DNA of 51,256 bases, taken from positions 1 to 51,256 of the forward strand of contig JBFLWF010000019.1 of assembly GCA_040758355.1 (NCBI GenBank). Direction: 5' to 3'. Source of the stretch: Nitrospirota bacterium. GTDB lineage: Bacteria; Nitrospirota; Thermodesulfovibrionia; Thermodesulfovibrionales; Dissulfurispiraceae. Both the position numbers and the translations under genes were made by a program. The notes under the pieces are model-generated. The model had not been told where the DNA came from and searched no databases. It saw nothing but the letters and a program-made list of their open reading frames with translations. Below are positions 1-51,256 of the stretch, one piece after another. The first letter of the stretch is position 1. Each line of letters begins with the position of its first letter.

Positions 1-126
1 TTTACAACCGACAGAGGAGACAGGCAAAGCTGGGGTATCTATCCCCTGTTGCTTATGAGAAAAAGTTTTATCAAACGAGGATTGCAGCATGAGTGAATTG
101 GTATCCACTATTGACATCCGACCTCA
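1..126 (+). mobile_element. Right end of an IS3-family insertion sequence (transposase C-terminus 3..92, right inverted repeat about 101..126 ending in CA)
   Basis: Frame from nt 3 reads YNRQRRQAKLGYLSPVAYEKKFYQTRIAA*, the typical IS3 OrfB tail (YNxxRxxxxLGYxSP). It is followed by GTATCCACTATTGACATCCGACCTCA. Confidence 0.85.
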
Positions 127-243
127 TATAAGCTTGTTGTTACCCTTAAACTCGCTCCTCAGGATATCGACAAAAGCGAAGATGAAAGGGATAAACCCAA
201 ACAAGAACAACATTATAAACAGTTCGTAAATCCCAATACCCAT
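124..243 (-). pseudogene. Small PLDc_N-like membrane protein truncated by the IS3 insertion
   Basis: AGGAGG RBS, then MGIGIYELFIMLFLFGFIPFIFAFVDILRSEFKGNNKLI. The expected W and second helix are replaced by the IS terminal TGA. Confidence 0.7.
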
Positions 244-261
244 AAAACCTCCTAAAGATTT

Positions 262-3200
262 TTATTTCACTATTACCAATGGGAAATCCATGCCCCTTGA
301 GTCAACAACAGGGAATTGCGCTTCCTGTTTGTATTTTTTTGTTATGTCAGGCAGTCGTTCTTCAACATATCCCATGAGCTTCCTTACAGTAACGGTCTCT
401 GTGCCTCCGGATGCCTTACCTTTCAGTCCTTCAAGAAGGATATATGTGAATACCCCATGACCGAGTTCCTTTACCTCTGCTGCAAACTGGTCTTTTGTTG
501 ATGCTGCTACTATATGCACACCCGTTGCCCTTGATAATTGCGAGAGTGCCTTCCTGTCTTCAAAGCCCCGGAATGCTATCAATACCGCTCCTGATTTGCA
601 TGAGTCAATGAGTAGGAGTATCTTTTGTGCCTTGATGTTTTTTATAAGTCCTGATAGTTCATCAGATGAGATGCCTTTTGTTTTTACATCCTCCTCCCTT
701 TCAGGGTAGGTGAGTTCATGCGGGATAAAGTACCACTTATCGCTGATGTTCTCTCCATGTCCCGCAAGATAAATCAGTACTGCATCCTGCGGATGGGTGG
801 CCTGAAGCCGATTGAGTTTTGAGACTATATTCCCCTTTGTTGCCTGTTCATTGTAGATTTCAATAATCTCGACTTTTTTGAATAACCCTTTGCCTTTCTG
901 TCTGAAAAAGCCGGTTATGCCTTTTGCGTCAGGCTCTGCATAATTGAGATTCAATGCAGGGTTCTTATATTTATTTATGCCGACTGCAAGGACATAAAGG
1001 GATACATCCTTTGACGGAGCTGTGAGTTTGACTATCAATTCATAAGGGTTTGACTCTATCCTGTCTTTGCTGAATGCAGTTGCTCTGAATGTGTTCGCGC
1101 CATCCACAAGGGTAACGATATATGTCTTTACGGCCTCGTTACCTTTTGGAACTATCTTTACGGCCCTCTGGTCTTCTCCAATTGCCTTGCCATTATGGTA
1201 TAGCCTTATCTCATCAATACCTCCGCCTGTATCCTTCGCAGAGACTGTGATTGTTACTGTGTCTGTGCTGAATGTTGCGTTCGGCTCGGGAGAGATGATC
1301 TTTACGTCAGGAGGCGTTAAAATGCCTTTTCTTATATCTGCAACTGCCTCAATCTTTTTGCCCTGAAGCACGGAGGCGACATAGACAGGATTGAAGAACT
1401 TCTCATAAAAGTTGTCTATTGAATAGACATTGTTGCCAACTCTTACATTTAGATGTTTCGCTCCATTCGGTGAGGCATTGAAATACCCTTCCGGCGTGAT
1501 GACTATCCATTCGCCGTCAGTGAAGCTGATGAATTGCGCGATTTCCTTTCCGGTGGAGATATCCCATAAACGTGCTGTTCCGTCACGACTTCCAGAAAGA
1601 ACAGATTTCCCATCCGGAGAGAACGCCACTGTCTTGATCCAATTGATATGTCCCTTGAATGTTTTTATCTCTCTGCCGGTATTCATTTCCCACAGTTTTA
1701 TGTCCCCACCCCAATCACCGGATGCCATATATTGGCCATCACCTGATATGTTTACTGCATCAATAGGGCTGGTATGGCCGTAAAAGGTTCTTATTTCCTT
1801 TCCTGTTGCCGTCTCCCATAGTTTTAAAGTATTATCTGCGCTTCCTGACAGTATATGACTTCCATCAGCGGTAAAAAGAATCGAATTAACGAAGTGGGAA
1901 TGTCCGGAAAAAGTCCTTATGGCCTTTCCCGTAGAAACATTCCACAGAGTGAAAATAGGCTCCTCGCCTATCGAATTCCTGCCCGCCACATATCTTCCAT
2001 CAGGAGAGAAAGCTGCTGCATCCATGACAAATTTAGACGGCGTTTCGAGTGTGGAAATTTCCCGTTTATTCTTGATATCGATTATTTTATATGTAACACT
2101 TCCATCCTGATGCTCTTGTCCTACTGCATACCTCCCGTCAGGAGAAAATGTCATGAAAACCGGCATATCTTTATCTTTCAAAACATCATAGCCTGTCCTT
2201 ATGATCGCACCGCCTTTTTTGCCATCCACAATGCTGATTATGCCTCCGCGCGAAAAATCTCTTTCAATCTCAAAAAAACAATTGTTATATGATTTCCAAA
2301 TTTTTTTCCTATCATGTAAGGAGCCGACAAAGCGGTCGAACTCATGCAAAGAAGAAGCGACGACATTGATCTTTTCATTGCCAGATGAAAAATATGCGTT
2401 GCCTGGCCCTTCAACATTCCCTCCGAATTTCGTAAGCTTTACTATGGAATAACCATATATTTTTGCTGCAGCTTCACTGGTGTGATATACGCCACCGTCT
2501 ATTGCAGTAGAGGTATCCCACATTGCTATTGCATGACTATAGGAAAAAGCCACATGTCTTCCATCAGGAGAAAATATCACAGCCCATGGATAGATATGAT
2601 CGTCTTTGAGAGTTGTAATTACCTGACTCGTTGAAACGTCCCATAATTCCATTTCATTCAATCCAGAGACGACCAATCTCTTTCCGTCCAGAGGAAATGC
2701 TATTGAAAATCTTTCGTATCGTTGGGGATTTGTAAAGGTTTTTATCTTTTTACCACTTTTTATATGCCACATTACAATAGTCTTGTCTTCGCTCCCTGAC
2801 GCAACATATTCACCGTTGGGAGAAACAGCTACAGAGTGAACAGTTTTTGAATGACCTGCAAACCTCCGCATCTCTTTGCCCGTCTTTATATCCAATTGAA
2901 TAACTGCGTTGTCGGTCCCACTTCCTAAAAGAACATATTTCCCATCCGGCGAAAGCGCCATATCGCTGATTCGTTCTGTATGAACCGGAATTATCTTATT
3001 AAGCTTTCCGGTTTTTATATCCCAGAGATTAATTATAGACTTTATTTTTCTATAGGACGCCTCTCTCCTGTGAAAATAAATCTCTGCGGCAACGATCAAC
3101 GATTTGCCGTTCGGAGAGAAAGCAATCGCAATAGCGCTGCTGGTTAAGAACTCATCTTTTTCAAGCTTTTCAGAAATTGCGATAGGAAACTTTTTCAATT

Positions 3201-3534
3201 CTTTGCCTGTGAAAATATCCCAAAGCCGAATAAATCCCTCCGCTTCTGCGGAAGCTAAAAATTTTCCATCAGGTGAAAATTTCACTGAATTATGTCCGAC
3301 AATAGGCTGGTCCAGCTTGAGTGTTCGTATCTCCCTTCCTGTGTCTATCTCCCATATCCTGACGCTCTTATCCGGGCTCCCAGATGCAAGATATTTCCCA
3401 TCAGGGGAAAAGACAATAGCCGCGACATTGTCCGAATGCCCCATTTGCACGAAAATCTCGGGCTTGTCGGAGGCAGAGACATTATTTGAAACAACGATAG
3501 AGAGTAAAATCGCTAAAACCAATCTGTGTATCAT
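262..3534 (-). CDS. Exported WD40-repeat, Ig-like and caspase (peptidase C14) domain protein
   Basis: N-terminal signal peptide, many GH...WD repeats, C-terminal LAGHG and IDSCKSG catalytic dyad. Confidence 0.9.
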   Translation of the reverse strand: MIHRLVLAILLSIVVSNNVSASDKPEIFVQMGHSDNVAAIVFSPDGKYLASGSPDKSVRIWEIDTGREIRTLKLDQPIVGHNSVKFSPDGKFLASAEAEGFIRLWDIFTGKELKKFPIAISEKLEKDEFLTSSAIAIAFSPNGKSLIVAAEIYFHRREASYRKIKSIINLWDIKTGKLNKIIPVHTERISDMALSPDGKYVLLGSGTDNAVIQLDIKTGKEMRRFAGHSKTVHSVAVSPNGEYVASGSEDKTIVMWHIKSGKKIKTFTNPQRYERFSIAFPLDGKRLVVSGLNEMELWDVSTSQVITTLKDDHIYPWAVIFSPDGRHVAFSYSHAIAMWDTSTAIDGGVYHTSEAAAKIYGYSIVKLTKFGGNVEGPGNAYFSSGNEKINVVASSLHEFDRFVGSLHDRKKIWKSYNNCFFEIERDFSRGGIISIVDGKKGGAIIRTGYDVLKDKDMPVFMTFSPDGRYAVGQEHQDGSVTYKIIDIKNKREISTLETPSKFVMDAAAFSPDGRYVAGRNSIGEEPIFTLWNVSTGKAIRTFSGHSHFVNSILFTADGSHILSGSADNTLKLWETATGKEIRTFYGHTSPIDAVNISGDGQYMASGDWGGDIKLWEMNTGREIKTFKGHINWIKTVAFSPDGKSVLSGSRDGTARLWDISTGKEIAQFISFTDGEWIVITPEGYFNASPNGAKHLNVRVGNNVYSIDNFYEKFFNPVYVASVLQGKKIEAVADIRKGILTPPDVKIISPEPNATFSTDTVTITVSAKDTGGGIDEIRLYHNGKAIGEDQRAVKIVPKGNEAVKTYIVTLVDGANTFRATAFSKDRIESNPYELIVKLTAPSKDVSLYVLAVGINKYKNPALNLNYAEPDAKGITGFFRQKGKGLFKKVEIIEIYNEQATKGNIVSKLNRLQATHPQDAVLIYLAGHGENISDKWYFIPHELTYPEREEDVKTKGISSDELSGLIKNIKAQKILLLIDSCKSGAVLIAFRGFEDRKALSQLSRATGVHIVAASTKDQFAAEVKELGHGVFTYILLEGLKGKASGGTETVTVRKLMGYVEERLPDITKKYKQEAQFPVVDSRGMDFPLVIVK

Positions 3535-3644
3535 TTTGCACCTCTGGTTATTGCTTTAGACTTGTAAGCCTTTATATGTTCGCTGGTTGCGAAATACGAG
3601 ATAACTGTGAGGCCCCTGCTTTCCTCCACACTTCTCACCGCACC

Positions 3645-5258
3645 TTACTCCAATCCTGTAATCCTCAAGTCCTTCGGATGTTCCACCCTGAATTTTATTT
3701 TCAGAGTTTTCTTCTCATTGGGCTTAAGCCTTAAGTCCCATGATATTATTCCGTCGTCGGAAATCTTTGCGTCCTCTTTTTTTGGCGATTCGAGAGCAAT
3801 CCTTATCTGCTCGTTTCTTGAAACAGGGAAATTATCGCTGATATTGATGCCGATCTCTTTATCTTTGGCGCTGACAATGTCAATCGCATATTCATAGCCT
3901 ATCTGAGTATCTTTAGAAAACACGCCCGAATATTCGGTAAATTTTTTAATAAGCTTTTTCTCTATCTTAATACCCTCATCGATTCCAAGCGACAAACTCA
4001 TGTCGTCATCAGGAAGTATCTGCTTATCAACTGATGTTGTATTCACAAACCGCTCATCTAAAAATATACTCATCTGCCCGGATAAGATTGGAAACGGAAG
4101 CGGATTTTTAAGGCCTGCCCTTAAATACGCATACCGAGAGATATTCGGCACTGCATAATAGCTTAATTTTGCCTCTTTCGTTGAAGATGCGATTAATATC
4201 CTGTGCGACTGGTTGTCTGACGGTATATTGACCTTGCCCGGAATTATAAAGCTGAATGATGTCGCCTCTGCCTTTATCTTCGGCTCTTCGAATCGCTGCT
4301 CCAGAGCAGCCTCTGACGCCTTCTCCTTGCTCATCATGAAATCCGCATCCTCGATAGCCTTCTTGTATTTATAAACCACAGGTCTCGGCTTGTAAATATC
4401 CACATACCATGCGGAAAGCTCGGGCGGAGGCCCGTAAGAAGGTCTCGCCGTAGAAATCTCGATATTCGCATTCTTCCAGTCCTCTCCGGTAGACTGGGTT
4501 ATGCTTGCAAAGCAAGCAATATCGACCCTTCCTGTAGCAGAATCAGCCCTTACATCATACTGCGGAGACCAGCCTGCCTTTGCAACAATGTAGGAAAGCC
4601 CCAGATTAATCTCCTTGTCCGCATCCGAAAGCAGATTGATTACGATGGTTTTGCTTTCATCCCTTGATGAGCTTAGGTTTTTAAGCTCATTTTCCAGCGC
4701 CCTCTTTTCTTCATGGAGCTTCTTTATTTTATTTTCGAGTTTTGCGACTCTCTCATAGTTTATTGACAACGACTTCTCGATAAACTTAGCGTGGCCTTCA
4801 ACCTCGGCTTGTGTAACCTTCTGGTTTTGAGGGAATGGAACAGTCTTCTTTAAAAATTCAGTCGAACTGTTTATGGCAGAGATTTCGTTTGAGTTTGTGT
4901 TTATAAGCTCGTTAATGCTCTCAAGCCTCGACTGGAGCCTCTGTATCTTATCCCGCATTGTCCTCTGGAGATAAGTCTTTTCAACCCTGACATCGGATAT
5001 CCTGACAGCAGCCTTTTCCTTAATATTCACCTGAACCGATTCGTCCGTTAAATTTACAGTCAATCCGGAAATCCTTATAATATTTTTACCTTTCTTAACC
5101 GCAATACCCGCCTCTTTCTTTATCATTGCGCTGTCAGGATAAAGGACAATGCTCTGGATTTTCGGGACACTCTCTATCTCTGCAGGAGATGCCCATACAT
5201 TACTTAAAAACACAAAAGAAAAAATCAGAATAGCGGCTAAGAAAATATTTCTGTTCAT
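3645..5258 (-). CDS. DUF4140/DUF4139 (MuiA-like) exported protein
   Basis: Signal peptide, N-terminal coiled coil, W-x-P-x-YDVR and QSTGEDW motifs, LSLGID, C-terminal WDLRLKP. Confidence 0.85.
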   Translation of the reverse strand: MNRNIFLAAILIFSFVFLSNVWASPAEIESVPKIQSIVLYPDSAMIKKEAGIAVKKGKNIIRISGLTVNLTDESVQVNIKEKAAVRISDVRVEKTYLQRTMRDKIQRLQSRLESINELINTNSNEISAINSSTEFLKKTVPFPQNQKVTQAEVEGHAKFIEKSLSINYERVAKLENKIKKLHEEKRALENELKNLSSSRDESKTIVINLLSDADKEINLGLSYIVAKAGWSPQYDVRADSATGRVDIACFASITQSTGEDWKNANIEISTARPSYGPPPELSAWYVDIYKPRPVVYKYKKAIEDADFMMSKEKASEAALEQRFEEPKIKAEATSFSFIIPGKVNIPSDNQSHRILIASSTKEAKLSYYAVPNISRYAYLRAGLKNPLPFPILSGQMSIFLDERFVNTTSVDKQILPDDDMSLSLGIDEGIKIEKKLIKKFTEYSGVFSKDTQIGYEYAIDIVSAKDKEIGINISDNFPVSRNEQIRIALESPKKEDAKISDDGIISWDLRLKPNEKKTLKIKFRVEHPKDLRITGLE

Positions 5259-5362
5259 CGCAACTTCCTCCTTTGATATCTCTCGCTTTTATTAAACATT
5301 AAAACACAATAAATATAGGGTCAAGGTAAAATTCACAGTTTTACGATACAAGAGCCCTGTCC

Positions 5363-5860
5363 TCAATCCACCGACTCCCACGCCTTCTTCTCAAAAACAT
5401 AATATTTTCTGCCGTAGGGCGGAATTGCTTCATACATGAGCGCATGGCTGTCCTGTCGGGCAAAGTACCGGAAAGCGCTTCCCGTCAATGAATATTTTGC
5501 GCTTGGTACTTTTGACAGAAATTCCGGAACGAGTTCCGAAAGCTTCTCCGGATAGCGCCCGCTTTTTGTTTTGAACTGTTCGCAGGCAGCTATAATATCT
5601 TTCGCCCTTCTCTCTGCAATCATGTTATTAAAAATATTGGCTCCGATAATGAGCACAACCATAAGTGCATATATGCCTGCCTTAGACACCAGCAGTTTAA
5701 CTCTCTCCCTGTCCTTTCCGGCCTTAAACAGCTTTACAAGCAGCGCTGGAACGCCGAGTATAATAGTGAATAACGCAATCGTGAACTGATTGAGGACAAA
5801 GGCATCGGCAATGAAGAGCAAAAAAGCCGTGATTATGGTTTTACGGAGCAGAGGGTTCAC
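5363..5860 (-). CDS. Hypothetical membrane protein
   Basis: Three hydrophobic segments and a GRYPEKLSELVPEFL pseudopilin-like tail; co-oriented with its neighbours. Confidence 0.7.
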   Translation of the reverse strand: MNPLLRKTIITAFLLFIADAFVLNQFTIALFTIILGVPALLVKLFKAGKDRERVKLLVSKAGIYALMVVLIIGANIFNNMIAERRAKDIIAACEQFKTKSGRYPEKLSELVPEFLSKVPSAKYSLTGSAFRYFARQDSHALMYEAIPPYGRKYYVFEKKAWESVD

Positions 5861-5866
5861 TTTGCC

Positions 5867-8809
5867 TTACCTCTCCCCATGCAAAATAAAAGGCGCCCAA
5901 TAAAAGGGATTGTCATAGCCGTTTGCACGCAGGTAGTCTTTGGCAGCCTTGAGCGCGGTTATTTTGTCCTTTCCAGCCTTGAGCCCTTCAAAGAATTTGA
6001 CCATCATCTTATAGGTTGAATCATCCGCAACGCTCCAGAGGCTTACCAATACGCTGTCCGTGCCTGCATACATAAATGCACGGGACAGTCCGACCACGCC
6101 TTCGCCTGCAGACTGAATGCCGAGTCCTGTTTTGCATGCGGAGAGTCCCACAAGGTCTGCATTCAGGTTCATGCCAAATATCTCGCCTGCCGTCAGAAAG
6201 CCGTCTTCTTTATCATTGCCTATAAGGTTCAAGACTAATGCAGGCTGCTTGATATAAGGGATTTCATTGCCGAGTATCCCATGAGTGGAAAAAAGCAGAT
6301 ACCTTCTCGTTGATAAGTCTTCTGCCTTTACTTTTTCCTCTGATGAATTGGAACCGGTGAATATCATGGAGCTGCCGAACAGTCTGCCCACTTCCTTGAC
6401 CTCTTTTTCTGTGTTGGGCAGTCTCTGGAATTGGTAACCTGCCTCTTTTGTCGCCTTACTGTCTGTTATGTCCTGCGTTTGCTTTGCCACGATCTTAACC
6501 CCGCGGAGAGATGCGGTGCGCGTATCCTTTGTATCAAACACAGGGTCTCCAATGCCGAAGAATGCGGGATCTTTGAATCGTGTGATGTTTAAACCCCTCA
6601 TGAGAGAGAGCACTGAGGCGGCCTGATAGTAGCTTATCCGGTATTCGTCAATCGCATAAACCGGTTTTGATCCTTTGCCGGACTTATCGTCATGCCCTGA
6701 CATGAGCATCGCCTCAAATGGAAGCAGGCTCAGGGATTCATCAGGAATGATGACAAGATGCTCGCCTTTTTGAATTACAGAAAGTGCGGGTTTTAAAAGA
6801 AGGTCTGTCAGTTCTTCTGCAAGACTCAGGTTGAATCCTTTGGGGTCATTGCCTTCCTGAAAAGGCGAGCGGAACTTCTTGACCATTGCCTCAAGCTCTG
6901 CACGGGTCTTTTCTATCCTGAACCCCTTTATTACCTTGCCGTCTTTGATTACAAGCCCGATTGTGTATTGCTCTGTTACCTCATATTCAATGATGGTTTC
7001 GCCTTTTTTGAGGCTAAGCTGGTTTAGTTTGACAGGCTGGGGATATTTGATGGATGCATATTGAGGATATTCCCTTCTCAGGCGATCAATCAATTTATCC
7101 ATATTCTCTTTTAATGCAGGGTATTCCTGTTCAAGTTGTTTTAATAATTCGGGATTGTTCTTTTCAAAGGCTGTTTGCTGTTGCTTTTTATTGATCATTA
7201 TGCGGGTGATGCGGTCTTCTTCCTCTTTAGCAAGCGAAGCGGGAATCTTGTAGTTTGCCTTTGAGTGCCTGCTTGAGATAAGCTCCGCAAATATCCTGCC
7301 CCTTGTGTTTTCAGCCCAGTAGAATGCCTCATCAAAGCGGTTGAGCATAAAGGCGCACCTTACAGCGCCTTCATATGCCTCTATTCTCGGGAATCCAAAC
7401 TCTTTGCCTTCAAAGAAGTGCTCCCGCTCAGAAGGGGAAAGCCTGCCTCTCTGGTCTTCGAGAAAATCAATAGCCTTTTTATACCATTTATATGCTGTCT
7501 CGTATTCCTTCATCCCCTCATAAGAAATGCCGAGACCCATCCATTCAGGGATTATGACTCCCGCATTTTTTCTTTTTTCATCTTCTTCTCTGTTTCTATC
7601 AAACTGTTTAGCCGCCTCCTTGAAATCCTTTTTCTTTAGATAATACATTCCGAGTCTGATAGGGTGGTCTTGCTTTATGTAAATGTCAAATGCCTCTTTG
7701 TCCTTGTCCATAGCAAGATATGCATCTCCCATATTGCCTTCCAAATAACCATACGGAACCCCAATCTCTTTTTTTATAGCCAATGCCTTTTCATAATATT
7801 CAATTGCTTTTCTATAGTCCCCTAAATCGCTGTGTGCAAGCCCAAGTCTGTTGAGATGATTTCCCTTGCCCTCTTTATATCCTATTTCATCTGCAATGGC
7901 AAGTGCCTTTTCAAAGTAGTCGATTGCCTTTCTGTAGTCCCCTAACTGTCTGTATGCATTTCCAAGATTGCCGAGCAGATGTTCCTTCCCCCCTTTATCT
8001 CCTATCTCATCAGCAATGGCAAGTGCCTTTTCAAAGTAGTCGATTGCCTTTCTGTAGTCCCCTAATTTGCCGTATGCAATCCCAAGATGGCCGAGCCAAT
8101 TTCCCTTTCCCAGTTTATCTCCTATCTCATCAGCAATGGCAAGTGCCTTTTCATAGTAGGCTATCTCCTTTCTGTAGTCCACTAACTCTCCGTATGCATT
8201 TCCCAGATTGCCGAGCCGACGTCCCTTGTTTTGTTTATCCCCTATCTCTTCAGCAATGGCAAGTGCCTTTTCATAGTAGGCGATTGACTTTCTAAAGTCC
8301 CCTAAATAATGGTATACAAGCCCCAGATTGTTGAGTCTCGTTCCCTTGCCTTGTTTGTCTCCTGTCTCCTCAGCAATGGCCAGTGCCTTTTCATGGTAGT
8401 CGATTGCCTTTTTGTAGTCCCCCAAATTACTGTATGCAAGCCCCAGATTGCCGAGCCAACTTCCCTTGTTTTGTTTATCCCCCATCTCCTCAGCAATAGC
8501 CAATGCCTTTTCAAAGTAGGTGATTGACTTTCTGTAGTCCCCTAAAATGTTGTATGCAAGCCCCAGATTGCCGATAGCAGCGCCGATTGCCTTTTTTCGA
8601 CCAAGTTTTTGAAAGGTTGCAAGCGCAGCCTCCCATTTCTCAATAGCCCCTCGAAAATCCGAAATATTGTATAGTTTTTCTCCTTCGTTAAAAAGCGCAG
8701 CAGCCCTGCTAAATTCTTCCTCGTCTGATAAGGCGTAAGAGACAATGGGGGCAATAATCATTAAAAAAACAATCACGAAAAAAACAAAACGACAGCGTCT
8801 CATATCCAA
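5867..8809 (-). CDS. Exported TPR-repeat CHAT-domain protease
   Basis: Signal peptide, 40-aa TPR repeats, LVIIPD..L..LPFEA, STHG, LSAC, SLWSV, PFYWAPF. Confidence 0.92.
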   Translation of the reverse strand: MDMRRCRFVFFVIVFLMIIAPIVSYALSDEEEFSRAAALFNEGEKLYNISDFRGAIEKWEAALATFQKLGRKKAIGAAIGNLGLAYNILGDYRKSITYFEKALAIAEEMGDKQNKGSWLGNLGLAYSNLGDYKKAIDYHEKALAIAEETGDKQGKGTRLNNLGLVYHYLGDFRKSIAYYEKALAIAEEIGDKQNKGRRLGNLGNAYGELVDYRKEIAYYEKALAIADEIGDKLGKGNWLGHLGIAYGKLGDYRKAIDYFEKALAIADEIGDKGGKEHLLGNLGNAYRQLGDYRKAIDYFEKALAIADEIGYKEGKGNHLNRLGLAHSDLGDYRKAIEYYEKALAIKKEIGVPYGYLEGNMGDAYLAMDKDKEAFDIYIKQDHPIRLGMYYLKKKDFKEAAKQFDRNREEDEKRKNAGVIIPEWMGLGISYEGMKEYETAYKWYKKAIDFLEDQRGRLSPSEREHFFEGKEFGFPRIEAYEGAVRCAFMLNRFDEAFYWAENTRGRIFAELISSRHSKANYKIPASLAKEEEDRITRIMINKKQQQTAFEKNNPELLKQLEQEYPALKENMDKLIDRLRREYPQYASIKYPQPVKLNQLSLKKGETIIEYEVTEQYTIGLVIKDGKVIKGFRIEKTRAELEAMVKKFRSPFQEGNDPKGFNLSLAEELTDLLLKPALSVIQKGEHLVIIPDESLSLLPFEAMLMSGHDDKSGKGSKPVYAIDEYRISYYQAASVLSLMRGLNITRFKDPAFFGIGDPVFDTKDTRTASLRGVKIVAKQTQDITDSKATKEAGYQFQRLPNTEKEVKEVGRLFGSSMIFTGSNSSEEKVKAEDLSTRRYLLFSTHGILGNEIPYIKQPALVLNLIGNDKEDGFLTAGEIFGMNLNADLVGLSACKTGLGIQSAGEGVVGLSRAFMYAGTDSVLVSLWSVADDSTYKMMVKFFEGLKAGKDKITALKAAKDYLRANGYDNPFYWAPFILHGER
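7770..8575 (-). repeat. About 7 tandem 120-bp TPR-coding repeats with high nucleotide identity
   Basis: GC(A/C)A(G/A)TGCCTTTTC recurs every 120 nt (about 7779, 7899, 8019, 8139, 8259, 8379, 8499). Confidence 0.9.
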
Positions 8810-9018
8810 ACCTCCATTTTGAGATCTTTTTAAATCATAGGGCTGCTTACAATCCTCTTATTACTTTATGAAAAGAGTATCTGCAAACCAATATACAAAG
8901 AAGAGGTGTTACTGTCAAGGTAATTTTCACATCACAAAAATAAATACAAACTTTATGCTATAGGAAGCTTCCTTACGCGATATTCTTTTTCATCTATTGG
9001 TATAATCGAGTTTTCTTT

Positions 9019-11142
9019 TCACTTCGTCTTTGCCACATACACGCCGTCCCAGTCGAGATCGGGAGGGTTTTCGATAAACTCGGCGCATCTCTCGGCGAAT
9101 ACGCCGGCTGTCTTGTCGCCGTGTTCGGATTCGAGACTTTCGAATATCTGTTTTGCCTCTTTAAACTGCTGTTTTCTGTAAAGCGCCAGCGCCTCTTCAA
9201 ACTTCTTGGCAACTGCGCTGTCCATCGCTGCCGAGAGTTCATAAATAGTTACCGGCTTATCCTTTCCCTTAACCTTTATAAAATCCAGTTCCCTGAATCT
9301 CATTCCAACGGAGAATTGCTGCAAAAGGCCGAGAGACTTGAGCTTGTCGAGCGTAAATTCGGTAAAAATTATATGAGTCTTGTAAATCTTGTTCATGCCT
9401 TCAAGCCGAGAAGATAGGTTTACGGTATCGCCCATCGCCGTATAGTCGAACCTCACGTCCGTTCCCATATTGCCGACGATCACATCTCCGGTGTTTATGC
9501 CGATGCCGATATCCACTTCAGGCAGTCCGTTTGCCTTAAAATCCACATTAAGGTCTTTCAGTTTATCCATCATGACAAGTGCGCTCCTGCATGCCTGAAG
9601 GGGATGGTCTTCAACATCGAGAGGCGCGTTATATAAGGCCATTATGGCGTCGCCGATATATTTATCGAGAGTGCCTCTATGCTGCAAGACTATATCCGTC
9701 ATCGGCCCCAGATACTGATTAAGCAAATGCACAAGGGCTTCAGGAGTAAGTTTTTCAGAAATAGTAGTGAAGCCCCTTATATCCGAAAACAAAACCGTTA
9801 TATTCCTTTTCTCGCCCCCAAGTTTAAGCATATCCGGGTTTTTCATTATCTCCCCGACAAGGGCGGGAGACACATAACTCGTAAACGCCTTTTTGAGAAA
9901 CCTGCTCTGCTTCTCCTCTATGAGATTCCTGTATGCCTCTGAGCCGAAATAAGATAATGTGGTAGAAATCAACGGGAACAATACAGATGTGTTCAAAGGA
10001 TAAAATTTGAAGGTAAAATGGTTTGTAATGTAATACAGTCCGAGAGTTGTTAGGAAAAGTAAAAGTGCGAATAGTGTCCTCCTGACAAAACTTAGGGATG
10101 TGGTGAGTATGAGGGTAAAGACTATAATAAAAACAATGTCCAATGCTATTACCCTGCCGTCCCTTATTAAAAGTCTTTTCTGAAGGGCATTGGATACAAC
10201 TGTTGCATGCACTTCAACGCCTGGAAGCACCGGATCAACAGGTGTTGCACGCAGATCGGAGAGTCCGACCTCTGTTGCCCCGATAAAGATAAGGGAATCC
10301 TTCAGTTCACCGGGCTTAAGTCTTTTTTTGATAATATCCACTGCAGGTATTGCCCTGAATATACCCTGCTTGCCGTAATAATTAAGGGTAAGTCTTCCTG
10401 ATTCGTCGCATGGTATGCGATATTTTCCTATGAGGAGATTATCCACACCGTAATTGGCAATCTCAAGGACTATCTCGCTTCCCATGTAATGCCTCAATGC
10501 TGCAAGTGGCAAAGAAGGATAGACATAACCGTCATAAAGCATCAAAATATTAGCCGACCTTAAAATACCATCGCTGTCCGGAATGATGTTGAAATAACCA
10601 GAACTGCGCGCAGATTGTGCAATAACAGGTATATTCAGTTCAACAACCGGGTAACTGTGGACAGGCACTTCAGCGACATTGCCTGTTGTCTTAACAATCT
10701 TTATCCTCGCATCCTCAAGCAGCATGAGCGATTCTTTTGAAGGAGGCTCGCCCTCTGACCTGAAGAAATATCCGAGTATCGCATTTTTATTTTTTTGAAG
10801 TGCGTCTGATAATGCCTTATCTGATGTTGGATCGGATGGCTCTGAAAAGATGATATCAAAGGCAATAGTCTTTGCGCCGTAGAGATTAAGGTTTTCGATC
10901 AGTTGTGCTATTGTCTTTCTATCCCACGGCCATCTGCCGAGTTCATTGATGCTCTTTTCATCTATGGCGACGATAACAACCCGCTTGTCAGGCTCTATAT
11001 TTCCCCTTGTCCTGAACCTTACATCCTTGAGCTTAAGGTCAAGAGAACTGAAGAAGTCTGTCTTCTGTGCATATAAAACAACTGCGAGGACAACGGATGC
11101 AATGCCTATTGCCGTAAATATAAAAAATCTGTGCGCCTTCAT
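9019..11142 (-). CDS. CHASE2-domain membrane adenylate cyclase (class III)
   Basis: IDEKSI..LGRWPW and PGVEVHA CHASE2 motifs, three TM helices, FSDIRGFT, DKYIGDAIMA, GDTVNLSSRLE. Confidence 0.93.
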   Translation of the reverse strand: MKAHRFFIFTAIGIASVVLAVVLYAQKTDFFSSLDLKLKDVRFRTRGNIEPDKRVVIVAIDEKSINELGRWPWDRKTIAQLIENLNLYGAKTIAFDIIFSEPSDPTSDKALSDALQKNKNAILGYFFRSEGEPPSKESLMLLEDARIKIVKTTGNVAEVPVHSYPVVELNIPVIAQSARSSGYFNIIPDSDGILRSANILMLYDGYVYPSLPLAALRHYMGSEIVLEIANYGVDNLLIGKYRIPCDESGRLTLNYYGKQGIFRAIPAVDIIKKRLKPGELKDSLIFIGATEVGLSDLRATPVDPVLPGVEVHATVVSNALQKRLLIRDGRVIALDIVFIIVFTLILTTSLSFVRRTLFALLLFLTTLGLYYITNHFTFKFYPLNTSVLFPLISTTLSYFGSEAYRNLIEEKQSRFLKKAFTSYVSPALVGEIMKNPDMLKLGGEKRNITVLFSDIRGFTTISEKLTPEALVHLLNQYLGPMTDIVLQHRGTLDKYIGDAIMALYNAPLDVEDHPLQACRSALVMMDKLKDLNVDFKANGLPEVDIGIGINTGDVIVGNMGTDVRFDYTAMGDTVNLSSRLEGMNKIYKTHIIFTEFTLDKLKSLGLLQQFSVGMRFRELDFIKVKGKDKPVTIYELSAAMDSAVAKKFEEALALYRKQQFKEAKQIFESLESEHGDKTAGVFAERCAEFIENPPDLDWDGVYVAKTK

Positions 11143-14033
11143 TATTTCCTGACAGCCACAGGAAAATCGGGCACTGTATTGGGCTTTGTTGTTGTCGGGG
11201 TCTGTCTTCCCTTTGTCAGTTCCTTAACCCTCTCCGAAAGATACAGGTCGAGCATGTTTATGGTTATCTTCCCCTTGCCTGTGTAATCCGCTTTTCCGCT
11301 TATTCCTTCGACCAGCGCCTTGGTGAATGCTCCGTTGTTCCATACAGGGTCTTCGAGGGAGTATTGCTTGCCCGTGGATGATGCAAAGACAACAGCACCG
11401 TTTTCTGCACTGGCAAGCTCATTCACAATACCCGATATATCGGCCACTCCCCTCCTCGTGCCCATTATATTGCCAGAATGGCAGGTATCTACAAAGAGGA
11501 TTGTCTTTCCTGCCAGAGACGATAGTGTATTTTTAATATCCGAAAAGGCCACACCTGTTCTCTTCAACTTTTCAGTGTTTGCATTCACTGGCAGGAAGTA
11601 ATACACACCGCTCTGGTCATTCACACCATGTCCTGCCAAAAAGACCATTGCCACATCTTTGCTTGTTGTCTCTTTTGCAAGCCAGTCGAGTCCGTCCAGT
11701 ATCTCATCCTTTGATGCCTTTTCATCGGTAATGACTTTTACTACTACTTCCCTATACAATCCGTTTTTTTGCCTCTGCAGCGTACTTGCAAAATCCCTTG
11801 CATCCTTTGCAGCAAAAGCGAGGGCAAGGCTTTTATCTTCGTATTTACTGACACCGATGGCCAGGACATAGAGCTTTGGCTTGATGACAAACTCATCCCT
11901 TTTTGCCCCCTTCCACTTTACCCGTACGGTAGCAGGCTCGCTAACAGCAAACCTGTTCTCGGCGATAATGGAGATATCCGAATCCCTTTCCGGAACAGGG
12001 ACCCTTATCTCATCAACATCCCTTTCCTTACCTACTATCTTAACGCTGCGCTCCGTTGAAACCGGCCTCCCATCCACCAGCGCCTTCAAGCCTGTTACAG
12101 GTTCTCCTGACGGGGTGCGGATGCTGAATTTAACCGTAACTTCATGTGTGGAAACCTCTGTTCCGTCTACAGGACTGACAATAGTTACTATAGGAGGAAG
12201 CATTTTCTGGATAGTTATATCCTGTTTCCTTCTACCCGACTCTTCATTGGCAAGTCTGACAGCCTCATTCTCATCCATAGTCTCAAAGACCTTTGCAACA
12301 ACATCAGGTCGATAGTATGTGGATCTGAACCGGGAGATGGGGAAGGAATCAGAGGCAGCATCCTTTCCATTGTTTATGTGCCAGCCTATTATCTCATCTG
12401 CACCCGGTGATGCGTCATAATAACCTGACGGCGTCCATATAACCCATCTCTTTTTGTCATTATGGGGAAACAGTGCCAGAACTTCCTTTCCATCCCTCAG
12501 CCTGTACCATCTTATTGTTCCGTCTCCAAAGGCTCCGACTGCTAACTTTCCATCGCCAGATATGTTCACGCTCCATGCAATGCCTGGAGCCGGAACCTTC
12601 CATTTCACATTTCCATACCTGTCAAACAGGCGGAGATACCACTCTGCTCCCAGAAGGAACGTCTGATTGTCTGGAGAAATGGCAACACTGCGGGACATCT
12701 CATATTGATCAAGTTTTAATGCCGTGCCGTTTACCTTCGGATTATAGGTATTTTTCCAATCCGTAATAGTGAGACCTATTGCTGATGTTATAGGAGGATT
12801 TAAAATTTGCGATTTCAAAATGGAGCCCGAAGATTCCTGATTTAGTTCAAGAAGGCGGTCCGGCACGGAGAAGCGAGCAGGCGACCTTCCAAATACTTCA
12901 TAGCCAAACTGCACTGCAGATGCGTTATAAGATACAAGGAATCCTTCATGATTATCCCTGTGGTCTGCAATAGCAGGGCTTTTATATATTGCCCTTCTAT
13001 CGTATGCATCAAATACACCGAATGCAGGGTCATGGGAGCAAAATACAATGCCCCCGTATCTCAACGGAAGAATCTGCAGAATAGTGCTCTGAGTTGCAGA
13101 TAAATCAACGTACCTTCCCTTTCCTCCATCTGTCCATTTGCGGATGGGACGGTTGTTTAAGGCACTGCTCCAGTAAATCCCGCCCGCATAAAGGAACCTT
13201 CCATCCTGAGACCATGATACAGCTACCATATTGCCATTGGTGACTCCGCCGGAATCGGGCGAATAAAGATATGAAAGATCTCTACCCGATAAGACATCCA
13301 CCTTTGTTGAGTCATCGAGACCAACAGCTATTTTCGAACCATCGGGTGAAAAACTGATACCGTAAGGCTTGTTGCCGTTGGGCGCCCTCTTTTTTACAAT
13401 CAACCTGAAATTATTGTCATAGAGGCGGATATAACCATCCCACGATGTTGTTACGAGCTTGCCGTACATATCGAAATCAGCGCCGTAGCTGTCGCTGCCG
13501 TAATCCCTATCCTCCGCAGCAAGTGAATAGTCGGATGTACGGTAAACCCTTATGCCGTTATTGCCCCAAAGCCCGGCAACAATGTACATTCCGTCCTTAG
13601 AATAAGCGAGACTGAAAACAGTGGAAGACAGTCCGCTTATCCTTTTTATAAGTCTTCCGCTCTCACGGTCGAAGAAATAGATGGATGCATACATGTCATC
13701 CCAGTTCTGTCCTGTCCAGCCTGCACAGGCAATAGTCCTTCCGTCAGGGGACATTGCTATCGCAAATATCATTCCCTCATTCCCGTCACCTATGGGAGGC
13801 CTGATTATCTTTAAAAGCCTTCCTGTTGATAATTCCCACACGCGGACTGTCTTGTCGTTTGAGCCTGTAACAAGATAGCGATTCTCGGCATCTACGCCGA
13901 TCCTCTTTATGACAGAAGTATGCATGCCTGTCTCTATTTTCAGGATCGGCTCTCTCGGCGGCTCGCCTGCATAAACTCCATTCTTCAGAAAGAAAACAAA
14001 AAATATAATGGCTAAATAAAATACCCTTTTCAT
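11142..14033 (-). CDS. Exported WD40-repeat, Ig-like and caspase (C14) domain protein
   Basis: Signal peptide, WD repeats, LAGHG and VDTCHSG dyad. Confidence 0.9.
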   Translation of the reverse strand: MKRVFYLAIIFFVFFLKNGVYAGEPPREPILKIETGMHTSVIKRIGVDAENRYLVTGSNDKTVRVWELSTGRLLKIIRPPIGDGNEGMIFAIAMSPDGRTIACAGWTGQNWDDMYASIYFFDRESGRLIKRISGLSSTVFSLAYSKDGMYIVAGLWGNNGIRVYRTSDYSLAAEDRDYGSDSYGADFDMYGKLVTTSWDGYIRLYDNNFRLIVKKRAPNGNKPYGISFSPDGSKIAVGLDDSTKVDVLSGRDLSYLYSPDSGGVTNGNMVAVSWSQDGRFLYAGGIYWSSALNNRPIRKWTDGGKGRYVDLSATQSTILQILPLRYGGIVFCSHDPAFGVFDAYDRRAIYKSPAIADHRDNHEGFLVSYNASAVQFGYEVFGRSPARFSVPDRLLELNQESSGSILKSQILNPPITSAIGLTITDWKNTYNPKVNGTALKLDQYEMSRSVAISPDNQTFLLGAEWYLRLFDRYGNVKWKVPAPGIAWSVNISGDGKLAVGAFGDGTIRWYRLRDGKEVLALFPHNDKKRWVIWTPSGYYDASPGADEIIGWHINNGKDAASDSFPISRFRSTYYRPDVVAKVFETMDENEAVRLANEESGRRKQDITIQKMLPPIVTIVSPVDGTEVSTHEVTVKFSIRTPSGEPVTGLKALVDGRPVSTERSVKIVGKERDVDEIRVPVPERDSDISIIAENRFAVSEPATVRVKWKGAKRDEFVIKPKLYVLAIGVSKYEDKSLALAFAAKDARDFASTLQRQKNGLYREVVVKVITDEKASKDEILDGLDWLAKETTSKDVAMVFLAGHGVNDQSGVYYFLPVNANTEKLKRTGVAFSDIKNTLSSLAGKTILFVDTCHSGNIMGTRRGVADISGIVNELASAENGAVVFASSTGKQYSLEDPVWNNGAFTKALVEGISGKADYTGKGKITINMLDLYLSERVKELTKGRQTPTTTKPNTVPDFPVAVRK

Positions 14034-14926
14034 TTCTTATGCCCCCCTGTTTTCAGTGTCGTTCCACCCTCAAAAAACTCGGATGCCGAAGATCCCTTGT
14101 TTCCGAATTTTTCTTTCAGCTTAACACCCCTTGTCCTGTCTCCGATATCGGCATGTCTCGTCTTTACCTGATAAACTCCACCCATGTCCTCAACATTTAT
14201 ATCTCCGAGCACAGACGTGCTCGAATACACGAAAACGTTTTCTTCACCAAAAGGAGGGCTGACCTCCAGTTCAAACCTGTCATTGCCTGAGGGTATTTCA
14301 TAGATTGCGCCTCCACTGAAGTAATTGTCCTTCCTGTAAGGATTCGGCAGCAGTTGCAGCAATTCTCCTTTAACATCCTTGTACAGGACAATGGCATAAA
14401 ACGGCTTGTTGCCTTTGATGTATATCTTTATCTTATCTCCGCTCGCATACTCCTTTTTATCTGTCCAGACCTGAACCTGCAAAGGCGCAGATGGGTCATC
14501 GGTTGTCTGTTTGCTTTTTGAAAGCATATCCATTGCCTTTTCATCGGGCATCACCTCTGCCTTTATCTTTATTTTAAAGCAATCTCCGAGGGACTGGTCT
14601 TTATACCATCCTTTCTCCATCTCCTGAATAATCCTCACTGTCGCATTGGCATAGGCCGATACCAGGTCCTTTTCAAGTTCAAGGTCTTTAATATGGGTCT
14701 CGCTCTTTATATAAGTCGATACCTGCTCTATCGCCTTTCTCTTTGCATCGGCCATTGCAGCCTGCTCTGTCTGCTTTCTCGATTTATCCTCGCCCATGCA
14801 AGCATAGCCTTCGGATTCGGTGATGGTGGATTGCGCTGAATGGGCAGTATTAACAAAAAACGCAAAAATAATAAAGAGCGATAAAATATAAATTTTCATT
14901 CTCCCCCCTTCATAACTAAAAATCAT
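14030..14926 (-). CDS. Exported DUF4384-domain protein (likely start MKIYIL, 9 codons in)
   Basis: Signal peptide, VWTDKKEY..GD.I.I, LLPN, FELEVSPPFGEE. Confidence 0.8.
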   Translation of the reverse strand: MIFSYEGGRMKIYILSLFIIFAFFVNTAHSAQSTITESEGYACMGEDKSRKQTEQAAMADAKRKAIEQVSTYIKSETHIKDLELEKDLVSAYANATVRIIQEMEKGWYKDQSLGDCFKIKIKAEVMPDEKAMDMLSKSKQTTDDPSAPLQVQVWTDKKEYASGDKIKIYIKGNKPFYAIVLYKDVKGELLQLLPNPYRKDNYFSGGAIYEIPSGNDRFELEVSPPFGEENVFVYSSTSVLGDINVEDMGGVYQVKTRHADIGDRTRGVKLKEKFGNKGSSASEFFEGGTTLKTGGHKK

Positions 14927-15978
14927 TTATCTAAAATATTCAGTATCGTCTCCACGCTCCTTATATGTTTGCCTGCCGGATATTCCTTCTTATACTGCAG
15001 GAGTTTCTCCTTTGCCTGCTCTTTGAGGCCAAGTTCATATAAGGTCATACCTGCGAGATAAAGTGCTGTCTCTCTTTGTGGAACTATTGGATATGTTTCT
15101 ATCACTAATAGATACTCTGCCAGCGCAGCCTCTGGATTTCTTAAAAATCTCGAATATACTGCCCCTCTCTCCAGTCTCGCATCGCTCCTGATCTCAGGTA
15201 AATTTGTTAGGTCAAGGGCTATCTGGAATACATAGAGTGCATCTTCATACTTCCCTGCATCTGCGAGGTAATGTCCGTAGTTTATATTCCACCGCGCAAT
15301 AATATTGGGCAAATTGCCTGAAATCTCCCAGTCCTTTGGAGGCTCTGCTGCTGTTATAGCTTCAAAATCCTTTTTAGCAGTATAAAGCGGGGTGTCAGGC
15401 TCGACTTTAACAGGGTCTGTCGGCGTATAGCTCCTTGTATTCTGTACCATTGTATCGACACTTAGGGGTTTCGAAGGAGTTGTATCGCCTGAAATCTCCA
15501 CCTGTCCTTCGTTTCCGAAGAACACATTGGCAAATCCATGCGTCATCATCATGAACTCGGTGCCTTTAATTCCAGCAACTGCTGTGGGACTCTTTATCTT
15601 ATAATTTACCTTCTCTCCTGCAAGCCGCGTAACAGATGCCCTCAGTTTGCCCTGCGCAACATTGAATATCCCATCTTTTTTTTCTTTGCTCACAATGAAT
15701 TCTGTTATCTCCATCTCCGTATTATTTGCCAGAGTAAGTCTGCTGTTGTCAGACAACAATAAAACAGTCCAACCATCAGCACCGGTCTTTATCCAGTTGC
15801 CTTTTTCCAATGCCATACCCTTTTCAGCCTTTTGATAGATGGCACTGCTTTTTTCTTTGTATAAGACACTCCCGCTCATTTCCGATATCCTGCCGACAGG
15901 AGCACCCTCGCCCTCGCTGTATGAATAAAATATAAAAAAAGCCAGGAATATAACGATAATAAAAACAATCCGTTTCAT
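14923..15978 (-). CDS. Exported FecR-domain and TPR protein
   Basis: IKTGADG, L.DNS.L.L..NT, SPTAVAGIKGTEF; C-terminal TPRs. Confidence 0.85.
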   Translation of the reverse strand: MKRIVFIIVIFLAFFIFYSYSEGEGAPVGRISEMSGSVLYKEKSSAIYQKAEKGMALEKGNWIKTGADGWTVLLLSDNSRLTLANNTEMEITEFIVSKEKKDGIFNVAQGKLRASVTRLAGEKVNYKIKSPTAVAGIKGTEFMMMTHGFANVFFGNEGQVEISGDTTPSKPLSVDTMVQNTRSYTPTDPVKVEPDTPLYTAKKDFEAITAAEPPKDWEISGNLPNIIARWNINYGHYLADAGKYEDALYVFQIALDLTNLPEIRSDARLERGAVYSRFLRNPEAALAEYLLVIETYPIVPQRETALYLAGMTLYELGLKEQAKEKLLQYKKEYPAGKHIRSVETILNILDK

Positions 15979-16097
15979 ATTAAAAACCTCCGGAACTTTT
16001 TATAGCAGCGATAAATTTTATAGCTTTATTATTACCTAATTGATTAAAAAGTCAAGGGAAAATTACCCAGAGGAGATTTGGAAGATTCAGGAAAACA

Positions 16098-16130
16098 AAA
16101 AGCCGGGAAAGGGATTCGAACCCTCGACCT
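16098..16130 (-). repeat. 33-bp direct repeat of the tRNA-Thr 3' end (att-like site)
   Basis: AAAAGCCGGGAAAGGGATTCGAACCCTCGACCT is identical to 16621..16653. Confidence 0.9.
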
Positions 16131-16204
16131 AAATATTCTGCTTTGCTATCGAATCCTTGATTATCAAGGGTCTGATTCCTGAAAGTTGAATGTTTTCTCA
16201 TAAA

Positions 16205-16414
16205 TTATACTGCCACATATTCCGCAAAAGATTGTGATTCAGGGATTGGCAGATTATCTTCTAATAGCCCTTCTATATGCATTTTAATAGCCTCATGCAT
16301 ATTTTTTTCCGCTTCTTCACGAGTTGCGCCAGTTGCCACACAACCCGGCAAATCCGGCGAATACGCAGAATAATTATTTTCTGCTTTTTCTATAACAATA
16401 AGGAAACGATGCAT
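16205..16414 (-). CDS. hicB: HicB-family antitoxin
   Basis: YSAYSPDLPGCVATGATREEA motif; lies directly after hicA. Confidence 0.9.
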   Translation of the reverse strand: MHRFLIVIEKAENNYSAYSPDLPGCVATGATREEAEKNMHEAIKMHIEGLLEDNLPIPESQSFAEYVAV

Positions 16415-16415
16415 T

Positions 16416-16610
16416 TTACTTTACCTCCTTTAATTTTGCCTGTTTTAGAATACTATTAAGAGTACCTTGAGCCAAGTCATCACCGAGATGATCGGCAATG
16501 GTTACCCTTCCCGGTTTTGTTGGATGTTTATATTGCCTATGGCTGCCTCTTGTAACAACCAAATACCATCCATCAGCCTCTATAAGTTTAATAATATCAC
16601 GGACTTTCAT
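16416..16610 (-). CDS. hicA: HicA-family mRNA interferase toxin
   Basis: DGW..V.TRGSHRQYKHP.KPGRVTI, GTL.SILKQA. Confidence 0.92.
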   Translation of the reverse strand: MKVRDIIKLIEADGWYLVVTRGSHRQYKHPTKPGRVTIADHLGDDLAQGTLNSILKQAKLKEVK

Positions 16611-16623
16611 ATGTTAGTTTAAA

Positions 16624-16695
16624 AGCCGGGAAAGGGATTCGAACCCTCGACCTGCTGATTACGAATCAGCTGCACTACCACTGTGCTATCCCGGC
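16624..16695 (-). tRNA. tRNA-Thr (anticodon CGT), CCA not encoded
   Basis: Cloverleaf GCCGGGA...TCCCGGC, anticodon arm GCTGA-TTCGTAA-TCAGC, GGTTCGAATCC T-loop. Confidence 0.95.
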
Positions 16696-16700
16696 AACTA

Positions 16701-17264
16701 TTACAGTTTATCAAATTCCTGCTTGAAATAGCCAAGTGTAAGGTCATCAAAGATGCAGAATTCCACTATTTCAAGGGAAGTGTCTTTATGCTCCTGCAAA
16801 AATTCCTTTGCTTCATTTACGAGTATCTTTGCGCATCTGTCCTTTGGAAATCCAAATATCCCCGAGCTTATGGCAGGCATGGATATGCTTTTAAGCCCTT
16901 TTTCCGACGCAAGCTTCAGGCTGTTTATCACTGCGTTTTTCAATTTATTGTCTTCGTCACCTTCTCCCATCCTCGGCCCGACTGCGTGAATCACGAACTT
17001 TGCAGGTAGTTTCCCGGCAGTGGTAATAGCTGCATTTCCCACAGGAACAAAGCCTATTTTATCGCTTTCATCCTGTATGATTTGTCCGCCTTTTCTCACA
17101 ATAGCGCCTGCAACACCGCCCCCGTGCTGTAGATGTGAGTTGGCAGCATTCACAATGGCATCCACATCGCGCTCTGTAATGTCTCCCAGAACAAGCCTCA
17201 AAATTTTATTGTTGATCTTATGTTCAGAAACAATTTTCATAGCATCCTCCGTTGAATTGGACAT
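16701..17264 (-). CDS. Macrodomain protein (ADP-ribose / O-acetyl-ADP-ribose hydrolase, YmdB-like)
   Basis: GDIT..VDAIVNAAN..L.HGGGVAGAI, VIHAVGP, PAISSGIFGFP. Confidence 0.92.
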   Translation of the reverse strand: MSNSTEDAMKIVSEHKINNKILRLVLGDITERDVDAIVNAANSHLQHGGGVAGAIVRKGGQIIQDESDKIGFVPVGNAAITTAGKLPAKFVIHAVGPRMGEGDEDNKLKNAVINSLKLASEKGLKSISMPAISSGIFGFPKDRCAKILVNEAKEFLQEHKDTSLEIVEFCIFDDLTLGYFKQEFDKL

Positions 17265-17346
17265 TAAAAGTATAACCCAATAAATTTACTGAACTCAACA
17301 AACAAAAACCTTTTCAGCAATATTATCAAAAGTGTAAAATACCCTC

Positions 17347-18558
17347 ATGCCTGAGCATAAAAAGATAGCCTATTTCGACTGTTTCGCAGGTATAAGCGGC
17401 GATATGTGCCTCGGTGCGCTTGTGGATGCCGGAGTGAATTTATCGGACATAAAAATGGGCCTCAAAAAACTCCCTATTCAAAATTACAGTCTCACATCAA
17501 AGAAGGTTTTAAGAGGCGGTATTTCTGCAACAAAGGTGGATGTGATACTAAAGCGGTCAGCAATCAGCGATCAGCAGTCAGCAGCTAAAAAATGGAAAGA
17601 TATAAAAAAGATTATTGAAGCATCTGCTCTGCCTGACAAGATAAAGCAAAAGGGTCTGCACATCTTTAAGAAGCTCTTCGAGGCAGAGGCAAGGGTTCAC
17701 GGCGAGCCATTTGATAAAGTCCACCTACATGAATTAGGCGGCATTGACTGCCTTGTGGATATATTCGGGGCACTGATAGGCCTTGATATTCTCGGAATAA
17801 AGAAAATATATGTTTCATCCATAAATCTCGGAAGCGGCAGTGTGAAAACCGAGCACGGCATACTTCCTGTACCAGCGCCTGCCACCGCAGAACTCCTGAA
17901 AGGTTATCCTGTTTATTCGTCAGAAATTCCTTTTGAGCTTACAACACCTACAGGGGCCGCCATTATATCGGGCATGAATGCAGATCCTTACAGTCTTTCA
18001 AAAGTCACGATAGAGAAGATCGGATACGGCGCAGGGAACAAAGATATTGCCAATATGTCCAATACTTTGAGAATACTAATCGGCAAAGAGGCAAATGCAG
18101 GCGGTTCCGAAGAATTTGTAACAGTCATTGAAACAAATATCGATGACATGAACCCACAGTTTTATGAGCACGTTATGGAAAGGCTTTTTAAGGCAGGAGC
18201 CCACGATGTATTTTTAGAAAATATCATAATGAAGAAAGGCAGGCCGGCTGTAAAGCTTACAGTTATTTCAGAGGAGGGCGATATTGAGAATCTCTCGAAT
18301 ATATTATTTAAGGAGACAACCACAATCGGACTCAGGTTTTATAAGGCACATAGAAACACTTTGAGCAGGGAGATTAAAAAGATAAAGACAAAATACGGAG
18401 ATGTGAGGGTAAAAGTGTCTTCATTAAAAGGCAATATAGTCAATATTTCTCCTGAATATGAAGATTTAAAGGCCATAGCAAAAGAAACAAAAATACCTAT
18501 TAAAAAAATTGCAGAAGAGGTCTTATCATGCAAAGCCATAGGGCAGGCAGGTGAATGA
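17347..18558 (+). CDS. larC: Nickel pincer cofactor biosynthesis protein LarC
   Basis: DCFAGISGDM.LGAL, AEA.VHG, HE.G..D, PVPAPAT, TPTGAA, ETNIDD, ETTTIG.R, PEYED. Confidence 0.92.
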   Translation: MPEHKKIAYFDCFAGISGDMCLGALVDAGVNLSDIKMGLKKLPIQNYSLTSKKVLRGGISATKVDVILKRSAISDQQSAAKKWKDIKKIIEASALPDKIKQKGLHIFKKLFEAEARVHGEPFDKVHLHELGGIDCLVDIFGALIGLDILGIKKIYVSSINLGSGSVKTEHGILPVPAPATAELLKGYPVYSSEIPFELTTPTGAAIISGMNADPYSLSKVTIEKIGYGAGNKDIANMSNTLRILIGKEANAGGSEEFVTVIETNIDDMNPQFYEHVMERLFKAGAHDVFLENIIMKKGRPAVKLTVISEEGDIENLSNILFKETTTIGLRFYKAHRNTLSREIKKIKTKYGDVRVKVSSLKGNIVNISPEYEDLKAIAKETKIPIKKIAEEVLSCKAIGQAGE

Positions 18559-18567
18559 GCCTGCCTG
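18544..18567. repeat. CAGGCAGG-N8-CCTGCCTG REP-like hairpin over the larC stop codon
   Basis: Perfect 8-bp stem. Confidence 0.5.
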
Positions 18568-18571
18568 ACTT

Positions 18572-19900
18572 ATGGCTACAATCAAGTTTATTGTATTCCT
18601 TGAGTTTTATATGTTAATTTATTTGGATATGAAGGGCTTGTTAAAAGACATCCGCATATATTCTGTCATAATCTCTTTTATTTTTTTTACTTCCGGCACA
18701 TCATATGCATTAACCCTCGATGAGGCCGTATCCCTTGCAAAGGAGAATCTTCCTTCATACAAGGCATCTCTTATAAAGGTTAGATCAAGTGAGGCATTGT
18801 ACGATGCATCGCTGGCCCCATATCTGCCGGGCCTTGATGCATCAACATCCCAGAAGCGGATATATACAAGCAAAGAGTTCAGCACAAGAATGTATGACCT
18901 CACATTATCTTATACCCTCTTTGACGGCGGAAAAAGAAGGGCAAACAGAGACATTGCAGGGCTTAACCTAAATATAGACAAAGAAGATGCCAGAAAAAAC
19001 CTTCTGGAGCTGGAATACAATATAAAGGCGGCGTTTTATACTGCCCTTGCCCAAAAGGAAACTGTCGAACAGAGAAAGATACAGCTTCAGGATGCACAGA
19101 AAGACCATGAGGTTGCAGAGGGAAGATATAAATTCGGTGTTGCAAAGCTTTCCGATGTCCTTCAGGCATCTGTTCGGCTCGAGCAGGCACGATATAATCT
19201 GATTCAGGCCGAGGGTGATTTTAAAAAGGCATTATCTGAACTCAATTCCCTGATAGGGAAGTCCCTGGACAGCCAGTATGACATTGCCGGCTCTCTGGAC
19301 ATTGCTATCAAGCTGCCGGATAGAAACAAATTATCAGATATTGCACTCCAGAGGCCAGAAGTCAAACAGGCGGAAAACTCCCTGGAGATATCCAGAAGCA
19401 ATAAGTCCCTTGCAAACAGCGCCTTTTATCCGTCCTTGCAGCTCAGCACATCCTATTCAAAAACAGAGGGAGGCGCATTCAGGACATCATTCCCGGAGGA
19501 AAAGACAGCCGGCATTACAGCCACATGGAATATATTCGAACTTGGCAAATTCTTCAAACAGAAGTCATCCGAGCTTGAAAAGGGGGTATCTCTTGAAAAA
19601 CTGAATGACCTGAAGAGGATTGTATTGCTCGATGTGCATAAGACCTATGAAGACTTCATAACTGCCTCCAACAAACTGAAGGTCGCACAGCAGCAGTTGA
19701 AACAGGCTGAGCACAACTATTCACAGGCATTCGGAGAGTACAAGGTAGGAAAGGCGGATATACTTTCCCTTGTTCAGGCTGAGAGCCTTCTGTCAAGTGC
19801 AAGAGAGCAATTGATCAGCTCAAAATTAAATCTGATTCTATCAAAGGCGCTGCTCGAAAAGATTACGGGAGTGGAAAAACTTGAGTCATTAAGTCATTGA
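18572..19900 (+). CDS. TolC-family outer membrane efflux protein (true start probably downstream, MKGLL)
   Basis: LTLDEAVSLA, LFDGG, RPEV, FYPSL; two OEP repeats. Confidence 0.88.
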   Translation: MATIKFIVFLEFYMLIYLDMKGLLKDIRIYSVIISFIFFTSGTSYALTLDEAVSLAKENLPSYKASLIKVRSSEALYDASLAPYLPGLDASTSQKRIYTSKEFSTRMYDLTLSYTLFDGGKRRANRDIAGLNLNIDKEDARKNLLELEYNIKAAFYTALAQKETVEQRKIQLQDAQKDHEVAEGRYKFGVAKLSDVLQASVRLEQARYNLIQAEGDFKKALSELNSLIGKSLDSQYDIAGSLDIAIKLPDRNKLSDIALQRPEVKQAENSLEISRSNKSLANSAFYPSLQLSTSYSKTEGGAFRTSFPEEKTAGITATWNIFELGKFFKQKSSELEKGVSLEKLNDLKRIVLLDVHKTYEDFITASNKLKVAQQQLKQAEHNYSQAFGEYKVGKADILSLVQAESLLSSAREQLISSKLNLILSKALLEKITGVEKLESLSH

Positions 19901-19980
19901 GTTATTCAGTAATTAAAAAACTTATAATAAATTGACCAATAACTCAATAACTCAATTACTTAATTACTTAATTACTTAAT
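19883..19980. repeat. Inverted octamer arrays (AGTCATTA/AGTTATTC versus AATAACTC/AATTACTT)
   Basis: Tandem 8-mers in opposite orientations either side of a spacer. Confidence 0.6.
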
Positions 19981-19993
19981 TCACGGAGGATTT

Positions 19994-21073
19994 GTGAAAA
20001 AAGTTTTATTTATTATTATCATCGCTGCGATATTCCTTACAGGCGGTTTTTTCCTGTACAAGAAGTTCTTTGTCAAGCCGTCAATAAAGGTCTTAGAAAC
20101 GGCAAAGGTTGAAAAGGACAGCATAAGGGGGGTGCTTGTAGAGACAGGGATTATAAAGCCCCAGGTCGGTGCGGTGGTTAAGATAGGCGCGAGGGCAACC
20201 GGCTCAATATTCAGGATGAATGTGAAGATCGGGGACAGGGTGAAGAAGGGGCAGGTTATAGCCCTTATAGACGATAGGGAAATTGTACAGGCCATCGAGC
20301 AGCAGAGGGCTGTCCTGAACGAGGCAAAGGCAAATTATGACTATGCCAGAGTAAACTATGAGAGGGAAAAGGAACTCGTCAAGCATGAATATACCACAAA
20401 GGATGCTGTTGACAAGGCAAAGAGCCAGTTTGAAGCGGCAAAGGCAAAGATAGACGACATCACAGCACAGTTAAAACAGCAGGAGACGAAGCTCACATAC
20501 ACAAGGATTTATGCGCCCATAGACGGCATTGTGTCAGATGTTACTGCACAGGAAGGCGAGACCATCGTTGCAGGACTCCAGGTTGCAAATCTCGTTACCG
20601 TCCTCGATCCAACACGCCTTGAGATGTGGATATATGTTGATGAGACAGATATAGGAAGGGTCAGGCCGGGACAGAAGGTTGAATACTATGTAGATACTTA
20701 TCCCAATAAGCTCTTCTACGGGACAATAGAAAAGATATACCCGCAGCCTGTTGTGAAAGACAATATCGTTTATTATCTCACCATCGTAAGGGTAACTAAA
20801 GAAGACGCCTTATTGTTGAAACCGGAGATGACCACCCATGTAAAGATAATCTTCGATGAAAAGCAGGATATACTCACGGTTCCAAATGCAGCCATAAAAT
20901 TCGAAAAAGGAAAACAGATTGCATATAAAGTACTGGGGCCGGATAAGGTTCAAAGGTTAGAACTGAAAATCGGCATCAGAGGCGAAGAAAAAACAGAGAT
21001 AATATCAGGGGTTAAAGAAGGAGAAGAACTCGCCACAAAGTTAATATTGCCTGTGACTGCAAAAGGAAAATAG
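19994..21073 (+). CDS. MacA-like efflux periplasmic adaptor (MFP)
   Basis: VKIGD.VKKGQ, IYAPIDGIV, VDETDIG.V..GQ, LKPEMT. Confidence 0.9.
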   Translation: MKKVLFIIIIAAIFLTGGFFLYKKFFVKPSIKVLETAKVEKDSIRGVLVETGIIKPQVGAVVKIGARATGSIFRMNVKIGDRVKKGQVIALIDDREIVQAIEQQRAVLNEAKANYDYARVNYEREKELVKHEYTTKDAVDKAKSQFEAAKAKIDDITAQLKQQETKLTYTRIYAPIDGIVSDVTAQEGETIVAGLQVANLVTVLDPTRLEMWIYVDETDIGRVRPGQKVEYYVDTYPNKLFYGTIEKIYPQPVVKDNIVYYLTIVRVTKEDALLLKPEMTTHVKIIFDEKQDILTVPNAAIKFEKGKQIAYKVLGPDKVQRLELKIGIRGEEKTEIISGVKEGEELATKLILPVTAKGK

Positions 21074-21099
21074 TTATTTGTTAACTAATAACTATCGAT

Positions 21100-21269
21100 T
21101 TTGTAAGGCAGGCACTGCTCAAAGACTTTAAAAAGTGTTGGTTCAAGTGTATATGAGAGATAATAAATGCATCACCAAGCAAGTATCCAATGTCGTAGAT
21201 GACGGATACAAGATAGATGTTTTTACAAGTGCGGAGTTTAAAGTCTTTCCGCAGCACCTGCCTTACAAA
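21100..21269. mobile_element. MITE-like element of about 170 bp with 33-bp imperfect terminal inverted repeats
   Basis: Left TTTGTAAGGCAGGCACTGCTCAAAGACTTTAAA versus reverse complement of right TTTGTAAGGCAGGTGCTGCGGAAAGACTTTAAA (4 mismatches); no ORF. Confidence 0.6.
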
Positions 21270-21308
21270 TCTGAATTACAGAATCGCTTAACTTAGGAAC
21301 TTATAACT

Positions 21309-21980
21309 ATGAGCATTTTATGCCTTATGGAAAATATAACAAAGACTTACAAGATAGGCGAAGAGCATGTAGAGGTTTTGACCGGTATAAATCTTCGTAT
21401 AGACCGAGGAGAGTTTGTGGCCATCATGGGCACATCGGGCTCCGGCAAGACAACCCTCATGAACCTCATCGGATGTCTTGATGTACCAACATCCGGGCGT
21501 TATGTACTTGCAGACAGTGAGGTCTCGAACCTAACAGACGATGAACTCTCGGTAATAAGAAATGAACACATAGGTTTTGTATTCCAGAATTTTTATCTGC
21601 TGCCATATGCCACGGTGTTCGAAAATGTTCTGCTTCCAACCCTTTACGTGGAAAAACATAAAGACGATGCAGAGAAGCATGCGATGGAGCTTTTAAGGCT
21701 TGTTGGACTGCAAGAAAGGGCGAAATTCAGGCCGAATCAGCTCTCAGGCGGACAGCAGCAGCGCGTTGCCATCGCAAGGGCATTGGTGAATGACCCCGAT
21801 CTCCTTTTATGCGACGAGCCTACAGGACAGCTTGACAGCAAAACCGCTGCAGAAATAATGAACCTGCTAACGGAAATGAATAAGCTCGGGAAGACAGTAA
21901 TAATAGTAACCCATGACCAGAACATAGCCGCCTATACGAAAAGGACCATACTGATAAAAGACGGGGCAATCGTTTCGTAA
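21309..21980 (+). CDS. MacB/LolD-type ABC transporter ATP-binding protein
   Basis: [27 protein letters not shown]. Confidence 0.93.
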
Positions 21981-21994
21981 GAATATCAGGATTA

Positions 21995-22375
21995 TCAAGC
22001 CTTAAGCGCTGGTGTTATATGCTCCACATCGTTGAGGATATCCTCTATCTGGAACGGCTTGTTTATGCACCTCACAACGCCCTGCTGCATCACATCGTTT
22101 AAAATATCCTCGGAGAGATAAGAAGAAATGACAATCACAGGGGTATCTATGCCCAGTTCCTTGATCTTTCTCACAAGCTCGTGTCCGTTTACATCAGGGA
22201 GCTTGAGATCCGTAATTACAACATCATACTGGTTTTCCATCATCTTTTGAATGGCTTCGTTTCCTGTATAGACACAGCAAACCGAATGGCCTGCATGCTT
22301 CTCGAAGGTCCTTTTCAGCGACCAGCATATGAGCTCTTCATCGTCTACAACCAATATTTTCATATCCTTCCTCAT
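21995..22375 (-). CDS. Single-domain response regulator (receiver)
   Basis: ILVVDDE, ITDLKLP, VISS, KPF; the start overlaps the upstream cytochrome stop. Confidence 0.88.
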   Translation of the reverse strand: MRKDMKILVVDDEELICWSLKRTFEKHAGHSVCCVYTGNEAIQKMMENQYDVVITDLKLPDVNGHELVRKIKELGIDTPVIVISSYLSEDILNDVMQQGVVRCINKPFQIEDILNDVEHITPALKA

Positions 22376-23061
22376 TTTATGTGGCATGTGAAACATAATG
22401 AGCTTCCTGAATTGGATTTCCTGAGAAAAGCCCCCCTCGTATTATCGTGAGGATCGTGGCAGGATGCGCATTCCACCTTACCGCTGAATAACTTAACATC
22501 GCTCCAACCATTCTGCAGGTCGGGCGGTATATTAAAGGCCGGATCCTGTGCTGCAGTGGGGTATGTCATGGAAATTGGGTGGTCATCCCCTAAGTTTGGC
22601 CCTATGCGAATATATGAATTATCCGGATACCCGTACATAGTTGGATGACACCTGGCACAGTTGGGATTGGATGTAGTATCAGGAACCGATCCCGATCCCG
22701 GGCCATTTCTGAGATCATGCGTATCCGTGCTGTTCACCGCACTCGATGCACCTGCATCGTCATGACAGGTTAAACACGATATGGAAATTGGGCTCGGGTG
22801 CGAAGGGACAGAGGTATTCATCGTTGGACTTGTGTACATTGTAAAGGCATTTATGTTCGTAATATTCCTGTTCCATAGCGGAGCAGCAGTACCGGCAGCG
22901 TTTGCAAAATGAGGTGTATGGCAGTATATGCATACCTGCTCACCGGCGGTGCTGATGTCGTGTTTAGAGCCTACTACAGTTGCGCCGTATGCAACCACCG
23001 CTATTGTGAGCAACAGTAAGAGTATTAAGACCAAGGCTATCATTTTTCCTTTAACCGCCAT
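22372..23061 (-). CDS. OmcE-like pentaheme c-type cytochrome
   Basis: Signal peptide, SKHD, CIYCHTPH, PLWNR, CLTCH, extra CARCH, DDHP, CASCHDPH, FLR.SN.GS.LCFTCH. Confidence 0.85.
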   Translation of the reverse strand: MAVKGKMIALVLILLLLLTIAVVAYGATVVGSKHDISTAGEQVCIYCHTPHFANAAGTAAPLWNRNITNINAFTMYTSPTMNTSVPSHPSPISISCLTCHDDAGASSAVNSTDTHDLRNGPGSGSVPDTTSNPNCARCHPTMYGYPDNSYIRIGPNLGDDHPISMTYPTAAQDPAFNIPPDLQNGWSDVKLFSGKVECASCHDPHDNTRGAFLRKSNSGSSLCFTCHIK

Positions 23062-23099
23062 CCATCTCTCCTCCGCATAAAATCCTGATTATTAAAATT

Positions 23100-23115
23100 A
23101 GCAAAAATCATTCCC
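23100..23115 (-). promoter_or_regulatory. sigma54 -24/-12 promoter
   Basis: GGGAATGATTTTTGCT (GG-N10-GC); near-identical to the site at 23988. Confidence 0.6.
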
Positions 23116-23122
23116 ATTAACT

Positions 23123-23215
23123 ACAGGTGAAGGAAAAGGTAGAGGTAAAGTAAAAACAAGCAAAATTAGGCAAAAATATTACTTTTCTTTACCTTTGCCT
23201 CTACCTTTACCTGTC
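23123..23215. repeat. ACAGG-(TAAAGG)n ... (CCTTTA)n-CCTGT inverted hexamer element, intergenic copy
   Basis: ACAGGTGAAGGAAAAGGTAGAGGTAAAG pairs with CTTTACCTTTGCCTCTACCTTTACCTGT. Confidence 0.75.
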
Positions 23216-23261
23216 TTTACTGCGGGATTTCACTCACACGGTGGGGGAAATTTAGCAGAAA

Positions 23262-23936
23262 TTATTTTCTATGGCAGGTTGTGCACAACGCACTTCCTGT
23301 ATTTGATTTTCTCAGGAACATTCCCCTTGTTGCGTCATGCGGATCATGGCATGAGCCGCATTCGACCTTGCCGCTATACAGTTTCACATCTGTCCATCCG
23401 GCAGAAAAGTCCGGAGGGAGATTAAAGAACTCAGGCAGGCTGGTGGGATACGGCATGGAGATCGGGTGATCATCCCTTAAATCAGGTCCGATTGTAAAAT
23501 GGGGGTTGAGACCAGATGGCCCGCTTCCTCCTGCATGACATTTACTGCAATTAGGGGAAGAAGGCGTGCTCGAATTGGCATCTGATCTCAATTTATGGGT
23601 ATCCGTGTAATTAACAGCGCTCGATGCGCCTGCATCATCATGGCAGGTCAGGCACGCAAGGGAATATGAACCGGGCTGTATACCTGTAGAGGTTTTCATT
23701 GTCGGACTTGAGTACATTACAAAGGCACCGAGGTTTGAGATATTCCTGTTCCATGCCGGACTAATGCCTGGAGCCGGGTTGCGCCATGTATGGCAGAATA
23801 TACATGGGTCTGTTGTCGTTGGTGTGGTAAGGTCGTGCTTTGTGCCGGAAACGCCTGCGGCATAAGCCACTACATAGGATAGAAACAGGCTTGCCACAAA
23901 AAATAACAAAATAAATGTCTTAGAATTACAGTTCAT
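23262..23936 (-). CDS. OmcE-like pentaheme c-type cytochrome (paralog of 22372..23061)
   Basis: TKHD, CIFCH, CLTCH, CSKCH, DDHP, CGSCHDPH, CTTCH. Confidence 0.85.
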   Translation of the reverse strand: MNCNSKTFILLFFVASLFLSYVVAYAAGVSGTKHDLTTPTTTDPCIFCHTWRNPAPGISPAWNRNISNLGAFVMYSSPTMKTSTGIQPGSYSLACLTCHDDAGASSAVNYTDTHKLRSDANSSTPSSPNCSKCHAGGSGPSGLNPHFTIGPDLRDDHPISMPYPTSLPEFFNLPPDFSAGWTDVKLYSGKVECGSCHDPHDATRGMFLRKSNTGSALCTTCHRK

Positions 23937-23987
23937 GGATATATATATAAATAAAAAAGAATTTTATACAGAAAGCTGCTTTATCTT

Positions 23988-24003
23988 AGCAAAAGTCATT
24001 CCA
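23988..24003 (-). promoter_or_regulatory. sigma54 -24/-12 promoter
   Basis: TGGAATGACTTTTGCT. Confidence 0.7.
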
Positions 24004-24045
24004 ACCTTTGCCTGTCCTTTATTGAGGGATTTTACGCAAAATTGG

Positions 24046-25515
24046 TTAAGGAATGGGCGAAAAATGCTCTGCAAAGTCCCTGATAAACCTTTTCATCTCC
24101 TCAGGCATGGAGTCATGTATGGATTTGATCTGCGAGCCGATATACGAATGCTCCATAAGGAGCTTCATGACAGCAATCATGTAGTCCCTTTTAAAAGAGG
24201 TCATACTCTTCAGCCTTGAAAACTTATCCATGTAAAATAGTCTCGTAGCCCTGTTAAGCTCATTTCTTAACTCATCGATTGTCATATTTGCAGGTTTTAC
24301 AACAGGCTCTATGAGGTTATATTTGCTGTAATCCTTCGTAGCCACATAAGGTTCGAGTTCTTTATATATATTCGCATACGGCCACGGTGCTATGGCAAGA
24401 AAAAAGGCCATATCGGGATTATAGTGTTTTGCAAGATCGAGGGTCGTACTAATAGATTCTCTTGTCTCATCAGGCATTCCAAGAACAAAGGATGTCTCTG
24501 ATATTATATTGTGTTCGTTTATCAGTTCGATTGCGAGTTTCGATTCTTCAATACTCACATCCTTTTCGAACTTCTTGAGGGTATCCTGACTCGTTGACTC
24601 AACGCCCACATAGATATGGACTATCCCCGCCTCCCTGTATCTCCACAGTATATCTCCGTCCCTGACGATGTCCTTCACCCTCGTTTCCATGAAGAGTTCT
24701 ATGTCCATAGACCTTTCGATGAGTAAATCCAGTATCCTTTCCCATCTCTGCCTGTCATAAGTTGGTGTCTCATCCGCAATCATTGCTGCGTTGACACCGT
24801 ATTTCGTATGGATATGCTCAAGTTCGGATACGAATTTCTCAGGTGATTTTGCCCTCCATTTGCGGCTCCAGAAAAGCTGCTGCGAACAGAAACTGCAATA
24901 CTGATTGCATCCCCTCGAGGAGTTCACAATAGCGAGCACAGAATCAGGCGTGGGACGATATGTGTAGATACCCCAGTCAACAAGGTCCCATGCGCCTTCT
25001 ATGGAATCGAGGTCTGTGATGTATTCCCTTGCAGGTGTGGCAATTGCCCTGCCATCGGACCAAAATACAATACCCTTTACCTTTGATAAATCACCTTTTG
25101 AGAAATGGCAGTCAAGAAGTTCAGGGAGTGTAAGCTCACCCTCGCCTCTTACAATGTAATCAACATAATGATGATGCTCCTTCAGTATCTCCTCCCACAT
25201 GAATGTTGGATGGACATTTCCAAACACAGTGATAACTTCGGGATTAATCTGCTTTGACAGCCTGCATATCTCAAGACAGTCGTTTATAGATGCTGTTATT
25301 GCCGTTGTTGCAACCACATCGGGCTTGGATGCCTCTATCCTCTTTGTAATCTCCGCATAATCATGGAAATAGGACATTGCATCGTATATTTCGACATCAT
25401 AGCCAGCTTTTCTCAGGCTTCCTGCAATATAAACAAAGCCGAGGTTGAGCCATGTGCCTGCCGACTCGACCACACCGGAGTGGTAGGGAGGTGTTATGAG
25501 CATTACCTTTTTCAT
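24046..25515 (-). CDS. Cobalamin-binding radical SAM enzyme (class B methyltransferase / BchE-like)
   Basis: N-terminal B12-binding domain (GNVHPT, RGEGE), SRGCNQYCSFC, GVES. Confidence 0.9.
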   Translation of the reverse strand: MKKVMLITPPYHSGVVESAGTWLNLGFVYIAGSLRKAGYDVEIYDAMSYFHDYAEITKRIEASKPDVVATTAITASINDCLEICRLSKQINPEVITVFGNVHPTFMWEEILKEHHHYVDYIVRGEGELTLPELLDCHFSKGDLSKVKGIVFWSDGRAIATPAREYITDLDSIEGAWDLVDWGIYTYRPTPDSVLAIVNSSRGCNQYCSFCSQQLFWSRKWRAKSPEKFVSELEHIHTKYGVNAAMIADETPTYDRQRWERILDLLIERSMDIELFMETRVKDIVRDGDILWRYREAGIVHIYVGVESTSQDTLKKFEKDVSIEESKLAIELINEHNIISETSFVLGMPDETRESISTTLDLAKHYNPDMAFFLAIAPWPYANIYKELEPYVATKDYSKYNLIEPVVKPANMTIDELRNELNRATRLFYMDKFSRLKSMTSFKRDYMIAVMKLLMEHSYIGSQIKSIHDSMPEEMKRFIRDFAEHFSPIP

Positions 25516-25517
25516 AA

Positions 25518-25584
25518 GTTCACAGTTGACAGTTCACAGTTCTCGGTCAACTGCTCCTTCACTGTGAACAGTGAACCGTGAACT
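25518..25584. repeat. Inverted heptamer arrays (GTTCACA)n / (GTGAACA/C)n
   Basis: GTTCACAGTTGACAGTTCACAG ... CTGTGAACAGTGAACCGTGAAC; related copies at 31634..31778. Confidence 0.7.
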
Positions 25585-26092
25585 ATTTCCTTTCTGCCTT
25601 TATCTTTATCTCTTTTATAACCCACTTTTTATCTTCTTTATTAGCTCTTTGCAAGATGTATTCCATCTCGTAATGAATACTTGAAGCAGGCAATACCGAT
25701 TGTCTGGTTTCAAGGTTCCTGTACTCATATACCCAGTCCTCCGATGTTATAACATTTGCAGCATTTCCGGATATAGTGATATTCTTAAATTTGATATTCT
25801 CAAGCCTGCCGTCCATGTACACATCAGAGTCATGCCACGAGGCTATCCAGTGATTAAGCTTCTCCCTCTCTCTCTGAATTATTATGTCCTTCAATGGCTC
25901 TGTATTGCCGGTCTTTGCAGCCTCGATAAGCAGCTTGTTGTAGCTCATAATCGTATCCTTGACCAGCATCCTGTCCTGCGACTTTTCTATCTGAGCGCAG
26001 GAAAAACAGGTAAAGGTAAAGGCAAAGGTAAAGAAAAACAATAAAATTGCCCTGATAACGACATAATCTTTACCTTTGCTTATTCTTTTCAT
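25583..26092 (-). CDS. Lipoprotein with an NTF2/IMS-like domain (start revised to MKRISK)
   Basis: Lipobox FTCFSC, A.V.TSEDW.YEY, YIL...KWVI. The longer ORF call overlaps ccsA. Confidence 0.7.
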   Translation of the reverse strand: MKRISKGKDYVVIRAILLFFFTFAFTFTCFSCAQIEKSQDRMLVKDTIMSYNKLLIEAAKTGNTEPLKDIIIQREREKLNHWIASWHDSDVYMDGRLENIKFKNITISGNAANVITSEDWVYEYRNLETRQSVLPASSIHYEMEYILQRANKEDKKWVIKEIKIKAERK

Positions 26093-26121
26093 CTTTACCT
26101 TTACCTCTACCTTCACCTGTC

Positions 26122-26946
26122 TTACCTGAAGTACTCCGAGTGCAGCGACTCGACCACAAACGGGATAATGAATATCGTCAATACCGAAAACACAAAGCAC
26201 ACTACCATTAGCCATGCAGCCTTTCTGCCCTGCCATTTCAAAAAGTATCGTGCGTGGAGATATAAGCCGTAAAGAAGCCATGTTATGAGAGACCATGTCT
26301 CTATGGGATCCCATCCCCAGTATCTTCCCCATGCCTCGTTTGCCCATATAGCGCCTGCTGCTATTGTGATGCTCCAGAAGATAAATCCGAAGCCTATGAA
26401 CTTATAACTGTAAGCATCGAGGGCATCGAGGGTTGGAAGCCTTTTATAAAAATCCCTGTCCTGACGCTTCTCTTTAAGCAGATAAAGCACCGATGTCCCG
26501 AGGGCGATAATTATCGCACCTGCTGCGAGCTTGTTAAATGTGACATGGATTATAAGCCATATGCTCCTTAGAGACGGCGGAAGTCTCCTTATCTCAGGGC
26601 TCATAAACAACCCGAAGGCCATCATCAAAAAACTCAGAGGCATTACGATAACGCCTGCAGGTCTGAGTCTCGGTATTTTCCATGCAGCGATGATAAACAA
26701 TAAAACAGTTATCCATGCATTGGACGATAAAACCTCATACTTTGCCATATATGGCCCGTGACCCGTGATTTTCCATCTGATAGCAATAGCGATTGCATGG
26801 GGAACGAGTCCGATCAAAGCCAATAATATTGCTGGCTTCAATGCCTTTTCCTTCTGGAATGATACGCTGTAGGCAAAGAAGACCGTCGAGACAATATAAA
26901 ATCCTATGGCTATCCAGTTGAAGATTATTTGTAGTTCACCATTCAC
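26122..26946 (-). CDS. ccsA: Cytochrome c biogenesis system II heme lyase CcsA/ResC
   Basis: GAIWANEAWGRYWGWDPIETW (WWD domain), conserved His residues, multiple TM helices. Confidence 0.93.
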   Translation of the reverse strand: MNGELQIIFNWIAIGFYIVSTVFFAYSVSFQKEKALKPAILLALIGLVPHAIAIAIRWKITGHGPYMAKYEVLSSNAWITVLLFIIAAWKIPRLRPAGVIVMPLSFLMMAFGLFMSPEIRRLPPSLRSIWLIIHVTFNKLAAGAIIIALGTSVLYLLKEKRQDRDFYKRLPTLDALDAYSYKFIGFGFIFWSITIAAGAIWANEAWGRYWGWDPIETWSLITWLLYGLYLHARYFLKWQGRKAAWLMVVCFVFSVLTIFIIPFVVESLHSEYFR

Positions 26947-28268
26947 TGTTCTTTCAATTCCTCTTTAATCCTTTCGATTTCATATTCAAAAAGCGGTTTG
27001 TATCTGTTAGTCCTTCCATATAATGATAACACAGAGCCTTTATGAGACATAAATATCTCCTTATGCGGCAAGAGGAATATTATCGATGCCCCTATGCAGC
27101 TTATAAAAAAACCGATATATGCAACAGTCATATCAATGCCCTTTACATAAATCAAACCGCTCCATTGCGATATGCCGTGGAATCTCACAAGATTGCCTTC
27201 TATGTTCATCACATTTCCCGGGATAACAAGACCTTCAAAAACCTGATTGCCCATGCCCTTTAGCACCTGCAGATACAAAATCGGTTTCCCAAGATGAAAG
27301 GAATTCATGGATATGTCAGGATAAAATTTCATTCTAAAAATATACGGAGTTTGTGGAAAATCCGTTTTGCTCACAAATGGTTTTGTCCTTCTGTCAGGAC
27401 GGTCAAGGAGGAAATGGGTAACGATCTCGCTTCCATCGGGCCTTTTCAAAACAAATGTAAGGGCATAGCCGTAATCAAAGGACTGGTAAATATTTATGCC
27501 GTTGTACCTGAGAGGACTATTTACATTTATTGTCTTCTCTTGAGTCTTTCCATCTTTATCGATAATATTCACCGAGCTCGAAATATCCTTTATCTGGTCG
27601 GTCTCCCAATATTCATGATTGAACTTATTTAATTGGGTCTTAAAACCAGCATCGAATCTTTGCTGGAAAACACCCAGATCTCTAACAAGAAAATCATCGT
27701 GCATTCCCGAAAACACCTCGCCTTCCATAACCTGAACAAATCCACGCTCCTGGAAGGCAAGACCGATGAGCGCAGCAATAATTATCAGGAACAATCCGGA
27801 GTGGAATATCACGCCTCCCCATCTGTTAATAGAATTCTTTGAGAATACCAGAACGCCGTCGCTCTTGTTTTTCAGGGAATATCTTCGTCTTCTCATAAAT
27901 CTTATAAGGCTTTCCTGTTCGATTACAGTTTTAGTCTCTATAAAATCCCAATCGGCTGCAGCCGGTGGAGCAAAGTCCTTTCTTTTCAGATTTCTCCTGA
28001 CCTGCGAATACAATGAATATCCAAGAGACAGCACGATAATAAACACAAGCGATAAAAACCATGCCGATGTATAAATCCTGTTGAACTGAAAGAAATCTAC
28101 GATATAGAATGTCTTCGGAGACTTGAGCTTCCACTCCTCGAAATAAGAAGGGCTCTTGTCGCCGACCTGAGGAATAAGTACGCCGAGAAGGGCTGCAATA
28201 AAGGTCAGGACAATAAGCGTGATAACGAATTTGGGTTTTGTTATGGTTTTAAAGAAGTTGTTTATCAT
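26943..28268 (-). CDS. resB: Cytochrome c biogenesis protein ResB/CcsB
   Basis: LG.LIPQ, IYTSAWF, G..IFH, VN.PL.Y.G..IYQ; adjacent to ccsA. Confidence 0.88.
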   Translation of the reverse strand: MINNFFKTITKPKFVITLIVLTFIAALLGVLIPQVGDKSPSYFEEWKLKSPKTFYIVDFFQFNRIYTSAWFLSLVFIIVLSLGYSLYSQVRRNLKRKDFAPPAAADWDFIETKTVIEQESLIRFMRRRRYSLKNKSDGVLVFSKNSINRWGGVIFHSGLFLIIIAALIGLAFQERGFVQVMEGEVFSGMHDDFLVRDLGVFQQRFDAGFKTQLNKFNHEYWETDQIKDISSSVNIIDKDGKTQEKTINVNSPLRYNGINIYQSFDYGYALTFVLKRPDGSEIVTHFLLDRPDRRTKPFVSKTDFPQTPYIFRMKFYPDISMNSFHLGKPILYLQVLKGMGNQVFEGLVIPGNVMNIEGNLVRFHGISQWSGLIYVKGIDMTVAYIGFFISCIGASIIFLLPHKEIFMSHKGSVLSLYGRTNRYKPLFEYEIERIKEELKEQ

Positions 28269-28276
28269 GGTTTTTA

Positions 28277-28319
28277 TTATAAATAAGGGCTGGCAAAGCT
28301 TGCCAGCCCTTATTTATAA
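28277..28319 (-). terminator. 20-bp perfect hairpin (terminator or stabiliser) after the tetraheme cytochrome
   Basis: TTATAAATAAGGGCTGGCAA-AGC-TTGCCAGCCCTTATTTATAA. Confidence 0.75.
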
Positions 28320-28339
28320 AGATTATATAAGCTACGCTT

Positions 28340-28939
28340 TTATTTCTTCTTGGGCTTTGGTGCAGTCTCTACAGGCGCTGCAGGGGTATATGAACCTGCG
28401 CCTCCAAAAAGCCTTTCATCCATGCTGTTAAATCCCTGCGGTTTTGCGCTTGCAGCCTTTGGATCTGCCTTCATAGGATGGCATGCTGCACAGAAATTCT
28501 CCATCTTCGAGCCGTTAGCTCCGGCATCATACCTGAGATACCTGTAATTCGGATTTGATGGGTGCGGGTCATGGCAGCCGATACACTCGAATTTTCCATC
28601 CCTTAAAGCATCCTCTGGAACACGCGCTACCTTAGAGTTTACGCTGCTAAGTCCGTAAGGATGGCTCATGTGCGCCGCTATCGGCTTAATGCCCATGCCG
28701 CCCTTATCCGGATTCTGATGGCATCCGAGACAGAGAGCGGTTATTGTTGCATAAGGCTGTTTTGTCTTTGGATTGACATCCACCTTGTTCTGGGGCACTG
28801 CAAAGATTATGGTATCCTTTGCCATGTGTATTGAATGACAGCCAGAGCAGACCAGGCCGTCATGGCCTCCGAAGGCAAAAGCGCTCAGAGGCAGAAGAAG
28901 ACATGCAGCTACTACAAATAACATTCTGATAAAAAACAT
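28340..28939 (-). CDS. Tetraheme c-type cytochrome
   Basis: Signal peptide; CSGCH, CLGCH, CIGCHDPH, CAACH. Confidence 0.9.
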   Translation of the reverse strand: MFFIRMLFVVAACLLLPLSAFAFGGHDGLVCSGCHSIHMAKDTIIFAVPQNKVDVNPKTKQPYATITALCLGCHQNPDKGGMGIKPIAAHMSHPYGLSSVNSKVARVPEDALRDGKFECIGCHDPHPSNPNYRYLRYDAGANGSKMENFCAACHPMKADPKAASAKPQGFNSMDERLFGGAGSYTPAAPVETAPKPKKK

Positions 28940-29020
28940 AGAACCTCCTGAAAATAAAGATTTATGCTGTAAAACAGCAAAGAAATTATGTCTTGCTTAA
29001 CAATAACTTAACACCTTTTC

Positions 29021-29233
29021 CTATGCTGCCACCGAAACCTCTTGTAACTTTTCCTCTAATGTCTTAATCATATTCTGGATTGCTTCTACTTCTTTCTCTT
29101 CAAAGTATTTTTCGCCACATTGAGAACAGACATAAGCTGGAATTTTTTCGATAAAAAGGTGGTATCCTTTCCTATCAATTGTATATGCAACGGTTGCCTT
29201 TTCCATTTCACCATTGCATAATAAACACCTCAT
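29021..29233 (-). CDS. YgiT-type zinc finger protein (putative antitoxin; start revised to MRCLLC)
   Basis: CxxC...IPAYVCSQCGE; GGAGGA RBS; overlaps the DUF4258 stop. Confidence 0.85.
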   Translation of the reverse strand: MRCLLCNGEMEKATVAYTIDRKGYHLFIEKIPAYVCSQCGEKYFEEKEVEAIQNMIKTLEEKLQEVSVAA

Positions 29234-29565
29234 TTCTTCCTCCTTGTTTTGTAGTCTGTTTCCCATTTCTCTAACGATGGTATATATGCTGTTATTATAG
29301 CAAGATATTCCTCCTTTGGGGCACATACTATATGAACCGGTCTCCCACTGTTTGGAATTCCAAACATCAAACAACTATGTCCTCTTTTATCCTCTGGATA
29401 ATCTTCTATTATCTCTCCATTAAATATTACATATCTTACTTCATCTGTTGTTATCATCTCATCTTCGGCATTCATTTCATCAAGGGCATGGAGGGTATAG
29501 ATAATTTTCCTTTTAGCCGATTTTCTTATCAGTTCAATAAAATCCATTCTATATCTATTTTTCAA
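29230..29565 (-). CDS. DUF4258 protein (putative RNase toxin)
   Basis: YTLHA..EM, GEIIEDYPED.RG.SCL..G, RP.H.VC, IITAY.P...W. Confidence 0.85.
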   Translation of the reverse strand: MKNRYRMDFIELIRKSAKRKIIYTLHALDEMNAEDEMITTDEVRYVIFNGEIIEDYPEDKRGHSCLMFGIPNSGRPVHIVCAPKEEYLAIITAYIPSLEKWETDYKTRRKK

Positions 29566-29588
29566 TCAAAAAGCAGCCTGTCCCCTTT

Positions 29589-31619
29589 TTACGGGTCGTA
29601 ACCACCTTGATTACTATGCGTGGTACATCCAGTAACTGTACTATAACAGTTAGCTTTTGCATAACCAGTCGGAGTGCTTGCCTTCTTGAATCCGGTCATG
29701 ACGAGCTTGTCATATGTGCCTGCCCCAGTATAATCATAAGGTGGAATATCCGAAGTATAACCTATTAATCTCGACCTCTTTCCGCCGTGGGGTACGGCAA
29801 TATGGCACATCACACATATCCCTTGCCTATTCACATGCTTACTATGGACATTGTTATACCATGTTCCACCGGAATACATGGGATGGCAATTCAGACAGAA
29901 AAGGCCTGATGCGGTGCCGCCTGATATATCAGAGAGTTTCCACAGGGTAGAATAATCACTCTTAGTTGGCCAGTATTTATTCGTACCCTTTAGCATATAT
30001 TTAACATTCGCCCCATGCGGTCCTTTTGGATCTCCTGATGTCTCGTTATCAGTTCCGTGGCAGTCAGAGCAGTACATGGTCTGATTGCCAACAGCAGTCC
30101 ATGGCGAAGTCATCTGAGATGATACCAATGGTTTTGGTGCATAAGAGCCTGTCTGGTTGTTTAATGTTACTTCTACAGGATGCGCTGAGTAGTTGTTCGG
30201 ATTAAATTCCATTGCCTGATCCGTAACCGTTGCGCCTGATGCGGTTGTATATGTTGTAATACCGTCTGCATCTCTCAATGCCCAGTATGAATGGCATTTG
30301 TAGCATATCTGGTATTCATATGTTGATGACTCCTGGGTAGTAAATGTCGTTGGCACTGTCCATTTAGTGGCAGAACCAGGTTCTACTCCTGTTACCCCTA
30401 TAAGGGCGCCTGATTTAACTGTTTGGTTGGATGTATTATCAACAGTCGTCGGGTACCATGCAGATGTTCCCACGCGTGCAGGCGTATTCTTTGCCTTGTG
30501 CGGGTTGTGGCAGTCAACGCATTCCGCATGTTTGGAATCTGACCACTGAAGTCCTTTGCCGGCATCTGTGGGGTAAAGCACATCGAGGTCTGTATGCTTA
30601 CCTGATATTGTTGTTGTCGGATGTTTGTATGTCCTTGTTATAACAGTCTGAATTCTGTTTGTTGTCGCTGTTGCGCTTGAGCCATGGCATCCTGTCTCAA
30701 CAGGTGTATTGTCGCCTGCCCCCTGAAAACATGTGGTCTCTTCAGCCTGTCTTAATAAATACGGCGTGCCAAGGCCTTTATGCGTCCTGTGGCAGTTCAT
30801 GCAGACAAGGGATGTTATCGTCCCTGCACCAAAGGTTGTATTAACATCAGGATCTGCATAGGCTGCTGCACTTGTCTGGTGAATACTTCCCGACCACCCT
30901 GTCTTTGTATGGCATGCAGTGCATGTGTTGCTTATCTTTGCTGCAAATGTAGCGCCGCTGGTATCTCTCAGAAATCTGACATTTTCCAGATGCGGGTCAT
31001 GACATGATGAACATTCAACATAGTTCTTTGCACTTATACTGTAAAGCTTCATAGCCGTTGACGTCGGGTTTGTTATGAGCTCTATAGTCCTTGAGCCTGA
31101 GCCAAAGGCAATTGTTATTGCCGAGTTATACTCGATGCCGACGGGATGGTGTTTTGTAAGGTCTGTACCTATATAACCGGCTGCAGCGGTGGGCATCTTA
31201 TCTGCTGTAACACCCGACATTGCAATAAGGTTTGTTCCGAGTATAGTGCCTCTGACCATATAAACAGCGCCTACTGCAACCGTGCCGTCATGGCAGCTAA
31301 GACACTGCCTCGAAAGCATTCCCGGAGTTCCTGTCGTGGTTCCAAGCCCGGTAGGCAGAGTATAGCCTGCCCTGTGCAGGTATTCGCTTGTGTACATGGT
31401 ATATGCCGAGCCCGGCATGTCATGGTTCCATAGGGGCCTGCCCGGCTGTGCATTATGGGGTATGTGGCAAAACACGCATATCTCTGTCTCGCCAGTTGCC
31501 TTTATACCACCAGGGCCCGTAACAGACATATTATGCTTTGTGTTAACTATGCCTGCATATGAAAGACAGGTAAAGGCAAAAGTTATTGTAAAGACAAGGA
31601 TTTGAATAACGCGTTTCAT
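29589..31619 (-). CDS. Large multiheme cytochrome with an N-terminal OmcE-like module (10 CxxCH plus atypical motifs)
   Basis: TKHN, CVFCH.PH, PLWN, CLSCHDG, HHP, CSSCHDPH, then seven more CxxCH, one CX13CH and a terminal CX6CxxH. Confidence 0.88.
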   Translation of the reverse strand: MKRVIQILVFTITFAFTCLSYAGIVNTKHNMSVTGPGGIKATGETEICVFCHIPHNAQPGRPLWNHDMPGSAYTMYTSEYLHRAGYTLPTGLGTTTGTPGMLSRQCLSCHDGTVAVGAVYMVRGTILGTNLIAMSGVTADKMPTAAAGYIGTDLTKHHPVGIEYNSAITIAFGSGSRTIELITNPTSTAMKLYSISAKNYVECSSCHDPHLENVRFLRDTSGATFAAKISNTCTACHTKTGWSGSIHQTSAAAYADPDVNTTFGAGTITSLVCMNCHRTHKGLGTPYLLRQAEETTCFQGAGDNTPVETGCHGSSATATTNRIQTVITRTYKHPTTTISGKHTDLDVLYPTDAGKGLQWSDSKHAECVDCHNPHKAKNTPARVGTSAWYPTTVDNTSNQTVKSGALIGVTGVEPGSATKWTVPTTFTTQESSTYEYQICYKCHSYWALRDADGITTYTTASGATVTDQAMEFNPNNYSAHPVEVTLNNQTGSYAPKPLVSSQMTSPWTAVGNQTMYCSDCHGTDNETSGDPKGPHGANVKYMLKGTNKYWPTKSDYSTLWKLSDISGGTASGLFCLNCHPMYSGGTWYNNVHSKHVNRQGICVMCHIAVPHGGKRSRLIGYTSDIPPYDYTGAGTYDKLVMTGFKKASTPTGYAKANCYSTVTGCTTHSNQGGYDP

Positions 31620-31673
31620 ATACTCCCCTCTTTTAGTTCATCGTTCATAGTTCATAGACTCTATAAAATAATT

Positions 31674-31689
31674 AGCAAATTTAGTGCCA
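31674..31689 (-). promoter_or_regulatory. sigma54 -24/-12 promoter
   Basis: TGGCACTAAATTTGCT matches the TGGCAC-N5-TTGC consensus. Confidence 0.85.
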
Positions 31690-31734
31690 CAATTCATCAA
31701 GGTTCACGGTTAACGGTTCACTGTTAACAGTAAA

Positions 31735-32790
31735 CTATTTTTTCTGCTGTGAACTGTTAACTGCTGGCTGTGAACCCTTTAGATACCTGAATACCTGTAT
31801 CCTCATATTATAAGAATCTGCTACATATATTTTGTCATCATTTGAAATGCTGATGCCTGCCGGCAGGGCAAATTCGCCGCTGTTCGTCCCTCTCCTGCCG
31901 AATACGAGGAGAAGCTGGCCTGACTTATCGAATATCTGCACTGCCTCAAGGATGGTATCTGTAATATAAATATGGCCGTCGCTGTCGATAGCAATCCCTC
32001 TCGGATTTGCCAGATCGCCTGTTCCATCGCCCCTTTTGCCGAACTTCCCAACAAACTTCCCGTTCTTGTCCAGTATCTGCACCCTCACGTTCATCGTATC
32101 CGTGACGTATAAGTTCCCATCCTTTCCGATCGCAATAAAGGTGGGACGGTTAAACTGACCGTTGCCGCCGCCATACTCTCCAATGGTCTTTATATGTTTG
32201 CCGTCAAGGCTATAAACAAGGATATTGCTGGCAAGGGTATCGACTACATAGAGGGTTCCAGATGCCTTATCTATGGCAATGCCTGTAGGTCTCTGCATAG
32301 TATTGTCTGAGCCTATCTCCCTGATAAACTTTCCCTTTTCATTAAAGACATATACCCTCCTCGTGACCGAATCCGACACATAGATATTCCTTTCAGCATC
32401 TGTTGCCACGCTAATGGGTGAGGTAAGGCGGGACTTCTGGTTTATTCCCTCGATAACAAAATAATTATTGTCCTTGGGGTCGAATACATGCACCGACTGA
32501 TCAGCAGTATCGGTAAGGTATACCCTGCCGTTTTCATCTGCAAAGACACCGAACGGCTTTACAACACCCTCCCTCGACTCACCGGCGACAAACTCCCACA
32601 AGCGGCGGAAGAAGCCCTTTTTAATATCAAAGTCATCGGGAGTTGTAACGGTGTACAAAAATTCTATCCTCGGTTCCCATGGCGGCGGCGGCCAGACTAT
32701 GTGCTCCTTTTTCTTTTCAACCTTTGGTCCCATGGCAAGGGTGAATAGCGCCATAAGCATTGTTAACGCTAAAACTATTGTCTTTTTCAT
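31735..32790 (-). CDS. NHL-repeat six-bladed beta-propeller protein
   Basis: WPPPP.EPRI; repeated P.GIA.D..G.IY.TD..N.RVQ. Confidence 0.9.
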   Translation of the reverse strand: MKKTIVLALTMLMALFTLAMGPKVEKKKEHIVWPPPPWEPRIEFLYTVTTPDDFDIKKGFFRRLWEFVAGESREGVVKPFGVFADENGRVYLTDTADQSVHVFDPKDNNYFVIEGINQKSRLTSPISVATDAERNIYVSDSVTRRVYVFNEKGKFIREIGSDNTMQRPTGIAIDKASGTLYVVDTLASNILVYSLDGKHIKTIGEYGGGNGQFNRPTFIAIGKDGNLYVTDTMNVRVQILDKNGKFVGKFGKRGDGTGDLANPRGIAIDSDGHIYITDTILEAVQIFDKSGQLLLVFGRRGTNSGEFALPAGISISNDDKIYVADSYNMRIQVFRYLKGSQPAVNSSQQKK

Positions 32791-32799
32791 GTATATCTC

Positions 32800-34536
32800 C
32801 TAAAACGGTCTTGATGCCTGTAAAAATGTGGAAGACCTTGTCTTGACCCCTTTCGGCCCCTTTTCCCTCCACAACTCATTTCTAAGATTCAAGGTAATGC
32901 CCCTTAATTTATATTCTACACCCAAAAAGCCTAAAATTGTTGTGGCATCACTAATGCTTTCCTTGTAAAAGTTCAATCCGGCATTTGCTGCCAGGTCCCT
33001 CCTCAGGGCATATCTGAAGGTTAAGGTAGCATATCTAAATGTCCTCGGGGTAGTGCCTGTTTCAAATATGGCGCCGACCTTTGCATCGAGGCTTCCCCTG
33101 AATCCCAATTGCATGAAGTATCCGAGGGAATTATCCGAAGTAATTCTCCTTGTCCTCGAATACGATGATTTCCCTTCTATTTCATCGCCGATTATTTCTT
33201 CTTCCGAATAATTTAAAAGGCTCTGGAGGGTAAGGTTTCTTATAAAGCGGCCTACGAAGCCGCCATTTAAGGCATATCTCGTGGTCTTTCCGCCAAGGGA
33301 TGAACTGTAGTAATAATAGGAACCTCCTGCATTAATCTCAGAGCTTATTTTTTCGAAGAACTTAGACACACGCCCGCCTACGGAGTAGAACATGGAATTT
33401 CTGTCCTCTGCTGTGCTCGACTGCTGTGCAGTCCCGTTTACCGAAGCATCTGCAGAAAAGGTGAGCCCCTGAGACGCCTGTTTTGTGAAGACGAGGCCGA
33501 GGGTCAATGACTCTGTTCCATCATTGCCGAAATCCCCGGAACTCCTGTACAACATAAGGCTCTGGTTTGTAGTAAGATAAGGGCTGAGCTTATATGTCAT
33601 ATTTTCAAAAAATGTTACAAAAGTGCCTTTATTCTCCTTCTGTTCAATCCGGTTGCCGTAAAGGCTGAAGTTAGAATTAAAATCAGATGACGGCATGTAG
33701 TTCAAATTCATATTGGCCGTGGTGGTCGCAAACTCGGTAAAGCTGTTGTTGTTGTAACTCATATCCATATTAAAATTTGTGGTTTTGCCTCTCAGTCCCC
33801 ATGCGACCTTGGCATCGTTAATAGCCTCAAATTCGTTTTTATTTCTTTCAAAGTTATGCTGGTATGAATAAGTAGCGTCAATAAATTTGTCTTCCTTCCT
33901 GCTGTCGGCACCGAACATGAAACTCCTGTTTCTCCTGTCTGTTGCCTCGGTCTGTCCTACGGACCTTGTGTTGTCCTGGCGGATGTCGTACCTCATATTT
34001 ATGCCTTTCCCTAAAAAGGCATTGCCGAAAAGCCCGTATCTGTCAGAGGTCTGCTTTGTCTGGAAGGTCTGTGTTGGTTGCATCGTCCATGTGGGCAGTT
34101 CCATTTTTTCTTTAAATATAGTGAACGGATATTTTGTCCCCTGAATAAAGTCCAGCTTGAGATTATAATCCTTGCTCTTTGTCTTGGTAGATGTCTTTCC
34201 AGCACGGGACTCCTCTATATCAGAATCATCCTTCCTGAATGTTCCCCCAATGTTATACATCAAAAGCTTCGGACTGTAAACATGTCCCTGGTACTGTAAT
34301 TTGTATTCCTGAGTAATCGAGCTTTTCTCGGACTCGGCATCGATGTCTTTATTCCTGTCCTTCTGGTACGTTAGTTGGATAAGTCCGGAAAGACCGCTGG
34401 GTTTTTGTGCAAATGACATCAAAGGGAACATAAGGCTAAGCATATATATCGTAGTGCTGGTCAATCCATAAATCCATATCCCCCTCAACACCACTACCCC
34501 AAAAAGTCTGCGACTTTTTGGGGACCCCCTTTCCAC
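32800..34536 (-). CDS. Outer membrane beta-barrel protein (porin-cytochrome / export type); start uncertain
   Basis: Alternating amphipathic strands rich in Y/F/N/S, C-terminal Phe (QASRPF), cytochrome context. Confidence 0.75.
   Translation of the reverse strand: MERGSPKSRRLFGVVVLRGIWIYGLTSTTIYMLSLMFPLMSFAQKPSGLSGLIQLTYQKDRNKDIDAESEKSSITQEYKLQYQGHVYSPKLLMYNIGGTFRKDDSDIEESRAGKTSTKTKSKDYNLKLDFIQGTKYPFTIFKEKMELPTWTMQPTQTFQTKQTSDRYGLFGNAFLGKGINMRYDIRQDNTRSVGQTEATDRRNRSFMFGADSRKEDKFIDATYSYQHNFERNKNEFEAINDAKVAWGLRGKTTNFNMDMSYNNNSFTEFATTTANMNLNYMPSSDFNSNFSLYGNRIEQKENKGTFVTFFENMTYKLSPYLTTNQSLMLYRSSGDFGNDGTESLTLGLVFTKQASQGLTFSADASVNGTAQQSSTAEDRNSMFYSVGGRVSKFFEKISSEINAGGSYYYYSSSLGGKTTRYALNGGFVGRFIRNLTLQSLLNYSEEEIIGDEIEGKSSYSRTRRITSDNSLGYFMQLGFRGSLDAKVGAIFETGTTPRTFRYATLTFRYALRRDLAANAGLNFYKESISDATTILGFLGVEYKLRGITLNLRNELWREKGPKGVKTRSSTFLQASRPF
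34497..34523. repeat. Palindromic element CCCCAAAAAGTC-TGC-GACTTTTTGGGG
   Basis: 12-bp perfect stem; second copy at 49766..49793. Confidence 0.75.
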
Positions 34537-34572
34537 TCATCTTTTTTCCTCTTCATCAGCCCCAACCTGTCT

Positions 34573-35562
34573 TTATTGTATATATTGTATCTTTGCGTTT
34601 TCTCTCAGTCTTTTTATAAGGCCTTCCAGTCTCTCTTTCTGCATAGATTCTGTGAGCTCTTTTTTTAGTTTATCTTTTATCTCCTTGAGCTGGACCTGCC
34701 TTGAAGCCCTCTTTTCCTCGACCTTGATGATATGGTATCCGATGTCGGTTTCGAGGATCTCGCTTACCTGTCCGGCTTTCAAAGAAAAGGCCACTTTTTC
34801 GATGTCCTGCGGCATCGTGCCTCTGTGGACAAATCCCACGTCTCCACCCTTAATCCTGCTCATATCATGGGAATAGGTCTGCGCAATCTGGGCAAAGTCA
34901 GAGCCTGAAGTGATCTTTGAGTATGCCTCTTTTGCCCTTTCCTTTGCCTTTTTCTTCCCGTCGGGCTCGGATGGGTTTATCTTTACGTATACATACCTGA
35001 GTCTCACTGCCTCTGGTTCTTTAAACTTTTCAGTATTCTTTTTGTAATAGTCCTCAAGGTCTTTATCGGTAAGCGAGACCTTCACTTCCTTCTCGATAAG
35101 CTTTTCCACCATCATGCCTTCCCTGACCTTTTCCTCGAAGGTAGAGGCTGTCATGCCGCTCTTTTTCAGGGCATCCTCAAATGCCTTTTTGGTCTGATAA
35201 GACGCCTTAACTGCATCGAGTCTTTTCTTGAACTCCGAATTATCGATCTTCAGTCCCTGTCTTTTTGCCTCTGCATTTAAAAGCTCTGCATTGATGAGAT
35301 TCTCAAGAGCCTTTTTCTCTACCTCTGCCTGTTTTTCCGGCGTAACGCTGCGGTGATAAAGCTCCTGTGGCAATAGCCTGTTTACCTCCATGTCCAGTTC
35401 GACACGGGTAATTGCAGAGCCGTTCACCGTTGCTACAACCTTACTCTCCTTCAAATCAGAGGCAAAGGTAAAGGTATAGAAAAACAGCAGAAAGGTAAAG
35501 GTAGCGGTATAGAAAAAACTTAAAGCAACTCTTTTAAAATTTTTTTTCATCTTTACCTTCAC
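34573..35562 (-). CDS. SurA/PrsA-like parvulin peptidyl-prolyl isomerase (foldase)
   Basis: VATVNG..IT, F..IA..YS.D, GGDVG, GYHIIKV. Confidence 0.9.
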   Translation of the reverse strand: MKVKMKKNFKRVALSFFYTATFTFLLFFYTFTFASDLKESKVVATVNGSAITRVELDMEVNRLLPQELYHRSVTPEKQAEVEKKALENLINAELLNAEAKRQGLKIDNSEFKKRLDAVKASYQTKKAFEDALKKSGMTASTFEEKVREGMMVEKLIEKEVKVSLTDKDLEDYYKKNTEKFKEPEAVRLRYVYVKINPSEPDGKKKAKERAKEAYSKITSGSDFAQIAQTYSHDMSRIKGGDVGFVHRGTMPQDIEKVAFSLKAGQVSEILETDIGYHIIKVEEKRASRQVQLKEIKDKLKKELTESMQKERLEGLIKRLRENAKIQYIQ

Positions 35563-35573
35563 CTTACCTCTAC

Positions 35574-36695
35574 TTATTTCATTAAGTATTCTTTGTATTT
35601 TTCAGGATTTTCCTTCTTCCACTTTTCGCTCAGATACTGAAGCACCTGAACTCTATGGTTAAAGGAATCCACGATATATATCCTATCCTTCTCATCCACA
35701 TACACGCCCGCAGGAAGCCAGAAATATCCCGGCTCATGTCCGGGACCTCCGATGAAAAGGAGTATCTGTCCCTTGTCATCAAATATCTGCAGGTTGTCAA
35801 ATGCAGCGTCAGCCACATAAATATGGCCTTCGCTGTCGATGCCGATGCCTTTAGGCCTTGTAAAAGTACCGGGCACATCGCCGATCTGCCCGAATCTCTT
35901 TACAAATTTTCCATCCTTGTCAAAAACCTGCACCCTGAAGTTCTGTGTATCCACTATATAGATATTGCCTGTCTTTCTCTCGATGGCTACATTGGACGGA
36001 TAATTGAACTCCCCATCCCCGTCCCCTCTTTTGCCAAAGGTGAAAAGTGGATCGCCTTTAGTGGAGTAAACATGAACCATATGTCCGTAACTGTCAATTA
36101 TATAAAGTCTTCCAATATCATTGTTTATGGCAATACCTCCCGGGTTTTTAAATTCATCCTTTTTCCCGAGGGCTATCTTTAGATTGCCGTTCGCATCATA
36201 ACCGAATACCCTCTTCTGTTTTGCATCCGACACAAAGATGATGCCGTCGGATGAAACAGCAACGCCTGCCGGAAGGGCAAGTTTGCCAAGGTCCTTATAC
36301 CCCATGAAGGTTACCTTCTGCTCCTTCAGGTCAAAGACAAAGACAACTGCGCTCTGGGTATCCGTAACATACATCTTGTCTCCATAAGCAGTAACGCCAT
36401 AAGGCTTTTGGAGGTCGGTGCTGAACATCGTCTCACCCAGAACAGCTTCAAAAAAACCTTTCTTTTTAAAATCGCTTTCGCCTTTATAGCTGTTCACATA
36501 TGCCAATTTCGGTTCCTCAGGAGGTGAGGGCCAGATAAGCTTGACTTCCTTAACTGCAGGCGGAGCGCAGGAAAGACAGGCTAAGGTTAAGGAAAAGGAA
36601 AAGATGAAAAAAATTTTAGAAAGAAAGTGTATTTTCAGTTTTTTCTCTACCTCTGCCTTTACCTTTACCTGTTTCTGTTTACTCATGCCTATCAT
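35574..36695 (-). CDS. NHL-repeat beta-propeller lipoprotein
   Basis: Lipobox LACLSC, WPSPPEEP, NHL repeats. Confidence 0.9.
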   Translation of the reverse strand: MIGMSKQKQVKVKAEVEKKLKIHFLSKIFFIFSFSLTLACLSCAPPAVKEVKLIWPSPPEEPKLAYVNSYKGESDFKKKGFFEAVLGETMFSTDLQKPYGVTAYGDKMYVTDTQSAVVFVFDLKEQKVTFMGYKDLGKLALPAGVAVSSDGIIFVSDAKQKRVFGYDANGNLKIALGKKDEFKNPGGIAINNDIGRLYIIDSYGHMVHVYSTKGDPLFTFGKRGDGDGEFNYPSNVAIERKTGNIYIVDTQNFRVQVFDKDGKFVKRFGQIGDVPGTFTRPKGIGIDSEGHIYVADAAFDNLQIFDDKGQILLFIGGPGHEPGYFWLPAGVYVDEKDRIYIVDSFNHRVQVLQYLSEKWKKENPEKYKEYLMK

Positions 36696-36867
36696 CCTCC
36701 TCTACCTTTTCCTTTACCTTTTCCTGTCTCTCAAAGTATTCCCTTAATGCATCACGTATTATATCAGACATGGCAGCCCTTTTACCCTGTCTTTTGCTTA
36801 TATCAGCAACCATTTCGAGCAGATGCATCTTTATGTCTTTATCCAGATATATTGTTGTCTTTTCCAT
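36679..36867 (-). CDS. CopG/ribbon-helix-helix DNA-binding protein
   Basis: KTTIYLD ... MSDIIRDALREY. Confidence 0.7.
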   Translation of the reverse strand: MEKTTIYLDKDIKMHLLEMVADISKRQGKRAAMSDIIRDALREYFERQEKVKEKVEEDDRHE

Positions 36868-36876
36868 ATATTAAAG

Positions 36877-36910
36877 ATAGGTTATAGGTCATAGGTTATA
36901 GGTTATAGGC
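36877..36910. repeat. Heptamer array (ATAGGTT/C)x4-5 at the 3' end of the four-helix-bundle gene
   Basis: ATAGGTTATAGGTCATAGGTTATAGGTTATAGGC. Confidence 0.85.
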
Positions 36911-37265
36911 AAGAACGAGCTTTTATGAGTTTGCCTAACATTTTGCCTACCATTTCGCACTCTTCAGAGATATACTCGAATTCTTCATCTGAAAGATACC
37001 CTATTTCCTTTGAAATTATAATCTGAGTTAAAAGTTCTGCAAGAGACCCTTTGGATATATAGAGGAATCTTACAGAATCTTTATTTGTATCTCTTTCATC
37101 GCCCTCTGCAATATTGCTTGCTATGGAAATTGCAGCACGACGAATCTGATCTCTCAGTCCAAAATCTTTAGAAAAAGCTCCAGAATTCGTTACTTTACAG
37201 ACATATACTGCTAAATCTTTAGCCCTTTGCCATACCTTAAGTTCTCTAAACCCTTTTTCGCCCAT
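36903..37265 (-). CDS. Four-helix-bundle protein (23S rRNA IVP / bAvd-like family)
   Basis: F.EL.VWQ.A..L, DFGL.DQI.RAA.SI.SNIAEG, FL.ISKGS..E. Confidence 0.92.
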   Translation of the reverse strand: MGEKGFRELKVWQRAKDLAVYVCKVTNSGAFSKDFGLRDQIRRAAISIASNIAEGDERDTNKDSVRFLYISKGSLAELLTQIIISKEIGYLSDEEFEYISEECEMVGKMLGKLIKARSCL

Positions 37266-37292
37266 TACCTATTACCCATTACCTATTGCCTA
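37261..37292. repeat. Heptamer array (CCTATTA/CCCATTA)x4 containing the start of the four-helix-bundle gene
   Basis: CCCATTACCTATTACCCATTACCTATTGCCTA, inverted relative to 36877..36910. Confidence 0.85.
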
Positions 37293-37325
37293 ATCTTACC
37301 ATATATATGTCAAACTCAGAACTCC

Positions 37326-37357
37326 AAAAAAAAAGGGGAGAATGTCTCCCCTTTTTA
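37326..37357 (-). terminator. Rho-independent terminator after the OmcE-like gene
   Basis: A-tract-GGGGAGA-ATG-TCTCCCC-T-tract. Confidence 0.85.
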
Positions 37358-37371
37358 TCAAGATTTGCCCC

Positions 37372-38067
37372 TTATTTCCCGTGACAGCCAAGGCAGAGTG
37401 CGCTTCCGGAGTTGGATACCCTCAAGAACAGGCCGTTTGTGCTTGTGTGCGGGTCATGGCAGCTTGAGCACTCAACCTTATTGCTTCTGAGCAGATTAGC
37501 TATTGTTGTAGCACCCTCCCATCCTGTAAGTGCTGTTGATGTCGCCTTAAGGCTTGCCTTGCCGGCAGTGTAAGCGATAGACACTGGATGGTCGTCAGCT
37601 AAAGTTGTTCCAAGGTTTGCTGCTCCAGCAGGCATCGTCTTTGCCGTTCCAGCTAATGTTGCACCAAATGCCACATTGTAACCGCCAGCAGTCACTCCTC
37701 CAGCGCCGGCCTGGTTAACGATTGAGTTGAGTGCGCTTACGCCGTCATGGCAGGAAAGACATGCCTTTGTAATGCCGTTTGGTGTTGCATCTGGAGTTGA
37801 ACCTGCTATAGTTGTTCCATACATGGTATAAGTGGCTGATGGAGTTGCCTTGTTCCAGAGCGGTGCTCCTGTAAAGCCTGTGTTTGCAAAGTGCGGGGTA
37901 TGGCAGTATACGCAGATTTCATCATTCTGCTGTCCTGCATTTGCCTTTACTGTGCCAGGACCTGATGTTGACAGGTTATGCTTTGTGGCTGAAATGCCTG
38001 CCAGTGCAACACCTGCGCCCAAAAGTGCGATTGCTGCTACCATTACTACTAAGATTTTTCCTTTCAT
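37372..38067 (-). CDS. OmcE-like tetraheme cytochrome (candidate nanowire subunit, 231 aa from the GGAGG-preceded MKGKILV)
   Basis: TKHNLS, ICVYCHTPH, PLWN, CLSCHDG, NLGT.L.DDHPV, ECSSCH..H, FLR....GS.LCLGCH are co-linear with Geobacter OmcE as recalled. Confidence 0.85.
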   Translation of the reverse strand: MKGKILVVMVAAIALLGAGVALAGISATKHNLSTSGPGTVKANAGQQNDEICVYCHTPHFANTGFTGAPLWNKATPSATYTMYGTTIAGSTPDATPNGITKACLSCHDGVSALNSIVNQAGAGGVTAGGYNVAFGATLAGTAKTMPAGAANLGTTLADDHPVSIAYTAGKASLKATSTALTGWEGATTIANLLRSNKVECSSCHDPHTSTNGLFLRVSNSGSALCLGCHGK

Positions 38068-38165
38068 CTTACTCACCTCCCGTTTTTTGGTTTTAAAGGT
38101 TATTGCCTTGCCTTTCATTATCTTCACCCCCAATAACTGATTTCTAACTTCTTGCCAATTATAAA

Positions 38166-38181
38166 AGCAAACCTTATGCCA
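38166..38181 (-). promoter_or_regulatory. sigma54 -24/-12 promoter
   Basis: TGGCATAAGGTTTGCT. Confidence 0.85.
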
Positions 38182-38259
38182 GATTGAATCTCTTTGAAAA
38201 ATAAAGATTTTAGACTTCAGTCTAAATATGGGAGGTTTTTGTTGCGCAATATCACGCAG

Positions 38260-39456
38260 TTAGTGAGGGAAATGGCGAAGGTATTGGAATATGGCTATCC
38301 GTCTGTTTAATTGGTCTGCTATATAGATTGTGTCTTTTTCGTCTATAAAGATCCCTGATGGAAGCCATAATTTTCCGGGTCCTATGCCCATAGAGCTGAA
38401 AAAGAGCAGCAGGGTGCCTTCCCTGTCGAATATCTGGACATTATTAAAGGCAGCATCCACAATATATGTATTTCCGTCAGAGTCCACTGCTACACCTTTC
38501 GGCCTTGCAAGTCTTCCGGGGGTATCGCCTATTGCTCCTATCTGCTTGATGAATTTGCCATCGGCATCGAATATCTGCACCCTGAAGTTCAGGGTATCGC
38601 TGACATAAACCAATCCATGCCTGTCAACATAAATACTGTTGGGATAATTAAATTCACCCTCGTTACTCCCCCTTTTGCCGAATTCAAAAAGCATATCGCC
38701 ATTTTTATTCATTGCAGTGACATTGTGCTTGTGTGTATCAACTACATATATCCTTCCGAGGGATTCATTGATAGCTATCCCGGTTGGCTGCTTAAATTGC
38801 CCTTTCTTATTAAGGGTATATCTGTAATCGCCGTTATGGTTATAGACTATTACCCTGTCCTGCGATGAGTCGGTCACGTATATATTGCCCTCTCCATCAA
38901 CAGCCACACCGATTGGCTTATTAAGACCGCCGATACCCGCCTTTTTACCTATATAGTGCGCCTTTTTGTTAACCGTATCGTATATTGCTATCTTCGAGCC
39001 CCCCGTGTCTGCCACATAAACCCTGCCCTTTGAAGCAAAGACACTATAAGGCCGTGCAAGGAGTACGTCTGTTCCCTCGCCAACCACAGACCTCATCAGC
39101 CATTCCTTGCCTGTTTCTCCAACGACATCCTTCTCTCCTCTTATCCATCCTACCCACTTAATCCTCGGCTCATCAGGCGGCTGCGGCCAGAATAATTCGA
39201 CATGCTCTGTTTTAGGAGCACAGTAAAAACAGGTAAAGGAAAAGGTTAAGGTAAAGAAAAACAAAAGATGTTTTAAATTCGAAAATATCCCTATTCTGTC
39301 ATTCCCGCAGTCTTTAAGTGGGAATCCATACAAGGCTTTCTGGATTCCTGCTTTCGCAGGAATGACATCTTCATTCCCTTTTGTGTCGACCTGTCGGTAT
39401 ATAGGTTTCTCCTTTACCTGTTCTTTTTTTTGTGGTAAGATTTTTGCAAATAACAT
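38260..39456 (-). CDS. NHL-repeat beta-propeller lipoprotein (N-terminus contains repeat insertions; start uncertain)
   Basis: FTCFYC lipobox-like segment, WPQPPDEPRI, NHL repeats. Confidence 0.85.
   Translation of the reverse strand: MLFAKILPQKKEQVKEKPIYRQVDTKGNEDVIPAKAGIQKALYGFPLKDCGNDRIGIFSNLKHLLFFFTLTFSFTCFYCAPKTEHVELFWPQPPDEPRIKWVGWIRGEKDVVGETGKEWLMRSVVGEGTDVLLARPYSVFASKGRVYVADTGGSKIAIYDTVNKKAHYIGKKAGIGGLNKPIGVAVDGEGNIYVTDSSQDRVIVYNHNGDYRYTLNKKGQFKQPTGIAINESLGRIYVVDTHKHNVTAMNKNGDMLFEFGKRGSNEGEFNYPNSIYVDRHGLVYVSDTLNFRVQIFDADGKFIKQIGAIGDTPGRLARPKGVAVDSDGNTYIVDAAFNNVQIFDREGTLLLFFSSMGIGPGKLWLPSGIFIDEKDTIYIADQLNRRIAIFQYLRHFPH
39297..39367. repeat. REP/RPE-like nested palindrome TGTCATTCCCGC...GGGAATCCA-N-TGGATTCCTGCTTTCGCAGGAATGACA
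   Basis: Double hairpin; reads VIPAKAGIQ in the NHL gene frame. Confidence 0.85.
39433..39448 (+). promoter_or_regulatory. sigma54 -24/-12 promoter for the + strand tetraheme gene
   Basis: TGGTAAGATTTTTGCA, 23 nt before the ATG. Confidence 0.6.
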
Positions 39457-39471
39457 TTTTGCCTATATCTT

Positions 39472-39819
39472 ATGAAACATACTATTTTTATTTTGGTTGT
39501 ATCAATTTTTATACCACTTATGGTATCTCATCAGACCCCTGCGCTCCAGACAAAAGAGTGCACAGCATGCCACATATCCCCTAACGGAGGCCCTGTAAAA
39601 AAACCTCTTACCGAACTGTGCGTCACCTGTCATCGGGAGAGGATAGAAGCAGGAGAACATGTCGTTGATATAATCCCTAAATATCCCGTACCCAAAAATC
39701 TTCCGCTGACAAAGGAAGGGAAGCTCACATGCATTACATGCCATGACCAGCACTCAAAAGACCCCATGATGTTAAGGTTAGATACAATAATCCTGTGCAA
39801 TCAGTGCCATAAGAAATAG
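39472..39819 (+). CDS. Small tetraheme cytochrome c
   Basis: Signal peptide; CTACH, CVTCH, CITCHDQH, CNQCH. Confidence 0.88.
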   Translation: MKHTIFILVVSIFIPLMVSHQTPALQTKECTACHISPNGGPVKKPLTELCVTCHRERIEAGEHVVDIIPKYPVPKNLPLTKEGKLTCITCHDQHSKDPMMLRLDTIILCNQCHKK

Positions 39820-39951
39820 GTAATAGGCAACAGGTCATAGGTGATAGGTTATGGAAAATAAAAAAATTAAAAATATCCTTAACCAATAACCTATAACCAA
39901 TGACCTATGACCTTTGCTTTTTTGACCCATAACCTATGACCCATCACCTGT
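39816..39951. repeat. Inverted heptamer arrays (ATAGGTN)n ... (ACCTATG/A)n between convergent genes
   Basis: Same unit family as the arrays flanking the four-helix-bundle gene, with no gene inside. Confidence 0.75.
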
Positions 39952-39953
39952 AT

Positions 39954-41339
39954 TTAGAGCAGTCCGAATTTCTGCATCTTATACCTGAGGGCATCCCTCG
40001 ATATGCCAAGCAGTCTTGCAGCCCTTGTCTGGTTGCCGTTAACCATCTGAAGGGCCTTTACGATCAAATCCTTTTCCACATTCTTGAGGGAAAGCCCCTC
40101 GGGAGGGATATTGAACGGCGCCTTTTCCTCTTCTGCAGAAGAAACCTCCGCAGTACCCACATAATCGACAATTTCCGAGGGTATATGCTCCGGGTATATT
40201 ACATCCGTATCTTCAAGGATGCATATCCTCTCTATCACATTCTTAAGCTCTCTCGTGTTGCCGTACCACGGATAATCCACAAGCAGTTTTTCGGCCTCCG
40301 GGGATATGCCTTTTACATTCTTTTTGAACTCCCTGTTGAAAAGCCTGATATAATGCATGGCGAGGGGTATTACGTCCTCTTTCCTCTCCCTCAGCGGCGG
40401 TATGAATATGGGAATGACCTTAAGCCTGTAATAAAGATCAGCCCTGAAACTGCCGTCTTTAACCGCGCTCTCCAGATTCTTATTTGTGGCAGCGATAATC
40501 CTCAAATTCACGGTTATATCCTTAAGCCCGCCTACCCTCTTGAATGTCTTATCCTCGATAACCCTTAATAATTTTGCTTGTGTGGCAGGCTTGATATCTC
40601 CTATTTCATCGAGATAGAGCGTGCCGCCGCTGGCAAGCTCGAAGAGCCCCTTTTTAGATGCCTTTGCATCCGTGAATGCACCCTTTTCAAAACCGAACAA
40701 CTCGCTCTCGATCAGCGTCTCAGGGATGGCTGTTGACGTAACCTCGACAAATGGCTCGGATGCCCTTGCGCTGTGGTAATGAATGGCCCGTGCTATGAGG
40801 TTCTTGCCTGTACCGCTCTCGCCCTGAATGAGTATGATGTTGGCATCGCTCTCTGCAACCTTCTTTGCGAGGGCTATGACCTCTTTCATGGGCCTCGACT
40901 GCCCTATTATGTTATTAAAACTATACTTATCATACTGCTCTTCCCTGAGATAGGTAACTTCCCTTTTCAGGGTTATCGTTTCCAGCGCCTTTTTGATAAG
41001 GACGGATATTCTATTCAGATCGAACGGTTTTTCAACAAAATCGTATGCGCCTAACTTTATGGCAGAGACTGCCGTCTCTATATCTCCATGGGCAGTTATG
41101 ATAACCACGATGACTTCCTTGTTGATCTTCCTTATTGCCTCGAGGGTCTCAAGACCGCTTATTCCGGGAAGATGAATATCGAGGAGGATAATGTCAGGCA
41201 GCTCTGTCCTGAATACCTCAAGCCCTTCTTCACCCGATTCGGCAGTGAAAACTTCATAGCCCTCTTTCTCAAGATGCTGTTTAAGGGACCATGTTATAAA
41301 CCTTTCATCATCAACAACAAGAATCTTGGCCTGAACCAA
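39954..41339 (-). CDS. sigma54-dependent NtrC/AtoC-family response regulator
   Basis: Receiver domain, GESGTGK, ESELFG..KGAFTDA, RIIAATN, Fis-type HTH. Confidence 0.95.
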   Translation of the reverse strand: MVQAKILVVDDERFITWSLKQHLEKEGYEVFTAESGEEGLEVFRTELPDIILLDIHLPGISGLETLEAIRKINKEVIVVIITAHGDIETAVSAIKLGAYDFVEKPFDLNRISVLIKKALETITLKREVTYLREEQYDKYSFNNIIGQSRPMKEVIALAKKVAESDANIILIQGESGTGKNLIARAIHYHSARASEPFVEVTSTAIPETLIESELFGFEKGAFTDAKASKKGLFELASGGTLYLDEIGDIKPATQAKLLRVIEDKTFKRVGGLKDITVNLRIIAATNKNLESAVKDGSFRADLYYRLKVIPIFIPPLRERKEDVIPLAMHYIRLFNREFKKNVKGISPEAEKLLVDYPWYGNTRELKNVIERICILEDTDVIYPEHIPSEIVDYVGTAEVSSAEEEKAPFNIPPEGLSLKNVEKDLIVKALQMVNGNQTRAARLLGISRDALRYKMQKFGLL

Positions 41340-41358
41340 TCAATCCTCCTTCTGTCTT

Positions 41359-42873
41359 TCATTGCCTGCCTTTTATCGGTAAGTATACCGTAAACAAGCT
41401 TCCCTTACCAACTTCGCTCTCCACAATAATCTCGCCGCCGTGCTCCTGAATGATCTTACGGCTTATGGACAATCCGAGACCTGTGCCTTTGGTCTTCTTT
41501 GTAAAAAACGGCTCGAATATGTACGTCAAGTCCTCGGGTGATATGCCTTTGCCTGTATCGTGGAACTTAACGGCTATAAACTTCTCATCCTGTAGCGGCT
41601 TTTTTATCTCTCCCTGCACTTCCTGTCTGTCTTTCTTCGATGCAGATATAGTCAATATGCCGCCATTAGGCATTGCGTGAATGGCGTTTATGGTTATATT
41701 CAGGAACACCTGCTGCACCTGGTCGGGATCCATGAGTATTTCGGGGATTTCGCTGCCGACTTGATTGTCGATAACTATGCTCTGCTTTTTTGCCTCCGGA
41801 TATACAAAGAAAAGGGTCTTCTCTAAAATCTCGCTTATCCGTGAAGGCACAAACATGGGTGGCTTGGGTTTCGCATAGCTCAAAAGGTCCTTTACTATTC
41901 TATCGAGCCTGTTTACCTGATTTAAAACCTCGGTAATAACCGGCTTTCTGCTGTCATCGTCGCTTAGTTCGGAATTAAACACCTGGACAGCACAGCTTAT
42001 ACCCGCCAGCGGGTTCTTTATCTCATGGGCTATCCCGGATATAATCTCTCCGAGGGATGCAAGCTTCGCAGCCCTTTCCATCTGCTGCATGTGGCATCTT
42101 TCTATCTCCTTTTTTGCAGACTCAAGGGTATCTATCATATGATTAAATGCGCCCGATAGATAGCCGAATTCATCCTTCCTATCCTCTTCTGACCTGACCG
42201 ATAAATCTCCGGATTCCACCTTTTTCATCACATTCGTTAATTCCCTCAGAGGGGTATTGATAAGTCTTTCTCCGCCAACAAGGAATATCAAGCTTATTAC
42301 AACAAATCCGACGACAAGTCCTGTGACATGTTTGTATGTTGACGCCCTTATGGATTCCTGGGCAACTGCAAGGGATATCTCGACATCGAGGACTCCCAGT
42401 GTTTTATGGCTTGGAGGATGGCACTTGTAACAAGGAGGCATGTTTTTTATCGGTAAGACCCGCGTAGCAAACATATTGCCGTGCTTTTTTATCACAAACG
42501 GCGATTCTTCCTGTTTTATAAATCTGTTCCAGTCCTTTTCATATATCCTTTTCCCGATATCCTCGGTTTCGTTGGATATGATAATACGGCCTGAAACCGG
42601 ATGGAATATCCGCACCTCCTTCAGTTCAGGATTATTTTTTGATAAGTCTTCTATCAGTATCTGGAGTTCCTTCCATCTGTTTTCGAGCATGAGCAGCATT
42701 ATGCTCTGTTTGATAGTATCGGACAGCAGTATGGCCTTTTCCTTCTGGGCTGCAATAAGTCTCTCGTTTGTATCCAGCACATCCGACAGGACTACCATGG
42801 ATGTAATGACGAATACAACAAGGAGCGATAGGATCAGCAGTCTAAACCTTACACTTTTGAATATCTTCGTCAT
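41359..42873 (-). CDS. Sensor histidine kinase with a periplasmic c-type heme motif and HAMP domain
   Basis: TM, CYKCH, TM, HAMP, AHEIKNP, DTGKG, GTGLGL. Confidence 0.92.
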   Translation of the reverse strand: MTKIFKSVRFRLLILSLLVVFVITSMVVLSDVLDTNERLIAAQKEKAILLSDTIKQSIMLLMLENRWKELQILIEDLSKNNPELKEVRIFHPVSGRIIISNETEDIGKRIYEKDWNRFIKQEESPFVIKKHGNMFATRVLPIKNMPPCYKCHPPSHKTLGVLDVEISLAVAQESIRASTYKHVTGLVVGFVVISLIFLVGGERLINTPLRELTNVMKKVESGDLSVRSEEDRKDEFGYLSGAFNHMIDTLESAKKEIERCHMQQMERAAKLASLGEIISGIAHEIKNPLAGISCAVQVFNSELSDDDSRKPVITEVLNQVNRLDRIVKDLLSYAKPKPPMFVPSRISEILEKTLFFVYPEAKKQSIVIDNQVGSEIPEILMDPDQVQQVFLNITINAIHAMPNGGILTISASKKDRQEVQGEIKKPLQDEKFIAVKFHDTGKGISPEDLTYIFEPFFTKKTKGTGLGLSISRKIIQEHGGEIIVESEVGKGSLFTVYLPIKGRQ

Positions 42874-43875
42874 CTATTTCTTATGGCACATCTGGCACAA
42901 GCTGCCGGGGCTGATCAAATCATTGGCAAATAAAGCCCTTGAATTAGCAGCATGGGGGTTATGACAGCTTGCGCAAGAAAGCTCCTTTCCAGGGCGCAGG
43001 GGGTCGGGTCTGCCCTTTGTAGGATGTGAAGACCCAAAAACAAATCCGGCAACTACATGCCTGCCGGAGGCCCTGTCTTCATGGCATGTGATGCACAAAT
43101 CCCACGATGGTTTTTTGAGCCACGAGATATTGTCCGAGGCATGTGGGTTGTGGCATACGCTGCATTTCCCTGTTGCTGTCGGTCCGTGCCAGTACTTTTT
43201 GGGCGTCCACTCCTCTTTCTTATCCTTATGACATACAAAACACGAGTCCCTTTCAGGCTTTTGTGCGATGTATTTAACCGGCTTTGCATTTCTGTCATGG
43301 CATGACAGACAATCCCATCGCGCAGCAGGGCCGTGAACATATCCGTATCCTGTTATCTTTTTATGGCAGGGGTAACACATGGAATCAACTGGCCTCTGTG
43401 GTTTTATATCCTTTTCCGATGTCTTCATGTCATGGCATGAAAGACATGTCTTTTCATTGTCTTCCCTGTGAAACGGCTTTTTCTGGAATTCTGGAGGACT
43501 AATCCTGAATTCCCTCGATATGTCCGACCTGTAAAAAACAGCAACCTTTTTTGATTCAACCTTTCTGCCTTCAAGGCCACCCTCAAAGGCGTTTACAACT
43601 ATTTCATTTGGACCGAAGCTCAGTTTAACGGTTTTGCATAAATACTCTTTCCCCTTGACATCAGTCCCCTTGAAGATCTCGTCATTATTTCTGACGATGG
43701 CGATCGCATCCACATTATTGCTCAATCTTATAACAATGGGGATGAGCTCCCCTTCGACCATACTGTAATCAACAGGCCTGATTATGGAAAACCTCTCGGG
43801 ATTGCCGAGCGCAAAGGTTGCAGCAATAAGAGCAAGAAAAAGACAAGATACTATAGTTACAGCAAGTTTCTTCAC
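42874..43875 (-). CDS. Octaheme cytochrome c with an N-terminal Ig-like domain
   Basis: Eight CxxCH with HGP...CxxCHxPH pairs. Confidence 0.9.
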   Translation of the reverse strand: MKKLAVTIVSCLFLALIAATFALGNPERFSIIRPVDYSMVEGELIPIVIRLSNNVDAIAIVRNNDEIFKGTDVKGKEYLCKTVKLSFGPNEIVVNAFEGGLEGRKVESKKVAVFYRSDISREFRISPPEFQKKPFHREDNEKTCLSCHDMKTSEKDIKPQRPVDSMCYPCHKKITGYGYVHGPAARWDCLSCHDRNAKPVKYIAQKPERDSCFVCHKDKKEEWTPKKYWHGPTATGKCSVCHNPHASDNISWLKKPSWDLCITCHEDRASGRHVVAGFVFGSSHPTKGRPDPLRPGKELSCASCHNPHAANSRALFANDLISPGSLCQMCHKK

Positions 43876-43939
43876 ACTCTCCCCCTTATCTTAGCATTAC
43901 AGTTCAGCGATCGGTTTTTATTTTATTTGACGAACAATT

Positions 43940-45052
43940 CTATTCTCTTATCTTTAAAATAAGTTCGATAGCCTTTCTGTAATCGGATGCCGTCTCTTTC
44001 AGCATCCCGCTGTTCTCAAGGACTTCGGCTCTCAATAAATAAATCATCGGCTCGTAAGGATTAAGAGCAATCGCCTTATCAAAGGCATTCATCGCTTCCT
44101 TCATCCGCCCATTTTTTGCGAGTGCATAGGCATAATAATAATAGATGGGCGTATGTGAATTCAACTTAACAACCCTTTCAAGGATATGCATCGCCTCTTT
44201 GATCTTACCTGCTTTTGATAGGATATACCCAAGCTCGCCTATCACGACCACATTGTCAGGCTCTACAGACAGCGCCTTCCTTAAAGTCTCCTCTGCCTCT
44301 GTAAGTTTCCCCTCAACATTATAAAGCTTAGCCATCTCCATATACGGAAGCATATACTTCGGGTCCTTTTCTATCGCCTTTCTGAAAAGAGGGTACGCCA
44401 TCCCGTACATCTTTTTATTCACAAATCTCATGGCAAGATTCGCATTCGCAACTGCATCGTGATGAGGCGCATATCGGGGTTCGATCTTCTTTTTAGGCGT
44501 CTCGCCTGCCAGCACAAGGAGATAATCGAACATATCCTCCGTGCCCACAAGTGGAAGTCCGGGCATCTCATAGGTTATCTTGCCTTCAGATATAACTACA
44601 GTAGACGGCAGTGCAATAACCCCGTAGTCATGGAATGTCTTCAACCCCTTGTCTAAAATAACAGGGAAGGTGACATCCATCTCCTTAACAAATTTTTTTA
44701 TATTTTCCACATCTTCCTTAGAAATGGTCTGGTTGTCCGCATTTATTCCAATTACCTGTATCCCCCTGTCCCTGTACTTCCTGTGAAACTCTTCGAATCT
44801 TTTCACAGCCTTTGGAGAATTGGCGCTCCATGTGGACCAGAACAGAACTATAACCGCCTTTTTCTGCGAATATCGGGAAAGACTCACGTCCCTGCCATCT
44901 ATATCCTTGAGTGCGAACTCAGGGGCCTGTGCCCCTGTCTGGAGCAATGCCAGTGCAGAAACAGGTAGAGCAAAAAGGTAAAGGTAAAGAAATAAAAAAA
45001 AAGGCAACAGCAGGGGGAAAATCTTTGCCGTTGCCTTTTTCTTGGGTTCCAC
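43940..45052 (-). CDS. TlpA/redoxin-fold plus TPR protein lacking CxxC (WSANS)
   Basis: APEF.LKD..G, FWSTWSANS, YGV.ALP; C-terminal TPRs. Confidence 0.85.
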   Translation of the reverse strand: MEPKKKATAKIFPLLLPFFLFLYLYLFALPVSALALLQTGAQAPEFALKDIDGRDVSLSRYSQKKAVIVLFWSTWSANSPKAVKRFEEFHRKYRDRGIQVIGINADNQTISKEDVENIKKFVKEMDVTFPVILDKGLKTFHDYGVIALPSTVVISEGKITYEMPGLPLVGTEDMFDYLLVLAGETPKKKIEPRYAPHHDAVANANLAMRFVNKKMYGMAYPLFRKAIEKDPKYMLPYMEMAKLYNVEGKLTEAEETLRKALSVEPDNVVVIGELGYILSKAGKIKEAMHILERVVKLNSHTPIYYYYAYALAKNGRMKEAMNAFDKAIALNPYEPMIYLLRAEVLENSGMLKETASDYRKAIELILKIRE

Positions 45053-45056
45053 TTTT

Positions 45057-46163
45057 CTATTCTTTTATCTTCAAAATAAGTTCGAGGGCCTTTTTGTAAT
45101 CGGATACCGCCTCTTTCAGCATCTTGCTGTTCTCATAAACCTCTCCCCTCAGGGAGTACAGCTTTGGGTCATATGGGTTCATTGAGAGGGCACCCTCAAA
45201 AGCACCGAGAGAATCCTTAATCTGTCCATTCTTTGCAAGGGCATAGGCATGATAATAATAAGCCGGGGTATAAGAATTTTTCTTCACGGCCCTGTCAAGG
45301 ATTTCAACGGCCTCCTTTATCCTGCCGAGCTTCGTAAGAAAATAGCCGAATTCGCTCATGACCGCCACATTTTCGGGTTCTGCATTAAGTGCATTCTTAA
45401 AGGTCTCTTCAGCCTCCGGATTCTTCCCTTCCATCTCATAGAGCCTTGCAAGCTCTACATATGTAAGCATGTACTTCGGATCCTTCTCTATCGCCTTCTT
45501 AAACAGAGGATATGCCATATCGTATTTTTTCCTCTTTACAAATCCCCTTGCAAGGTTTGTGTCTGCTATTGCATCATGTCTTGGCTTATACTTTGGCTCC
45601 ATCTTCTTTTTAGGCTGCTCGCCTGCCAGCACAAGGAGATAATCGAACATGTCCTCTGTGCCTACAAGCGGCAATCCCGGCAGCTCATAGGCTATCTTGC
45701 CCTCGGATACAATTATTGTAGAGGGAAGTGCTATTACACTATATTCATGGAATGTCTTTAATTCCTTATCCATGAGCATGGGGAAGGTGATGTCGAATTC
45801 TTTTACAAGTTTTTTTATCTTCTCTATGTCTTCGTTCGAAATAGCCTGGCTGTCTGCATTAACTCCAAGCACCTGTATTCCTTTGTCCTTATATTTTTTA
45901 TAAAACCCTTCGAATCTCTTAAGGGCATTGGGGGATTTGGCGCTCCATGTGGACCAGAACAGAACCACGACCGCCTTTTTCTGTGAATATTGCGAAAGGC
46001 TTATGTCCTTGCCCTCTATATCCTTGAGCGTGAATTCAGGAGCTTGAGCCCCTATCTGGAGCAATGCCTGTGCAGTGGCTGTATAAACAAAAGAGCCAAC
46101 AATTACGGCAATAAATACTATTGCCTGTACAATCAATATCCTCTCCCTTTTAAAAGCCCTCAT
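45057..46163 (-). CDS. TlpA/redoxin-fold plus TPR protein lacking CxxC (WSAKS), tandem paralog
   Basis: FWSTWSAKS; highly similar to 43940..45052. Confidence 0.85.
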   Translation of the reverse strand: MRAFKRERILIVQAIVFIAVIVGSFVYTATAQALLQIGAQAPEFTLKDIEGKDISLSQYSQKKAVVVLFWSTWSAKSPNALKRFEGFYKKYKDKGIQVLGVNADSQAISNEDIEKIKKLVKEFDITFPMLMDKELKTFHEYSVIALPSTIIVSEGKIAYELPGLPLVGTEDMFDYLLVLAGEQPKKKMEPKYKPRHDAIADTNLARGFVKRKKYDMAYPLFKKAIEKDPKYMLTYVELARLYEMEGKNPEAEETFKNALNAEPENVAVMSEFGYFLTKLGRIKEAVEILDRAVKKNSYTPAYYYHAYALAKNGQIKDSLGAFEGALSMNPYDPKLYSLRGEVYENSKMLKEAVSDYKKALELILKIKE

Positions 46164-46696
46164 TCCTTCCCTATCCTCACCTTATGGGTCTTTATGCCTT
46201 CCTTGTAATGCATTATGGCCTTTTCATAGTCACCGAGTTTTTCATAAACAAGACCGAGCGCATAATGAGTCATTGAGGGATAGGGATTCAATACCAGGGC
46301 CTCCTTGAGAATGGATTCAGCGCCTTTCGGGTCTCCCTTTTTCAGGAGGGCAAGGCCAATCCCTGTTTTGGATGTCCGCATCCTCGGATTTATTTTCAGT
46401 GCCGAGTTAAAGGCATTGATCGCCTCGTCAAGCTGTCCCTTTTTTAAAAGCATATACCCTAAATGGTCATAGGCCTCGGGATAATTGGGGTCTGCATTGA
46501 CAGCTTCTTTGATGGTCTCTATCGCCCTGTCTATACTGCCATCTTTAAAAAGCTTGATAGACTCCTTATAGAGGGAGACTGCCTTTTCCTGCTGGGCATA
46601 AACGACAGGCACAAAAGAAAAGGTTAAGGCTAAGGTCAAGGTTAAAAGAAGCCTTAACCTTAACCCGCCTTTATATTTATTTGTCTTCTCCATCAT
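46160..46696 (-). CDS. Exported TPR protein
   Basis: Signal peptide and about four TPRs. Confidence 0.85.
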   Translation of the reverse strand: MMEKTNKYKGGLRLRLLLTLTLALTFSFVPVVYAQQEKAVSLYKESIKLFKDGSIDRAIETIKEAVNADPNYPEAYDHLGYMLLKKGQLDEAINAFNSALKINPRMRTSKTGIGLALLKKGDPKGAESILKEALVLNPYPSMTHYALGLVYEKLGDYEKAIMHYKEGIKTHKVRIGKE

Positions 46697-48072
46697 CTGT
46701 TTTTAACCGGGTTTATCCTGTTGTAGTCGAACTTCTGATGGCACCCTGGCAGACATGAGCCACCATTTGCATTCTTCTGGAATCCTACAGGCAATCCCCA
46801 TGCGCCGAATGGAACGGCATCCCTTATGTGCTTCGGATTATTGGTTGCGTGTGCATCATGGCACGCCCTACATGTACGTCCCTTAATCGCCTTATTGACA
46901 TGCACAAAGTGGAGATTTTGATCGCCATTCCTGAACCCTGTCAGTGTTGTAGTTTTTGCATCCAGTACAAGCGTCTTCTCGTGGCAATTAAAGCATAGTT
47001 CGTAATTTTTAGGGTCAAACGGCGCATAGAATACCGGCGGGAAATACTTCCTGAGTATCCTGAAGTTATCCGATCCGTGCGTATTGTGGCATGCCGAACA
47101 ATCCTTCTGCTTTATGGGGCCGTGGTGTTCCTTATTCTTTGCAAGATACGTCTTCATATCGACAATTTTGCCATCCTGTGTATCCAGTGGTTTGTCATGG
47201 CAGATATTGCATGTATCAACAGGCTGTTTAACCAACTGCTTCACATAATCAGAGACATGCGGGTCATGACATGCAAGACATTTCTTGTCTGTTTCAAGAC
47301 CACCGTGTCTGTTTTTTACATTGGCTATCCATTCCTTCTTATCCTTGTGGCATCCGAAGCATAATTCCTGCGAGCCGTCTGTCTTGAAATTGAATTTATA
47401 ATCTCCTGCATGGGGGCTGTGGCAGTTTATGCATTTTTCACCTACAGGCTTATGGACAAATTTCTTGCCCTTGAATGCATCCGCCTTATCTGTATGGCAT
47501 ATAAAGCAGACGTCATTTCCCGATGCATTCAGCATCTTGGGGAAATCTGTCTGGTGCGGGTTGTGGCACATGGAGCATCCTCCAACTGCAACAGGTCCAT
47601 GGACAAATTTGCCGGCAGCAATCTTTTTGTCATGGCACATAAAGCAGAGGTTCTGTCCGTCTCCACGCAGCTGGTATTTATAAGGCGATTGGTGAGGATC
47701 GTGGCATTTTGAGCAATTGCCCTCTTTGACCGGTTTGTGAACTCCTTTCTTCGTATCTACCCTGTCATGACATTTATAGCATTGTTCTCCTACATTCTTA
47801 ATTGGTGCGAATTTATTCCTTGCCGGAGACTCTTTATGCCTGACTGCATCTCCTGTATGGCAGGCCATACAGTCACCCACTGCTGCGGGGCCATGGACAA
47901 ACTTGTCCTTTCCCATCTTGCTGTGGCATTTATCCGTGACGCACGACTCTTTGGTCTGGGCGTTTACAATAGAATGATTTTCTGATAGATAAAGGGAAAA
48001 GATTAAAGCAGAGATTAATAAAGATAAGACCAATACAAGACTTCCACCCCTCCTGACTCCTGTGTCCCCCAT
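46693..48072 (-). CDS. Periplasmic multiheme cytochrome (13 CxxCH, one CX4CH, one CX3CH)
   Basis: Repeated H.P...CxxCHxPH units. Confidence 0.92.
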   Translation of the reverse strand: MGDTGVRRGGSLVLVLSLLISALIFSLYLSENHSIVNAQTKESCVTDKCHSKMGKDKFVHGPAAVGDCMACHTGDAVRHKESPARNKFAPIKNVGEQCYKCHDRVDTKKGVHKPVKEGNCSKCHDPHQSPYKYQLRGDGQNLCFMCHDKKIAAGKFVHGPVAVGGCSMCHNPHQTDFPKMLNASGNDVCFICHTDKADAFKGKKFVHKPVGEKCINCHSPHAGDYKFNFKTDGSQELCFGCHKDKKEWIANVKNRHGGLETDKKCLACHDPHVSDYVKQLVKQPVDTCNICHDKPLDTQDGKIVDMKTYLAKNKEHHGPIKQKDCSACHNTHGSDNFRILRKYFPPVFYAPFDPKNYELCFNCHEKTLVLDAKTTTLTGFRNGDQNLHFVHVNKAIKGRTCRACHDAHATNNPKHIRDAVPFGAWGLPVGFQKNANGGSCLPGCHQKFDYNRINPVKNR

Positions 48073-48149
48073 GGTTCCCCTCCTGAAGTAAATTTTTTGT
48101 AAATTATTTTGGTCAAATTTTAATTATTAGCTTCTCTTTTGTCAAGTTT

Positions 48150-49541
48150 TTATCTGCGTGCATATTTAGCACGTCTGACTTTCTGTTTTTTTCCGTTCGA
48201 TGTCTTCTTGACAAGAGATGTTTTATTGTTAGAAGCAGGGGAGCCGGCTTCACTATGCGGCATGCGATAAACTACTTTATGCTGCGGCGGGGCAGAATCA
48301 AAATAGGCGTTTATGCCATGTGTCAGTGAATACGCGAGTTGTTGTTTATATGAATCGTCAGCCAATAATCTTTCTTCTTCCGGATTGCTCATAAAAGACA
48401 CCTCTGCAAGGGCTGAGGCCATTTCTGCATCGACAAGCACATAAAAGAGCGCACTCTTGATGCCGAGGTCGTTTACTTTCGGGAATTGAGGCTTCATGTT
48501 TGAAACTATCGATGTATGAATGTTCCCGGCAAGCTTGATGGAATCGTCCCTTTTCCTGTCCCTGTCGAGAGAGGCCAGTATCACCCCGAGTTCGCTCTGC
48601 ACCTGTTTCATCTTCTTCAGCGATATGGCGTTTTCCCTTGCGGCAACCCTCAATGCCTCTTCGTCATCCGTCCAGTTAAGAAAATATGTCTCTATGCCCC
48701 GTGCATATCTGTTGGGACTTGCATTTGCATGAATAGATAAGAAAAGGTCTGCGCCGATGTTGTTCGCAATCTTTGCCCTGTCCTTCAACGGAATGAAGAT
48801 GTCTTTGTCCCTCGTCAAGACAACTTCGTAGAAGGGATATTCCTTTTTCATTGTATCCCTTACCTTCAGGGCAATATCCAGAACCACATCCTTTTCAAAA
48901 AGACCGTTGGGGCCAACTGCACCAGGGTCGTGGCCGCCGTGTCCAGGGTCTATGACAACCCTTCTGGAGACAAAATTATTTCTTATATTTCTGTCTTCTG
49001 TCTTCTGTTCTCTGTCCTCTAATTTAGCCTCTGTCTTTGCATCTTTTTTGTCTTCGGTGCCGACCTTTGAAGAAATCTCTATCACAAGCCTTGCAGGGTC
49101 TTCAAGACTGAAAACCTTAAAGTCATAATCGGGTGTTTCAAGGTCAAAAACGATTCTCACTGTATTTGCAGTAAACTGGCCCACCCTAACCGTCTTTAGA
49201 GATTTACTGTTGATCGCAAAATTTGTCTGGATGCCTTTCATCAGTTTCGCATTCTTTATATCGAAGAAAAGCCTTTCGGGATTGGACAACTTGCCTTTGC
49301 TAAATTCTGCAGGGCCTGACAGGTCAATAACAACCCTTATGTATTCTGCGGTAGACCAGTGCCTGAGTCCTTTGACCTCGATCAAATCTTCTGAGTTGCT
49401 TGCGGAAGGAAACGCAAAAACGTATAAAAAGAGAAGACAGAAGCAAGAAGTCAGAAACCAGATTTTCTTAAGCGCTTTCTGATCGCTGACTGCTGACTGC
49501 TGACCGCTACTTTTTGTTTTCTGTCTATACTGCCTGAACAG
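48150..49541 (-). CDS. N-acetylmuramoyl-L-alanine amidase with AMIN domain (AmiC-like); start proposed at CTG 49541
   Basis: IDPGHGG.DPGA, EKD..L, SIHAN, AEV.F.SN. An in-frame signal peptide lies upstream of the called TTG start. Confidence 0.85.
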   Translation of the reverse strand: MFRQYRQKTKSSGQQSAVSDQKALKKIWFLTSCFCLLFLYVFAFPSASNSEDLIEVKGLRHWSTAEYIRVVIDLSGPAEFSKGKLSNPERLFFDIKNAKLMKGIQTNFAINSKSLKTVRVGQFTANTVRIVFDLETPDYDFKVFSLEDPARLVIEISSKVGTEDKKDAKTEAKLEDREQKTEDRNIRNNFVSRRVVIDPGHGGHDPGAVGPNGLFEKDVVLDIALKVRDTMKKEYPFYEVVLTRDKDIFIPLKDRAKIANNIGADLFLSIHANASPNRYARGIETYFLNWTDDEEALRVAARENAISLKKMKQVQSELGVILASLDRDRKRDDSIKLAGNIHTSIVSNMKPQFPKVNDLGIKSALFYVLVDAEMASALAEVSFMSNPEEERLLADDSYKQQLAYSLTHGINAYFDSAPPQHKVVYRMPHSEAGSPASNNKTSLVKKTSNGKKQKVRRAKYARR

Positions 49542-49749
49542 CCTTGACCTCCGGTATCTCCTTCTTTATTGTGGTCTCCACCCAGTTTTTCATTGTCAGG
49601 GTAGACATGGGGCATGTGCCGCATGCTCCCATCAGCCTTACATATACTATATCGTCTTTTACCTCGATTAGTTCAATATCGCCGCCCTCTGTCTTAAGGC
49701 CGACCCTGATTTTGTCTAAAACACCTTCTACCTGCTCTCTGGTAATCAT
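49525..49749 (-). CDS. NifU C-terminal / NfuA-like Fe-S carrier (start revised to MITREQ)
   Basis: IR..L...GGDIEL, V.VRL.GACGTCP; GAGG RBS. Confidence 0.9.
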   Translation of the reverse strand: MITREQVEGVLDKIRVGLKTEGGDIELIEVKDDIVYVRLMGACGTCPMSTLTMKNWVETTIKKEIPEVKAVQAV

Positions 49750-49765
49750 ATCTACCTCACCAATA

Positions 49766-49793
49766 CCCCAAAAAGTATGACGACTTTTTGGGG
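49766..49793. repeat. Palindromic element CCCCAAAAAGT-N6-ACTTTTTGGGG
   Basis: 11-bp stem; matches 34497..34523. Confidence 0.75.
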
Positions 49794-49880
49794 GCCCCGC
49801 CTTCATTTATTTAAATCATAGCCAATGATTGATAATTTATCAAGGGCAATAACAATTTATTGTTTAATAATAATTTTAAC

Positions 49881-49894
49881 ATGATTTAAATCAT
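49881..49894. promoter_or_regulatory. Possible Crp/Fnr-family (DNR/HcpR-like) operator
   Basis: Perfect palindrome ATGAT-TTAA-ATCAT upstream of the cytochrome c' gene. Confidence 0.4.
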
Positions 49895-49962
49895 ACATAA
49901 AATTATCGGATAAAATATATCATTGTTTATCTCAAACACAAGACACAAACGGAGGATCTCGG

Positions 49963-50433
49963 ATGAAGATGAAAAAGAAAACCGCTATGAAATTTGCAAC
50001 CTTTCTTATAGCACTGTCATTTGCAACACTGCCGGCGGTCATGTCAGCCGGTCAGGACGTCCATAAGCATTCGCATCATGAAAAATCGCATTCTGCCGCA
50101 AACCCATTGATAGAAGAAATGGTAATACTGGACGGAGTTTTCCGTGAAGTGGTTTCTGCCGTATCTCTTGGAGATGGCGAAAAAGTGCATAAGGCGCTGC
50201 ACCACATGCACGGCACCATGGAAAAGACCCACGAAGGAGTTCATGCAGGGGCAGTCAAAATCCCTAAAAATGCCCATCGGGTCGATGAATTCGTAAAATT
50301 GGATAAAGAGTTTCACGGCAATCTGGAAGCACTGGCACATGCAGCACATGAAAACAACCAGAAAGAGATGTTATCGCTGACAAAAAAGCTCCTTGAAGGC
50401 TGTGTAAACTGCCACCAGACTTTCAGAAAGTAA
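49963..50433 (+). CDS. Cytochrome c'-like (class II) monoheme cytochrome with a His-rich N-terminus
   Basis: Signal peptide, helical body, single C-terminal CVNCH..FR. Confidence 0.85.
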   Translation: MKMKKKTAMKFATFLIALSFATLPAVMSAGQDVHKHSHHEKSHSAANPLIEEMVILDGVFREVVSAVSLGDGEKVHKALHHMHGTMEKTHEGVHAGAVKIPKNAHRVDEFVKLDKEFHGNLEALAHAAHENNQKEMLSLTKKLLEGCVNCHQTFRK

Positions 50434-50522
50434 CCGCTTATCTCATAGCGATCCCCTCCCAATGAGATACCCTGCATAATGTGCAGGGTGTCTCTTTTTT
50501 TTCTTATATCCAAATGCACCGC

Positions 50523-50543
50523 CTTTAATCTTCCTTTAATCTT
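50523..50543 (+). promoter_or_regulatory. Direct repeat CTTTAATCTT x2 (11-bp period), OmpR-type operator candidate
   Basis: CTTTAATCTTCCTTTAATCTT just before a TATGCT -10-like hexamer. Confidence 0.45.
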
Positions 50544-50749
50544 TCATTTGTTATGCTGAAATCAAGGATTGGGTGGGTACCCGAAATTAACCCTGATCCA
50601 GAAGAAAGGAGGAAGCCATGGAAACATCATCAGCAATCTTGGCAGCGGGATTGGCCTTTGAGGTCCTGACCGTGGTACTGACAATAGGAGCGATACTCGT
50701 AATTGTCAGGCCTACACCAAAATTTAAACCAATTAAAAGGGAGGCGTGT

Positions 50750-51082
50750 ATGAAAGCATTATCAGCAGTTCTAACAATGGGTCTGGCCATTGTATTAACA
50801 ACAGGGACGGTTCTCGCCAGCGAGTATGAAAGACGTGGCGGCAAGGAATATGAGCGTCATGAAAGGTATGAAAGCAAGATTTACGGCACGGTGGAAAAGC
50901 TTCCAAAAGGGTTTATAGGCACATGGGTTGTTAATGGAAAAGAGGTTCTGGTAACAAAGGATACCTTTATAGAGGAAGAACACGGAAAGGCTGCTGTCGG
51001 AGCATATGTGGAGGTAAAGGGCAGCTATGACGGGAAGATATTCACTGCATATAAAATCGAGGTAAAAAGGGCAAAAAGGTAA
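50750..51082 (+). CDS. Exported DUF5666-like protein (start MKALSAV)
   Basis: GGAGG RBS, signal peptide, YG.VE.LP...GTW.V.G..V.V...T, VG..VEVKG, A.KIEVK. Confidence 0.8.
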   Translation: MKALSAVLTMGLAIVLTTGTVLASEYERRGGKEYERHERYESKIYGTVEKLPKGFIGTWVVNGKEVLVTKDTFIEEEHGKAAVGAYVEVKGSYDGKIFTAYKIEVKRAKR

Positions 51083-51094
51083 ACATGATCACAG

Positions 51095-51118
51095 GTGCGA
51101 GGCAGGTCTGCCTCGCAC
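51095..51118 (+). terminator. Hairpin terminator
   Basis: GTGCGAGGCAG-GT-CTGCCTCGCAC followed by an AT-rich tract. Confidence 0.65.
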
Positions 51119-51256
51119 TTATATTATAATTAACAGGGTGCTGAAAAATTCATAAAAATAATGAAACATGATCCATTAATGCAAAATTTCCATGATATCG
51201 AGAGCGGTAAGTTCTCTTCTGAGGGTTCTTATTCGCCTTCTGAGGTGCCATCGACA

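Follow-up and report, generated by a model that had tools for sequence, protein, structure and literature searches.

An operon of caspases, a CHAT protease and a DUF4384 protein

The window, the whole stretch of 51,256 nucleotides of Nitrospirota DNA that was analysed, contains an operon of eight genes on the minus strand. Two of them encode proteins of WD40, Ig and Peptidase_C14 domains: caspase 1 (262..3534, 1090 aa), with a hydrophobic N-terminus, a Big_7 Ig domain and the residues His926 and Cys979, and caspase 2 (11142..14033, 963 aa), with His802 and Cys851. A further protease of 980 aa (5867..8809; His843, Cys892) also starts with a hydrophobic N-terminus and carries a CHAT domain behind TPRs (PF12770, E 2.8e-57), in which the THG and SAC of the His-Cys dyad are present. 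The other genes encode a CHASE2–transmembrane–adenylate/guanylate cyclase protein (9019..11142), which is a candidate output, an exported two-domain protein with a C-terminal DUF4384 (14030..14926), a 165-aa membrane protein with no Pfam family (5363..5860) and two exported proteins free of the motif described below, namely a DUF4140/DUF4139 protein identified by Pfam scan (3645..5258) and a FecR-TPR protein (14923..15978). Export of the operon proteins is predicted from crude hydropathy; OmpA inserts, found in 59 of 120 CHAT homologues among the matches listed, provide a second basis.

Re-translation of the minus strand confirmed position and reading of four copies of the motif R-[GAS]-V-K-[IL]-[VK]. 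Copy 1 (QR-AVKIV, R790; 1150..1167) lies in a variable loop of the caspase 1 Ig domain, and copy 3 (ER-SVKIV, R662; 12033..12050) at the same position of the Ig domain of caspase 2. According to the alignment, copy 2 (LR-GVKIV, R769; 6488..6505) falls into a variable insert of the CHAT domain between GDPVF (aa 754) and LP.T..E (aa 797). Copy 4 (TR-GVKLK, R266; 14114..14131) is placed by the predicted structure at the end of a helix, where it opens the loop before the last strand of DUF4384. The earlier note spoke of four unrelated proteins; since the two WD40-caspases are paralogues, there are three independent contexts.

The strict pattern matched four times among the 2488 ORFs scanned, each time in this operon, which accounts for 5091 of the 832,371 residues of the genome. 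Shuffling gave a mean of 1.35 matches genome-wide and a maximum of four (20 shuffles). The strict pattern is post hoc, and a relaxed one stood at background level (37 observed versus 36.25 expected), by which an enrichment across the genome was rejected. The real support comes from a test across protein families in other loci.

Conservation and relocation of the motif

For this comparison we used 125 related loci. The motif Arg is kept in 95/95 DUF4384 domains, 38/38 Ig-caspases and 22 of 24 ungapped CHAT sites, and the following residue (P1′) is almost solely G, A or S. R266 corresponds to an invariant Arg in 120 aligned DUF4384 sequences, and copy 2 is present in 59 of 65 close CHAT homologues. 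With a profile trained on DUF4384 alone, the motif site came out on top in 37/38 Ig-caspases and in 20/28 CHATs; over all six leave-family-out pairings the site was top-ranked in 37/38, 20/28, 90/95, 20/28, 80/95 and 36/38 proteins. Of the outcomes that the earlier note had named as refuting its idea, three were checked and did not occur: the motif is kept in orthologues, stands far above background within the protease and DUF4384 classes, and occupies loops, not core strands, in both predicted structures. The interpretation given in that note is partly supported. All six Arg codons are used at the DUF4384 site, indicating that selection acts on the protein; an element acting at the DNA level was rejected on account of the free synonymous codons at the motif Arg. 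Across loci the consensus of this portable short linear motif, which belongs to exported clan CD protease loci, reads R-[GAS]-[VIL]-[KQTA]-[IVL]-[VKT].

Conservation begins at the Arg and extends onward in an alternating hydrophobic pattern, the preceding residues being specific to each family, and a protein usually has a single copy. Among 144 distant Ig-caspases, 72% have the Arg and 80 show the pattern; beyond the clade R-small(-hydrophobic) alone survives. Bacteroidota DUF4384 loops read R-[GS]-[TVI]-[DE], and the motif is absent from a second caspase–DUF4384 locus of the same genome. Copies within a locus do not co-vary (145 matches versus 145.6 expected, p 0.56; 75 pairs from 55 loci) and are no more alike than copies from different loci, so a locus-specific recognition code was rejected; P1′ alone showed some likeness within loci (p 0.049, uncorrected, among 18 tests).

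The motif also changes its place, which marks it as a portable linear motif. CHATs carry it at three different positions: besides the insert, it lies upstream in three insert-less proteins and after the catalytic His in two others. It directly follows the hydrophobic N-terminus in eight caspase-type proteins, with 1–6 residues between signal peptide and motif in small caspases, and it occurs in full in the post-Cys linker at one locus (L209), where another (L054) has Lys instead of Arg. This linker is the position of caspase processing (PMC5756287).

Some look-alikes do not belong to the motif. The RG following both catalytic Cys residues was located where the earlier note had reported it (FRGF, 562..573, in the p20/p10-type linker of caspase 1; TRRGV, 11445–11459, in caspase 2). 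It proved to be part of a different pattern, R-G-x-x-[DE], that no family profile ranked first in any of 38 proteins. R and G are each conserved in 85% of 144 sequences. In the predicted structure the F-R-G of caspase 1 comes after a stretch with pLDDT below 50; it is a separate candidate site of self-processing. The weaker match suggested for CHASE2, DARIKIV (10693–10713), exists as well, out of register with the motif: [SAT]-R-[IV]-K-I is kept in 11 of 21 aligned proteins and has no small residue after the Arg. None of 22 CHASE2-cyclase, 18 FecR and 7 DUF4139 proteins reached 12 bits, and all three were rejected as carriers.

Proposed cleavage and docking, and competing explanations

Both C14 proteins score above the PF00656 cut-off, their His-Cys dyad is invariant in 134 sequences, and both proteins keep acidic residues, Asp869 and Asp977 being invariant, at positions of a putative S1 pocket for Arg/Lys. 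The predicted fold of caspase 1 is closest to MALT1 (Z 20.1, rmsd 2.7, 195 aligned residues) and metacaspases. MALT1 is described as Arg-specific (PMC6207715). The specificity-pocket Cys, which a review ties to metacaspase activity, is absent from both proteins. The C14 proteins are predicted to be Arg-cutting caspases. For the DUF4384 protein, the model shows a β-sandwich nearest to the macroglobulin (MG) domains of complement C4 and α2-macroglobulin (Z 9.6–9.8). In both predicted structures the motif lies in a loop rather than in a core strand: copy 1 in coil with one bridge (pLDDT 64, model residues 51–60) and copy 4 in a fairly ordered segment (pLDDT 85, model residues 231–240). This placement was read from the DUF4384 and Ig models, that in CHAT from the alignment. 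When the CHAT and DUF4384 proteins were compared with PDB sequences, no match appeared, a profile search of the PDB was dominated by WD40 matches, and Foldseek returned nothing for DUF4384 at E 0.001. Atlas matches were DUF4384 clusters only, the Ig-caspase query, with an E cut-off of 0.001, retrieved 38,595 cluster representatives, and modelling DUF4384 in a complex with two molecules of Ig-caspase 1 gave a score of 0.01.

The best explanation in our opinion, to which we give not quite an even chance, is that the motif is a cut site read by the C14 caspases of the operon and that the strand at the new N-terminus becomes a docking and activating element. Besides conservation, profile ranking, loop placement and relocation, the nearness of the caspase fold to Arg-specific MALT1 and the published cutting by LcCaspase and PsCaspase speak for it. 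Counting against it are the reduction of the motif to R-small(-hydrophobic) beyond the clade, the second caspase–DUF4384 locus that lacks it, the missing co-variation within loci and the missing specificity-pocket Cys. Cleavage itself, with Arg as P1 and a small P1′ residue recognized by Arg-specific enzymes, appears likely. A cut in these loops would free no folded domain, just 1–6 residues where the motif follows a signal peptide, and the working product would therefore probably be the new free N-terminus; the placement right behind signal peptides fits this idea. Given cleavage, docking by this end is somewhat favoured. In animal caspases, the L2′ strand docks on the catalytic domain. Here, the alternating hydrophobic strand could bind to a shared site, most simply the catalytic domain of caspase or CHAT, and switch the protease on. 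An activated protease might go on to cut itself as well as its fellow proteases and DUF4384, so that the relay in the cell envelope would amplify itself; gene order alone suggests the CHASE2 cyclase as a possible output. A wider scheme is conceivable and, to our mind, rather unlikely: an extracytoplasmic caspase/CHAT relay of many bacteria, resembling complement or clotting and built on a portable tethered ligand, that any protein with the six-residue motif can join. Cutting at the Arg would expose an N-terminal β-strand which switches on the next clan CD protease in trans, DUF4384 would amplify or brake the relay in the manner of a macroglobulin, and the CHASE2 cyclase would pass the output to the cytoplasm.

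The strongest competitor, still an unlikely one, supposes that the loops are either cut or occupy the active site. The prime side would then serve substrate recognition, the loops would be maturation nicks or act as bait or pseudosubstrate to keep the proteases mutually inhibited, DUF4384 would be a small inhibitor or decoy, and the new N-terminus would be inert. The CHAT copy in an insert adjoining the LP.T..E segment would suit such a role, as would the resemblance of DUF4384 to macroglobulin domains, yet a shared fold shows no function, and the bait region of macroglobulins is a different part from the MG domain. At a distant Rhizobium etli locus, a serpin with R-S-I in its reactive loop is encoded beside a trypsin–caspase–DUF4384 fusion; the assignment of its P1 is, however, ambiguous by one residue. 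Some Csx30 substrates of CHAT proteases contain DUF4384 (10.1101/2022.08.17.504292). Motifs 1–6 residues behind caspase signal peptides are more poorly accounted for by inhibitory loops than by an active N-terminus.

It is more doubtful whether the motif is never cut and instead binds all the proteases and DUF4384 to a single surface of a partner that they share in the envelope, with the Arg as anchor and the strand added by β-augmentation. The specificity of characterised bacterial caspases lies mostly at P1 (10.1101/2024.10.24.620036), and a strong prime-side pattern could for this reason be a docking signal. Conservation at and after the Arg with its hydrophobic alternation, family-specific residues upstream, the usual single copy and the ordered DUF4384 copy all agree with this. 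On the other hand, an invariant Arg followed by G, A or S matches published clan CD cut sites, and the neighbours of the motif are predicted to be Arg-cutting enzymes, some of which carry it in the processing linker.

Very improbable is a mimic of the R-G-I-T-I switch loop of translation GTPases that serves as a decoy to detect proteases of foreign origin, Arg-specific or EF-Tu-cutting, once they come into the envelope. The EF-Tu, EF-G and LepA-like GTPases of the genome carry R-G-I-T-I at the position where PsCaspase cuts EF-Tu; these loops are among the next-best profile matches in the genome, and its second CHAT contains R-G-I-T-I. Against this, PsCaspase is promiscuous, most copies read V-K-I and not I-T-I, and the compartments differ. 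Chance, the composition of β-rich proteins or a DNA-level repeat has a negligible probability, since the background level of the relaxed pattern, which would suit it, is outweighed by leave-family-out ranking, class enrichment, free synonymous codons and relocation, and ranking and codon use already refute it for three domain classes.

Comparison with known protease systems

The literature comparison is based on the accessible parts of the papers cited. SAVED-CHAT with PCaspase (10.1101/2023.06.23.546230) and the type IV Thoeris PsCaspase (10.1101/2024.10.24.620036) likewise combine CHAT and C14 in one locus, and their CHAT-to-caspase cascade and P1 Arg may have a counterpart here; PsCaspase requires this Arg and cuts EF-Tu after R59. 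In contrast to the operon, these systems respond to nucleotide messengers supplied by CRISPR or TIR proteins, and their accessible text describes no shared motif. A SAVED or TIR input was seen neither in the eight operon proteins nor in 14 proteins scanned (within 25.5 kb; for two repeat proteins among the 25 families listed), and a cut-site sequence was found neither in the accessible part of the SAVED-CHAT preprint nor in that of PMC7935541. Craspase (Csx29/Csx30, 10.1101/2022.08.17.504292) also has a TPR-CHAT, DUF4384 as some Csx30 C-terminal domains and a cut in an exposed hairpin. It differs in its P1 Met, the conserved residue here being Arg, and in depending on target RNA as well as Cas7-11; the eight genes, whose products belong to other families or none, showed neither Cas7-11 nor a Csx30 N-domain.

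DdvA of Myxococcus xanthus (PMC11506125) is a TPR-CHAT with a His-Cys dyad, periplasmic in DdvA, for which self-cleavage has been proposed. DdvA is a transmembrane anti-sigma factor, whereas the CHAT protein here is a separate exported protein, encoded with caspases, DUF4384 and a CHASE2 cyclase; its only hydrophobic stretch is N-terminal, and no sigma factor was present among the proteins scanned. The CHASE2 adenylate cyclases CyaD1/CyaD2/CyaK of Sinorhizobium meliloti (PMC5498481) are similarly linked to extracytoplasmic FecR-domain and TPR proteins; there the input is a plant signal, and the accessible text describes no proteases. MALT1, metacaspases and orthocaspases (PMC5756287, PMC9463181), the closest solved folds to caspase 1, would share Arg/Lys at P1 and autoprocessing after the catalytic domain. 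Their consensus sites lie mainly at P4–P1′, compared with P1 to P5′ here, and an exported relay was not found in the accessible parts of these papers.

Cutting at R-G by bacterial caspases is already published. LcCaspase (10.1101/2025.11.14.688446) and its α/β-hydrolase zymogen resemble the operon in that a bacterial caspase-like protease is encoded alongside its partner and in the conserved R-G sequences of that partner, which are the putative points of cutting and of which one lies where a helix ends; refolding after the cut was proposed. In that system one toxic effector is cut, whereas here the motif is found in the proteases themselves and in DUF4384, which is not an enzyme, extends further on the prime side, is mobile in position and belongs to proteins with export signals. 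Such a shared exported motif or operon was not found in the literature searched, which consisted largely of the main texts of freely accessible papers, and the same search revealed no substrate, trigger or activation step for exported WD40-caspases, TPR-CHATs or DUF4384. For these very numerous proteins, the motif names exact residues and N-termini. If the new N-terminus activates, this would represent a tethered-ligand mechanism new among bacterial caspases in the literature compared and would provide a function for DUF4384.

Conservation and recurrence of the motif

All sequence matches described in an earlier note were found in the window, at R790 of caspase 1 (262..3534), R662 of caspase 2 (11142..14033), R769 of the TPR-CHAT protein and R266 of the DUF4384 protein. 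The proposed four unrelated carriers reduce to three independent contexts, since the copies in the two caspases occupy the same Ig position in an alignment. The strict pattern occurred four times in 2488 genome ORFs, always in the operon to which it had been fitted, and a relaxed pattern stayed at background genome-wide (37 seen versus 36.25 expected).

Conservation was examined in 1262 ORFs called in 125 related loci, with redundancy removed at 90%. Orthologues keep the motif, as the note's reading requires: Arg occupies the aligned site in 95/95 DUF4384 proteins (a set confined to >40% identity; two more distant proteins are without the motif), 38/38 Ig-caspases and 22/24 ungapped CHATs, with 4/28 CHATs gapped. 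It is mostly followed by G/A/S, a hydrophobic residue, K/Q/T/A and I/L/V. Database homologues concur (motif in 118/119 DUF4384 proteins and 59/65 close CHATs), and all six Arg codons are in use at the DUF4384 site.

In a non-circular leave-family-out test, a profile built from one family ranked every position in another; because the loci are related, the counts overstate independence. The DUF4384-trained profile gave the site top rank in 37/38 Ig-caspases, whose median length is 963 aa, and in 20/28 CHATs, the Ig-trained profile in 90/95 DUF4384 proteins and 20/28 CHATs, and the CHAT-trained profile in 80/95 and 36/38 DUF4384 proteins and Ig-caspases, respectively. At 12 bits or more, a pooled profile, partly circular for these three training classes, matched 25/28 CHATs, 73/95 DUF4384 proteins, 32/38 Ig-caspases and 3/20 other caspases, compared with 15/866 other proteins (9 expected), which places the three classes above background. 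FecR (0/18) and DUF4139 (0/7) proteins gave no match at 12 bits. The same was true of CHASE2 proteins (0/22), and the weak CHASE2 match noted earlier is out of register. The conserved Arg-Gly after the catalytic Cys (85%) had been mentioned alongside the motif, and family-profile ranking separates it as a distinct one. The motif is real, portable and under protein-level selection.

Several further matches were recorded. The CHAT protein carries a weaker stretch, R-G-L-N-I-T at R738 (10.8 bits; window 6581-6598, minus strand), 31 residues ahead of its motif copy and also present in two related loci (L058, L059). Translation GTPases of the same genome (contigs C37, C26, C1 and C7; EF-Tu-, EF-G-, LepA- and TypA-like by their N-termini) rank among the top profile matches via an R-G-I-T-I loop. 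A second TPR-CHAT (contig C35, 14654-17986), whose neighbourhood includes a Crp-like gene and an ABC-type permease cluster, has R-G-I-T-I in its insert, and a second caspase and DUF4384 locus (C65, 135-4687) is without the motif. An exported transglutaminase-like protein of several loci (L067, 10990-12621; L070, 10834-12477) is a possible further carrier, with R-[AG]-[VIM]-K-I-L in 5/8 members and Ile or Gln in place of Arg in the others.

Limits, position and structural setting

In a set of 144 more remotely related Ig-caspases, Arg drops to 72% and 80 members match a relaxed pattern. The 30 Bacteroidota loci with DUF4384 have lost the hydrophobic prime-side pattern from view; in the 16 where both partners were seen, R-small occurs in DUF4384 loop and caspase linker in 11, in the caspase only in two and in neither in three. 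Copies within one locus are no more similar than copies between loci, although in one Bacteroidota locus the two partners share R-G-F-K-I. By eye, R-G-hydrophobic can also be read in the CHAT inserts of alphaproteobacterial plasmid loci, as well as in some of their Ig or C-terminal loops.

Most proteins have one copy, and its place varies. The motif lies upstream of the CHAT domain in three insert-less CHATs, after the catalytic His in two others, and in the post-Cys linker of a Bacteroidota caspase (L209) and, with Lys for Arg, of L054. Profile matches behind a hydrophobic N-terminus were listed for 16 proteins: eight are caspase-type (six by Pfam or clear catalytic motifs, and L089 and L161 by their BLAST class), with R-R-V in a single case (L114), and eight are unrelated, mostly with low scores. 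In these caspases, Arg lies about 1-6 residues past the putative signal-peptidase site.

The models predict coil or loop, rather than core strand, at the motif in DUF4384 and Ig-caspase. In the DUF4384 model (mean pLDDT 89), Arg closes a helix and starts a coil ahead of the last strand, with pLDDT <50 a few residues on; the nearest folds are macroglobulin domains (Z 9.6-9.8). The Ig-caspase model (89.5) gives the coil that holds the motif a pLDDT of about 64, and some relatives have a much longer insert there; the catalytic domain is nearest to MALT1 and metacaspases. By alignment alone, the CHAT copy falls in a variable-length insert.

Among the CHAT homologues listed, 59/120 (P0384-P0444) have an OmpA-like domain, inserted inside the CHAT region in those inspected and preceded by I-I-R-G-L and, often, T-R-[SG] (26/32 parsed). 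A Rhizobium etli locus (L170, 13885-21687) encodes a caspase and a Ser/Thr kinase, along with a trypsin-caspase-DUF4384 fusion (R-V-I-G-G where trypsin starts, R-S-L-R-I-V within DUF4384) and a serpin whose reactive loop contains R-S-I.

Probable cleavage at the motif and its alternatives

According to PMC5756287, non-animal C14 proteases characterised so far cleave after Arg/Lys, and the processing of caspases takes place in the linker that follows the catalytic Cys. Two further reports describe LcCaspase cleavage at putative conserved R-G sites (10.1101/2025.11.14.688446) and, for PsCaspase, a required P1 Arg, a slight preference for small neighbours and cleavage of EF-Tu after R59 (10.1101/2024.10.24.620036). 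One MALT1 site is Arg-Ser, and CHAT specificity differs from family to family. The motif is likely to be a cut site; a scissile bond is the best reading because an invariant Arg and a small residue lie in open loops beside predicted Arg-cutting enzymes. Cleavage would free no domain, and for this reason, together with the conservation after the bond, the new N-terminal strand would be the likeliest working part; going one step further, it might act as a ligand. Parallels would be the L2' loop bundle found in animal caspases and N-terminal insertion of the trypsin type.

That the loops are instead bait or pseudosubstrate is possible, if doubtful, and an uncut docking strand is somewhat less probable still. 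Mimicry of the GTPase loop is very improbable, and chance recurrence is hardly credible.

The operon and known systems

Eight genes in one orientation (window 262-15978) encode FecR-TPR, DUF4384, WD40-Ig-caspase 2, CHASE2-cyclase, TPR-CHAT, a membrane protein, DUF4140/4139 and WD40-Ig-caspase 1. By hydropathy, a hydrophobic stretch opens all eight proteins. The FecR domain stretch G-[IV]-[KR]-G-T (15559-15570, minus strand) is kept in 14/18 relatives; Gly-Thr is the self-cleavage site of FecR-type proteins. Directly upstream of the operon lie a tRNA-Thr gene and the toxin-antitoxin pair HicA/HicB (16205-16695, minus strand), a possible sign of an island that integrated at the tRNA. A short ORF resembling a small membrane protein follows caspase 1 (120-242, minus strand), with an early TGA stop near the contig end.

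Close CHAT relatives are mostly from Nitrospirota (5/6), and the DUF4384 protein was matched in 74/301 genomes of the class, weak matches counted. Of the DUF4384 loci, 61 span 10 kb or more; a caspase or CHAT is present in 48 of these, a CHASE2 cyclase in 21 and a FecR protein in 18.

No account of the motif or operon was found in the literature searched. On the features tested, the operon is not a member of the Craspase, SAVED-CHAT/Thoeris or DdvA-type systems; in its presumed working it resembles a CHAT-to-caspase cascade and the caspase-hydrolase module of LcCaspase.
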